A stretch of 64,000 nt of DNA from Macrostomum lignano (taxonomy: Eukaryota). Under the pieces are notes generated by a model. It was not told where the DNA came from, searched no databases, and worked only from the letters and a program-made list of their open reading frames with translations. Position numbers and translations under genes: made by a program. This document shows, in pieces, positions 1-64,000 of this stretch; within the stretch, counting starts at the first letter, position 1; the number at the start of each line of letters is the position of its first letter. The stretch covers positions 496,001 to 560,000 of the forward strand of contig NIVC01000319.1 in assembly GCA_002269645.1 (NCBI GenBank). The letters run 5' to 3'.

Positions 1-197
1 CCCACTGCTCCCCTGTCCCACAGTCCCACCCAGATCACTAATTCCCTACTGCTCCCCTGTCCCGCAGTCCCACCCAGATCACTCATTCCCCACTGCTCCC
101 CTGTCCCGCAGTCCCACCCAGATCACTTATTCCACTGCTCCCCTGTCCCGCAGTCCCAACCAGATCACTTATTCCCCACTGCTCCCCTGTCCCACAG
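1..197. repeat. ~43-44 bp intronic minisatellite whose unit contains the 3' splice site (CCCTGTCCCRCAG|TC)
   Basis: CAG|TC recurs at 21-23, 65-67, 109-111, 151-153 and 195-197; the last copy is the acceptor of the exon at 198. Confidence 0.9.
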
Positions 198-3100
198 TCG
201 CTGGTCGTCTTCGGCCAAGGCGACGCCGCCCCGGCCGAAGCCGCGGCCTCCTCGGCTTCAACGATTCCTCGGCCGCGCCAGCAGCAAACCTGCGGAGTCT
301 GCGGCGGCTCATTCGACAGTCTGGCCGTCCACCTGGGCGACAGCCTGAAGGAGTGCCCGCTGTGCAAGAAATTCGTGCCCGACAGCCGCTGCGCCCTCCG
401 AGCCCACTTCCGGCTGCACTTGTCCGCCCCGGGCCCGTGTCCGGAGTGCGGCGAGGAGGTGGCCCCGGCCACCGCCACCCAGCTGGAGCGGGAGGTGGCC
501 ATGCGGGTTCACCTGAGGTCGCAGTGCTTGCACCTGCAGCGCTCCAAGGTGTTCATCTGCCTGAAATGCGAGTACCCGCCCAGGGCTTTCTCAGCTCTGA
601 GGCAGCTGGCTGACCACATCATTCACAGTCACACTGAGAAGTTCTTCAAGTGTACCGTGTGCACCCTGGCCTTCAGGCACACCAACCAGCTGGCTGCCCA
701 CCTGGAGAAGGAGCACAACTCGCAGCTAACTGGTATGCGGCTTCTTCTTTAGCGGCCGTTCCCCAGTACTGCCCCACTGGATATGGTCCTATGAGCATGT
801 CCCATTGACCCTATAGATATGTCCCCATTGATCCTTTAGATAAGATGTGTCCCCATTGATCCTTTAGATAAGATATGTCCCCATTGATCCTTTAGATAAG
901 ATGTGTCCCCATTGATCCTTTAGATAAGATATGTCCCCATTGATCCTTTAGATAAGATATGTCCCCATTGATCCTTTAGATAAGATATGTCCCCATTGAT
1001 CCTTTAGATAAGATATGTCCCCATTGATCCTTTAGATAAGATATGTCCCCATTGATCCTTTAGATAAGATATGCCCCCATTGATCCTTTAGATAAGATAT
1101 GTCCCCATTGATCCTTTAGATAAGATATGTCCCCATTGATCCTTTAGATAAGATGTGTCCCCATTGATCCTTTAGATAAGATATGTCCCCATTGATCCTT
1201 TAGATAAGATATGTCCCCATTGATCCTTTAGATAAGATATGTCCCCATTGATCCTTTAGATAAGATATGTCCCCATTGATCCTTTAGATAAGATATGTCC
1301 CCATTGATCCTTTAGATAAGATGTGTCCCCATTGATCCTTTAGATAAGATATGTCCCAATTGATCCTTTAGATAAGATGTGTCCCCATTGATCTTCAGGT
1401 CCCTTGTTCTTGTCCTATGTACATCCCTCGGTCTTATGGACATGCCACCTCAGTCCTATGTACATGTCCCCTCGGTCCTATGGACATGCCACCTCGGTCC
1501 TATGGACATGCCACCTCGGTCCTATGGACATGTCCCTCTCGGTCCTATGGACATGTCCCTCTCGGTCCTATGGACATGTCCCCTTGGTCCTATGGACATG
1601 CCCCCTTGGTCCTATGGACATGCCCCCTTGGTCCTATGTACATGCCCCCTTGGTCCTATGGACATGCCCCATACATGCGCAACAGTCGGCCGAGTCGGCC
1701 GATCTGGCCGACCGATTTGGCAGCCAACCAAGGAAGTCGCAAAAATACCCACCTGAAAAATTACCCAAGTAGTAGTATTAAGTAGCTGACGAGACATTTT
1801 GGCTCAATAAGACAGTCATAGTTACTCCTGCCGTTTACCCAAAGTTGCGTTAATTTTGCTTTAGGGTTTTTTACATGTAAGTTGCATTTTTGGCCAAAAA
1901 CTACGTCGCATTTTTGTTAAAACTAAGTCGCATGGCCGACCGAATTTTGGAGGTTGCGCCTGTATGACATGCCCCCTTGGTCCTATGGACATGTCCCCTT
2001 GGTCCTATGGACATGCCCCCTTGGTCCTATGGACATGCCACACCAGCTGTCTCTATGCTAACCAGACAAAATGGTTCCAACTGCTGTCCGCAGGCAAGCC
2101 GGCCAAGATCTTCAAGTGCCCTATCTGCGACCTGATCTTCAACGACTCCAGCAACCTGGGCAAGCACCTGCTCACCCACCTGCCCCACCAGCTGTTCTGC
2201 AAGTCTGCCATGGCCTTTCGCTGCCTGGACAGTTGCCGCCAGATCTTCCTGGAGAAGAAGGGCCTCAAGCGTCACCTGAACACCTGCCGCAGCACGGTGG
2301 TCACCGACGCCAACCTGCCCTGTGTGCTCTGCGAAATCAACGTCAGCTTCTTCAACAACGTCGCCGAGCTGCGTTCGCACGAGGAGACCCACCTGAACCA
2401 AACCGCCGGCGGCTGGTGCCCCAACTGCGAGACCGAGGTGCCCGCCAACCTCCTGGACCACCTGCGCCAGGAGCAGAAGGCCAAGGACATCAAGGAGGGC
2501 CGCATCCAGGAGGAGCAGCAGAAGCAGGAGAAGCCGCAGAAGCAGCAACAGCAAGTGCAAGAGCCAAAGCAGCAGAAACCGGATGCAAAGCAGTCAGAGC
2601 AGCAGCAGCAGCAGCAGGTCAAGGTCACGTGCCACTGCGGTCGGGAAATGTCAGGCGCATCCGAGGTGGCCAAGTGAGTCTGGGAGTCTGAAATTTGAAA
2701 TTCGAAATTTCTTCGTAAGCAAAGCTTTAAACTAATTAGGTGGCGAGGCATTGACCCACCATAAAGGAGTTATATTTTCTCCCGCCTTGTACCCATGCAA
2801 TAACCGTAGCGCATGATTGAAATTGAACACCCATCGCCAGGCACACCTCGGAGGCCGCCCATCCCATCGTGCCGGAGGCCCAGCTGGTGAATCCGCAGTC
2901 GGGCCCCAGCGTGCTGTACCGCTGCCGCGACTGCCCGACTCAGCTGCCCTGCACTGAGCTCACCGAGCACATCTTTGCTCAGCACCCCGGCCTGTGCTAC
3001 CTGTGCAACTCAGCTCAGCGCAGCTCCGCCCACCTGCTGGCCTGCCTCCTGGCCGGTGCTCGCATGGAAGGCAGTCAGCTAGACGACGACGCCGGCGCCT

Positions 3101-3383
3101 CGTCCGAGGGCAGCGTCGGCGGCGCAAAGCCGGCCGCCAGGTCGGGGTTCAAGCGGCCAGCCGAGCGGAGCAGCAACAGCAGCGGGAGCAGCAGAAGCCG
3201 GAGCCGGCCAAGATTGCCCGCGTCTCCTCGTCGGCCGCCGCTGAAGAGTCGGCGTCTCCGCCAGCCTCGGCCTCGGCCGCCACCGCGACATCCAGCGGCC
3301 TGGCCTGCGGCGAGTGCGGCATGCGCTTCCTGACCAAGTCCGCGCTGCAGGTGCACCGGGTGGCCACCAGGCATGATTTGTAA
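198..3383 (+). CDS. Multi-C2H2 zinc-finger protein, 5'-partial; exons 198-732, 2094-2673, 2841-3383 (one -1 frameshift near 3167)
   Basis: Repeated CxxC...HxxxH motifs (CTVCTLAFRHTNQLAAHLEKEH, CPICDLIFNDSSNLGKHLLTH, CGECGMRFLTKSALQVHRVATRH). GT-AG junctions are phase-compatible (ACT G|GC AAG; GCC AA|G CAC). Confidence 0.85.
790..1395. repeat. 28-bp minisatellite (GATATGTCCCCATTGATCCTTTAGATAA)n
   Basis: About 20 near-identical tandem units inside the zinc-finger intron. Confidence 0.95.
1396..2040. repeat. 21-22 bp minisatellite (CCTTGGTCCTATGGACATGYC)n, interrupted by a MITE
   Basis: Tandem units at 1396-1669, resuming at 1967-2040. Confidence 0.9.
1670..1966. mobile_element. hAT-like MITE (297 bp)
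   Basis: TIRs CATACATGCGCAAC (1670-1683) and GTTGCGCCTGTATG (1953-1966) are 13/14 inverted; 8-bp direct repeat ACATGCCC at 1662-1669 and 1967-1974. Confidence 0.7.
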
Positions 3384-3419
3384 CTCCCTGATTGATTGAT
3401 CGAATCGATGCACATGGAC

Positions 3420-4010
3420 TAATCAATTGATACACTGTTGATCAATTGATACACTGACTGTTGATCAATTGATACACTGACTATTGATCAATTGATACAC
3501 TGACTATTGATAAATTGATACACTGACTATTGATAAATTGATTCACTGACTATTGATAAATTGATACACTGACTATTGATAAATTGATACACTGAATATT
3601 GATCAATTGATACACTGACTATTGATAAATTGATACACTGACTATTGATAAATTGATACACTGACTATTGATCAGTTGATACACTGACTGTTGATAAATT
3701 GATACACTGAATATTGATCAATTGATACACTGACTATTGATCAATTGATACACTGACTATTGATCAATTGATACACTGACTATTGATAAATTGATACACT
3801 GACTATTGATCAGTTGATACACTGACTGTTGATAAATTGATACACTGACTGTTGATCAATTGATACACTGACTGTTGATCAATTGATACACTGACTGTTG
3901 ATCAATTGATACACTGACTGTTGATCAATTGATACACTGACTGTTGATCAATTGATACACTGACTGTTGATCAATTGATACACTGACTGTTGATCAATTG
4001 ATGCACTGGC
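3420..4010. repeat. 23-bp minisatellite (TTGATCAATTGATACACTGACTR)n
   Basis: About 25 tandem units starting just after the zinc-finger stop codon. Confidence 0.95.
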
Positions 4011-4929
4011 TAAGCTACTGGACGAACAATTCATAAATTTTTCAATAACTATTGATAATTGATGGACTAATTGCTGTTTCATCTGATTTCAATTAAAAAT
4101 TTAAATTCTCGAAATGTTCTCTCGCTTTTTCTGTTTTCCTTGCTGTTAAAAATCTTTCGCTTTCCACGCTGTCCTGTCTGTTGCTATGGCTTTATTTTGT
4201 TTTCTTTTGCATTCTCACTTCTAGCCCAGGATGCTGTGTGCTGCATCAAATTATTGTTTTTGTTATCTCCGTCTGTCAGCAGTGCTGTTTCCACCTGTTT
4301 AATTTTTTTCAATAGCCCCCCCCCCTCATTAAATCTGAATGCCAGCCGTTCTCCCGCATTATTGCCGTCTTTACATCACTATTCCCCCATATGCTACTAT
4401 TAGTAATAACAAAAAATTAAATTTTTTATTCCTTCTTTGTTCTGCTTTGAATTTTGATGATGTCTTGCTCCGCGCTTTGCGGTGACCCGAAACTCCTCGC
4501 ATTGCTTGCTATTTGTACATAGAATTGGCGCAACTCTCTTCTTGTTAAGACGTTTCACATTTCCTTTCTGCACTTCAACTACTGGAATTGCAGCAGTAGT
4601 ATGATGTGCGTGCACTGCACTAGATTTATTAGACTCACTGAATTTTTAACCGCTATTTCTCCAGTTTTCCACTCCACTTATGAAATGCCAAAAAAGCTTG
4701 GATCTTGCTGACCTGACACTAACCATATTTATCGTTTGCTTGTGTGCGTCCTTGAACTCTGTTGCGCATCCCTCTGTTCCTTTGACACTAATTTTCTTTT
4801 ACTGGCTGAAAGTTGAATAAACTGCGTTAATTTCCATCTCTGTGTTTTCAATTCCTAGCTGTCTGTTTGCTATTGTTGATAATGAGCTTGTGCTGGATTG
4901 CCTCCTTGTCTTGCACTTGTTTTTGGTCT

Positions 4930-5245
4930 CACAGGGCCCTCTCTTTGATCCTTCAGTGCCCCTCTATGATCCTTCAGTGCCCTCTTTGATCCTTCAGTGC
5001 CCCTCTGATCATTCAGGGCCCCTCTATGACCCTTCAGGGCCCCTATTTGATTCTTCAGTGCCCCTCTCTGATCCTTCAGGGCCCCTCTTTGATCCTTCAG
5101 TGCCCCTCTGATCCTTCAGGGCCCCTCTGTGACCCTTCACTGCCCCATTCTCTGTGACCCTTCACTGCCCCACTCTGTGACCCTTCACTGCCCCACTCTG
5201 TGACCCTTCACTGCCCCACTCTGTGACCCTTCACTGCCCCACTCG
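4930..5245. repeat. ~21-bp degenerate minisatellite (GATCCTTCAGTGCCCCTCT / GTGACCCTTCACTGCCCCACTCT)
   Basis: Tandem units with gradual unit drift. Confidence 0.85.
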
Positions 5246-5959
5246 CTGCCTGGTCACTGAGCGATGTTTAAAAATGCAGCCCCTGGCAACACCGCTGGGC
5301 AATCTGGATTCCCCAATCCGTCCACGTCTGTCCGATTTAGCGGTTTTTTTAGGCCGGGTCGGCCATGTTTCCTCCATCTATAATCCGGCTTCCAGTTTCC
5401 CAATTTTTGCCCCATCATCAACAATCCGTCCGGCATTCGCGACAGCCGGTGCAGCTGGCGCCCCCCCCCCGGGCCAGGAGATCTCCATCGGGGGGGGGGG
5501 AGCCAGCCGGGCAATTATCCCCCAGCTCGGGCTCGTGTTGTTTTTCTGCCGGTCCAGTTTTGCTTTGGTGTCGGTTTGTTAGCCTTGGGGGCCGGAGCTG
5601 CTGGGCGGGCCTGGCGCTCCATAAACTTGCGCCGTTTCCGTTTACCGGCCGGCTTCGCTTTCTCTCGGCTTGTTGCTTCTGTAGCGTCTGTTGCTTTTTG
5701 TTGCTTCTGTGCTGCTTCCGCGTGCCCATGGATTCATCAGCGGGGGGAGGGCGGCAGTCTTGCCATTCGGCCATCCGCGTGATAAATTATGCGCGACATC
5801 GTTCTCTGCCAGCTGCGGTCGTCTTATTGGTATTGCGCGAGTTGTTGAAAAACCGGAAGCGCCGGATGCTGTGTGACATCCTTGTTGCATATCTGGTAAG
5901 GGAATGTGGCTGCAAGTCGCCGCCGTCCCTGGAGTTCACAGTAGCTGGAGACTTTTTCG

Positions 5960-6343
5960 TTTCTAAGAAACTGTCAGATTGGTCATTTTCACCTGTCCAT
6001 CATACGTGTGCTCAAGTACTGACTCATTTAGAGCTTCAACGCCAGCTCCCGTGGCACAAAATGACTAAAAGTTCATGCCAGTGTAGTTTTTCCATGCCGC
6101 AGTTATTGCACGGCGTACCTGAATTCTGCGTACGGCTGTTCAGTCCAAATACTGGGGGGTCGCCACACACAGCCTCAATTACCCCAGCTAATGCTGGCAC
6201 CCGTTTTACAGCTGGATGAACTGAAGCAATGGAGAGTTAAGTGGTCTTGCTCAAGGACACAAATTGTTCCAGTGGGATCGGGAATCGAACCCCCGACTTT
6301 CAAGTCCTGAGTCTGATGCTCTGACCACTAGGCTACAGCCCCC
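5960..6343 (-). mobile_element. tRNA-derived SINE with a CORE/Meta-like central domain
   Basis: The reverse strand reads GGGGCTGTAGCCTAGTGGTCAGAGC...GGGGGTTCGATTCCCGATCCC (Pol III A box TAGCCTAGTGG, B box GGTTCGATTCC), then TGTGTCCTTGAGCAAGACCACTTAACTCTCCATTGCTTCAGTTCATCCAGCTGTAAAACGGGTGCC. The 3' end is approximate. Confidence 0.75.
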
Positions 6344-6827
6344 TCTCCAACATCCAAGTACATGATGGACTTATGAGATTGATCATTCTCAAGTAGGTCA
6401 TTGGCATCGGCACGGTAGTGCAGTTTGGACTTCTCCACTTCTCGTTCATTGGTTTCATCAGCAACACAACCTGCAGGAGCTTCAGCACAACGAGCGGTAC
6501 TTTTTTGAGTTTTTTTCTTTAAAAAATCTGCGACAAGTTTGTTAAAACGCTCGGGGACTGCATTCCACGCAACTGCGCTGATCGGAAGAGAAAGTGCATC
6601 AGTGTTACCGGTGCCTGCATCCGTATTACAGTCTTTTCTATGCGAATTAACCGCCCTTGGATTGTCTTGAACTGTATGGGACAGAATTCTGCCCAAGCCA
6701 GAGACGCGCTGAAAGAAGCGCGTTAATACTTGAGCGGCTGGCACCGTTGCGGCACTGTAAAATGCAGAAGTCAAGTCATTCTGATCAATTTTGGAGACTA
6801 AATAAACTTGTCAACGCGACAACCATT

Positions 6828-8180
6828 GTTCTTTACCTGTTTGTCCGAGTCTGTCAGCTGATGATGAACAGGTAGTTCTTTACCTGTTTGTCCGTGTCTG
6901 TCAGCTGATGATGGACAGGTAGTTCTTTACCTGTTTGTCCGAGTCTGTCAGCTGATGATGGACAGGTAGTTCTTTACCTGTTTGTCCGTGTCTGTCAGCT
7001 GATGATGGACAGGTAGTTCTTTACCTGTTTGTCCGAGTCTGTCAGCTGATGATGGACAGGTAGTTGTTTACCTGTTTGTCCGTGTCTGTCAGCTGATGAT
7101 GGACAGGTAGTTGTTTACCTGTTTGTCCGTGTCTGTCAGCTGATGATGGACAGGTAGTTGTTTACCTGTTTGTCCGTGTCTGTCAGCTGATGATGGACAG
7201 GTAGTTGTTTACCTGTTTGTCCGTGTCTGTCAGCTGATGATGGACAGGTAGTTGTTTACCTGTTTGTCCGTGTCTGTCAGCTGATGATGGACAGGTAGTT
7301 GTTTACCTGTTTGTCCGTGTCTGTCAGCTGATGATGGACAGGTAGTTGTTTACCTGTTTGTCCGTGTCTGTCAGCTGATGATGGACAGGTAGTTGTTTAC
7401 CTGTTTGTCCGTGTCTGTCAGCTGATGATGGACAGGTAGTTGTTTACCTGTTTGTCCGTGTCTGTCAGCTGATGATGGACAGGTAGTTGTTTACCTGTTT
7501 GTCCGTGTCTGTCAGCTGATGATGGACAGGTAGTTCTTTACCTGTTTGTCCGTGTCTGTCAGCTGATGATGGACAGGTAGTTCTTTACCTGTTTGTCCGT
7601 GTCTGTCAGCTGATGATGGACAGGTAGTTCTTTACCTGTTTGTCCGTGTCTGTCAGCTGATGATGGACAGGTAGTTCTTTACCTGTTTGTCCGTGTCTGT
7701 CAGCTGATGATGGACAGGTAGTTCTTTACCTGTTTGTCCGTGTCTGTCAGCTGATGATGGACAGGTAGTTCTTTACCTGTTTGTCCGTGTCTGTCAGCTG
7801 ATGATGGACAGACAAGTAGCTGTTTACCTGTTTGTCCGTGTCTGTCAGCTGATGATGGACAGACAGGTAGTTGTTTACCTGTTTGTCCGTGTCTGTCAGC
7901 TGATGATGGACAGGTAGTTCTTTACCTGTTTGTCCGTGTCTGTCAGCTGATGATGGACAGGTAGTTCTTTACCTGTTTGTCCGTGTCTGTCAGCTGATGA
8001 TGGACAGGTAGTTCTTTACCTGTTTGTCCGTGTCTGTCAGCTGATGATGGACAGACAGGTAGTTGTTTACCTGTTTGTCCGTGTCTGTCAGCTGATGATG
8101 GACAGGTAGCTGTTTACCTGTTTGTCCGTGTCTGTCAGCTGATGATGGAATGGAGAGGTAGCTGTTTACCTGTTTGTCAG
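6828..8180. repeat. 47-bp minisatellite (TTTACCTGTTTGTCCGTGTCTGTCAGCTGATGATGGACAGGTAGTT[C/G])n
   Basis: About 28 near-identical tandem units. Confidence 0.95.
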
Positions 8181-9019
8181 CTGGTGTCTCAACTCACGAA
8201 GAAGATCATACATGTAACGCCCGCCTGCTGACTTGAATGCGCGGGCGATCACTGCACAGCTGTTTGAGAAGAGGCCTCTTGGCTGGGTTCAAGCCGAATC
8301 CAGTAAAAGACCTGCAAGACAATGTGACGCAATGAGACTCCTGGAACACGCGGCTCGGCTCCCATAGACCGGCCGGATTCTCCCCGGCAGTCCCAAGAGG
8401 CCGGCCACAATGGTAAATCATCGCGTCGCTCCGCCGGCAGCAAATCATGACTGTTTCATGAGGCAGGCGAGGCGGTAGGTGCGGGCGAAATTAAATAAAT
8501 CACTGCGCCCCAGCTGCCCCACCCCGAGTTTCTTACAAGCTACTGGTCCCCCCAGACACAGATTTGTCTAAGCTTTCAGCTTCTGCGCCCCATCACTGAG
8601 AGCTCTCCGCTCTTCCAGCCGCTGCCCGGAGTCGCCACCGATGTCTCCAAGGGGACTCGGCGAGCCACAATTGGATTATGGGTGGCTTGTGAGAAGGGCT
8701 TGTAAATTGTAGCTCTTTGCCTAATTCAGCGGCTTGTGTGGCGGCGGCCTGGCCAGCGCCTTGGCCTGCCTCTGCCGCGGAATTGCCGAGCAAATTGGCG
8801 GGCATTGGCTCTCATTCAGCCAATAAGGCGGAATCAATACCCGGCCCGCCTGGCCCGCCTCTGATTGGCTGGGCCGCCTGCCTGCCCATCATCTGCGCAG
8901 CGTACATTCATAATGCGATTCCCTCGGCCTCGAGTCCCGCAATAACTCTGCGCGGACTCACCGCCGCCCTGCTACTGGGAGCCACAGGCCAAGGCAGGCA
9001 GACAGACAGACAGCCAAGG

Positions 9020-12000
9020 ATGCCGCTGGGATATCCAGCTGGTGCTGTGGGAGTTTTCAACGGCGGCTGGGCAACTCTGCTGCTCCTGATGGCCACGCTG
9101 CCAGCTGGTGAGTAATTTCACTTTGAGTCGATTCTCGCTGTTCAAGTAAATTCTCACATTTGTGTCCGCCACTTGCAGCCCTCAGCGTCTGGAAGGACAA
9201 AAACTGGAATGATCAGCTGGACGACTGGTGGCACTACAGGACTGGCATCATCGGGGGTGAGTCTTGCCCTATTAGGCCATTAGACTATTTCAACTGATAA
9301 GTCTCCTTCTATTAGGCAATTAGACTATTTCAACTGATAGCAGTCTTGCCCTATTAGGCAATTAGACTATTTCAACTGATAACAGTCTTGCCCTATTAGG
9401 CAATTAGACTATTTCAACTGATAGCAGTCTTGCCCTATTAGGCAATTAGACTATTTCAACTGATAGCAGTCTTGCCCTATTAGGCAATTAGACTATTTCA
9501 ACTGATAACAGTCTTGCCCTATTAGGCAATTAGACTATTTCAACTGATAGCAGTCTTGCCCTATTAGGCAATTAGACTATTTCAACTGATAGCAGTCTTG
9601 CCCTATTAGGCAATTAGACTATTTCAACTGATAACAGTATTGCCCTATTAGGCAATTAGACTATTTCAACTGATAACAGTATTGCCCTATTAGGCAATTA
9701 GACTAATACAACTGATAGCAGTATTGCCCTATTAGGTCATTAGAGCATTTAAACTCTCTTATTAGGCATTATTAGCCTCACATCCATAGTAACTGCTAGC
9801 TTTGCGAGTAAAAATGAAATTATGAAATTTGCACTCACTGGTTTCTGGAGCTGACAAGAGCACAAATGTACAAAACTGCTCACTCGCCCAGCTGCAGTGC
9901 CAATACGATCGATTCTGCAATCGAGGCCACCCGAGGTGCGAGTTCGGGGAGAAATTTGGGGGGGGCACCCCAGGACACAAATATGGGAATAAAAACACTG
10001 AGATATCCTGAGCAGAGATTCCCAGCTCACCCATGACTGCCCGGTGCGGCCAGCATTCATCGCCAATAAGTATAATTTTCCCTGCTCATGCAGAATCCCC
10101 CACTTGTCCCAGCCATTGATTTGAGACCTGCTCAGATCTGCCTTGGCTCCGTCCGCGCCTCCTTCATCCCTTACAGCCTCTCGAACTCTCCCAGGCCGCC
10201 CCAGCTGGCCAGGAGGGTCAGTTATATAAGTTGAGGATCTGGGATTTCAAAGCTGACCAAATTTGAGGCGCCTCATCGCCTATCAGCCTCCGCGGCTCTA
10301 ATTGAACTCGAATGGCCGCGGTCTTCGCGCCCTGAAATCTCATTCGGCACGAGTTCCCACTCGCCTCCTTGATCCGCTGCCAAGAGTCTCTCCGTCTACG
10401 AGTGGCTGCGGGACTGCGATTTTCATTTTTTCCGCGATTTAATTACGAGACTTTCGAATGGGGTTGCGGAGTTGCTGGGATCGCCGCTTGCGCATGCAGC
10501 CATAACTCTCTGCTGGAGATTTTTCTAATTTTCCCCAATTTCGATTCGGCAACTGTCAGCGTCTCTGGTTCGCTCTGGCACTCAAATCACTCAGTTCTAG
10601 TCACTCCGTTCTAGTCACTCCGTTCTAGTCACCGCCTTCTAGTCACTCCGTTCTAGTCACTCCGTTCTAGTCACCGCCTTCTAGTCACTCCGTTCTAGTC
10701 ACTCCGTTCTAGTCACTCCGTTCTAGTCACTCCGTTCTAGTCACTCCGTTCTAGTCACTCCGTTCTAGTCACTCCGTTCTAGTCACTCCGTTCTAGTCAC
10801 TCCGTTCTAGTCACTCCGTTCTAGTCACTCCGTTCTAGTCACTCCGTTCTAGTCACTCCGTTCTAGTCACTCCGTTCTAGTCACTCCGTTCTAGTCACTC
10901 CGTTCTAGTCACTCCGTTCTAGTTACTCCACTCTAGTCACTCCACTCTAGTCACTCCCTTCTAGTCACTCCCTTCTTAGTCACTCCCTTTTAGTCACTCC
11001 CTTTTTAGTCACTCCCTTCTTAATCACTCCCTTCTAGTCACTCCCTTCTAGTCACTCCGTTCTAGTCCCTGCCATCTAGTCACCATATTTTTCGACACTT
11101 TGTTCTAATCGTTCCATTCTCGTTAACCTATTCTATTCACCCCCATTTCTGTTCCTCTTTTCTTGTCACTATTCGATTATGCTGTCACTCTACGACGCTG
11201 CAATCACTCTATCCTAGTCACTCCATTCTACTTACTCAACTCTAACCCTACTTTTCCGGTCACTATTCTCGTCACCCTACTCTAGTCACCCTACTCTAGT
11301 CACCCTACTCTAGTCACCCTACTCTAGTCACCCTACTCTAGTCACCCTACTCTAGTCACCCTACTCTAGTCACCCTACTCTAGTCACCCTACTCTAGTCA
11401 CCCTACTCTAGTCACCCTACTCTAGTCACCCTACTCTAGTCACCCTACTCTAGTCACCCTACTCTAGTCTACTCTAGTCACTCTACTCTAGTCACCCTAC
11501 TCTAGTCACTCTACTCTAAGTCACCCTACTCTCCGCAGGCCCGGAGCAGTGGGGCCGCAAGGCCTACATGACCTACAATCTGTGGCAGATCTGCCATCGA
11601 GGCAGGCACCAATCGCCCATAAACATATCGACTGCTAACCTGGTCTACGACTCGAACCTGGGACCTCTGACCCTGACCGGAGCTGATGAAGCGGTAAGGA
11701 GAATCGAAGCTTCGTTGGTTAGTTGATCAACTCACGAAGCACCCATTCCCATTGAACACTGTGGGTCAGCACGCATTCCCATTGAACACTGTGGGTCAGC
11801 ACGCATTCCCATTGAACACTGTGGGTCAGCACCCATTCCCATTGAACACTGTGGGTCAGCACCCATTCCCATTGAACACTGTGGGTCAGCACGCATTCCC
11901 ATTGAACACTGTGGGTCAGCACGCATTCCCATTGAACACTGTGGGTCAGCGCGCATTCCCATTGAACACTGTGGGTCAGCACGCATTCCCATTGAACACT

Positions 12001-15000
12001 GTGGGTCAGCACGCATTCCCATTGAACACTGTGGGTCAGCACGCATTCCCATTGAACACTGTGGGTCAGCACGCATTCCCATTGAACACTGTGGGTCAGC
12101 ACGCATTCCCATTGAACACTGTGGGTCAGCACGCATTCCCATTGAACACTGTGGGTCAGCACGCATTCCCATTGAACTATAGGCAGAGAACAGACTCAAG
12201 AATGACATCAGCTAGCAAAGGGCTGATGTGCTCTATAAATATTCTTATTTGATCTTAGCGCTACAGAGAGACTCCAGTCAAAAGGGTATTGACTTTCCCA
12301 GCTTCAAGGTAACTCTGCAGCTCTGCCGCGCTACCTTGCTTTTGGAGTCTCTTTGACGCAAACAGCTTCTCCATTTTCCTCGTCGAAGGCGTGGCGTGGC
12401 TCTCTGCTCAAATCGATGAAGCCTTCTCTGACTCCATCAGCGATCAGCGATGGGCGGAACCACCCGGAAGCTGAGCTCCAAGTGCTCCGATAACGACTCT
12501 GGGGGAAGATGCCGCTGCTCGCCCACACCCAGCCTCCGCAGCCTCTGTTTTACAATTCTCCATCATCTACCCAGATTCCTGCCCAGTCAAGGACCCGCGG
12601 CCCTTGTCAGCACTGATTGGGGAGGGGGGATGAGGCTGCCAGACTCCTCCCAGATCGAGTCCGGGCAATTTTAGAGGCGAAAACTCGTGGCGGCTTTAAC
12701 GAAATTTGAGTTGCGGCCCGACTTATTCATTCTCCCGCCTCTAATGATTTGAGACGAGCCAGCCCAGTTGATGAAGCTGCTGCTGAGAGGCTGGGGGAGG
12801 CTGCGCAGAGCTGATGGGGCAGCTCTAGCAAGGCCGCACTTGGCACACTGAGGAGCAATGATTGACACATTCGCTGATGATCCGTGAAATGTGGATCCGG
12901 GAGTTGTGAAGTCCTCAACTGTTGCAATGAGTTTGGCGTATCATTTGGAATGGCTTTGGACAGTGGCCAGCCCATTAGAGAGGTGTGCGCACGAGAATGA
13001 GGGGGGGGGGCTGCACGCTTGACAGGCGTGAGATTGGAGGGTGGGAAGTCAGGAAATGCAACCGGGATGATGACAAAACGATGCTGGGATAGAGGATAAA
13101 TTGGGAAAAGAGGAGAAGAAGAGGAGAGAGGAGATCGGAGACTAGATACAGTAAAGGAGAGAGGAGAGAGATGCGAGATATAGGAGAGGGAAGATGGGAG
13201 ATAGGAGAGAGGAGAGGTGAGGGAGGAGAGGGGAGAGAGGATGGAAAGAAAGGAGAAGGAGAGAGTGGAAAGAAGAGAGGGGAGAGAGTGGGGAGAGAGA
13301 AGGGAGAGAGGAGAAGGGAGAGAGGAGAAGGGAGAGAGGAGAAGGGAGAGAGGAGAAGGAAGAGAGGAGAAGGGAGAGAGGAGAAGGAAGAGAGGAGAAG
13401 GGAGAGAGGAGAAGGGAGAGAGGAGAAGGAAGAGAGGAGAAGGGAGAGAGGAGAAGGGAGAGAGGAGAAGGGAGAGAGGAGAAGGGAGAGGGGAGAAGGG
13501 AGAGTGGAGAGGAGGGACTAGAGAATCTAATGCAGCTGTGAGTTAAAATGACGCGCACGCGCTGCACGAGTTTGCCGGGCCCAAAGCTGCCCCATTCCGG
13601 AGTCCTGCATGGTCGGCCCTCCCGGATCCGCAGATTTCCCTGTCGGTCCGCAACACGGGCCACGACATCGAGATCCGGCTGGGGTCGGAGCGGCTGGTGC
13701 TGTCGCAGGGCCCGCTCTCCTACTCCTACACCATCTTCGGCGCGTTGATCAAGTTTGGTTCCAGATCGGACCGCGGCTCCGACCACTGGATTGACTCCAG
13801 GGCCTTTCCCGGCGAGGTGGGACAGACATTTCTGCTGCTGACTCATTTCTGCTCCTGACTCATTTCTGCTTCTGACTCATTTCTGCTCCTGACTCATTTC
13901 TACTTCTGACTCATTTCTGCTCCTGACTCATTTCTGCTTCTGAATAATTTCTGCTCCTGACTCATTTCTACTTCTGAATAATTTCTGCTCATGACTCATT
14001 TCTGCTTCTGAATAATTTCTGCTCCTGACTCATTTCTGCTCCTGACTCATTTCTGCTCCTAACTCATTTCTGCTTCTGACTCATTTCTGCTTCTGAATAA
14101 TTTCTGCTTCTGACTCATTTCTGCTTCTGAATAATTTCTGCTTCTGACTCATTTCTGCTTCTGAATAATTTCTGCTCCTGACTCATTTCTGCTTCTGACT
14201 CATTTCTGCTCCTGACTCATTTCTGCTTCTGACTCATTTCTGCTTCTGAATAATTTCTGCTTCTGACTCATTTCTGCTTCTGAATAATTTCTGCTCCTGA
14301 CTCATTTCTGCTCCTGACTCATTTCTGCTCCTGACTCATTTCTGCTCCTAACTCATTTCTGCTTCTGACTCATTTCTGCTTCTGAATAATTTCTGCTCCT
14401 GACTCATTTCTGCTCCTGACTCATTTCTGCTCCTGACCTTATCTGTTAAAAATCTAGCTGACCCACACTTTGACCCACCGCAGCTCCAGTTCTACGGCTA
14501 CAACTCGGACCTGTATGAGAACTACACGATGGCGCTGAACTCGGCGCACGGAATCGTCGCTCTGTCAGCCTTCATGCAGGTGAGTCAGTTGCTGAGCCTG
14601 TACTGCCGCGGCCTCCAGATTCCCGGCTCTTTGCGCTATAACTCGTTTTCCAACTCTCCCACACAGTTCGGTGACGTCACCACCGTGGACATGACGGCCA
14701 TCCTGACGGCTACCAAGCGAACTGTGCTCAAGGGTGAGCGATCATTCGCTGATCATTTTAATAACCCCCTCTGACCAACCACTCTCATGACCCTCTGACC
14801 GGCCACTCTTATGACCCTCTGACCGGCCACTCTTATGACCCTCTGACCGGCCACTCTTATGACCCTCTGACCGGCCACTCTTATGACCCTCTGACCGGCC
14901 ACTCTTATGACCCTCTGACCGGCCACTCTTATGACCCTCTGACCGGCCACTCTCATGACCCTCTGACCGGCCACTCTTATGACCCTCTGACCGGCCACTC

Positions 15001-17023
15001 TTATGACCCTCTGACCGGCCACTCTCATGACCCTCTGACCAACCACTCTCATGACCCTCTGACCGGCCACTCTTATGACCCTCTGACCGGCCACTCTTAT
15101 GACCCTCTGACCGGCCACTCTTATGACCCTCTGACCGGCCACTCTTATGACCCTCTGACCGGCCACTCTTATGACCCTCTGACCGGCCACTCTCATGACC
15201 CTCTGACCGGCCAATCTTATGACCCTCTGACCGGCCACTCTTATGACCCTCTGACCGGCCACTCTCATGACCCTCTGACCGGCCACTCTTATGACCCTCT
15301 CACCGGCCACTCTCATGACCCTCTGACCGGCCACTCTTATGACCATTCTCAAGCCTCCCCGATGACCACTCTCAAGCCTCCCCGGTGACCATTCTCAAGC
15401 CTCCCTGGTGATCATTCTCAGGCCTCCCCGGTGACCATTCTCAAGCCTCCCTGGTGATCATTCTCAAGCCTCCCCGGTGATCATTCTCAGACCTCCCCGG
15501 TGACCATTCTCAAGCCTCCTCTCCTGGTCATTGGAAAATGTCGTCGCCAAGAATTCCCAGCCCCTCTTCACCTCCGCTCTTTGCAGACCAGCGCACGGAA
15601 ATCCACGGCATCAAAGTCCGCAGTCTGCTGCCTGAGACCTCCGAGTACATCACCTACGAGGGCTCGCTGCCCTTCCCTGGCTGTCACGAGTCCGTCACGT
15701 GGATCATCCTCAACCTGCCTGTCACAGTGCGTACGGAAGAGGTACGCAGCTGGGGCCACGGGGCTTGGGCAAGTTTTTCCAGGCGGAGGTGGGCGAGTTG
15801 GGACATTCCACCGATCGAGCCCGGCTGAAGCCCTTCGGTTCGAAAATCCCAGCTGGTTGTCTGGGGTTTGGAGAGATGCCGCAGCTCCGCAGCTGGTTGG
15901 AACACCTGGCCAGTCACCTGGCATCCCCCAAACTTTTCAATTGGCAAATTTCGATTGCCTTGGCCAGGAGAAGCGTGGCGTGATGTCGGGTCGAGGCGCC
16001 CCTCCTTGCCGCGCGTGTTTCCTGACTGCATTCTTCAAGTTTTCTTTGCCGAGGGATGCTGCCGCAGGAGAAATGGTTCGAGACTCCCGTTTTCTAAGAA
16101 CTACGAGTAAAAAAGTACATTTGCGCGAGATTGTCATAATAAAGCAGTGACAGTTTAATCAGGATCAGGTGGAGCAAGTCGGGCAATCTACTTTGAGTAG
16201 TCTGAATCGCGCCGACGATTTGCACCCTGCTCAGGTATGTGAGCACTGGTGAAGCCACCCATATATTCCCCAACCCTGTCCCGCAGCTGAGCATCCTGCG
16301 CTCCCTGCGCATCTCCAGCGTGCAGACCTCGGCTTACATGGCCGACAATTTCCGGCCAACCCAACTGCTGCACCAGAGAACAGTCAGGACCAACATCCGG
16401 CTGAGGAACCGGCTCAAGGATGAGGTGAAGCCTATCCGCCAGAGATTGAGGAACAATAACTGTCCATTAGTGCTTATGCAGGTCTCAAGTGAGACTGAAG
16501 TAGAACTTGAGTAAAGCACTTCAGTGGGACTCAAGTAGGACTCGAGTAAGGCACTCCAATTAAGACTCAAGGATGACTCAAATAAAACACTCCAATTAGA
16601 CTCAAGCCAGACTCAAGTAAAACACTCCCAGTTAGACTCAAGTAGAACTCGAATAAGACACTCCAATTAGACTCAAGTATGACTCAAGTAGAACTCGAAT
16701 AAGACACTCCAATTAGACTCAAGTATGACTCAAGTAAAACACTCCTAGTTAGACTCAAGTAGAACTCGAATAAGACACTCCAGACAGACTCCAATCAGGC
16801 TGAAGTGAGACTCAAATTCTGCAATGAATTCAAAGTTCCAGTGTCATCACATCACTAATTTCGAATTTCCAGGTTGACACTTGCCGTTTCGTCACTCAAC
16901 ACTACTTTCTGGGTGAGTAGTATGAGGGGGTTTTAACTTTGATTTACTGACAAATGAATTCTGCTTGTGTACAATAAATTAGATCTAATGATTCCGATTG
17001 CAGCCCAGGTGCCAAAGTCTTGA
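9020..17023 (+). CDS. Secreted acatalytic carbonic anhydrase-related protein (CA10/CA11-like), 339 aa; exons 9020-9107, 9179-9256, 11539-11693, 13634-13816, 14484-14579, 14667-14733, 15587-15741, 16287-16424, 16873-16912, 17004-17023
   Basis: Motifs WWHY, GPEQWG, QSPINI, NTGH, GSDH, GELQFYGYN, YEGSLPFPGCHESVTWI and DNFRPTQ. All junctions are GT-AG and sum to 1020 nt in frame; hydrophobic N-terminus. Confidence 0.92.
9260..9740. repeat. 42-bp intronic minisatellite (CAGTCTTGCCCTATTAGGCAATTAGACTATTTCAACTGATAR)n
   Basis: About 11 units beginning within the donor GTGAGTCTTGCCC. Confidence 0.95.
10598..11530. repeat. Two related 14-bp arrays, (CTAGTCACTCCGTT)n and (CTAGTCACCCTACT)n
   Basis: Tandem units at 10598-11080 and 11275-11530; the second ends at the acceptor at 11538. 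Confidence 0.95.
11742..12178. repeat. 30-bp minisatellite (CCCATTGAACACTGTGGGTCAGCACGCATT)n
   Basis: About 14 units, intronic. Confidence 0.95.
13095..13520. repeat. Purine-rich (GA) low-complexity tract
   Basis: GGAGAAGGGAGAGAGGAGAA-type units. Confidence 0.9.
13830..14440. repeat. 17-bp minisatellite (CTCATTTCTGCTYCTGA)n
   Basis: Fills almost the whole intron 13817-14483. Confidence 0.95.
14765..15525. repeat. 24-bp array (CTCTTATGACCCTCTGACCGGCCA)n followed by a ~23-bp derivative array
   Basis: Tandem units inside intron 14734-15586. Confidence 0.95.
16510..16790. repeat. Degenerate minisatellite (AGACTCAAGTAGAACTCGAATAAGACACTCCAATT)
   Basis: Several imperfect units inside an intron. 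Confidence 0.8.
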
Positions 17024-17609
17024 AAGCGTCCGCTCTCAAGAAGTTCGCAGCTTGAAGAAAATCTGCTCCGGGCTGTCAGACCTTCATCAACTGACTAAAA
17101 CTTTCCTAGAATACTAGCTAAAGTTTGTCTCTGCAACATCCTATGCGCACAAATACACTGCAGTAGCAATGCATCTCATCAGGTCACCTGGCTCGAAGCA
17201 ATCTGAGCAAATGAAAACAGAATTCACCTTTTGTTGTAAATGCTTTAATAAAGAACTCAAAAAACGGGATGATCAGGTTTACTCAAAGAGTAAACTGGTT
17301 CACCGGATGCCTTTGCATCATCAGAATAAAAGTTCAAGCAAACTCAAGTGTATCACAGTAAAGATCTAGCAAAGTTCTCAAAGATTTTTTACGGAGCTCA
17401 GTAGAATTTGTGTAAAATTTGGCAGGTGTGGTGCATTGCTAAAAATTGCAAAAGGTTTTTTAAGAAAGGACACTGAGTAAAAAAAGCTACAAGTTACTGA
17501 ATAAAAATAGTGCACTATTTTGGCCTTCGATTTTAAACAAAGTCACATTCAAGACCATTTCAACTGTAAAACTTTGGACACGAGTCTGTTCTGAAAGACC
17601 TCACTTAGG

Positions 17610-19153
17610 TCAGGTGACGAAGGCCTTGACTGTCGCGAGGATGCCGGTGCCGCACGTCGGGCAGCGGCTGCGGTCGGCGATGCAGGCGGAGCAGGTGCGG
17701 AAGTGGGTGCAGGGCAGCAGCACCCGGTCTCTGCAGCGCCGCGAGCACAGCACGCACCGATCGCTTGCAGGATCGACCCCGTTGACCTCGCCGTTCGAGC
17801 TCGGAGGTGCTCCTGGGGTCGACCTGACGGTGGCGACTTGCTGGACGGTCGCCGGAGCAGCTGCTGGAGCGGCGGGAGCGGCGGCTGTCGCTGTTGCTGC
17901 CGAGGCTCCAGCCGGCGCCACCTCCGAAGGCGTCACGAGCCGCAGCAGACTGTCGACGCTGAAGTGGCCGATGACGCGGGCGGAGGCGCCGAACCGGGAC
18001 TCGCAGTCGTGCAGACAGTCGATGAAGCCGCCCGGCTTGTCGGGAAGCTGGCCGCCGTTGAGCATGAAGTGTCTCGTGGCCGCGAAGACGAGGCTGCCGC
18101 GGCTGAACCCGAACGACTCCGCGCTGGCGATGACGCGGCCGAGGCGGTCGAGCTCGCGGGAGAGCCGCTGCAGCGCCCGCCGGCTCCGGTCGGAGCTCGC
18201 CGACACCAGGCGAGTCGCATCCGCGCCGCCGACGGCTCCCAACGCGACGTCAAGCCGGCCGACGCTGCAGTCGGGACTCGCCGCCGCGTGAGCCGCCTCG
18301 GGCGACGCCGCGTCCGCGGGGACCTCCGCGCTGCAGTGGAAGCAGCGGAGGCCGCCGCCGCCGTCCGCCGAGAGGCCGGCCGCTGCTGCCGCCTCCGCAG
18401 CCTCGGGTCGCCTTCCAGCTCGGAGGTTCTGCGCGAGGCGCAGGTCGAACAGAGTCTCGGCGGGCCGTCGCGATGCCGTCACGATCAGCAGGAGGGCGCC
18501 TGAAATTCAAGATGAAATGCAAGCAATAAGCAATAAAAAATCGGGTGATTGAATTTTATGGTCGGAGCGTGCAGCGTTGCCATGGTTCTGACAAAGCTTG
18601 TCATTGTTGTTGCCAGACACACCCGCTAATCATGTAATGAGCCAAGTCCCATGCAGGCCTAGTTATTTTTGCACTGCAAAATGCATCATTTAAATACGAG
18701 CGTACTCTCCTTGGTGGTTATTTTTTCGAGTTCTAAAAACTGAAAATGAAACTACGAGCGTACGAGCTTGCAAAACGGTGCAGAGTTTCAGATTTCTTAT
18801 GCAGTGGACAATCATTTTTCAAAGAAGTGCAACTGAAATTTTTTAATTGCGTTCACTGCGTTTTTAGCGACTACGCTCGTAATATCGGTCTGTAGCTTGA
18901 AAAAGTGCAGCGCGGCAGCTGAGAAACTGCATGTTAAAGAAGAATTATGCAGAGACAAAAAGTCAGATTAGGGCAACACACACACAGTCACAACAATGAG
19001 TGACAGTTCTCAGTTACCAATTACGTAAACGAGAGCTCCTGCAGCGCTCTGACTCGCCTGTTGAAGCTGCAGAATGCCGTCAGCCAGTCGATGAGACCTC
19101 GCATCGCCGAATACCGGCTGGAGCTGGTCCGATATGGCGGCCGCTGTCGACAT
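17610..19153 (-). CDS. IAP-like protein (degenerate BIR plus C-terminal RING); main exon 18499-17610, proposed first exon 19153-19018 (341 aa)
   Basis: BIR ligands CFHC-x14-H-x6-C; RING CVLC...LLPCTHFRTCSAC...CPTC ending VKAFVT. Acceptor TTTCAG at 18500; phase-1 donor G|GTAACT at 19017. Exon 1 is less certain than the main exon. Confidence 0.8.
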
Positions 19154-19477
19154 GGACTGGGAGAGCTCTGAAAATAGGCGTGTGCCGCGTTGGGTGAATA
19201 TCTAATGCTAGCTGAGCTATAAATAGTCGTAAAATAAATGTACACACGTGGGCGTGCTAGACTGTACAGAATTGTTCAAAAGTAAAGTGGGTGGAAGAAC
19301 ATTGCTATAAAAAGCAGTATACTTAAAGACAGCTGAGGGCAGTATTTGCACACATGTACTCGCATGTTCATTAGAATGACACGGAAATTAGAATACTGAA
19401 TGACAGATGTTGTTGTCATTGACTCAGCACGTTGACTCAGTCTATTATTTTTCAAACCCTTTATTACTGTTTATTGC

Positions 19478-19750
19478 ATTCCTCAGTCGTTCAGTGCGCA
19501 TTAGTGGGCGTATTCCTCAGTCGTTCAGTGCGCATTAGTGGGCGTATTCCTCAGTCGTTCAGTGCGCATTAGTGGGCGTATTCCTCAGTCGTTCAGTGCG
19601 CATTAGTGGGCGCATTCCTCAGTCGTTCAGTGCGCATTAGTGGGCGTATTCCTCAGTCGTTCAGTGCGTATTAGTGGGCGCATTCCTCAGTCGTTCAGTG
19701 CGCATTAGTGGGCGCATTCCTCAGTCGTTCAGTGCGCATTAGTGGGCGTA
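19478..19750. repeat. 34-bp minisatellite (ATTCCTCAGTCGTTCAGTGCGCATTAGTGGGCGT)n
   Basis: About 8 units. Confidence 0.95.
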
Positions 19751-21393
19751 CGGAAATTACCATAGTTGTCAGTTCACCTATACTAAACCTCACTTCTTAC
19801 ATATATACTCAGCAACATTGAAAGTCGCTACTCCATGCGCCAGTGAGCAGTTTCTCTCGGACTATTTTGAAATAAAAGATACGAGAAAACTGAGAGGGTT
19901 AGCTTAAATCCGTAAAAACCTCGCACACCGCTCCCCCACTGTAATCCTCCAGACCTCAACCCGTCTGCCACGTGGCGTAGCTTAAGTTGCGTCCCTCGCA
20001 AGATTGAGAGACTTTACCTGCATTCTCAAAAGTGGCGACCACAGACGGAATCTTGCGTGATAGGGACTTTTCGATATTGCTGAGCATGGTAAAAAGCTCG
20101 CTTTTAAGCCAACCAGTTGACTAGAAAATTTTTAAAGTTTGCATCATGTTTGATAATATGATATTATCTCAAATATAATATTATAATATAGTATAATATA
20201 ATATAATATTATTATATCAAATTATAATAATATAATATTATCAAACCATATCCTAGTTTTTGCCAGTAATGTGGGACATCTTTCGAGCCTTGCTTGCCTT
20301 GTTATGGCCGAAGATTTAGTGACAACTTAAATCCATTTGCTGAAATGCTGACCCAAAACAGCGATAAACTAACAAATTAGCTAATTTTAAATCGTAGTTA
20401 GTTTTCTATTGTTTGGCTGATTTAGATAGATTTTTGCTTACTTCGGCTAGGTGCGAGTATATGGACAAGTAATTCAGCCATGGAGTCAAAGCGCTCGTAT
20501 GTGCGTAGTTCACACTTACAATAGAAGTTCTGCTTCGTTCAAGCACTTTCTTAGGGATCTTGAGTAAGTTGCAGTCTTAGGTCACTCCAAACTCTGCTTC
20601 GCTTTCAAGCAGCTCGATTTTATTGGAAACTTGATCCAATTGTATGCTTATAAATAAAGGCATATGTGCAGCATTTAAGCCTGGCAACTTCGGCTTGCTA
20701 AACATTTGAATTGATGAACAACGAGCTTCAGTCTGTGAATCAGCTGCAGTCTTCAAGGTTGAGGAAGGTTGGTCTTGCCGCTTATATGCAGCCTTTACTG
20801 GTTGGTAGTCGATGCAAAGAGAGTTAGTTGCACCACAGTCTAAATATTTATGTTGCATAAATCTTCAAAATGGGATGCAATTGTCACAGGTTTTGCTTAG
20901 CGTTGAGTGACGCATGATGCAATTCAAGAAAAAATGATGAAACGCATGATTTTACGCAACTTCATTGTAAATTACATACTGGCATGTCTACTACTGGCAG
21001 TAGCCGAAAAGAACTTTATTGTCCACTGTTCTATTTTTAGGCAGAATCGTCACTATAATATCTGCTCGTCCATCCCATGCGCACTCCCGGCGCTTCCATT
21101 TTGCTCTGCTCCACAAGCTGCCCACAGCTGACTGTGCACTGCAGTCCTGACCCGAGCCCGCCTTTTGTACCTTTGCACAGGCGGGCTGACAGGATTTGGT
21201 AGAGCCGTGCAATGCACAGGGTTAGACAGGACAGGCTGAAGTACTTTCTGAGGCCGGGGTGGCTGCCGCCTGCTGCTTGACTGCCCAACAGAAGCGGATT
21301 TATCAGCGCTGCGGCCAGTTGCGAAAAGCAAAGGCTCAGATTATTTCACTAGAAGACTAGAAGTTCCTTCTTAGCGACACCTGAGCAGCAACA

Positions 21394-24300
21394 ATGCACC
21401 GCTCTCTGGCAGCCGTCCTGCTGATCTGCTTGGCTGCCGCGGCCAGCTCGTCTGCTGAGGATTTGAAATGGGTGCCCATCATGCCGAGCCGGCCGCTGCT
21501 GCCGGAGCCCGGATCACCGGATGCGGCCAAGCACTGGGTGGTGCTGGTGGCCGGCAGCAACACCTGGTCCAATTATCGGCATCAGGTGAGAGGCTGGTCG
21601 GCTTTCGAAATAACTGGGGAGGGGATACAGAAACAGAATCAAGGGTGAAGGGGCAGTGCTGACCCTGGTGCTGGCGCCCCTGGTGCTGGCGCCCCTGGTG
21701 CTGGCGCCCCTGGTGCTGGCGCCCCTGGTGCTGGCGCCCCTGGTGCTGGCGCCCCTGGTGCTGGCGCCCCTGGTGCTGGCGCCCTGGTGCTGGCGCCCCT
21801 GGTGCTGGCGCCCCTGGTGCTGGCGCCCCTGGTGCTGGCGCCCCTGGTGCTGGCGCCCCTGGTGCTGGCGCCCCTGGTGCTGGCGCCCCTGGTGCTGGCG
21901 CCCCTGGTGCTGGCGCCCCTGGTGCTGGCGCCCTGGTGCTGGCGCCCCTGGTGCTGGCGCCCCTGGTGCTGGCGCCCCTGGTGCTAGAAAAGCGTGGCCA
22001 CGCCCCTGGCTGCAATACTAATTCAAATTATCATGATTTATCTGAGCACCGTTGTTTCTCTCGAAAATGTTGCTCTGCTGTTCACAGGAACCGGAAGAGC
22101 CATGTCGTTTTTCCTATAAACAGTTCTGACTGCTAGTCGCAAGTCCAATTAGAAATAAGACGATTTTTTACTCCTTGGTGGAAATGGCATGGTTGAAATA
22201 AAATCAATAAAACCTTTATCAGAATGCAGATTTCCCCTATCCTCTCCAATGGCCACTTCCTTTTCCCCTCCCTTTCCGGCCTCCCTCTCCGAACTTCCCC
22301 TGTTCATCTCATCCCCCTTTTACCCCTATCCCTAAACTCCTTTTCAACCAACCGCAGGCTGACGTGTGTCACGCCTACCAGATCGTGAAGAAGCACGGAG
22401 TTCCTGAAAATCAGATCATCACCATGATGTATGACGACATTGCGCACAATGTTGAGTAAGTGCTCATATTTTAAACCTCCGACCAATGCACCCTAATCAA
22501 ATTAACTTTGCTGCTTTAAGACATGCACAACGAAATTTCAATCAGGAACCCACCAAGGGAATCGTGATCAACAAACCGGGCGGTTCCGATGTTTACGGAG
22601 GCGTCAAGATTGACTACAAAGGAAAGGTGAAATCTCGCGCATGTCTTCAAAAAGTCCACAATGACTGCACCTGATCTGACCGCTTAGGTGTCGACGAGTC
22701 GCCCCAAACCATCCTTGCAGAAAGTGACTCCAGAGAACTTTCTGAACGTGCTGCAGGGCAAAGGCAGCGGCAAGGTGCTGAAGAGCGGACCGGACGACAT
22801 CGTGTTCATCAACTTTGTTGATCACGGGGCCCCTGGTCTCATCGGCTTCCCGCACGGCGTGGTTTGTAACAGATCAGAGAATCGAAGCTTTACTTGTTTT
22901 TGTCGCTGTTGCATCTTGTCTCACGATCCCACAACTTTTTCAGCTGAAAGCGAAGCCGCTGATCGACGCTCTGCAGTACATGCACCAGAACAAGATGTAC
23001 AAGAAGCTCGTCTTCTACCTTGAGGCCTGCGAGTCCGGCTCCATGTTTGAAAAACTACTGCCGCCCGGCATCAGTAGTACGTGCATGCGTGTGCTTTGTT
23101 TTTTATAGATTGGGTTGACAAGGAATCTCCATGAGTCTAAAGGAGTTACGTGTGTAGGAAATCTCTTGTCGCTCAAATTGGTGCGTACCATCTAGAGGCC
23201 AGCCAATGAAGCTGCATGACTACGCTGCGAATGAGCAGAGCCGAAATACCACAGAAGAAGGTCGCTTGGACGGATCATGACGCGACTATGGAATCCCGTG
23301 AATGCGTCACAAATGAAACAAAACCAACCTTTATTAAGGCCTGTAACCGCCAACACTGAAGCAATCGCTAAGTCACTATTGCACCACACGCTTTAACATG
23401 CTCAGTTTTTGAACCAGGAGTGCGTAGCTTCTTAACAAGCTCGCTTAACATTGATCCAGGAGTGCGTTGCTTCTTAACAAGCTCGCTTAACATTGATCCA
23501 GGAGTGCGTAGCTTCTTAACAAGCTCGCTTAACATTGATCCAGGAGTGCGTAGCTTCTTAACAAGCTCGCTTAACATTGATCCAGGAGTGCGTTGCTTCT
23601 TAACAAGCTCGCTTAACATTGATCCAGGAGTGCGTTGCTTCTTAACAAGCTCGCTTAACATTGATCCAGGAGTGCGTAGCTTCTTAACAAGCTCGCTTAA
23701 CATTGATCCAGGAGTGCGTTGCTTCTTAACAAGCTCGCTTAACATTGATCCAGGAGTGCGTTGCTTCTTAACAAGCTCGCTTAACATTGATTCAGGAGTG
23801 TGTAGCTTCTTAACAAGCTCGCTTAACATTGATCCAGGAGTGTGTAGCTTCTTAACAAGCTCGCTTAACATTGATTCAGGAGTGTGTAGCTTCTTAACAA
23901 GCTCGCTTAACATTGATCCAGGAGTGCGTTGCTTCTTAACAAGCTCGCTTAACATTGATCCAGGAGTGTGTAGCTTCTTAACATGCTCAGCAATGGATCC
24001 CTTAAAAAATCTCGCTTCGCATTGATCTAGGAGTTTCTACTCCGCCAAACCATCTCTCCCATCATCCCACCGCAGTCTACGCCACCACAGCAGCCAACCC
24101 GGACGAATCCAGCTACGCCTGCTACTATGACAAGAAACGAGAAACTTACCTGGGCGACGTCTACAGCGTCAACTGGATGGAGGACACCGACGCCAACGAC
24201 ATCAATCAGGAGTCGCTGGATCAGCAGTTTGCCGTGGTGAAATCGAAGACCAACACTAGTCACGTGATGAAGTACGGGGACACGGTGAGCAACCAAATCT

Positions 24301-27300
24301 GAGGTTTTCGAAGAGTTCGAAGCTTGATCCAGCTATACTAACTCCGAGCCATTCTCATCACACTTTTCCGATTCTAGTCCCTCGGCAGCGATAAGGTCGG
24401 AGAATTCCAGGGCAGCCTGGCTGGCGTCCGGGCTGTCCAATCTGAGACTTCACCGGTGAGCGCACTGGCCGGTCGAACCTGCTTTTAGATTTAATTGTGA
24501 CGGTTCCATTTGCAGAATACGAGCGTAAAAATTTCTCTTGTCCAGGGGCGTCGCCATGGATTTTATGGTGCGGGGGGGACAAAACCAAGAATTCTAGATG
24601 CACAGGACTAAATTCCTACATGTAAATTATTTTGAGAATCGGCGTTGCTAGCACTCATTATGGCGCCGCAGGCAGGCACTCATTTTGGCGCCGCAGGCAG
24701 GCACTCATTTTGGCGCCGCAGGCAGGCACTCATTTTGGCGCCGCAGGCAGGCACTCATTTTGGCGCCGCAGGCAGGCACTCATTTTGGCGCCGCAGGCAG
24801 GCACTCATTTTGGCGCCGCAGGCAGGCACTCATTTTGGCGCCCTGAAGCAAAATTATTGATTTCCACAACGGCTCACACGGTCGGGTGGGGGGGACAAAG
24901 GATTGGCGTGTCTTGGCCCCCATAGCTTTTACTGGGGCGGGGGGGGCATGTCCTCCGTCCCCCCCCCCCCCCCCGGTGGCGACGCCCTGTTCTTGTCCAT
25001 GTCTGAGTACCTGCCGCACTGCAAATCTCCTCCCCGATAGAACAGCGACGCCGTATCTCAGCGAGACGTGAAGCTGACGGTGCTGCAGAAGCGGCTGGCC
25101 AGCGCCAAGACCGAACAGGATCGCGTCATCCTCAGCTTCCTCATTCGGGAGCTTGAGACTGTGAGTTTGGAGAATGTATAAAAATACTAATTTTGTAACG
25201 TCAAATTTCCTTAGACGTCAATGCGATTTTCATTGATTCGAACAATTCAGAAAAACGCCAAGATCGCTCAAGTGTTCGATGACATCGTGAGAAAGTCGCT
25301 GACGGATCCCAGGCTGGCGCGCTATTTGAGGATGATCCGCTTCAGGCTGAACAACTTTGACTGCCACCACAGCGTGGTTGACGAGATTAACGAACGATGC
25401 TTCAATCTTGGACAGGTAAGAACGGTATTTCATGTTAGGGACATCTAATGACTTACTTGACTTAGCTGCAGGGCTGTCCCGGAGGGGACACAGCGGGAAG
25501 GCGCGGGCGCCCATTCCGCTAGTCCCTGAACGGCCGACGCGTCGCTATGGACGGAGGGTTGGCGCCGCCCAGGGAGGTCCCCCAGTGTCGCCAGCAGCTA
25601 TGGTGCTCTCTGGAAAGGAGAGTTCAGCCCTGCGGGTGGCCCGAAGGTAGCGCATGAGCTGATTAAAGTTTTCGGGTTTGCACGCTTCAGTAATAGATGT
25701 GTGTGGCCCGAGGTAAGTGAGTCTGGCCCGCGTGAAGGCGGGACAGATGCTGACGAAATGCTCAGCGGTTTCGTCACCTGAGTTGCAGAAACTACAGGTG
25801 GCGTTGGTGGCGTTGCCCTGCAGGTACTGGTGCCTGGAGAAGCAGCCATGACCAGAGAGGGTCATGGTGGCAGCCCGGATGTCTCTGCGCGAGAGGCGCA
25901 AGAGGAGCTTCCGGAGCTGGTGAGAGGGCTGAGGGACAGCGCCTCTGGATTGCCTGCAGTTCGTGCGGTTCGCCCAAGTCGAGCGGTGCTGAGTCCTAAT
26001 CCACGCTTTGATGCGCGAGTCGATGACACAGCCAGGAATCGGGACAAGAGGTTCGGGCCGAGAGAGGAGCCGGAGGCACCAACTTTTGCAAGGGTGTCAG
26101 CCAACTCATTTCCTCGGATCCCCACATGCCCCGGAACCCACTTAAGGGTAATTTTGTTGGCGGAACCCAACACATTGAGGAGTTTGATACAGTCAAGGAC
26201 TGTAGCAGAGTTGGTGCTGCAGCCACTGATGGCGTGCAAGGCAGCTTGGCTGTCCGAATGGAAAATGATGTTCTTACCAGTAACGCCAGTGGCGAGAAGC
26301 TCTGCAGTGCAGGAGCTGATTGCCAGAACTTCATTTTGGAAAACACTGGAGTTGACCCCAGTGTATTGAGCGTGGGTAGCGATGACCCTCCCGTTCAGAA
26401 AGATTCCAACACCAAAGCCGGTGTTGGCTGACTGCTTAGAACCGTCGGTGTAGCAATGAAGCTCACCAGGGTTCCAATGGTCATTGATGTTATCGCGCGA
26501 GTCGATAGCTACGGAGTAGCGCTGTCTCAGGTTGAGCGTTGAGGCAATGCCATCGGTGAAGACGCGATTGGCCTGACACTCGTTGAGAAAGTTGAGGCAC
26601 AGATCGCTATGTGGGACAAGGTTCCGCTTAGCAGGTGCTCTCATGTAAATGAATTTGACGCCGGCATCAATTAGACGCCGCGTCGTTCTAGCCGCCTCAC
26701 CCCTGATGAAGAGGTCAAGAGGCGGAAGATTAAGAAAGGCCCCATGCCAGCAAAGGGCGTGGACCTGGTGGCGTTGCAGATGAGCCTACACGCTCTGCCT
26801 TGGATCGTGTTGAGCAGGTCTGCATGGCTTTTGACCTGGGTAGCGCTAACCCAGACAACAGAGGCGTACGTAATGGCAGGTCTAACTACGGAAGTATAGA
26901 TCCACCAAAGCCGCTTTGGGGATAGACCCCAAGAAGTGCCAAGTGCTCGTCGGAGCTGGGCCAGGATGGCTGAGGCACGCTTAGCTTTTGCTTTCACGTG
27001 GAAGGACCAGTTGAGCCGGTGGTCAAGTGTGACCCCGAGACATCTGGTCTGGTGCGCGAAGGCAATATCTCTGCCGTAGAGCTGCAGAGGACGTATGTTC
27101 CAGCGTAGTCTGCTGGTAAACATAATGGCAACGGTTTTGGGCTCAGAGAGTTCCAAACCATTGTCATTGGCCCAGGATTCTGCTTTGCGGATAAAGCTCT
27201 GCATCAGATCCCTGAGCGTGCTGGGAGACGGTCCTGCCACAATGGCCGTGACGTCGTCAGCATACCCGACTTTGAAGACGGGGTCAGGTCGGGAGTCACT

Positions 27301-28377
27301 CAGAAGAGCGTCCATGACCAGGTTCCAGAGCGTCGGGGTGAGGACTCCGCCTTGGGGTCCACCCTTACAGACTCTGGTGGAGGCAGTTTGCCCAAGAAGT
27401 TGGGCAGTGACCGTACGGTTGGAGATCATGTACATGATCCACCGTATGAGGGTAGCATGAGCTTTGCGATTTTGAAGGGCCCTCTGAAACGCTTCAAAGA
27501 TAACGTTGTCGAAGGCGCCAACAATGTCAAGAAAGAGAGCCAGGGCGTAACCGTCACCCAGTACCGCCCGTTCAATCTTTTCGACAATCGCATGCAGGGC
27601 GCTGTCAGTCGACCTCCCGGTACGGAAGGCGTGCTGATTATTGCTGAGGGGCATCGCTGTCAGCTCGCAGGAGAGCAGCCGCCAGAGAATAAGCCTCTCA
27701 GTGAGCTTAAGCATTGCTGACGTTAAGCTAATTGGCCGGAAGGCCTTGACGCTTTGGTAGTCACCCTTCCCAGGTTTGGGAATAAAGACTACTCGAGCTT
27801 CAGTCCAGCTTTTGGGAACGTATCCCAGCTGGATAGAGGCCCGCATAAGATTGCTCTGGACATCTAATGGCTCTGGATTCGACTTTTGATTCCTTTAAGT
27901 CGATGAGGGCCAATGATCCCAAAGACACAGAGTAGGTACAACACCCGAAAGACGAGTGTTTGTAACCTGGAGTACTGAGGTTTGCAACCTGGAGTAATGA
28001 GGCTTGCAACCTGGAGTACTGAGGCTTGCAACCTGGAGTACTGAGGCTTGCAACCTGGAGTACTGAGGCTTGCAACCTGGAGTAATTAGGAGTACTGAGG
28101 TTTGCAACCTGGAGTACTGAGGTTTGCAACCTGGAGTACTGATGCTTGCAACCTGGAGTACTGAGTACCACCTGCTTCGATCCTCGCTGAGCATGCAACA
28201 GCACCTGAAAACCCTTAGATCGAATAGCTGCCCAAACCCGAATGAACCCTTCTGTTTCAGACCGAGGAGGCGCTGCGCCACGTCTACAAGGTGGTCAACC
28301 TGTGCGAGTCCCGCGTGCCAACCGACAGAATTGTGGCCGCGGTGCGCGAGGTCTGCGGCGATAATTTCCGGCTATGA
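21394..28377 (+). CDS. LGMN: Legumain / asparaginyl endopeptidase (C13), about 444 aa; exons 21394-21585, 22358-22455, 22546-22626, 22721-22861, 22944-23076, 24076-24284, 24378-24455, 25041-25160, 25251-25415, 28261-28377
   Basis: Signal peptide; [31 protein letters not shown], catalytic DHG and [23 protein letters not shown]. One extra C is needed at 22549-22551 to restore E-N-P-T-K-G. Confidence 0.95.
21664..21985. repeat. 15-bp minisatellite (CTGGTGCTGGCGCCC)n in legumain intron 1
   Basis: About 21 units. Confidence 0.95.
23405..23990. repeat. 42-bp minisatellite (CCAGGAGTGCGTAGCTTCTTAACAAGCTCGCTTAACATTGAT)n
   Basis: About 14 units, intronic. Confidence 0.95.
24543..24989. mobile_element. 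hAT-like MITE with an internal 25-bp tandem expansion
   Basis: TIRs CAGGGGCGTCGCCA and TGGCGACGCCCTG; 8-bp TSD CTCTTGTC / TTCTTGTC (7/8); internal (CATTTTGGCGCCGCAGGCAGGCACT) x~8. Confidence 0.8.
25451..27857 (-). mobile_element. 5'-truncated non-LTR retrotransposon (RT + RNase H + C-terminal zinc knuckle; R1/I-group-like), antisense in the last legumain intron
   Basis: RT motifs [26 protein letters not shown]; RNase [38 protein letters not shown]; LSGHG...CSFC...[11 protein letters not shown]. 12-bp TSD GGACATCTAATG at 25439-25450 and 27858-27869; short AAGT(C) repeat tail. Confidence 0.95.
27955..28165. repeat. 22-bp minisatellite (GCAACCTGGAGTACTGAGGYTT)n
   Basis: About 9 units. Confidence 0.9.
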
Positions 28378-29221
28378 TGGAGAACAATCGGCCTCTCCAG
28401 TGACGATTAACAATTCGAAATAATCATTTCTGATGATAATTCTTCGGCTCGAATATCCAGATCAAGCAACCGATGCATGCATCTTCACGGCTCATATACA
28501 ATACATGTATGTGCATTGATTGATTCCCTGCAATCCTGTTTTTCCCGCTCCACAAGTTGAAAGAGGTGAAATTTGTAGACAATTTATGGAAATCTTCTCG
28601 CTCACTCTTTTCATTCGATGTCTTTGTTATTTTTTCTGCCAAATCGATTGCTTTCTATTTTTGATTGCTGCATGTGGGTTTCCTTTGGTGTTAATTAATA
28701 AACTCGCAGCCACAAAGGCCAAAAAGCTACGGCTTTCGATTTGATTTTTTATACTTAAAACTTTCTCTCGTGGTCCAAGGACAAAAATTTTTCTAACTTG
28801 CTTTCGAATTCAATGGGAAAGTGAGTCACCTGAGGCAGCTATGTGAAAGCTGCATGCCAGCCAGATAAGCGATTCCTGCACACGCGGGTCGTCAAAATGG
28901 CAAAAATATTCCACGATCGAAACGTCCTTTGACGAACTATCTTTTTGCCAAAGCCTAATGTTCTTACAGCAAAGGTCGCAGCTCGGGCTTTGTGCAGTTG
29001 GACAACGGGGTCGGTGTTCCACGATTTTTATTTCCAGTCGCAAAGTTGACTTTAATGAGTTCATTTGCGAGTTCCAATGGCAACTTTTGACACCATAAAG
29101 CAAATACAAAACATGTAACAGGCATTGTCATCATTCTGTACTTTCATGACTTGTACATTATGTTGAAATGGATGTACATGCGCACTACCTGCAACTCCAC
29201 TTTGTTTTATAAACCAACCTC

Positions 29222-29415
29222 AAGCGCGTCGCCACCGGGGGGGACAAGGGGAGGGCATGTCCCACCCAGTAAAAGCTATGGGAGGGGACATGCATATTCT
29301 TTGTCCCCCCACCACACCTTATGACTCGTTGTGGTACTGGTAATCAATATTTTTTCTTCAAGGCGCGCTATGTCAAGGCGCCAAACTATAGCGCCTCCGG
29401 CGCCAAAATGAGTAC
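29222..29415 (-). mobile_element. Partial inverted copy of the 24543-24989 MITE family
   Basis: GCGTCGCCACCGGGGG...GCATGTCC...CAGTAAAAGCTATGGG...TTTGTCCCCCC...GGCGCCAAAATGAGTACC matches the right half of the MITE in reverse. Confidence 0.75.
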
Positions 29416-29917
29416 CCCGTGGGTTTACCTCTCTGCTAAGTTCAAGTTTAGGGTAATATTATCTATCAAAAAAATAATTTCGTGCGTCACAGCAAGGTTC
29501 GAGAATCAGAGTGCAATTTCAAACGACTCCGATTAGATAAACGGGTGGACAAGCTTCGCATTTTAAATGGCTGTTTGCATTTTGTTCCACGGGCATACAG
29601 TAATGCAATGTATAAGCTTACATGTAGTCATGACAAACATGCTTTAATGAAGGTTTGCACTAAGAATATCAATGACTCTTCATCAGCGTTTATAATTAAC
29701 TCCGTACTTGGAATAGATAATATCAAAATGCTACTTTATATGGGTCACATGTGCATACATGTTTATCTGAATGTATGTACGCTCGTGTCTATATTCAAAA
29801 ACGGTTTATGGGTACAATACTGCTGAATGCACGAGTTGATGCTCCGTTAATCTAAAAAGGGAGATATTTTTTTACCGGCAAAGTAAATTTTGGTATACAT
29901 GTGCACGTACTGCTAAC

Positions 29918-30290
29918 GTATTAGTCTCCCCAAAGTGTATTAGTCTCCCCAAAGTGTATTAGTCTCCCCAAAGTGTATTAGTCTCCCCAAGGTGTATTAG
30001 TCTCCCCAAAGTGTATTAGTCTCCCTAAAGTGTATTTGTCTCTCGAAAGTGTATTAGTCTCCCCAAAGTGTATTAGTCTCCCCAAGGTGTATTAGTCTCC
30101 CCAAAGTGTATTAGTCTCCCTAAAGTGTATTAGTCTCCCTAAAGTGTATTTGTCTCTCGAAAGTGTATTAGTCTCCCTAAAGTGTATTAGTCTCCCTCAA
30201 GTATATTTGTCTCTCGAAAGTTTATTTGTCTCCCCAAAGTGTATTCGTCTCCCCAAAGTGTATTAGTCTCCCCAAAGTGTATTAATCTCC
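29918..30290. repeat. 19-bp minisatellite (GTGTATTAGTCTCCCCAAA)n
   Basis: About 19 units. Confidence 0.95.
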
Positions 30291-30711
30291 CCGTAGCAAC
30301 CCAGCCCAATAAAAAGATTGTAGCTCTTTGCACTTTTATAGACTTCTGGAACGGTGCAGTCTTCTCAGTCGCATGTTTTTTTTACTAATTTTGCGAGCGA
30401 TGAGCATGCTCAAAATACAATACAGCCTACAAATTTTGTACTATGTACTTTAGTACATGTACAGTACAAGTACATGTACACTGGACTCAACTGCAAGCTT
30501 GTTAGAAATAAAACGAAGTCTTTAACATCAATCTTGTACACCACAGAATAAGATATAATAAAAAGGATCCCTATATTTCTGCATACAGAACACAAAACTA
30601 CTTGACTTAAAATTGCTTAATTCCCAATTGTCGCATGTATTCGTGGCAGGAAATTTTTTATTTGATAGATTATATTGCCCTAAACTTAAACTTGGCAGAG
30701 AGTTAAACCTA

Positions 30712-31035
30712 GGGGCTAACTCAGGGGATTTTATGGTGGGGGAGGACAATGCCAAGAATTCAACATACACATGTACATGACTAAATTCCTACATGTCCAT
30801 TATATTGAGAATCGGTGTTGTAAGCGCCCATTTTGGCGCCGCAGGTACTCATTTTGGAGCCGAGGGCGCTATATTTTACGCCCTGAAGACAGATTATTGA
30901 TTGCCACAACGGGTCAGAAGTTGGGGTGGGGGGGACAAAGCATTGACATGTGTTCCCATAGCTTTTACAGGGAGGGGGACATGTCCCCCCTGTCCCACCC
31001 TGTCCCGCCTGTTTACGCAGAGGGCCTGGTGGCAG
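30712..31035 (+). mobile_element. Diverged near-full-length copy of the same MITE family without the tandem expansion
   Basis: Colinear with 24543-24989 (GGATTTTATGGTG...CCAAGAATTC...GACTAAATTCCTACATGT...TTGAGAATCGG...ATTATTGATT...GGGGACAAAG...CCCATAGCTTTTAC). Confidence 0.75.
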
Positions 31036-34000
31036 CCACGCCTTTGTTGTGTACCTATAGAAAACCACGGATCCCGCTTGTTTAGTTCGAGGGAACTTGG
31101 CCCCTGATCGGTTACACCACAAGCTGCCCACTATCAACAGCTGATGAGGGAGTGTTCCATAAAGGTGAACGACCGGTTTGCATCAATAGAACACAGTTTA
31201 GAGTCTCCAGTGAAAGTTTTAAATCCGATCCTGATCCTGAAATTTGAATCCGGCTGACTGGCCAGTCCGCTCAGCTTCAGATAAGATAGAATCTGCAATC
31301 CGGCCATCTTTCAAGTAAAACTCAAATCGAATTAAAGTTTCGAAGTATAGTAAACTATTATTATAGGCAAATGTATAAATATTATGGACTTATTATAATT
31401 TTAGCGCATTAAAGAATTTGAAGAAACGAATAATGTTTTCGGAGTTTGTTAACATGCAGAAGGGGTCAACAGCCTTAAAACAAATTCTTTTCTCGGCGCA
31501 CAGCTTTCTTAGAAGCGAGATTATTCAGCGAAGCGAAATGGGTGCATGCATAGTAACACAAAAATGAAAGAACAAACTAACTAACCACTTGATGTTTGAG
31601 ATAATGTAAATTCGTGTAGGCAGTGAGTTGTTTATTTACTTTGAAAAGATGCAATGACTAAAATAAAATCAAATTTATTTATCTTTTTTGCACTCTTGAT
31701 ATACACAAAGGCCTACTAGTACTAGGCTAGGTAAAGGTAGGTCTATATTATATTCATAACCTAGAACTAGCTAGACCTTGGCTTTTATAACTGCTGGAAA
31801 TTAAAATAATCTGTGAATAAAATATTCATACTTTATAATATAAGCCTAATTTTATGCAGTTACTAGGGCCTAACTGAGTGAGTTAGTATTGTTATAAAGG
31901 CGCGCCGTTATAAACATGGTTACTATGACCATATAATATAAATGTCAAAATGGTTATTTTTATGGTCAACTATATACAACTTTGTGCTGTCAAAGTAGGA
32001 ATTGGACTTGTCAATTTAAAAGATGGTTATCAAAGATTAATTCTTTTCTCTAGATTCTAATTATTTTTATGATTAAGAAACTCCAAGAACTGACAATTTT
32101 ATCTAAAGACTATATAATGATAGCTTAGCAGTTGAATTGGCAAATTTTCTGCCACCAAGCAACCTTAAATGGTTAGGCCTATAGAAACTTTCTGAAGTTG
32201 GTTCAGAACATTTTTTTCTTTAGCTTTATTAGATAAACTAGTCCTAGTTTGGTAGATTTTGCTATCTAGCTACTTGAAACATATAAAGAAAATATTTCCT
32301 CTTTAACTTTTATGATATACTTCTTTGATTCTTTAAAGCTTATTTTTTGCCAGTTTTTTAAGCAGTTTAAAACATTAGTCACTAGAATGTCATAGTATAG
32401 ACAAACAATAATCAATTCTTTCAAGAGAGAAAAGTATGGTTTTAGTTATTTATCTTTATCTTCAACTTCCAATATTGATATTTGATATTAAGTGTTTCCT
32501 ACATTTTATAAATTCCTTTGGGATGTCTTTTGGGATCTTGGTAGTAGGCCTAGAACTTTGAATTTCTTTGGCTGCAAGAAACTAAAGTAGGCCTAGGCCT
32601 AAATCTCTTGCTTTTTTCAATCAGACTCTTAAAGCCCTCAAATCTGAGCTCATTAGTATGTTCTACAAAGTTTATAATGTTCTATAAATCTAGATTTCTT
32701 TATCAAATGGCATCTATAATCCTTGTCTTGTTACTCTGCTAATTTGTTGATCATCTTTTTTACTTTATGCAGCAGACCAAGTTGCTTTTTGTTGAATAAA
32801 ATAAACTCTAGGCAGGAATTGATGCCTTTATACCAATTAATGGTTTGGCCTCCTTTTAATATTTTCAGTACTATAAATTATCTAGTAAAATAATGAGGTA
32901 AGGGTGGAGAGGATTTAAACTCTTGGGTTGAAGGTCGGCCGAAATTCTTTGAAACCGGTGGCATTGCATTCGCACAAATAAAACCGGAAAATCGCGCAGA
33001 TGAATCACAATGGAATTTCTTCTCCTTTTCTCCAACTGCCAGGTTCTCAAGTCCGGGGGGAGGGTAGTCGTAATCGTAGCAGAGCGGTCGTTTAGCGGCT
33101 CGGGTCGTTCAAAGCGATGAAACACCAGAGATTTCTGGCTCCGTAAATTAATGCGCCAATGTGTTGAACTGGTTACTTTCAGTAGGGTAGTTGCTGCCAC
33201 CACCGTAATTTACGTATTACGGAACAGATAAGTCTCAGAGCTTTCTTTGAGATGAGAACTTGGTTATTTTATGCCCCATGGGCAAATGACTCAATAAATG
33301 CTATGGCTTATGTCAACAGATTAAATGATTTGGGACAAAGGTTTATAGGCTTGGTTTATTAATAATAATGCAGGCTTATGTTTAGTAACGTTAATATTTC
33401 AGACAAAGGAGATGTTCACGGGCGCCGGTGTGCTAAATAAACTTAGAAAATAACAAAAATTAAACTTAGTGAACCAAAAGGTAGATCAAGGAAACAGGGG
33501 GGGGGAGGCCAAAAGAGTTAGAAAACAACTCATCGTGCGCAGATTATAAATAAAGAGCGAATTACATGCACATCGTTTGGAAAATAAACTGGACAGGCCG
33601 ATGGAGCAAAGTTTCAATGCATGGAAACTTTGGGTGGACGGCTTGCCACTAAGGAAAAAGAAGAAAACTTTAACAAAAATCCATCGCAAGGGAGCGCGTT
33701 TTAGCAACAAGTGGAAAACTAAAAACAGTGGCTGGACAGCCACTTGACAGAAAATGATGCGCCAAAATTCACTGGATGGATACGAAAAGTCAAAATTAAT
33801 GTTTCTTGTGCATGCAACTTAGCGTAATGGTTTCATTAAATTTTCATCAGTGGCACTCGACTGCCACAATAATATGATAATATTCCTTTCAGAATTAATA
33901 AAAAGGTGTCCTTGTAGTTTCAGGCTACTAGTTTAGTAAGTTATTTTACATAGATTTTACTAGTTTGAGTTTGGTAAGTTGCTGCCATCAGATTCCTGAT

Positions 34001-35427
34001 TTTCTTTAATCTTTTATCCTTTATCCTTAATTTTATTTATTTAGATAATTATAAAGAATAAAATAGGAAACCAAATATTTATATTTGCTCTAAAGATGTA
34101 AAAAACAAAAAGGTTATTTAAGCATGCAATAGGTTTACAATATTTAGCCATTAGTTGGTACATACCAACTACAATTAGGCATTGACTACCTTTTATTGCA
34201 CTGTTATTGCATTGACTACATTTAACAAATTTATATATATTCTTTATACATTATCCCCAATCTTACCTTTTACACTTTTCTTCTATATGCTTTTGTGTCT
34301 CCCTTATCGAACGAGGCAAAGATTAAATTTTTTTAGACTAGCTTGGCAAGTTTCAAGACTAAAACTTTTATTGAGAATTTCCCTGATTCATTCTTTCTTT
34401 TCTACACCCTAGAAAATGCCGATACTTCAGCCCTTGGAAGGGCTCTTGTGCAACTTATTATTTTTTAAGTCAAATATTTGATGATTATTTAGTCCAATTA
34501 GCAAGAAGAGCAAAGAATAAAGTAAAACAAATATGGAAAATATACATAAAACAAATAATATTGGGATAGCTTAAAAAGGATTTAAAACTAAAATAAATTA
34601 ATTGAAGACTAAAAGTAAAACAAATTTAAACAAATATATGGGTGTAGAAGTAGAAGTACAAACCATTAAAAAGTGTTAAACAAATTGGAGCAATATAGCA
34701 AATAGTGGAATAATTAAAAAGCTACAAATCTAAAAAACAAATAAATACAATAATTTATACAAAATTCTCATTAGAGTTACCTGGTAATGGATAAAAAGTT
34801 GGAGGTCTCTCTCCCAGAGAGAGGTTTAGGCTTGAGTCTAAGTCAATCCTACTAGCTAATTCATTTATAGTCCTATAACTAATTTTACCTAATTTAAAAA
34901 AATAATTGACAAACTTGTCGCATACTACTATTACAAAAATGAAGTTTCCATAGTAGGCAGAGCCAAAATTTGAGTGTATAAATATCTATCCCAGCCTGTA
35001 CAGTGGCATCAAATGCTGTATCACTCAATGGTGTCAGGTGAGGATAAAGGCTTTGGCCTACCTGGTTAGGGTCTTCAGGCCTGCCATGGGTTCCAGGTTT
35101 AAATTGTCCCCACACCTGAGTGAACTGCAGATTGAGATGAAATAAACCTGGTGAGGCCAATCAAGTTCCCAAGGAAGGCTAGGAATAATCTTGGATGCCA
35201 ATCTGTGATTTGGCAAGATTTTTTGCTATTTTGTTTGCTGGGATTTTAACCCCCTAGCAAAGCTTAGCAAACCAAAGCAAAGCCATTTAACTAACAGACT
35301 ATTAGTTAATCTAAGCATTAATCCTTTTCCTCAAGGTAGTGATGACTGGGACCCGGTGACTAGGTCTTAGCCATTCTTTTGTGTCTTCTTTGAAATTGTG
35401 CACTCTGCTGTCTAGGGCTTTTTAAAA

Positions 35428-36060
35428 CTATTTCTTTTCTAAGCTAAGTAGCCAATCTTTAATCATGGGCATCTTGGTGACTAGGTACATGTAAGATATC
35501 TTAATGTAAGGTGAGGCATCAAGCAAGATATGTAAATCTCTTTTTTGAAGCAGTTGAATCCTGTTGACCTGGAAGTCAGACAGGTTTAGCAGGGCTGGCA
35601 CACTGTAAGTTATGGCACTCTTGATGTACAACCTGTATATCAGGTGTAACCCATGCTGGGAAATCCTGGAGTTCTTGGTTATCCTGGCTAAGGCAGCAGC
35701 CTTGTTGGTAGTGGCACCAACAACCTTGTCCACATGAATCTTGAAATTAAGATGCTTGTCAAGGACCATCCCAAGGAAGGTGACAGAATTGTAGTATCTG
35801 ATACTGCTGTGCCCAAGCTTCACCGGGGGATTGTCTGGACCAGTCTTGTTACCTCTGGCCTTAAAGAAGGAAATTGTTTTGCTCTTGGAGGTATTGATAG
35901 TTATGCCAACAGCATCTAGCCACCTCTTTAGTTGGAGGAAGTAGTCATTCAACCTTTTGGCTGACATAGTAGACTTCCTGGCAGATGCCCATACTGACAG
36001 ATCATCTGCATATTGGCTAATTTTAACTTTATTGTCAATAGGCTTTGGTATTGTGCTAAC
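35428..36060 (-). mobile_element. Degenerate non-LTR RT fragment (Jockey/I-like), CpG-depleted
   Basis: Open frame ISQYADDLSVW...INTSKSKTISF...FLGMVLDKHLNFKIHVDKV...IYRLYIKSAITY. Confidence 0.85.
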
Positions 36061-37301
36061 TTAGATTCTTGAGCCTTTCCCTGAGCCTCAACTGCTTGCT
36101 AATTATAAGGAAGCCACAAATTTGCAACTTAACCCCAAGAATATTCCCCCTGGCTAAAACTACTGATAGTAGTGTAAAAGTATGCCCTACTATAACTTCC
36201 TATGTTGAAATTTATATATCATTAAGATGTTGGAGTAGACTTGTAGGTTCCACTGTAAAATTGAATGATGACTGATAAGGGGGCTCTATCACCCAACCTT
36301 AAAGATAAAATATTTGGTCTCAATCTATGCTTCCTTAGGCTGCTATGACTTTAAACCACATTTCATGGTTGTTTGTAGAGATAATAGATGGCTCAGTTAA
36401 AATGTGTGGATTTTCAAATTCAAGTTAATAGGAATCAGACTATACCTGCATTAAGGGAACTGAGGCATCATATTTTCTTGGTTATGAAGGGTCTATCAGT
36501 TTTGCATTTTCAAACAAGTAGATGTCATGTTTTCAGTTATGCAGGCATTTATCTTACACATGACAAAATAGAATATGTCAATCTAATCAGCAACATATAG
36601 CCTTATGCTTGACAATTTGGGAGTTATTATAAAATCATTTTGTCATTTATAGTTTTATTTTAATAATTTCATTACTATAGCTTCTTTCTCTTATTTAAAA
36701 CTAGTCTTAGTCAAGTCCTTAGTTGTCTCAACTAAAATTTTGATTGCTGTAATAAAAAGGTCATTGCTTCACTGGGCTCAATTTTTAGAATTTCTAAACC
36801 CAATCACCTGTGTAAGCTTAGTTTTGTTTAAACTAATAGGGAAACATGGCATACAGAACATTGTTGCAAAACTTCTCCAGTTTGCATAAAATAGCTATTT
36901 AAACAATTGTAAAACCTACATGACCGCTCAAATAATATCAAGATGGGATGTATTCAAAAGTATTCAAAGTAGTATGATAGACCTTTGTGTCTTATTTTGC
37001 ATTTAATTTATACAAACATTACAAAGAATTTTCCCAATGATTATTGAACCTTCAACTAAATAGTTTTCCTGTGAGTAACTTGCTTAACCAACAGTAGAAG
37101 AATAAAATAAAGAACAAACCTGAAATATTTATTTATTTAACTAATGAACTGTTTTCTGAAAAAATGACCTGAACTTGGAACAATAAAAATAAAAAATTGC
37201 TGACACCCTGGCCAGCCAATCAAGTAACTTAATAAAGTACACACCGCCAATGCATTCAAACAAACGTTACCAGATAAACAAAAAACATTCCAGGCTGCCG
37301 A

Positions 37302-40300
37302 ATGGGCTCCTGCCTGTCATGCAGAAAATGCCAGCGATATTTTTATTACATCCGTGCCAGGTAAGTTAACAAATTTAAAAACTATTCATTTGGGCGACAA
37401 ATCGCTTTTTGATTCTTCTCTTGAGCAATCCTGCTGCGCTCCCTTTAAGGCGGGCTTTGAAATCCAAAAACCGGCGAGTTGGGGGCCGCGGCAACTCCAT
37501 CGAGTTCAACGATCTCATTGATGTCAACGATGTGAGTTGCTCTCTGCATTTGCTGAGTAACCTGTTTTTGCATTGCTCATGCCATTGTATTTGAGTGGCA
37601 CTCATTGGCTGCCCCATCTCAATCGCATTTGCAGGGCGTTCTGGACGACTTTGCGCTTGCTGCGTGAGTTGCTTTCGGGTCTGGCTGGCCGACAGACTCC
37701 AAACTGGTCGCTGCAGCTTCTCCCTCTGCTCTTCCTCTCCTCAGTCCTCAGGAAGGGGGGAGGGGGCAGAACGACCCTGAGGGCCAACCCCCAAAACACA
37801 GAGTGTACATTCTTGACGATTAGAAAGCAAGGGTTGTGGGACCTTCGTCGCCGAAATTAAATGCCAAAAAAATCTCATCCGCTCTCTCAGGTTATCTAAT
37901 CGACCTGTATGTTCATGAATTATTACTGGAATTGAAACCGAATCCCCTCCCGCCCTTGCGGTTAGCCGCTCAGGCTTCTGTTTTGAAACCGAATCCCCTC
38001 CCGCCCTTGCGGTTAGCCGCTCAGGCTTCTGTTTTGAAACCGAATCCCCTCCCGCCCTTGCGGTTAGCCGCTCAGGCTTCTGTTTTGAAACCGAATCCCC
38101 TCCCGCCCTGCGCATTGCAATCGCAGCAGCGACCCAGTGGTTGACGCCCAGCATCAGCCCAGGAGCTCCGTGCCGTTCAGCGTCACGAATTACATGCGAT
38201 GGGTAAAGCTGCGGCGCCTTCAGTTCAGCTTGCTGCTTTAGCGAGCTTCTGTTTCGTGTTGTTGCTGTTGTGCCGTGTGGCCCTTCTATTTATGCAAGAT
38301 ACTGCAAGGTTCTGAGCAGCTGGGGAGTCCAATAGCTCATCCGTCATCACTGGGATTAGTTATTATCCTTGCTGTCAGTATCAACAAAGTGCATGTAGTA
38401 CTTTTGATTTACTAGCAGTGTTGTCTGTGTGAATATTAGCAGCTGAGGCTTTGTTATTTTGCTACCAACTGATAATTGTGTATTCCGTTAGCATGCAATG
38501 CTTTGCTGAATCCTAATGCCCCCGTCTAAAGAGTCTCTGCTTAAAAAACAGTTGGAAATTGAGATTCAATCGAAAATTGCAGTTTTTATTATAGAGAAAG
38601 AAAAGTGTCCCTTAGTCATCAAAGAAACATCGTCCCGCACACAGCAATCTTTTTAGAGAAAATCGTCCTCTCCAGCCATGAAAAATCATCCTCTCCAGCC
38701 ATGAAAAATCATCCTCTTTACCCATGGAAAATCGCCCCTTTGCCCATGGAAAACACCCTCTTTACCCATAAAAAATCGCCCTCTTTGCCCAAGGAAAATC
38801 GCCCCTTTGCCCATGAAAAATCACCCTCTTTGCCCATGGAAAACCGCTCTCTTTACTGTTGGAAAATCGCCCTCTTAACGATGAAAAATCGCCCTCTTTA
38901 CCCATGGAAAATCGCCCTCTTTACCCATGAAAATCGCCCTCTTTACCCATGGAAAATCACCCTCTTTACCCATAGAAAATTGCCCTCTTTACCCATGGAA
39001 AATTGCCCTCTTTACCCATGGAAAATTGCCCTCTTAACGATGGAAAATCGCCCTCTTTACCCATGGAAAATCGCCCTCTTTACCCATGAAAATCGCCCTC
39101 TTTACCCATGGAAAATCACCCTCTTTACCCATAGAAAATTGCCCTCTTTACCCATGGAAAATCACCCTCTTTACCCATGAAAATCGCCCTCTTTACCCAT
39201 GAAAATTGCCCTCTTTACCCATGGAAAATCGCCCTCTTTACCCATGAAAATCGCCCTCTTTACCCATAGAAAATCGCCCTCTTTACCCATGGAAAATCGC
39301 CCTCTTTACCCATGGAAAATTGCCCTCTTTACCCATGGAAAATCGCCCTCTTTACCCATGAAAATCGCCCTCTTTACCCATGGAAAATCGCCCTCTTTAC
39401 CCATGGAAAATCGCCCCTTTGCCCATGGAAAACACCCTCTTTACCCATGAAAATCGCTCTCTTTACCCATGAAAATTGCCCTCTTTACCCATGGAAAATC
39501 GCCCTCTTTACCCATGAAAATTGCCCTCTTTACCCATGGAAAATCGCCCTCTTTACCCATGAAAATCGCCCTCTTTACCCATAGAAAATCGCCCCCTTTA
39601 CCCATGGAAAATCGCCCTCTTTACCCATGGAAAATTGCCCTCTTTACCCATGGAAAATCGCCCTCTTTACCCATGGAAAATCGCCCTCTTTACCCATGAA
39701 AATCGCCCTCTTTACCCATAGAAAATCGCCCTCTTTACCCATGGAAAATCGCCCTCTTTACCCATGGAAAATTGCCCTCTTTACCCATGGAAAATCGCCC
39801 TCTTTACCCATGAAAATCGCCCTCTTTACCCATGGAAAATCGCCCTCTTTACCCATGGAAAATCGCCCTCTTTACCCATGGAAAATCGCCCTCTTTACCC
39901 ATGGAAAATCGCCCTCTTTACCCATGGAAAATTGCCCTCTACCCATGGAAAATCGCCATCCCCATCCCCAAAAAATATCCCAGCGACTGCTACGCCGCCA
40001 GCGAGGAGATCCGCTGCCTGATCCCCAAGACACGACGGCGCCGCCGCCGCTGCCACCGGCTGCACCCGGCGTCCGACTGCGGCTCCGACGAGCTCGCCAC
40101 CGACGACACCGCTGACGAGGATGTCATCCTCTTGTACCCCGCCACGCCAGCCGTCTTCGAGGCGCCTCGCACCTCGCCGCCTCCTTCATCAACTGTCTCA
40201 GCCTCCTCCACCTCGTCCGCTGCCCTACTGTTTAACCTTCGCTCCACGGCGCTGCCGCCGAGCAGCGTTGCGGCCGCCTCTGGGGGCTCCTCAGCCGCCG

Positions 40301-42531
40301 CTGCGGCTGCTGCTACTTGCAGTAGTGTTGGCAGCCACTGCGACTCCGACGACCAGTCTTTTGAGGGCTGGTCTGGAAGGCGCTGCGGCAGCCGCCGATT
40401 CGTACACGAGTTCTACAAGGTGGCTCCGGCTTCTGAGCCCTGCTTCTCCCCCTGCCCTACCTATTTCGCCATCCCCAATCATCCTCCTTTGCTAGCGGAT
40501 TCGGGGTTTTCAGTAGAGGTTCTGTGATTTATTTTCACCGGTCAGTGAAGGCTGAGTTGGTTTTGCTTGCAACTCTGGTTTTCATCTTCTGTGTTGATTT
40601 GTTTTTAATTTTCGTTATCAGTGTTGCCGTTTTGTATTTTGTTTTCTTTTAATCAAATCTTTGGCTGTGATTTTGCTTTATTCAGATTAACTGTTTGCCT
40701 GCCACTCCAATAACCTGGGCCACCCTCTCAGAACCTCGGTTGTTGGGCAGACAGCCTTTTAAATTCTCAGTTTCTGGGCCAGCCTCCCAAATCCCCAGTT
40801 GCTGTGCCAGCCTCCCAGATCTTCAGTTGCTTGGCCAGCCTCCCTGATCCTCAGTTGCTGGGCCAGCCTCCCAGATCCTCAGTTGCTGGGTTCTAGCCTC
40901 CCAGATCCCCAGTTGCCGGACCAGCCTCCCAGATCCCCAGTTGCTTGGCCAGTCTTCCAGATCCTCCGTTGCTGGGCAGCCAGCCTCCCTGCAAATCTAC
41001 TTCCGTCATCGCTTACCCACCCGCCAGCTGTCCGACCAGGAGGAGGCCCTCAGAGTCGAAGGCAGCTTCGACCCGGCCGTCTCCGCGACAGACGAAGTGG
41101 CCGCCTCGGTCCGTCCACTGATTGGCGGCGGCAATGAGCAGCGGTTTCCATGGCAACAGCGCCTGCAGCAGCAGCAGAGAGTCGGATCCGAGGCCCGACT
41201 GCGCGGCAGTTCAGCTGCCGGTCAGCTGAGTCCCAGTGAGCTCATTCAGCTGGTCTGCTTAGCAACTGCTCTGTTTACCTTAACTACCTGCTGTGTGGCT
41301 GATTAAATGAAACTGGCGCATTTCAATTCAACCCGCTTCAGCTGATAGCGACGAGAGGCGCTCGCTGGACCTGGACTGGGACCACGAGCCTGGTGAGTTT
41401 GCCTTCTACTTATCGCCTCATCCCACCGCGATTTGAAACCCTAGGGAATCACTAATGATTATCACCATAGAATCAGTTATGATTATCGCCATAGAATCAC
41501 TGATGATTATCACCATAGAATCACTGATGATTATCACCATAGAATCAGTTATGATTATCGCCATAGAATCACTGATGATTATCACCATAGAATCACTGAT
41601 GATTATCACCATAGAATCAGTTATGATTATCGCCATAGAATCACTGATGATTATCACCATAGAATCACTGATGATTATCACCATAGAATCAGTGATGATT
41701 ATCACCATAGAATCACTGATGATTATCACCATAGAATCACTGATGATTATCACCATAGAATCAGTGATGATTATCGCCATAGAATCACTGATGATTATCA
41801 CCATAGAATCACTGATGATTATCACCAAAGAATCAGTGATGATTATCGCCATAGAATCACTGATGATTATCGCCATAGAATCAGTTATGATTATCGCCAT
41901 AGAATCACTGATGATTATCGCCATAGAATCACTGATGATTATCGCCCTAGAATCAGTTATGATTATCGCCCTAGAATCACTGATGATTATCACCTTAGAA
42001 TCAGTTATGATTATCGCCCTAGAATCACTGATGATTATCGCCATAGAATCACTGATGATTATCGCCATAGAATCACTGATGATTATCGCTCCAGAATCAC
42101 GGATGATTATCGCTCCAGAATCGCGGACACATTGCTTCATCCCCGCAGAGATGCTCAGCAGCCTGCGCCGCTCCAACCTGATGCTCCGCTCGGCCACCGA
42201 GGAGGACCTGACCGCCCGAGCCCTCGCCAGGGAGGCCGAGGCCGAGGTGGAGGCCGCTGAGGCGGCGGAGGCGGCCGCGGACTTCGACCTGTTCCCCGGC
42301 CAGACGGCGGCGGAGGCGGCTAGCCTGAGCGGCTCGCTGGCGGAGGCCCCTGGCGAGCAGCTGCTGCTACCGGCCGAGGCGGACGAGCTGGAGTGGAGCC
42401 ACGAGTTCGATACCGGCGGCTTCGGCGGCCGCGGCGGCTCCTTGGCGGCTTCCGCGCCGGCCAACGCGGCGGCAAGTTTTGGCGGCGGCCGACGGCCGAT
42501 ACGGCTCCCGCTTGAGCCGGCGGAGCTGTGA
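37302..42531 (+). CDS. AP1AR: AP-1 complex-associated regulatory protein (gadkin)-like, about 410 aa; exons 37302-37360, 37450-37531, 37635-37663, 39984-40419, 41028-41220, 41342-41392, 42149-42531 (possible 51-nt cassette exon 37752-37802)
   Basis: N-terminal MGSCLSC (acylation-type), RVGG..SIEFNDL, LSDQEEALRVE, SLDLDWDHE, RSATEEDL, ELEWSHEF resemble gadkin motifs as recalled (SLDLEWEDE, RSKTEEDI, GLEWENDF). Junctions sum in frame; the exon at 39984 is the least certain. Confidence 0.75.
37950..38108. repeat. 51-bp tandem repeat x3
   Basis: TTGAAACCGAATCCCCTCCCGCCCTTGCGGTTAGCCGCTCAGGCTTCTGTT units. Confidence 0.9.
38645..39955. repeat. 22/23-bp minisatellite (GAAAATCGCCCTCTTTACCCAT[G])n
   Basis: More than 50 units with alternating lengths, ending just before the acceptor at 39983. 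Confidence 0.95.
40770..40990. repeat. ~29-bp degenerate minisatellite (GGCCAGCCTCCCAGATCCTCAGTTGCT)
   Basis: About 7 imperfect units. Confidence 0.85.
41445..42122. repeat. 24-bp minisatellite (AGAATCACTGATGATTATCRCCAT)n
   Basis: About 28 units inside the last AP1AR intron. Confidence 0.95.
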
Positions 42532-43059
42532 GCTCTGCGGAGTGACAGCTGGGCGCAGTCTTGAGTTTCTAGTCTAGAATGTTTAATTTTTATTTGTTCA
42601 TTATGCATGCCTATTATTAATATACGAGTATTAATTGGCCTGCAATTGTCTTTTTTCAAACCTTTACTCCGAGTATTGTGCGTCCTTTGCTGCTCTGTCA
42701 GTATTTGAAATATTTAACTCAATTGTAACTCAATGCGGTTGCTTAGCTGTGGTATTAATTATTACTACAGTATAATATATGTATGCATAATACTGCAGTG
42801 CGATACTGCAGCTTGTGAGTCATAACTCATGCCTGTCTGTCTAGTCAAAATTTTGTCCTTTTTAAATTATCATCCAGAGAGAATTTAATGAATTATTAAT
42901 GCGAGTCTGATGTCTTCTGCAGCTGTCCAGTTCCTGTCTGCTCGAGGTTGAAAAAGTCCACTGAAAAGTACGGGTGCTGACTGACTGGCCAGTTGAAACA
43001 TCATGTTTATTGCGTAATGTGATATTGACTTCTCATTTTGCTTTTTTGTCAGATTTTTG

Positions 43060-44860
43060 TCAGGCACATCTAGCAGAGATTCAGGCAGATCTAGCAGAGA
43101 TTCAGGCAGATCTAGCAGAGATTCAGGCAGATCTAGCAGAGATTCAGGCAGATCTAGCAGAGATTCAGGCAGATCTAGCAGAGTCAGGCAGATCTAGCAG
43201 AGATTCAGGCAGATCTGGCAGAGTCAAACAGATTTAGCAGAGATTCAGGCACATCTAGCAGAGTCAGACAGATCTAGCAGAGATTCAGGCAGATCTAGCA
43301 GAGTCAGACAGATCTAGCAGAGATTCAGGCAGATCTAGCAGAGTCAGACAGATCTAGCAGAGATTCAGGCACATCTAGCAGAGTCAGGCAGATCTAGTAG
43401 AGAGTCAGGCAGATCTAGCAGAGAGTCAGACAGATCTAGCAGAGAGTCAGGCAGATCTAGCAGAGAGTCAGACAGATCTAGCAGAGATTCAGGCAGATCT
43501 AGCAGAGAGTCAGACAGATCTAGCAGAGAGTCAGGCAGATCTAGCAGAGAGTCAGACAGATCTAGCAGAGAGTCAGGCAGATCTAGCAGAGATTCAGGCA
43601 GATCTAGCAGAGAGTCAGACAGATCTAGCAGAGAGTCAGACAGATCTAGCAGAGAGTCAGGCAGATCTAGCAGAGAGTCAGACAGATCTAGCAGAGATTC
43701 AGGCAGATCTAGCAGAGAGTCAGGCAGATCTAGCAGAGAGTCAGGCAGATCTAGCAGAGATTCAGGCAGATCTAGCAGAGAGTCAGGCAGATCTAGTAGA
43801 GATTCAGGCAGATCTAGCAGAGAGTCAGGCAGATCTAGTAGAGATTCAGGCAGATCTAGCAGAGAGTCAGGCAGATCTAGCAGAGTCAGGCAGATCTAGC
43901 AGAGATTCAGGCAGATCTGGCAGAGAGTCAGGCAGATCTAGCAGAGTCAGGCAGATCTAGCAGAGATTCAGGCAGATCTGGCAGAGTCAAACAGATTTAG
44001 CAGAGATTCAGGCACATTTAGCAGAGTCAGACAGATCTAGCAGAGATTCAGGCACATCTAGCAGAGTCAGGCAGATCTAGTAGAGAGTCAGGCAGATCTA
44101 GCAGAGAGTCAGACAGATCTAGCAGAGAGTCAGGCAGATCTAGCAGAGAGTCAGACAGATCTAGCAGAGATTCAGGCAGATCTAGCAGAGAGTCAGACAG
44201 ATCTAGCAGAGAGTCAGGCAGATCTAGCAGAGAGTCAGACAGATCTAGCAGAGAGTCAGGCAGATCTAGCAGAGATTCAGGCAGATCTAGCAGAGAGTCA
44301 GACAGATCTAGCAGAGAGTCAGACAGATCTAGCAGAGAGTCAGGCAGATCTAGCAGAGAGTCAGACAGATCTAGCAGAGATTCAGGCAGATCTAGCAGAG
44401 AGTCAGACAGATCTAGCAGAGAGTCAGACAGATCTAGCAGAGAGTCAGGCAGATCTAGCAGAGAGTCAGACAGATCTAGCAGAGATTCAGGCAGATCTAG
44501 CAGAGAGTCAGGCAGATCTAGCAGAGAGTCAGACAGATCTAGCAGAGAGTCAGGCAGATCTAGCAGAGAGTCAGGCAGATCTAGCAGAGAGTCAGGCAGA
44601 TCTAGTAGAGATTCAGGCAGATCTAGTAGAGATTCAGGCAGATCTAGCAGAGAGTCAGGCAGATCTAGTAGAGATTCAGGCAGATCTAGCAGAGAGTCAG
44701 GCAGATCTAGCAGAGAGTCAGGCAGATCTAGCAGAGAGTCAGGCAGATCTAGCAGAGAGTCAGACACATCTAGCAGAGAGTCAGGCACATCTAGCAGAGT
44801 CAGGCAGATCTAGCAGAGAGTCAGGCACATCTAGCAGAGAGTCAGACAGATCTAGCCGAG
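43060..44860. repeat. 21/19-bp minisatellite (GCAGATCTAGCAGAGAGTCAG)n with a higher-order duplication
   Basis: About 85 units; the rare variant block GGCAGAGTCAAACAGATTTAGC occurs near 43217 and 43980. Confidence 0.95.
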
Positions 44861-44967
44861 AGTCATTGCCAGCTGCCACTCCGCATTGCTGAGGCTGCAC
44901 CCCAGCGCTGCCAGTTCGCTCTGCAATTCCCCAATAGCCATTAGCTGTCAATCTCAGCCCAGCTGAC

Positions 44968-45764
44968 ATGTCCAGCCTGGAGTCGCTGCTCCTGGAGGCC
45001 CGCCAGCTGGCCGGCCGGCTGCAGTCCCGGGAGGAGGCCGCGGACTCGCTGATCGGAAAGGCGGAGGCGCTGAAGAAGCGCATGGAGGGCCAGCGCCAGT
45101 ACCAGGAGGACGTGTGCCAGCTGTCCGAGCTGGCGGCCTGCAAGCGGCCCCGCGCCCGCCTGCTGGTGTCCATCGCAGCCGAGAACAAGCGGGTGAAGGA
45201 GCTCGAGGCCGAGAATGCCGAACTGCGGCTGTCGCTTGAGGAGCATCAGACCTTCATGGAGGTGCTCATGAACAAGTACAGGGAGCAGATGAGGCGCAGC
45301 GAGGAGGTCGACCTGGCGGCCAGGCAGCAGCCGGCGCTTGCGGCCAGCAGGGAGTCCACGGCGACTCTGGCGCTGCAGGTAGGGATTTGAGCTCGCGAGT
45401 CTGGGATTTTGAGTTCCAGTTCGAATTGTATTTAAATATAAATTTTACTTCAAGCCAATCATACTTGACACGCGCGCAGGAGAAGGTGCAGGAGATGGCC
45501 TGCGTGATGCGCGAGGCCCTGCGCCGCGAGGACGATCACGTCACCCAGCTGGAGGAGGACCTGACCCGGCTGCGGACGGAGAACGCCACCCTGCGCGAGC
45601 TGCTGCGCATCGCCACTGCCGCCGCGGCAGCCGCTTCCGGCTGCGCTTCCCGCTCCGGGTCAACCAGCGGAGCCGCAGCCGGCGCCTCGGTGGGCGGCCA
45701 GAGCCACAGTCGGGCGTCGAGTCGAGTGGGCATCGGGTCGCCTTCGTCGGGCGATTCGGCCTGA
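44968..45764 (+). CDS. FGFR1OP2: SIKE1/FGFR1OP2-family coiled-coil protein (STRIPAK component), 231 aa; exons 44968-45378 and 45480-45764
   Basis: LLLEARQLAGRLQ, ENAELRLSLEEHQTFMEVLMNKYREQM, VQEMACVMREA, ENATLRELL; CAG|GTAG...CAG|GAG in phase 0. Confidence 0.88.
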
Positions 45765-47701
45765 GGTCGCGGGTTCGAGTCGGTGTCTACTTGACGTCAG
45801 TTTCAGGGTTAACTACAAATTTGACACTTCTGTGACGCTTCAGTGTAAATGTAATATTAGCTGAAGAATTCCTGGTTGAATGCACACGGACTGACGGGTT
45901 TGCTGTGGCGCTGTCAGCTGTGATACTCGAGGTCAGCCCTGTCTCTCTGAACTGCATGCAGAAGAACTGTGAAAATTATTAACTTGCGCCTGTTGCACAT
46001 TTGTACCTTATTTGACCTTTGCAAAATTGAGTTCAAATTGAGTTTCTCCCGCAAAAGCAGATCGTACAGTCGCATGATGCCAGTTTTGCTCGGCTGCTTT
46101 TTGTGTCTGCTTTGTTCGAACAAATCCGAGCGGACTGCATTACTGTACTGATGCGCATGCGAGCGCTTCTGTCCTCATTTAATCGCTGATAATAATTCGG
46201 TCTAAGTTCGCATGCTCTGCACCTTTATATAGCAGCTGTGAGCGAGTCTGCATGTCCATCTGCTTGTATCGGAATCTTTGCTAAAGTGTAAGCTATGCTA
46301 TTAAAATAAACAACTTGTCTGTAATATATAATATAATATCAATGTTTAACCGTTTTTTGAAGGCACGTTACTTTAAGTTCTTGTATCTTCAAATGCATCA
46401 TATATTACACCATTTTACCTCCTATTTTGAACAGTCTTATTCAAAAGAAACAAGCAGAACTTCAATTCAAATGCTTTAAGAAATAACAGCCCTTTCGGAA
46501 ATTCAATTCAAACAAAGTGCCTTTCTATTGAAACAGAAGAACTTCAATTCCGACTGTCTGTGGCCAAATCTGTCCCCGAGTGAAGCGCACGCGCAAACTT
46601 GAAATTCAAAAGAAACAAAGTCACATTCTATTTCGACAGAGACTCACGAGATAAAAACACAACAAATCGACTAAAACAAGAGTAAAATGAAAAACAGGAA
46701 CAAGACATTGTCAATTGCCTGTCCACCAAGGCAGCGAGAGACGTATGTAAACACATGGTTGAACCACTCAGTGCACTTGTCCGCAGAGATGCAGCCTGAT
46801 CTGATCATCTGATCTGCAATCTGATCTTCAGCATTCATCTCGTTTCTTGTTGCGCAACGATTGTACAGTTATGCAGTGCAGTAAAAACAAAAAATTAGAT
46901 TAATCTAATAAAAATGTATCTATAGATGCGCAAAAATCACTGTCGAAATAGAATGTGAAACTCGAAATTTCATGGGTTCAAAATCCAGCATCAAGAATTT
47001 TAACGGAGGATTTTGCGTCAGTGGTAAAAAAGTACCTTGACATTGACTTTGACCGGACATACTAAAAAGTAAATGTTTCGAAGGTATCTAAGGCTCCCAT
47101 ATCAATCTTTTTCTTATTGAAAAATTGTTCTAAATGTGCAGTGATGCAGTAGACTAAGCAAATTGCAGGTGCAATTCTGGAAGATTTGGATCTTAGTCTT
47201 CTAATGTTGGAAGATTAAGAGATGAGATGATCCTGTTGAGATGATATCATAGTTTTTGCGATTCTTTGCGGATAATACAGCTTCAATTAATGAGATTTCT
47301 GTGTCCTGAAAGTAAAGGTACCTTACATGGGATTATGAAGCACAGAATGTGCTCGACACGAATGAGCTGGAATCAAAATCCTCACCATTCCAGTTCTGTG
47401 GGCTGCTCGATGGAGAGAGCAGGCAATTAGGGTGCATCTCTAACAGCTTTGCAGCTCCGCGCCACCAACATTCGGAACGGCGCCCGCCTTCCCCACTTGG
47501 CAAATTTTGCTGCTCATCCGCAGCACAGGGCGTCGGAGAGGCTGAGGTGGCTGCAGTCTGAGCTGACAGCTTGGATAACAGCTGGTTGCTAGGGTTGATT
47601 GAGCTCAACAACGGGAGCAGAGATAAATTTTTCTGCATGCAGGATTTCTGCCGACTGCCTCATCCCGAGCCCTCGCATCCGCAATACCGCACTGCAGCCA
47701 G

Positions 47702-48440
47702 CATGGCAACCAGCTTCATCGCTACTCCAGTCTCCGTTCTGCTCGCAGCGGCCTGCCTGGCCCAGCTGGTCCACTGCGAGAGCCTGTCGGCACCGCCTGA
47801 GCAGCCCGCAGTGCCTGCCTGAGAATCTGACAGTGCGGACGGCCCAGACTCCGAGAGGATCATCACGAGTGCCTCATGGAGGCTGGCTCGAGCGGCCTGC
47901 AGGTGGCCCAGTTCGACTCGGACACTCGCCAGTGCTCGCTCTTCCAGTACACCGCAGTGTGCCACCTCATCGATGGACTCGCTGCTGCAGAGAGCTCGCA
48001 GCCCCGCCGCTGTGCCGCATTCGCCAATGACAGAGCCGCCAAGTTCCCCACCTTGAGCAGGAAGCTCATGCTGGGTGTGGGCTCGAAGCTGATGGCCGCC
48101 TGGATGATGAGCGACGATGTGGACGCCAGCAGGAGCAACTTGGTGTGCGGCCAGACGCAGCAGTGGATGTCGGAGAATGTGGAGTGGAGCAGCGAGGGAG
48201 CCAAGCTCGACGGAGTGTCGTCCAAGATGTGGCTGGAGAACGTGGAGTTCGCGAACCTGCAGCAGGGACTCTGTGGCTCGTCAGGCTCAAGCGGGAGATC
48301 AAGCACGAAGCAATTCTTTGCAGCTACGACGGCACCACCGAGAAGAATGGAGTCGTCTTCTGGGAGCATCCACCTTCAAGTGGCCATACTTTCACAGAGT
48401 CGTTTCGAGCCAAACCCCACCGGAAACGAGCTCGTTTGAC
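47702..48440 (+). pseudogene. Frame-disrupted ORF for a secreted cysteine-containing protein (family not identified)
   Basis: Signal-like MATSFIATPVSVLLAAACLAQLVHC. GC3-biased coding continues but switches frame near 47810, 47860 and 48265. Confidence 0.4.
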
Positions 48441-48599
48441 CCAAATTTGTTCGTGGAAGTCGGCATCTCTTTTTTCTCCATTTTTTTTTCTCCAACATTT
48501 TTCTCCAACGGAGGCTTTGAGCCCTCTGGGCAGGTGACTGTGGGAGGCCCATATCCTGAATCGAGCTTTCCCAACTGCACCTGCCTGTTACTCGGATTT

Positions 48600-49125
48600 T
48601 AACCTAACAACTCGCGAATGCTGAGGGCACGGTGCCCTGCACGGTCAAGGACGCGTACCCGCTGCCGCACATGCAGCAAGCATGAATTGCTTTGGTCGGG
48701 TGCTCCTGGTTCTCCACCATCGACTGTCGGCAGGGCTACCACCAGGTGGAGTTGGCGGAAGAGGACCGGTTTAAAACTGTCTTCTATTCGACCTGCGGCC
48801 TGACGCAGTTCCGCAAGACGGGCTTTGGAATTCTCAATGCCCCAGCAACGTTCCAGCGGCTGATGGAGCTGGTGATGCCCGGTCTGTCCTGGGACTCCGC
48901 GCTGACTTACATCGACGACATCATTGTCTTCAACAGGACCTCTGACGAGCATCTGGTGAGACTTGAGCGCGTTTTTTAACGGCTGCAAGATGCGGGTCTC
49001 ATGCAAACTGCACAATGCGAAGAGCGTGTTCGGCCATCGCCGGGTGCTGTACCTGGGACACCTGATCAGCGAGCAGGGTATTGCACCGGACCCCAGCAAG
49101 GTTGAGGTCATTCGCAGCATCCCTA
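48600..49125 (+). mobile_element. Ty3/Gypsy reverse transcriptase relic
   Basis: KDAYPLP, WFSTIDCRQGYHQV, FGILNAPATFQRLM, YIDDIIVF, YLGHLISEQGIAPDPSKV, with a stop and frameshifts. Confidence 0.9.
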
Positions 49126-52100
49126 GTGCTTTCCCTTTGTTCTTTTTCCATTGTTACCCCCCCCCCCGAATTCGTGTGGCTCGGTTTCAGAGTAATTACA
49201 GAGAGCAGCTTTCAGAGTATAATGACAAGAAAAATTTTATTCTTTATTCAGTTATTCGAGGCTAATTTTTAAACGACGCAGCAGAAGCGGCTACAAGCTT
49301 AACTGAATATAGCGATTATGCTTGTGCAGAAACCCTAGACATTTCAATAAGGCGTTTGCTATGTAAAATTCTCTAGAAAAAAGGGGGGTCCTGTACAAGA
49401 AAGCTCAACGCTCCTCTCAAAATAAAGATCGAAAAAAACTAAGTAGTGCATCTTGTAGAGGGATAAATTCTGTACAGGATGGCCAAGAAACCAGATTTCT
49501 ACGTTAAATTATAAATTCTAGGGAGCAACTAGAAAAAAACCAGCTTTCTACGTTCAATTATAAATTCTAGGGAGCACTAGAAAACACCAAGCCTCCAACT
49601 ACTTTCTGCATGATATGGCCAGTTTCCCGTCCCTAGTTTAAGTAGTCCCTGAGTGTAGCACAACCAAAGGCCCTAAGCAAACCAAAATTGCAACAAATCA
49701 ACGCAGATGTAACAAAGCCACGTAATAAAATACGGTTAAACCATGAACATGATAAAACAAAGCTTAAAATCAGTAAAGATGACTAGACTTGTTTCTATTA
49801 ATAATAATAGGTCTATGTTTAAATTAAATGTAAGTTATAAAAAAATTCACGGTCACGCACGGTTTCACGCACGGTGTAGTTCCAATCACGCACGAAAAAA
49901 ATTACGGTCGGTCGATCCTTATATAACGCTCCAAGATTACAAACTAGTTGAAACTACGTAGACTTTTGTATCGCGAAATTATTCGCTTGTTTATTCTAGT
50001 GGCCCTAGGCCAAAATCAAAATCAAAATCATTTATTGGCCCTAGGCGGCGCTAGGCCTACGCATACTCACTATTTTATACATCTATGGCATAATTATCAA
50101 AAGCGCATTGCCATTATTGGCATTTTTGCAGAATTTCTAAATTGAATTTTACTTTTTATATGACTTACTACTTTCGTAGTTTCTATTATTAAATTTAATT
50201 AGTAAAATATTTTTTTTAATATGAATTTTATTTTATAATAAATTGTATTTATTTTAAAAGAATACAATATTTTAGGTTCAATATTTAATAAATTTAAATT
50301 TTAGTTCTTTTAATTAAATTTAAATAAGATGGCCTATGCCAATGCCATGCCAATAGGCCTAATAGCTAATTTAAGTTAGGCCTAGTAGCTAACTTATTAA
50401 AATGATCTACTTCTATACTGGTAGTGGTAGCATATCTAGCCTAATTTCTAGCCTAAGTAATGCCAACTAATGATGGCATTTTCTATCCTTCTCCTTTATC
50501 CTTTAAGGGAATCTTTCTCTCAGTCTTGGGTAGGCCTATTGGCTGGTTAAATTAAAACCAGCCAATATTCTATTCTTGTTTTCTATTTATTTTTGCATGC
50601 CTCATTTGCTTTTCATGTTTCTAGAGTATAAAGGCTGTTTTGTTGTTCTTGATTACTTGAGTAAGTAGTGAGTTGGCAAGTTGATTTTCTTGGCCCTTTT
50701 AGCCTTCTATCTATACTATTAAAATGTGATAATAACAAATATTATTTGTTAAATATTTTTACAATTTATTATAGCTAGGCCTAACCAAAATAGAAAAATG
50801 TTTTATATAAATCTAAATGAAGTTTTTCTAAGAAATAGGCCCTATTATAAGAAGTTAACCCATAATATAGAAGGTGGGCTTTATACAAAAAAATTCTGGC
50901 ATATTTTTGCTCTTGCTGACAATCTTGGTATACACTTGGCGTATAGAATTTTCAGGTTCAATATGAAGTATACATAGTTAGCATATTTAAAAATGGCAAT
51001 GTCAGGGCTAATGTAATTGTGTTATTAAATTTCAACCAAAAAGCTCTTTAAAAACTAATTAGAAACTATAATAAAAAATATTAACAAAATTTATAAGAAA
51101 AACAAAATTGAAACAAAGAATATCTGTTTTTAGCAAAATACTGCCATGGTATATGTTCTGTCGTAGAGCACCTTCTACTTGTCTTCCCTGCAACTAAAAC
51201 TGTTACAGGGGTCTTTTACTGTTCACTGGGAATCACCAAAACTGTTACAGGGGTCTTTTACTATTCACTGGGAATCACCAAAACTGTACTAAGGGTTGGA
51301 AAATTAAATCGGGACTGGGGGATTTGGGAGGAATTGTTTGGAATAGCCTACTGAAAGGAGTATTCCTTGAGCGTGGGTGTGTCCAAGCAGCAAGACACAA
51401 TTTCCTTTTCAATCCAGGGAATATAGATGGGAGAAGGGAATTAAGGGCTTTGCAATAGATCAGAGTTGCCTGAGAAAGTGCACTAATGGGGAATTTCTAA
51501 ACACTAATAGGGAATGCTGGCCTAAGTAGACTGACCATCTAATATAGCATTAGGTAAGAAGGCAATCCACCTAATGAATATGGGAGATTTCTACCAGGAA
51601 GGGTCAAGAGTGGGGATGCTGGGGCAGACTATACATCTGAGGGAATAAGGCTGTATACCTGAGCAGACAGACTGTCCACTAAAAGGGGGGGAGGAGAGGC
51701 AGAAGAGGCGGGCGCCCAGTTCCGCTGGGAAAGGGGGGAGGCAATCACACTCGGGGTAGGACTGAACATCCCAGGGAGTGGGGAATGGGGGAAGGGAAGT
51801 GTTAAACACTTCTAGCTATATAAGCCTCACAGGAAAAGGAAGGCGGAGTGCTTTTAAATGACTAAGACTAGTCTATTTTTAGAACAATGTTCAGTTACAA
51901 CTGCAAAGAAAAGCCTTAATTATAGCCAGTCTGGCAGAGAAGGGAATATGCTCCTTCTCAATTTATTCTCTTGCTGATATATAAAACATAATCAATATGG
52001 CATATGCATTTAAACTAATAAAAACACTAGATTATATTGTAGGCTACTAATCAATACTAAGATTTACTATTAATTGTATAAAAGATTTATTTATGCAGGC

Positions 52101-53337
52101 ACAGATATGTTTTTAGCAATTTAGAAAAATAGTCATATTTAGTGTACATAAAAATTATAGGCAAAATAGTGTCTCTTACAGTTCTTTAAAAAAATGGTAT
52201 ACAAGCAACTCTGGGCTTAGTGTAATTTTTTTTTAATTTTACATTGAGAGAGATGAGAGAGCAAAGACAAGAGAGAAGAGAGGTTGGGAAGAGACAAGAA
52301 AAAAGGGGAGAAAGAAGAGAAGAGATATGATAGGAGAGACAAAAGATGAGAGAGAAAAAAGGAAACAGAAGTGAAGATAGAAGTTTCGAAAGATCTAAGA
52401 AACATAAGAGAGGCAGAGGTCAAAGTTTTCCAATACATGTTTTAGATAGACATTGCCTGATATTCTATGCTGCAGCCAACAAGATCAATGCTTGCAAGTT
52501 TTAATGTTTAGTGTTTAATTAATGTTTTTCAAACATTAGTGTTAGTGTAAAATTAAAAACACATGAGTTTTCATTCTGGTATATGCCTGCCATGATCTGG
52601 ACTATGGAAGTAAACAAATATTTATGAAGGCTAATACTATATTAATATAATAAAAAAGCTAATTATTATTGTAAAAAGATATTGCCTTATTATTCATTTC
52701 AATCTTTATCATAAAGTCATAGCCTCATACTGATAGGTAAATTATGGCATAGACATTAGACATAGACTAATAGACATTATTACTAAACATAATAATTTAG
52801 TTAAAATGGGACTGTAACTTATCTTACATCTAACAAATAATAAAAATACCAGTAGAAGCATATATAGCCCCCCCTAGTAAAATTTTATTTGTTGCCAATG
52901 CATTTTGTTTATCATAGACATTGTCAGTCTCAATTTAATCCAAATGATATTAACACACCAGTATATTTAAGAAAACAAGTTTTAGGCCTATTTATAGTCC
53001 AAAAACAGGTCAAAACAGATTTAAAACAAGTATAAATATAAAATTGAAGGAGAGAATGAATAGACATGGCACTGATCATAGTAATCTGAGCTTATGCTCT
53101 ATTTAGATGAGTCTACATGCAATGATCAGCAAGTGTAGAGGCTAATAGACACCCTATAGCAATGCCATCAATTTGGCAATAGCATAGCATTGGTGCGGCA
53201 CTAGTAGACTACTTTAAATAGAGCACTGCAGCTTATTTCGACCTTCAACTGCAGCCACGGCAGTCGGCAAAATGCCTTCACCTCCATCTGGTGTTTCGCT
53301 GCTCTTCTCAACCTCGCAGCCCGCGGCCTCCCTGCCA

Positions 53338-55063
53338 ATGTCCCCGGAGGTGGCGGCGGCCGCTGCCATGGCAATCGGCATGCGCGCATCGGCGGCTGCC
53401 CTGCAGTTTCTGCTGCTGCTGCTCGCAGCTGACCTGGCGTCCCGCTGGTCCCAGCAGGTGGCCGCCGCCTCGGCTGCTCCCTCCGGCCTCGGCCGGGACT
53501 ACACGCTGCGCACCTGCGGCCAGACCCTGTCTCTGGAGGGCCTCGACTGGGCCGGCGTCACCTGGGAGCCGCCGGTCAGCCAGTGCGGCCTCACCGTCCT
53601 GCCCGGAGCCGCCCGCCGCGTGCTGGCCTGGCGGCGAACCCTGGGCCACCCCAGCCCCGCCTCCGCCTGCTACATCGACCTGTACCGGTGGCTGTGCCTG
53701 CCCAAGCAGCCGCACTGCAACACCCTCGTGGTGGCCACCGGCAGGCACGAGAGCGGCGCCCTGCTGGAGCCGCCGCCAGCCAGCAACCCAGCCGGCTTGT
53801 CGCTGGGCGAGACTGACTTTCTGCAGGTGGGTGACAGGCTTGGCTGTGTGTCCCTGTTTTTAGTGCCCTGGGAGATTTGAGAGAGTGGAAAACAGTTAAT
53901 AAGACCCAATCTGCGTTGTAAGGGAACGCTTTGTTATTGGGTCTTTGTCTTTGTCTCCAAGTTTCCAATTGAATTAAGACGCATTTTGTCCATCCTAGTG
54001 GACACAAAGCTTTCAATTAAGACACATTTTGTCCATCCTAGTGGACACAAAGCTTTCAATTAAGACACATTTTGTCCATCCTAGTGGACACAAAGCTTTC
54101 AATTAAGACACATTTTGTCCATCCTAGTGGACACAAAGCTTTCAATTAAGACACATTCTGTCCATCCCAGTGGACACAAAGCTTTCAATTAAGACACATT
54201 CTGTCCATCCTAGTGGACACAAAGCTTTCAATTAAGACACATTTTGTCCATCCTAGTGGACACAAAGCTTTCAATTAAGACACATTTTGTCCATCCTAGT
54301 GGACACAAAGCTTTCAATTAAGACACATTTTGTCCATCCTAGTGGACACAAAGCTTTCAATTAAGACACATTTTGTCCATCCTAGTGGACACAAAGCCCC
54401 CCCCCGCACCACCCGAACCCGCAGCTGCTGTACTGTGGCACCGGCGGCACCGTGCTGTACCTGCAGCTGGACAGCCAGAAAGACTCTGGCAACCCGACCG
54501 ACACCGCCGGCTCCAGCAGCAACTCTGTACTGCTCGGCGTCATCCTGCCCACTCTCCTAGTTGCCATGGCAACTGTCACGGCCGTTGTCTTCATCGGAGT
54601 CTGCGCCAGGCGGCGCCGATTGAAACGGCGCCAAATTCGGCGCCGCCATCGCTCGGAGCCGCCGCCAAGCTACGCGGACTGCGTGACGGCCAGCGCCGCC
54701 GCTGCCCAGCCAGAGCAGTGGAAGCTGGGCTCCAGGCTCTCGGCCGAGCAGCTTCATCGCTCCTGGCTTCAACAGCAGCCGCCGCCCCCGCCTTACGAGC
54801 TCGCCGTGGCCACCATCAGCCTCGGCCGCATGGCCATTGTCGAGTCCTCAGATTATCCCTGCTCGTTGGAGCACCAGGAGTCCCAGGACGCTAGCAACCG
54901 TTGCCATGACAACCCGGCGTTCGACGCCGGCGATGGCGACCAGCTGGGCGAGTCGGACAGCGTCAGGATGGCGGTGGGTCGCGGCATGCGTGCTCAGTAT
55001 TCCAGGAGTTCCAGGAGCATCTCGCAGGGACCGCAGCGCGGCTGCCGGGTCACCCAGGTCTGA
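53338..55063 (+). CDS. Type I membrane protein with a CUB-like cysteine-containing ectodomain and cytoplasmic PPSY/PPPY motifs, 375 aa; exons 53338-53826 and 54425-55063
   Basis: Signal segment ALQFLLLLLAA; TM VLLGVILPTLLVAMATVTAVVFIGVC followed by RRRR; EPPPSY, PPPPPY, DNPAF; phase-0 junction CAG|GTGG...CAG|CTG. Confidence 0.75.
53985..54395. repeat. 43-bp minisatellite (ATTAAGACACATTTTGTCCATCCTAGTGGACACAAAGCTTTCA)n
   Basis: About 9.5 units inside the intron. Confidence 0.95.
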
Positions 55064-55075
55064 GCAGGAGGCTTC

Positions 55076-55388
55076 GAATCATGGACCCTTGGAATCTGCC
55101 TGGACTGGACTGGGGGCTTTCTGTAATGAATTTAGAAATATCATGACATGGTTCCGGGGTTCGATTCCGCTCGCTTTTGCACCCTGTCTGAGTGCGTCCT
55201 AGGTTCGATTCTGCAAGCTTTTGGACCCTGTCTGAGTGCGTCCTAGGTTCGATTCCACTAGCTTTTGGACCCTGTTTGAGTGCGTCCCAGGTTCAATTCG
55301 GCGTGGTTTCCTTGCCCTTCCGCTTTGCTTGTATTTCGGCTCCCTTCCCAGTCCAGTCCAGGATAGCTCTCCAGAGGTCCGCGATTCC
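55076..55388. repeat. Fold-back / MITE-like element with internal tandem units
   Basis: Perfect inverted repeat CCTGGACTGGACTGGG (55099-55114) / CCCAGTCCAGTCCAGG (55347-55362), extendable imperfectly outward. Confidence 0.55.
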
Positions 55389-57297
55389 AATTGGTTTATT
55401 TGATTAACAGTGTAAAACAGATGTAGCTAGCTATTTTTTGTCTATAAGTAGAGTATTGCGCGTTTTCTGTTTTTTCGCTCTTGATATTTAGCAGATTCAT
55501 CAGTATGGGTAAACGGTTTCACTGACCTTGTCAACAGCTCTCGCGAGCCTCGTTTTTTGTTATTGATTTTCAATCAGACAGCGCTGTCATTATAAATACA
55601 ATTTAATAGTAAACGCGTTGCATTTTCAAGTCTATTACAGTTTCACTCGGCACCTGTTGTAACTGCCTCATCAAACAGCCTGCGGAGTTTTCGAGATTTT
55701 GTTGCTTAATTCAACAGAGGCTCGAGTGCTGCGCCTTTCCTTCGCTCCCGGTCTCAGCTGGTTGTCGGTTTCCTGAGCTTTCAAAGATAATGAAAGAGGC
55801 CTGAAAGAGGTGCCAAGAACCGATTTGGATCGCTCTGCTTCGATGCTTTTATCGATTAATCAGATTAGTTTGAGTCGCAACTCCTTGGCTTTCGGTTTGT
55901 TTCCGAGACACCTGGTCCCAATTGCAGACAGAATTGTGGCCTCACTGCCTTGTCCTGTTAGTGGCAATGTGAATCTGCCACTTGTCTGCATAGAGAATCT
56001 GCCACTAATACTCAGCAACAGTCAAAAGGTTCCACCCACTAAGCGAGATGATTTTTTCACTTATCGCGAGTGACGCAACTTACGGCACGCGCAAAGCTTA
56101 TTGCCGCTTGGAGGTGGTTTGGGTCTGCTTAATGGTCCAGGATGACAACGTGCCGCCACACCAAACCGATGCTGTTAGTCAACCGAAAGAACAGCTACAG
56201 CTGCGCACTCTTTCATCTCGTTTTCATCTCGCTTGGAGGGTGGAAATTTTCAGTTGCTGAGTATATTTTACTTTGGGAATCTGGCACTTATCTACCTCGG
56301 GGAATCTGCCACCTAGCCACTTGGAATGGTTCCATAAGAAACGCCAGTTGTCATGGCACAGCAAAAAGTGCAAACATTTTTAGCGTCCTAATCTATTTCA
56401 TCCCGGATGGATCTTACGCGTCTGTCTGGAGCTCTGACATCTCATGCTTATTAATCAACCAACAAGCGACATGTTATCACGCAGAAGTTAGCTAAAACAA
56501 TGCTGCATGTGCATGTGGCTAATACGGTTGGTTGGGCCTTGGCCAAGCGAGTATGCAGTCGCTCCATGATCAGATCTGAGTGCCCAACCCCACCCCCATG
56601 GGACCAGCCGTTCTGAAACGTGAGGGCGAAGTAGATTAGAGAGAGAAAAGCTGCACTCAAAGAAAAGCTGTGAGGTCGGAGCTCCTCTCGCATCGACCGG
56701 CTAAGGAAGCCCCAAAACTATGGGATGCGGCAATGGTCTCGCGAGCTTTCGACGCGCAGTTATCCGGGCATTTTCTGTCTTTTTATCCCGCATTAGTTCA
56801 TCGGGCTGCTAATGAGTGACAGTGGAAGTTGGAGCAATTAGCAGGGCTAATAAATAATTCCTTTGATAACGTTTAAAAGACAAGAGCAGGTTTGACTTTG
56901 GTAGTCTGCAGCAATCAGTGCCGAACGCAAGGTCTTTGAGAAAGTAATCGAACGTTATTGGAAATGCCTAAACTTGATTGCTTTGCATCCACGAGCTCAC
57001 TTAGCTCAGAAAATAATTAAAGACAAACTCGAGCTGTTCGATAGTGTGGATTCGCAGAGCCTCGGGTTGGCAAAATTTTGACCATCGTGGCGTGAAGGTG
57101 AGCCGAAACTGACCTGCGCAACTTGTTTCACATGGCTTAGCAGTTGGGGGGGGGGGCTATTTAGGTTGCAATGTCAGTGTGAGACAGTTACGCAAATTTT
57201 GCTTGAACTTTCGGTACTTTGCTCTTAGTTACATCGACCGGTGCTGCGCAACCAGCTCGGACAGACTGGAGCCGTCGGAGGCGTCCGGCAAACTCCT

Positions 57298-57984
57298 TTA
57301 TCTTGAACGCTTGCCGAACATTCCGCCGTTGAACCGCTTGCCGAACATTCCTCCATTAAAGCGTTTGCCGAACATTCCGCCGCTGAATCGCTTGCCGAAC
57401 ATTCCTCCATTAAAGCGTTTGCCGAACATTCCTCCATTAAAGCGTTTGCCGAACATTCCACCGTTGAATCGCTTGCCGAACATTCCGCCGTTGAACCGCT
57501 TGCCGAATATTCCGCCGTTGAACCGCTTGCCGAACATTCCGCCGTTGAATCGCTTGCCGAACATTCCGCCGTTGAACCGCTTACCGAACATTCCTCCATT
57601 AAAGCGTTTGCCGAACATTCCACCGTTGAATCGCTTGCCGAACATTCCGCCGTTGAACCGCTTGCCGAACATTCCGCCGTTGAACCGCTTGCCGAACATT
57701 CCGCCGTTGAACCGCTTGCCGAACATTCCGCCGTTGAATCGCTTGCCGAACATTCCGCCGTTGAATCGCTTGCCGAACATTCCGCCATTGAACCGCTTGC
57801 CGAACATTCCGCCGTTGAACCGCTTCTCTTGGAGCCCACCATGCTCTTGGCTGTGCGAAGCCTCTCCGTCTACGGCGGTCTTGACCTCTTGCTGACCTCT
57901 GCAGCTGCCGCACGAGGCGAGCGCAGCAACGAGCAGCGCGCACAGCAGGCACTCGCTGCTGAAAACCACTCTGCACAGCCGCAT
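57298..57984 (-). CDS. Neuropeptide precursor: signal peptide plus 19 x [peptide-G-KR] (17 FNGGMFa, 1 FNGGIFa, 1 FSGGMFa), 228 aa
   Basis: MRLCRVVFSSECLLCALLVAALASCG signal peptide, acidic spacer, dibasic sites with amidation Gly, and synonymous variation among the 27-bp units. Confidence 0.93.
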   Translation of the reverse strand: MRLCRVVFSSECLLCALLVAALASCGSCRGQQEVKTAVDGEASHSQEHGGLQEKRFNGGMFGKRFNGGMFGKRFNGGMFGKRFNGGMFGKRFNGGMFGKRFNGGMFGKRFNGGMFGKRFNGGMFGKRFNGGMFGKRFNGGMFGKRFNGGMFGKRFNGGIFGKRFNGGMFGKRFNGGMFGKRFNGGMFGKRFNGGMFGKRFSGGMFGKRFNGGMFGKRFNGGMFGKRSR

Positions 57985-59213
57985 CAGGTCTTCACTTCGC
58001 AGTGGAAAATTCGACGAAGTGCTGATGGTTGTCGGTTGGCCTCTTCTGCTCAAATCGATTTTGAGAAAGCGATAGAAGCGCAAAATTTCAATAGCAGCCG
58101 ATGCTTTTTGTCTGCACGGATCTGTGACAGGAGAGCATCAGTAGTTGGTGCGCGCAGGCCTCTCCTGGAGACCAAGTGACTGGGCATTGGCGGTCGCGGT
58201 TCTGGCGAATCGCGGCGCTGATGAGGCTCAGAGGCTGCGCCTATGTCTTGGCTTGGTTAATAACCGGATTAATGCTCTAATGCATATTTAATCCTTATTT
58301 TATGAAGTGGCTTCAGTTTGTCGGTGTGTTTTGGTTGCATGTATGAATTTAAAAAAGGTGACAATGAAGCCACTACAAGTACGGTTTTGATGCGAGACTC
58401 GCGAATGCATTATAGGTTCGCGAATGCATTACGAAGATGTACGTACAGACTGGGATGCATGATGCACTAGCACATGAGAAACTGTAACACTAAGCAGCAG
58501 GCTGCCTGACTTACTGCTGCTGTCCTGAATCTTGGGCTAGGCCCTTATCTTTGAAGTTGAAAACAAAGAACACCTGCTTGCACCATGGGAGGAGTTCCCA
58601 CTCGGCAAAGGGAATAAAAGTGTAGCTCACCTGTGTTGCCAGGAGACGACCTGACTCTTGAATTTAGCTTTTGCAGTCCTAAAGTTTCACTTACAAAAGC
58701 AGAGAGAATTCAAAGCTTCTCCCAGTTCCTTTCTTTTTTCCAAGGCAGACTCGCGAGCCCGCAGGCTTTGACCAGGAGAAGCCTGCAGGCGGGGAAAGCA
58801 TGTAGCCACTTGCCTTGCCTTTGGCCTATTATACAGTGAGCCGCTGTCACTCTGGAAAGCGCAACAATTTGCAGCAGTATGCTCGCGTGCACCGGCAGAC
58901 TGCGGCCCAGATTATGCCTATCGCAGGGTTCAATAGTTCCTCAACTTCACGGAGCTTTTCTGAAGTTCCCAACTCGAGGTCTAAAGATACTTTTGTGTGC
59001 ATGAGAGACCAATAGATAGACACAAGCGCAGTGATGAGAAAGATATAGAGTGGGAGAAATAAAGATAATTGAGAGTTTAGGATTGAAAGGGAGAGCTCTG
59101 CTATAAACTCAGCGTCAGCGGCAATAAGTTCAATATCGCAATTCCCCCACGCACGGACAAAGTCAACACAAAATACAGGCTGAAACTGGCGCTAAGGCCA
59201 CGGTATACCATGC

Positions 59214-59342
59214 TTGACTTACTTTGACTTCAAGCTGCATGGCAGGAAGGCGTGGGCGCCCCGATCCGCTTATCCCTAAACGGCCGACGCGTCGCTATAG
59301 ACGGAGGGTTGACGCCGCCCAATGGGGTCTCCAGCGCCACGG
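59214..59342 (-). mobile_element. Short 3'-end fragment related to the LINE at 25451-27857
   Basis: CTTACTTTGACTTCAAGCTGCA...GGAAGGCGTGGGCGCCCCGATCCGCTTATCCCTAAACGGCCGACGCGTCGCTATAGACGGAGGGTTG aligns with 25451-25590. Confidence 0.8.
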
Positions 59343-59349
59343 TAACATA

Positions 59350-59835
59350 AGATAGTAGAGGGGGTGAGATAAGGAATAATAGAGAGAGTGAGATAAGGAA
59401 TATTAGAGGGAGTGGCATAAGGGAGAGCAGAGGGAGTGACATAAGGGAGAGCAGAGGGAGTGACATAAGGGAGAGCAGAGGGAGTGACATAAGGGAGAGC
59501 AGAGGGAGTGACATAAGGGAGAGCAGAGGGAGTGACATAAGGGAGAGCAGAGGGAGTGACATAAGGGAGAGCAGAGGGAGTGGCATAAGGGAGAGCAGAG
59601 GGAGTGACATAAGGGAAGGGAGAGTACATGTAGAGGGAGTGGTATAAGGGAGAGCAGAGGGAGTGACATAAGGGAAGGGAGAGGAGAGGGAGTGACATAA
59701 GGGAGAGCAGAGGGAGTGACATAAGGGAGAGCAGAGGGAGTGACATAAGGGAAGGGAGAGGAGAGGGAGTGACATAAGGGAGAGCAGAGGGAGTGACATA
59801 AGGAATAGTAGAGGGAGTGAGATAAGGGAGAGTAG
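59350..59835. repeat. 24-bp minisatellite (GAGGGAGTGACATAAGGGAGAGCA)n
   Basis: About 19 units directly next to the LINE fragment. Confidence 0.95.
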
Positions 59836-60924
59836 AGTGTGAGAGATAAAGACAGTAGAGGCGGAGAATGGGTGAAACCAGAGCACCAAACGAGTTTTAA
59901 GGATCAAATGAATGTTATGAATAGTTTCTATAAATTCTACCAGAATCAATAATTCTCAGAGAACCAGAAGACCCTAGTGACGCCAGACATCGCAAAGTCT
60001 CGCTGGGTTCCAAAGCAAAAAACGGAGGAAACAGACGAGAATGAAAGCAATAAAAGCAAAGTATAGAGGCAGCATGTTGCACTTAGCTTAATACCTTCTT
60101 GCATAACATGTCATAAAGCCAGCAGTTCCACTTGTGAGCAATAAATGTAGTTCATTTTGCTTCACAATCGCAATGAGTCCGCCTGGCAACAAGTACACCA
60201 CCAGATATTTCAACGCGTCAATCAAAGTTCTGATTGGAAATCCCGGCCTCAACCAGCTTGTCAAGCTGCGGGTCGACTCTGAGCACTCGGGTATGCATGA
60301 GTACGGACTCACTGTACATTGATAACCCTGTGCCCCGAGGGATGGGGTTTAAGCAGACCAGATTTCCGTCCCCATTGAACTCATTAAAGCGGTGATAATT
60401 TTGTCAACCACTGTAGCAACCTGAGTGACCTCGCTCAAGCGAGCTCTGCTCAAAAGTATGAGTACAATAATTATAGCAGATTATTTCTCGAGCCAGCCTG
60501 CAGCCGCTAGGAACTTGCGCGGCGCATAAAAAATCCCGAGAGCAGCGAAGAAAATCAGAAGAAATAAACAGTCGCAGCCCTCCGCTGGCAGCCCCGCATC
60601 CCGGATCCGCGGTTTCCGCTCCGGCCCCCCTGTGAGGCAGCGGATTGATGGCCGGCAGTCACGGGCCAGGCTGGCCGCAGAAGGGAAAGTGGAAAAAGTC
60701 GGTCGCAAAGAATCGGCCGCTGGCGCAGTGGCGGCAACTGCGGCGGGATAAAAGCGGTTAAGAAGATGCAGCGCAGAGGCTGCGTGCGCCGGCCCAGACG
60801 AACTTCATCCGCAAAGTGATCGCCGCAGAATTTCGTGAGGGACTCCAATAAAAAACTCGCTTTGCAGAGACCGATAAAGCTAAGGTCACGAGTTGCACTG
60901 GTCTGACTACAGATTAATGCAAGC

Positions 60925-61410
60925 TGTGATGGATTGCTAATCTAGCCAACACTATGGTAATGCATTGGAAAAGAATGGATTGCTAATCTAGCCAACAATA
61001 TAGCAATTAATTGGAATAGAATGGATTGCTAATCTAGCCAACACTATAGTAATGCATTGGAAAAGAATGGATTGGTAATCTAGCCAACACTATAGTAATG
61101 CATTGGAATAGAATGGATTGCTAATCTAGCCAACACTATAGTAATGAATTGGAATAGAATGGATTGCTAATCTAGCCAACACTATAGTAATGAACTGGAA
61201 TAGAATGGATTGCTAATCTAGCCAACACTATAGTAATGAATTGGAATAGAATGGATTGCTAATCTAGCCAACACTATAGTAATGAATTGGAATAGAATGG
61301 ATTGCTAATCTAGCCAACACTATAGTAATTAATTGTAATAGAATGGATTGCTAATCTAGCCAACACTATAGTAATTAATTGGAATAGAATGGATTGCTAA
61401 TCTAGCCAAT
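60925..61410. repeat. 46-bp minisatellite (TAGCCAACACTATAGTAATGAATTGGAATAGAATGGATTGCTAATC)n
   Basis: About 10 units. Confidence 0.95.
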
Positions 61411-61647
61411 CTTAAACATAGGACTACTGTATAACTATATTGCTTTTGTCGATCAAAATGAGCGAAAAAGTATACTATTATTGAAACATAAAAGCGTAAA
61501 AACGTATTCTGTAGGCATCAAATATGTTTAGAATGAAACATCTTATCCTAGATAATTTTATTACCATCGCTATTTGACTTCTGCCGCAGCAGAACTAGAA
61601 AATTAAAGGTTAAAGTGCAAATCGGAGAGCTCAAATGAAGTCTGCAG

Positions 61648-62966
61648 TCAGGCGATCACTTTCCCCCGCCGCAGCTCCAGCAGCTCCTCGCAGCCGCAGT
61701 CCAGCAGCTCGCCGAGCACCTCGTCAGTGTGCTCACCCAGCCTGGGCGGCGGCCGCGTCACTTCACCGCGCCGGCCGTCAAAACGGACAGCGGGACCCGG
61801 AGCGGTGACCCGGCCGGCCGCCGGGTGCTCGCAGGTGACCAGCAGGCCGCTGGCCGGATCTGCCACCGGCGGGCTGGCCAGGGCCTCCGCCACGGTGTTC
61901 ACCGGGCCGTACGGCAGGTCGGAGCCCTCCAGCGCCGCCAGCCAATCCGCCAGCGGCCGGGCGCGCACCAGGGCCTGAATTAGCGGGATCAGGCTCGTCC
62001 GGTTAGCAACCCGCAGCCGGTTGCTAAGGAAGCGAGGATCCGTTGCTAGGTGGGGAGCGCCGAGCCGGCGGCAGAGGACGCCGAATTGGCGGTCGTTGCC
62101 GGCGCCCAGGATGAGTTGGCGGCGGTCGCTGGTGTCGAAGGCCTGGTAGGGCGCGAGGTTGGCGTGCCCTGTGCCCCAGCGGCTCGGCTCCTGGCCTTCG
62201 AGGGTCGGTGGGTTCTGTGACGGACAGACAGACAGACTGACTGACAGACAGACAGACAGACTCTGAGCCCCTCACCGGTGTGCAGGAAGCTGGCAGCCAC
62301 ATGCGACATGGTGGCCACCTGGGTGTCCAGCAGGTTGGCGTCGATCCAGCAGCCCCGGCCGACCTCCCCCAGACTCTCGGCCGTCCGCCGCCGGTACAGG
62401 GCGGCCAGGATGGCGGACAGGGCATACAGGCCGGTGGACAGGTCCGTGACGGCCACCCCGGCCCGGACGGGCGGACCGTCGGGCTCCCCGGTGATGCCGA
62501 GGAAGCCGCCGATGGCAGCCGCGGCGACGTCGTAGCCGGCCCGCCGGCGCCACGGCCCGGACTGGCCGAAGCCGGAGATGCTGCAGTAGATGAGGCCGGG
62601 ATTCTGGGCGCTCAGCGAGGCAAAGTCCAGCCCGCGCTTCGCCAGCTTGCCGGGCACGAAGTTCTCCAGCAGGACGTCGCAGCGCCGGGACAGCCGGCGG
62701 ACCAGGTCGGCCCCGGCCGGCTGGCCGAAGTCCAGGCAGACACTGCGCTTGTTGCGGTTGACACTCAGGAAGTACACGGAGTCCTCGGCCGCGAACGGCG
62801 GCCCCCACTGCCGGGTCTCGTCCCCGCCGCCCGGCCGCTCCACCTTGATAACATCTGCGCCCATATCGCCCAGGATCATTGAGCAGTAGGGCCCGGCAAG
62901 CACCCGGGTGAGGTCCAGGACTCGAATCCCGGCTAGGGGCCGGTGGGCACTGATGGGGACTGGCGG
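61648..62966 (-). CDS. SUGCT: Family III (CaiB/BaiF) CoA-transferase, succinate-hydroxymethylglutarate CoA-transferase-like; exons 62966-62276 and 62195-61648, N-terminus unresolved
   Basis: PLAGIRVLDLTRVLAGPYCSMILGDMGADVIKVERPGGGDETRQWGPP, NRNKRS, GYDV, GVAVTDLSTG, APYQAF, PPRLGEHTDEVL; phase-1 intron 62275-62196. Confidence 0.92.
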
Positions 62967-62999
62967 CTGTGGGAATCAGAATCGTGACGAATAGAAGCA

Positions 63000-63200
63000 A
63001 GGCTGTCTGTCTGTCTTTCTGTCTTTCTGTCTGTCTGCCTGTCCATCTCTCTGTCCTGTCTGTGTCTTTCCGTCTTTCTGTCTGTCTGTCTGTGTTAGTG
63101 TCTTTCTGTCTGTCTTAGTGCGTCTGTCTGTCTGTCTATCTATCTATCTGTCTGTCTGTCTGTCTGTCTGACAGTCTGTCTGTCTGTCTGTCTGCCAGTC
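63000..63200. repeat. (TCTG)n-type microsatellite (also 62222-62262)
   Basis: Direct reading. Confidence 0.9.
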
Positions 63201-63779
63201 TGGCTCCCCATTCGCGGCTGACCGCAGCGAGCGAGGGCTGGTTCAGCAAGCACTCGTACGGGTATTTGCCCTCTCGCTAAATTCGACAATTAGCTCATCT
63301 AATTGCAGGAAGCGAGCGAGAGGCGCACAGGATGGGGATGGGAAGCGGGGGCAGCCAGCACGCGCAACAGGAAATCTTTAATGATGACGAAAAGCAGGTG
63401 GGGTCGCAGCTCGAATCCCGACCCGGAAGTGCTGCTCTTTTCCACCCCAAGAGCGTGCCTTCCCGCTGCCAACTGAAGGATAAAAAAACCGCCCCTAAGA
63501 TCATTACCTCCGGTAAAAAAGGTGGAATTTTCCAGAATGATCCAACGACTCCAGCAGCAGCGTGGCTTCAGCTCATAATAACCCCCCGCCAGCAGGCTTT
63601 GAGAACAGGCAGTTTTCAAGTGAAACACGAAAAGCACGGCTTGAAGCCTTTTTTGTTTCTTCAATCATCGGCTGATCTGTAGCAGTGGCAATGATTACAA
63701 ACGGCATGCGGTGTATTTTGGTCAGATTGGAACATTTGCATAGCAACTACAAGAGTTTGGATTTTCTAATCCCAGCTGT

Positions 63780-64000
63780 TCAGCTTCTTGACGACCGGGA
63801 CGCCTTCGACTTGGCGCCCTCGGCCAGCCGGTCCAGGCGCTCCCTGCCGGAGTCCTTGGCGGCGATGTTGCCTGGCGGAGCCACAAAGTAGTGCTCCTCG
63901 GTCTCGGCCGCGTTGCTCAGCACGGCCGTTCTGGGCTGCTCCGCCGGGGTGTCCGCGCGCAAAGGGCATCGCCAGCCCCAGGCCTCCGGCAGAGAGGTCA
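63780..64000 (-). CDS. GATC: 3' part of glutamyl-tRNA(Gln) amidotransferase subunit C (mitochondrial GatC)
   Basis: LRADT...VLSNAAETEEHYFVAPPGNI matches the eukaryotic GatC C-terminal signature; the ORF runs off the window edge. Confidence 0.85.
   Translation of the reverse strand, partial: TSLPEAWGWRCPLRADTPAEQPRTAVLSNAAETEEHYFVAPPGNIAAKDSGRERLDRLAEGAKSKASRSSRS

Follow-up and report, generated by a model that had tools for sequence, protein, structure and literature searches.

A window of 64,000 nt of Macrostomum lignano DNA (contig NIVC01000319.1, positions 496,001 to 560,000) carries on its minus strand what is very likely a genuine single-exon gene for a secreted multi-copy neuropeptide precursor. 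The open reading frame has the anatomy of such a precursor, its repeat array is constrained in the manner of coding sequence, the gene has conserved duplicates, a second gene encodes the same peptide, and a gene call derived from RNA-seq covers the locus.

Anatomy and annotation of the precursor gene

The 228-codon frame starts with an ATG at 57984-57982 and stops with a TAA at 57300-57298 (Table 1); the identical coding sequence is found at L001/L004 on GenBank contig NIVC01000319.1. The signal peptide, the short acidic spacer and the 19 KR-flanked units ending in Gly, which the original prediction had described, are all present in it. By rule-based assessment, the N-terminus comprises a basic n-region (MRLCR), the hydrophobic core CLLCALLVAALA and the cleavage motif A-L-A followed by S. 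Kyte-Doolittle hydropathy reaches a maximum of 3.11 at residues 12-20 and has a mean of 2.31 over residues 6-23, while Glu11 near the hydrophobic core counts against a signal peptide. The 30-aa spacer has a net charge of about -3 and a mean hydropathy of -1.26, and its final part, HGGLQE, resembles a decayed unit. All 19 units read KR-x6-G followed by KR and are arranged head-to-tail, providing dibasic sites and a Gly as amide donor throughout. TRF applied to the window reported the array at 57303-57825 with a period of 27, 19.4 copies and 0% indels. Translation yielded exactly the unit count given previously, and the predicted products are 17 FNGGMF-NH2, one FNGGIF-NH2 and one FSGGMF-NH2.

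Table 1. Parts of the precursor gene, in window coordinates.
Feature	Position	Strand	Basis or remark
Complete precursor coding sequence, 228 aa, ATG to TAA, single exon	57298..57984	-	ORF reading and translation
Signal-peptide-like N-terminus, residues 1-23, MRLCRVVFSSECLLCALLVAALA	57916..57984	-	Rule-based
Acidic spacer propeptide, residues 24-53, SCGSCRGQQEVKTAVDGEASHSQEHGGLQE	57826..57915	-	Translation
Array of 19 x 27 nt, each unit KR-FNGGMF-G	57313..57825	-	Translation, TRF, variant analysis
Unit 12, ATG>ATA, FNGGIF	57502..57528	-	5/6 match to the arthropod SIFamide C-terminus FNGSIF
Unit 17, AAC>AGC, FSGGMF	57367..57393	-	5/6 match to the NLP-10-2/NLP-10-3 C-terminus FSGGMY
Array end: shortened unit with 1-nt loss (AAGCG-TTCAAGATAA), reads KRSR-stop	57298..57312	-	Also in L005/L006
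Probable 5' UTR	57985..58104	-	No ATG in any frame; within GenBank 5'-partial CDS

Applying standard prohormone processing to this precursor, we infer that the signal peptide would be removed after about residue 23, that a PC2-type convertase would cleave behind each Lys-Arg, that the basic residues would be trimmed by a carboxypeptidase E-type enzyme, and that a peptidylglycine alpha-amidating activity would convert the C-terminal Gly into the amide. Each precursor molecule would thus supply 19 hexapeptides; FNGGMF-NH2, with a calculated [M+H]+ of about 671.30, would account for 17. Neurons would presumably produce the peptide and release it from dense-core vesicles, and its receptor would be a rhodopsin-type GPCR. 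As a tentative best guess, this receptor would belong to the protostome SIFamide/nematode NLP-10 system, i.e. be of the NPFF/SIFamide type exemplified by C. elegans NPR-35. By analogy, the peptide may modulate locomotion, feeding or attachment.

GenBank already calls a gene on the minus strand of NIVC01000319.1, with an unnamed product of 268 aa that is 5'-partial and takes in 57985..58104. This annotation was produced with TransDecoder from transcripts assembled out of stranded RNA-seq data, and repeat-overlapping and non-coding transcripts were dropped (PMC5730564). Gene calls on the same strand are present at three loci in this RNA-seq-based annotation, with multi-mapping of reads from the near-identical array of a second gene family, Mlig004279, being possible; the model of the window gene reaches into unique 5' sequence. 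In detail, the GenBank models contain errors: they take 5' UTR as coding sequence in the window gene and collapse the 28-31 units of Mlig004279 to 5. In the syntenic copies L005/L006, indels disrupt the reading frame upstream of the ATG, so that the segment 57985..58104 is not coding. A search for the exact 228-aa sequence returned no match, since the GenBank product is the 268-aa form. The proposal that the signalling peptide is undescribed holds as far as naming in the searchable literature goes, where no paper names an FNGGMF peptide (other flatworm and neuropeptide catalogues may contain a description), but the gene itself had already been called. The planarian catalogue (Collins 2010) with its supplements contains no GGMF, GGLG, LFFG or FNGG strings, and the xenacoelomorph and nemertean/brachiopod/phoronid catalogues contain no GGMFG.

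Family relations of the peptide

Peptides were compared from the amidated C-terminus, the end by which receptors are usually activated. The closest counterpart is NLP-10 of C. elegans (SIFP-1), which activates NPR-35/SIFR-1, a receptor of the NPFF/SIFamide family; NLP-10-1/2/3 are AIPFNGGMY, STMPFSGGMY and AAIPFSGGMY (PMC11532408, supplement). The ungapped, C-anchored match of FNGGMY/FSGGMY to the flatworm FNGGMF/FSGGMF is 5/6, with Tyr in place of Phe at the C-terminal position, and both sets alternate between Asn and Ser at position 2. The NLP-10 precursor is likewise multi-copy, with four peptides (PMC11532408). However, NLP-10 peptides carry an N-terminal extension of 3-4 residues (AIP-, STMP-, AAIP-), whereas in the flatworm 12-31 copies encode a hexapeptide without any extension, and the nematode is an ecdysozoan while the flatworm is a spiralian. 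Arthropod SIFamides (TYKKPPFNGSIF-NH2, GYRKPPFNGSIF-NH2; ..PPFNGSIFa) also end in an amidated Phe, and their FNGSIF-NH2 agrees with FNGGMF-NH2 at 4/6 and with FNGGIF at 5/6 positions. Consequently, the earlier statement that the peptide could not be placed in any known family is superseded, and the tachykinin and fulicin comparisons offered in its stead are much more distant than NLP-10 and SIFamide: the flatworm C-terminus is MF-amide and has neither the FxGLM-amide/FxGxR-amide nor the RF-amide signature, which also bears out the view that it is not an RFamide.

The flatworm peptide thus has the ecdysozoan C-terminal motif FNGxxF/Y-amide, but not the remaining hallmarks of the family. In arthropod SIFamide precursors, a single 12-residue peptide comes right behind the signal peptide, and a further peptide at the C-terminus contains Cys (Tribolium sequence; PMC5627052). 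In the flatworm precursor, a 30-aa spacer follows the signal peptide, 19 copies take the place of the one or two found directly behind it (NLP-10 itself being multi-copy), and the gene ends with KRSR-stop instead of a C-terminal peptide with the conserved Cys pair. Nor does the peptide resemble the spiralian SIFamide/FFamide peptides (Platynereis SIFamide-1/-2, molluscan FFamide, nemertean SIFa/FF), with which only 1-2/6 positions are identical. These come from the same superphylum, share the amidated C-terminal Phe and in some cases have Asn five residues before the amidated end, but they read ..LLFa or ..NMNSLFFa, and two of them lie right behind the signal peptide with a conserved Cys pair downstream, an arrangement absent from the flatworm precursor. 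Within flatworms, the cestode peptide Attachin is, going by the title of its description, a SIFamide homologue that stimulates motility and attachment (Preza et al. 2022, J Neurochem; cited in PMC11196405). On the basis of the sequence comparisons, we tentatively assign FNGGMF to the SIFamide/NLP-10 type, a placement weakened by the fact that six-residue motifs can converge.

Convergence is the core of a second reading, which is possible though on balance rather unlikely: the precursor would be real but a Macrostomum- or flatworm-specific invention, with its likeness to NLP-10, SIFamide and buccalin arising independently in a short, Gly-rich aromatic motif. The precursor architecture matches neither SIFamide nor allatostatin-A. 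Moreover, most flatworm neuropeptide families are reportedly dissimilar to those of other animals. The homology searches also speak for it, as no relative beyond M. lignano was present among the matches inspected from 1.84 billion representative proteins, 5.8 billion protein clusters and the JGI metagenome contigs. The whole precursor had no match at E<=0.01 in the 5.8-billion-cluster collection, its paralogue included, and a shortened query (N-terminus plus 3 units) matched only Mlig004279 and one chance metagenome sequence. Two degenerate-DNA scans of the JGI metagenome contigs for FNGGMF units gave 0 matches. A phmmer search of the 1.84 billion representatives returned 607 matches; among the 36 with highest identity or shortest length of the 150 listed, all but P0125, which belongs to Mlig004279, were rejected as relatives because they are unrelated repeat proteins or other precursors (YQPMFV-amide and NPGIW-amide types among them) that match via KR/G periodicity only. 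Against independent invention stand the ungapped 5/6 match and the NLP-10-like Asn/Ser alternation, which we judge to exceed what is usually shared by chance.

We regard it as unlikely that the precursor is instead a member of the allatostatin-A/buccalin family of spiralians (FxGGL-amide), with Met for Leu, an extra C-terminal Phe and an allatostatin-A/galanin-type receptor. Flatworms are spiralians, and nemertean allatostatin-A precursors are multi-copy with units such as ..RFNGGL-G-KR, ..RFSGGL-G-KR and ..MFSGGL-G-KK (PMC8557429, supplement). The liver fluke has allatostatin-like receptors, for which ligands were unreported in flatworms as of 2018 (PMC6114109). The peptide's resemblance to buccalin/allatostatin-A that had been suggested initially is real only for the identical FNGG/FSGG core, which aligns at 4/5 positions once shifted by one residue; the precursor also shares the KR/Gly sites and the many paracopies (19). 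The resemblance fails at the amidated end: the flatworm peptide is one residue longer there and terminates in Met-Phe-amide rather than (Y/F)xFG(L/I)-amide or FxGGL-amide, leaving a C-anchored identity of 1/6. Furthermore, peptides of this family are 8-12 residues long and, in the nemertean precursors, separated by acidic spacers, whereas the flatworm units are bare hexapeptides that abut directly.

The peptide signalling of M. lignano is barely catalogued, and FNGGMF is a simple, synthesisable peptide that is very abundant in copies. The species is a transgenic, RNAi-tractable flatworm model. Given such a peptide and a clear receptor hypothesis, namely SIFamide/NPFF-type versus allatostatin-A-type, a deorphanisation or knock-down study is therefore feasible.

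Duplicates and a second gene family with the same array

L005 and L006 are syntenic duplicates of the window gene with 12 units each. They retain the start, the signal peptide, the spacer (with one change, T36A) and the KRSR-stop, and, compared with the window gene, have indels in the flanks and none in the coding sequence. A dN/dS comparison between duplicates was discarded as uninformative (flanks about 98% identical, 1 difference in 159 nt of unique coding sequence).

The same FNGGMF peptide is encoded by Mlig004279 g1/g2/g4 (PAA64743.1, PAA89184.1 and PAA90071.1, annotated as hypothetical proteins; P0125, P0271; loci L002, L003). Their genomic arrays have 28-31 units, only 5 of which appear in the annotated protein, and the consensus units of the two families differ at 1/27 nt. 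L002/L003 also contain units of 26 nt, which may be sequencing errors. Outside the array, the signal peptide, spacer and UTRs/flanks of Mlig004279 are unrelated to those of the window gene, and it has a C-terminal peptide of its own, FDGNMHPSFLDYITQNPTQD, a tail of 20 aa lacking Cys; BLASTP of the N-terminus of the window gene against Mlig004279 gave no alignment even at E<=100. Mlig004279 also carries a TATAAATA box and an AAATAAA signal. Unlike in Mlig004279, no AATAAA or ATTAAA was found within 500 nt downstream of the stop of the window gene, and there is no convincing TATA box upstream of it.

These differences might suggest that the window gene has no function, or a marginal one, and is a chimeric duplicate, in which an array copied or converted from Mlig004279 came to lie behind a chance ATG and hydrophobic stretch, the peptide being supplied by Mlig004279 only. 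The restriction of similarity to the array, with unrelated flanks, would fit such an origin, as would the missing canonical poly(A) signal near the stop, the truncated and frameshifted final unit and a genome that is saturated with minisatellites. We nevertheless consider it improbable. The window-type array possesses synonymous variants of its own, e.g. AAA CGC TTT AAT GGA with 5 differences from the consensus, all synonymous; since these are absent from L002/L003, constraint has acted within the window-type lineage. In addition, the gene is intact in three copies that differ in unit number, and all three were called from RNA-seq.

The array occurs with 12, 19, 28 and 31 units and in two genes whose signal peptides and flanks are unrelated, which makes it a clean case of minisatellite dynamics acting on selected coding sequence. 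A wider reading combines two propositions and, as a whole, has the odds against it: FNGGMF-amide would be the flatworm orthologue of SIFamide/NLP-10, retaining an ancestral protostome FNGxxF/Y-amide motif that was lost in annelids, molluscs and nemerteans, and the 27-bp coding array would be a mobile, expandable module. The first part would join the ecdysozoan and spiralian branches of the system and complement cestode Attachin as its title presents it. According to the second, the coding array would have been captured by, or would still be converting between, separate loci, a process by which new neuropeptide genes could arise and peptide dosage could change fast.

Constraint on the array and the coding strand

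Within the 19 units, 10 variant types were found, 8 of which are synonymous in the FNGGMF frame; if substitutions fell at random, 21-25% would be expected to be synonymous (P about 1e-4 to 5e-4). All synonymous alternations listed in the original prediction (AAG/AAA, CGG/CGA/CGC, TTC/TTT, GGC/GGA/GGT) are among them, together with AAC/AAT. When the six gene copies were pooled, 9/13 variant types were synonymous (P about 2e-4 to 1e-3). In the window-type gene family, the replacement variants N>S, M>I and G>E each affect one unit per array, and synonymous variants recur in 1-6 units. This is the pattern of purifying selection on the peptide sequence.

By phase, variant types in the 27-nt array are distributed 0/11/2 (P about 6e-4), and the 19 units contain 0 indels; even variation and frequent indels, as in non-coding minisatellites, are not seen. 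For comparison, we used the 11 other arrays of the window with a period divisible by 3, of which 10 have variant units and 1 is invariant. Phase bias was absent in 10/10 of those with variants, in agreement with the contrast to surrounding minisatellites that had been noted before.

The substitution pattern identifies the array as coding, but not its strand, because the third codon positions of the FNGGMF frame are also those of the plus strand frame PNIPPLNRL, in which 9/10 variant types are synonymous. Hence, the earlier argument from synonymous changes to selection is sustained for coding constraint and falls short for the strand. What decides the strand is a different set of observations: the minus strand offers an ATG with a signal peptide, the 120 nt preceding this ATG are devoid of any ATG, GenBank calls the gene on this strand, and in the plus strand frame no in-frame ATG was found upstream of the array. 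That the ORF arose by chance in a non-coding 27-bp minisatellite, or that the plus strand frame (LPNIPPLNR repeats) is the coding one, is largely refuted and in our view most improbable: the window does contain about 30 arrays of minisatellite type, in several of which the period is a multiple of 3, and a stop-free 27-mer leaves all non-stop frames open, but phase-restricted variation is confined to the FNGGMF array, KR/Gly logic exists on the minus strand, and in the independent gene Mlig004279 the same FNGGMF frame likewise starts with an ATG and a signal peptide.

Anatomy and predicted processing of the probable precursor

Judged from its sequence, the minus-strand ORF very probably encodes a multi-copy precursor of amidated neuropeptides. 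The parts named in the original prediction, i.e. a signal peptide, an acidic spacer and 19 KR/Gly units including one FNGGIF and one FSGGMF, were recovered exactly by translation of the ORF. The array was also reported by Tandem Repeats Finder (TRF), which assigned it a period of 27, 19.4 copies and 0 indels. The variants FNGGIF and FSGGMF are units 12 and 17, respectively. The predicted signal peptide was called by rule alone, and no canonical poly(A) signal was present within 500 nt of the stop codon. Following the standard prohormone pathway, the signal peptide would be removed, a convertase would cut after each KR with subsequent trimming of the basic residues, and the terminal Gly of each unit would be converted to an amide. 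Each precursor would yield 19 hexapeptides, mostly FNGGMF-NH2 with a calculated [M+H]+ of ~671.30. Amidated peptides of this kind act on rhodopsin-type GPCRs.

Features of the window and of the Mlig004279 loci (L002, NIVC01001722.1; L003, NIVC01000162.1)
Feature	Position	Strand	Description
Precursor ORF	57298-57984	-	228 codons, ATG start, no interruption
N-terminus of precursor		-	MRLCRVVFSSECLLCALLVAALA: two basic residues, hydrophobic core, A-L-A|S motif
Spacer of precursor		-	30 residues, Glu/Asp-rich
Repeat region of precursor		-	19 units of 9 codons, directly abutting, each KR-FNGGMF-G
C-terminal end of precursor		-	KRSR, then stop
Extra N-terminal stretch of GenBank product	57985-58104	-	40 codons, no ATG
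Antisense ORF	57179-57895	+	(LPNIPPLNR)n
CoA-transferase family III gene	~61648-62954	-	SUGCT-like; Mlig016554g3
Two neighbouring ORFs	25862-27846	-	RVT_1 (E 1e-28) and RNase H (E 7e-12) domains
Rfam tRNA match	6273-6342	-	33.6 bits
44-bp tandem repeat	55158-55299 (L001:17656-17797)		Unit contains GGTTCGATTCC
Finger-domain ORFs	1964-2677; 17610-18482	+; -	C2H2 zinc-finger and C3HC4 RING-finger domains
Mlig004279 signal peptide			MASRHILVLGAVAAILASIPFCSLA; unrelated to that of the window gene
Mlig004279 spacer			Unrelated to that of the window gene
Mlig004279 repeat units			FNGGMF between KR sites
Mlig004279 C-terminal peptide			FDGNMHPSFLDYITQNPTQD
Mlig004279 array, L002	L002:10001-11045		31 units
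Mlig004279 array, L003	L003:10001-10965		28 units

The reverse complement of the window agrees identically with GenBank contig NIVC01000319.1 (assembly GCA_002269645.1). In GenBank, the gene is already called on the minus strand as an unnamed, 5'-partial product of 268 aa without Pfam matches. This annotation is based on stranded RNA-seq transcript assemblies and TransDecoder, with non-coding and repeat-overlapping transcripts removed (PMC5730564), and the call provides indirect evidence for sense transcription. The codons by which the GenBank product is extended at its N-terminus lack an ATG, and the matching stretch in two duplicated loci (see below) reads in another frame and is broken by indels. 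Therefore, these codons are non-coding and almost certainly represent 5' UTR wrongly included in the CDS.

Coding constraint and choice of strand

Minisatellite density is extreme over the whole window (1-64000), with 68 TRF rows corresponding to ~30 distinct arrays, periods of 11-51 bp and in many cases 10-87 copies, which fits the 15% reported for simple and tandem repeats in the M. lignano genome. A 27-bp array is therefore unremarkable by itself, and several frames stay open in any stop-free 27-mer, including this one. However, the array was predicted to differ from the surrounding minisatellites in that its variation is almost entirely synonymous, and this was borne out. Read in the FNGGMF frame, eight of the 10 variant types among the units leave the amino acid unchanged (K AAG/AAA, R CGG/CGA/CGC, F TTC/TTT, N AAC/AAT, G GGC/GGT/GGA and G GGC/GGT), while 21-25% are expected under random substitution (binomial P ~1e-4 to 5e-4). 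The two replacement variants occur in one unit each, whereas synonymous variants are found in up to six. Among 11 other arrays in the window with a period divisible by 3, 10 vary evenly over the three phases and one has no variants, confining the phase bias to the window-gene array among the 3n-period arrays tested in the window (P ~6e-4).

From the synonymous changes the original prediction had concluded that selection acts on the peptide. Coding-type constraint is upheld, but the substitution pattern does not prove the strand, because the third codon positions of the antisense LPNIPPLNR frame coincide with those of the FNGGMF frame and the same unit variants are synonymous there in 9 of 10 cases. 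An antisense frame with common third positions is a general trap for arguments from synonymous change in repeats. In the plus-strand frame, no ATG lies between the array and the stop that precedes it. The minus-strand ATG, on the other hand, is the first in its transcript region (120 nt upstream without ATG) and is followed by a signal-peptide-like start and a complete KR/Gly processing logic, which identifies the minus strand as coding.

Syntenic duplicates and a second gene for the same hexapeptide

The genome of M. lignano DV1 is partly duplicated (PMC5730564). The CoA-transferase gene, located 4 kb from the window gene, has a product that shares 99% identity with an M. lignano protein and 55-60% with relatives from animals and bacteria; it assigned the window to M. 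lignano and led to syntenic duplicates on contigs NIVC01003500.1 and NIVC01001389.1. Gene order is kept at both: a thioredoxin-domain gene, a GatC-like gene, the CoA-transferase, the precursor gene and, on the opposite strand, a gene of ~400 aa. In each duplicate, the precursor contains 12 units (11 FNGGMF, one FNGEMF), with identical signal peptide and KRSR-stop and a single spacer change, T36A. The flanks are ~98% identical with several indels, whereas the CDS has none; divergence is too small for dN/dS to be estimated. A rare unit, AAA CGC TTT AAT GGA GGA ATG TTC GGC, carries five differences from the consensus, all synonymous. It is common to the 19- and 12-unit arrays and thus older than their split.

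When 1.84 billion representative proteins were searched exhaustively, the sole meaningful relative among the matches examined was the M. lignano protein Mlig004279 (P0125), whose copies g1, g2 and g4 are all annotated as hypothetical proteins. The annotated protein shows just five units, because the gene models place "introns" within the much longer genomic arrays. Both loci have a TATAAATA box 5' of the ATG, and their stop is followed by an AAATAAA signal. DNA likeness to the window gene does not extend beyond the array; the two consensus units are the same except at 1 of 27 nt, and BLASTP of the N-termini gave no alignment. Units of Mlig004279 vary at a third codon position (GGT/GGA/GGG) and by FNGVMF in two units per array; with the six gene copies of both types pooled, synonymous changes account for 9 of 13 variant types. 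Units of 26 nt (GGGGG>GGGG; two in L002, one in L003) would shift the frame and are probably homopolymer errors of the long-read assembly. That two genes with unrelated flanks encode the same hexapeptide strongly supports the peptide as the selected product. The common array may have arisen by capture or by continuing conversion between the loci. With likeness confined to the array, the window gene may be a marginal chimera that carries a copy of the Mlig004279 array, but its private synonymous unit variants argue for selection on the window-type gene itself.

Family placement, novelty and further features of the window

The original prediction could not place the peptide in a known family. 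By ungapped, C-terminus-anchored identity, the closest match is C. elegans NLP-10 (AIPFNGGMY, STMPFSGGMY, AAIPFSGGMY; PMC11532408, supplement), with 5/6 between FNGGMF/FSGGMF and FNGGMY/FSGGMY and the same Asn/Ser alternation. The receptor activated by NLP-10, NPR-35, belongs to the NPFF/SIFamide family, and NLP-10 is regarded as the nematode SIFamide orthologue. The arthropod SIFamide end, ..PPFNGSIF-NH2, matches FNGGMF at 4/6 and the FNGGIF unit at 5/6. If the gene is real, we tentatively consider the peptide SIFamide/NLP-10-type, which would offer a specific, testable link to that system. Spiralian SIFamide/FFamide precursors (Platynereis, molluscs, nemerteans), in contrast, carry ..LLFa or ..NMNSLFFa right after the signal peptide and a Cys-containing tail; the window-gene precursor lacks these features, and FNGGMF matches those peptides at 1-2/6. 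A flatworm-specific or convergent origin appears somewhat less likely. Derivation from allatostatin-A/buccalin is more doubtful still: the loose likeness noted earlier holds for the FNGG core, as spiralian precursors of this family are multi-copy with ..RFNGGL-G-KR and ..RFSGGL-G-KR, but fails at the C-terminus, where FNGGMF has an extra Phe (1/6 anchored, 4/5 after shift).

Koziol and co-workers are said to have reported SIFamide orthologues in parasitic flatworms in 2016. Cestode Attachin is a published SIFamide homologue (Preza et al. 2022, cited in PMC11196405). The FNGGMF string was absent from planarian, xenacoelomorph and nemertean/brachiopod/phoronid neuropeptide catalogues and supplements, and no paper on FNGGMF or GGMF-amide was found in the literature searched, although the M. 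lignano peptide may have been described before. Within that literature the predicted novelty of the peptide appears to hold; the gene itself is known, if only as the unnamed GenBank product. No relatives outside M. lignano were detected among 5.8 billion clusters, 1.84 billion proteins and JGI metagenome contigs, which probably include few flatworm transcriptomes. Three further protein matches of 106-123 aa (P0156, P0256 and, from a JGI contig, P0272) combine a hydrophobic stretch at the N-terminus with repeats of the type PRFNRGMF or RFNGGMF; they lack dibasic or Gly processing sites, and their likeness is probably chance or compositional.

Elsewhere in the window, the RVT_1/RNase H ORFs are a retroelement remnant or copy. 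The Rfam tRNA match barely exceeds the gathering score, and ARAGORN makes no call. The 44-bp repeat may be tRNA/SINE-derived, since the GGTTCGATTCC of its unit resembles a tRNA T-arm, and the zinc-finger/RING-finger ORFs may be exons of ordinary genes.
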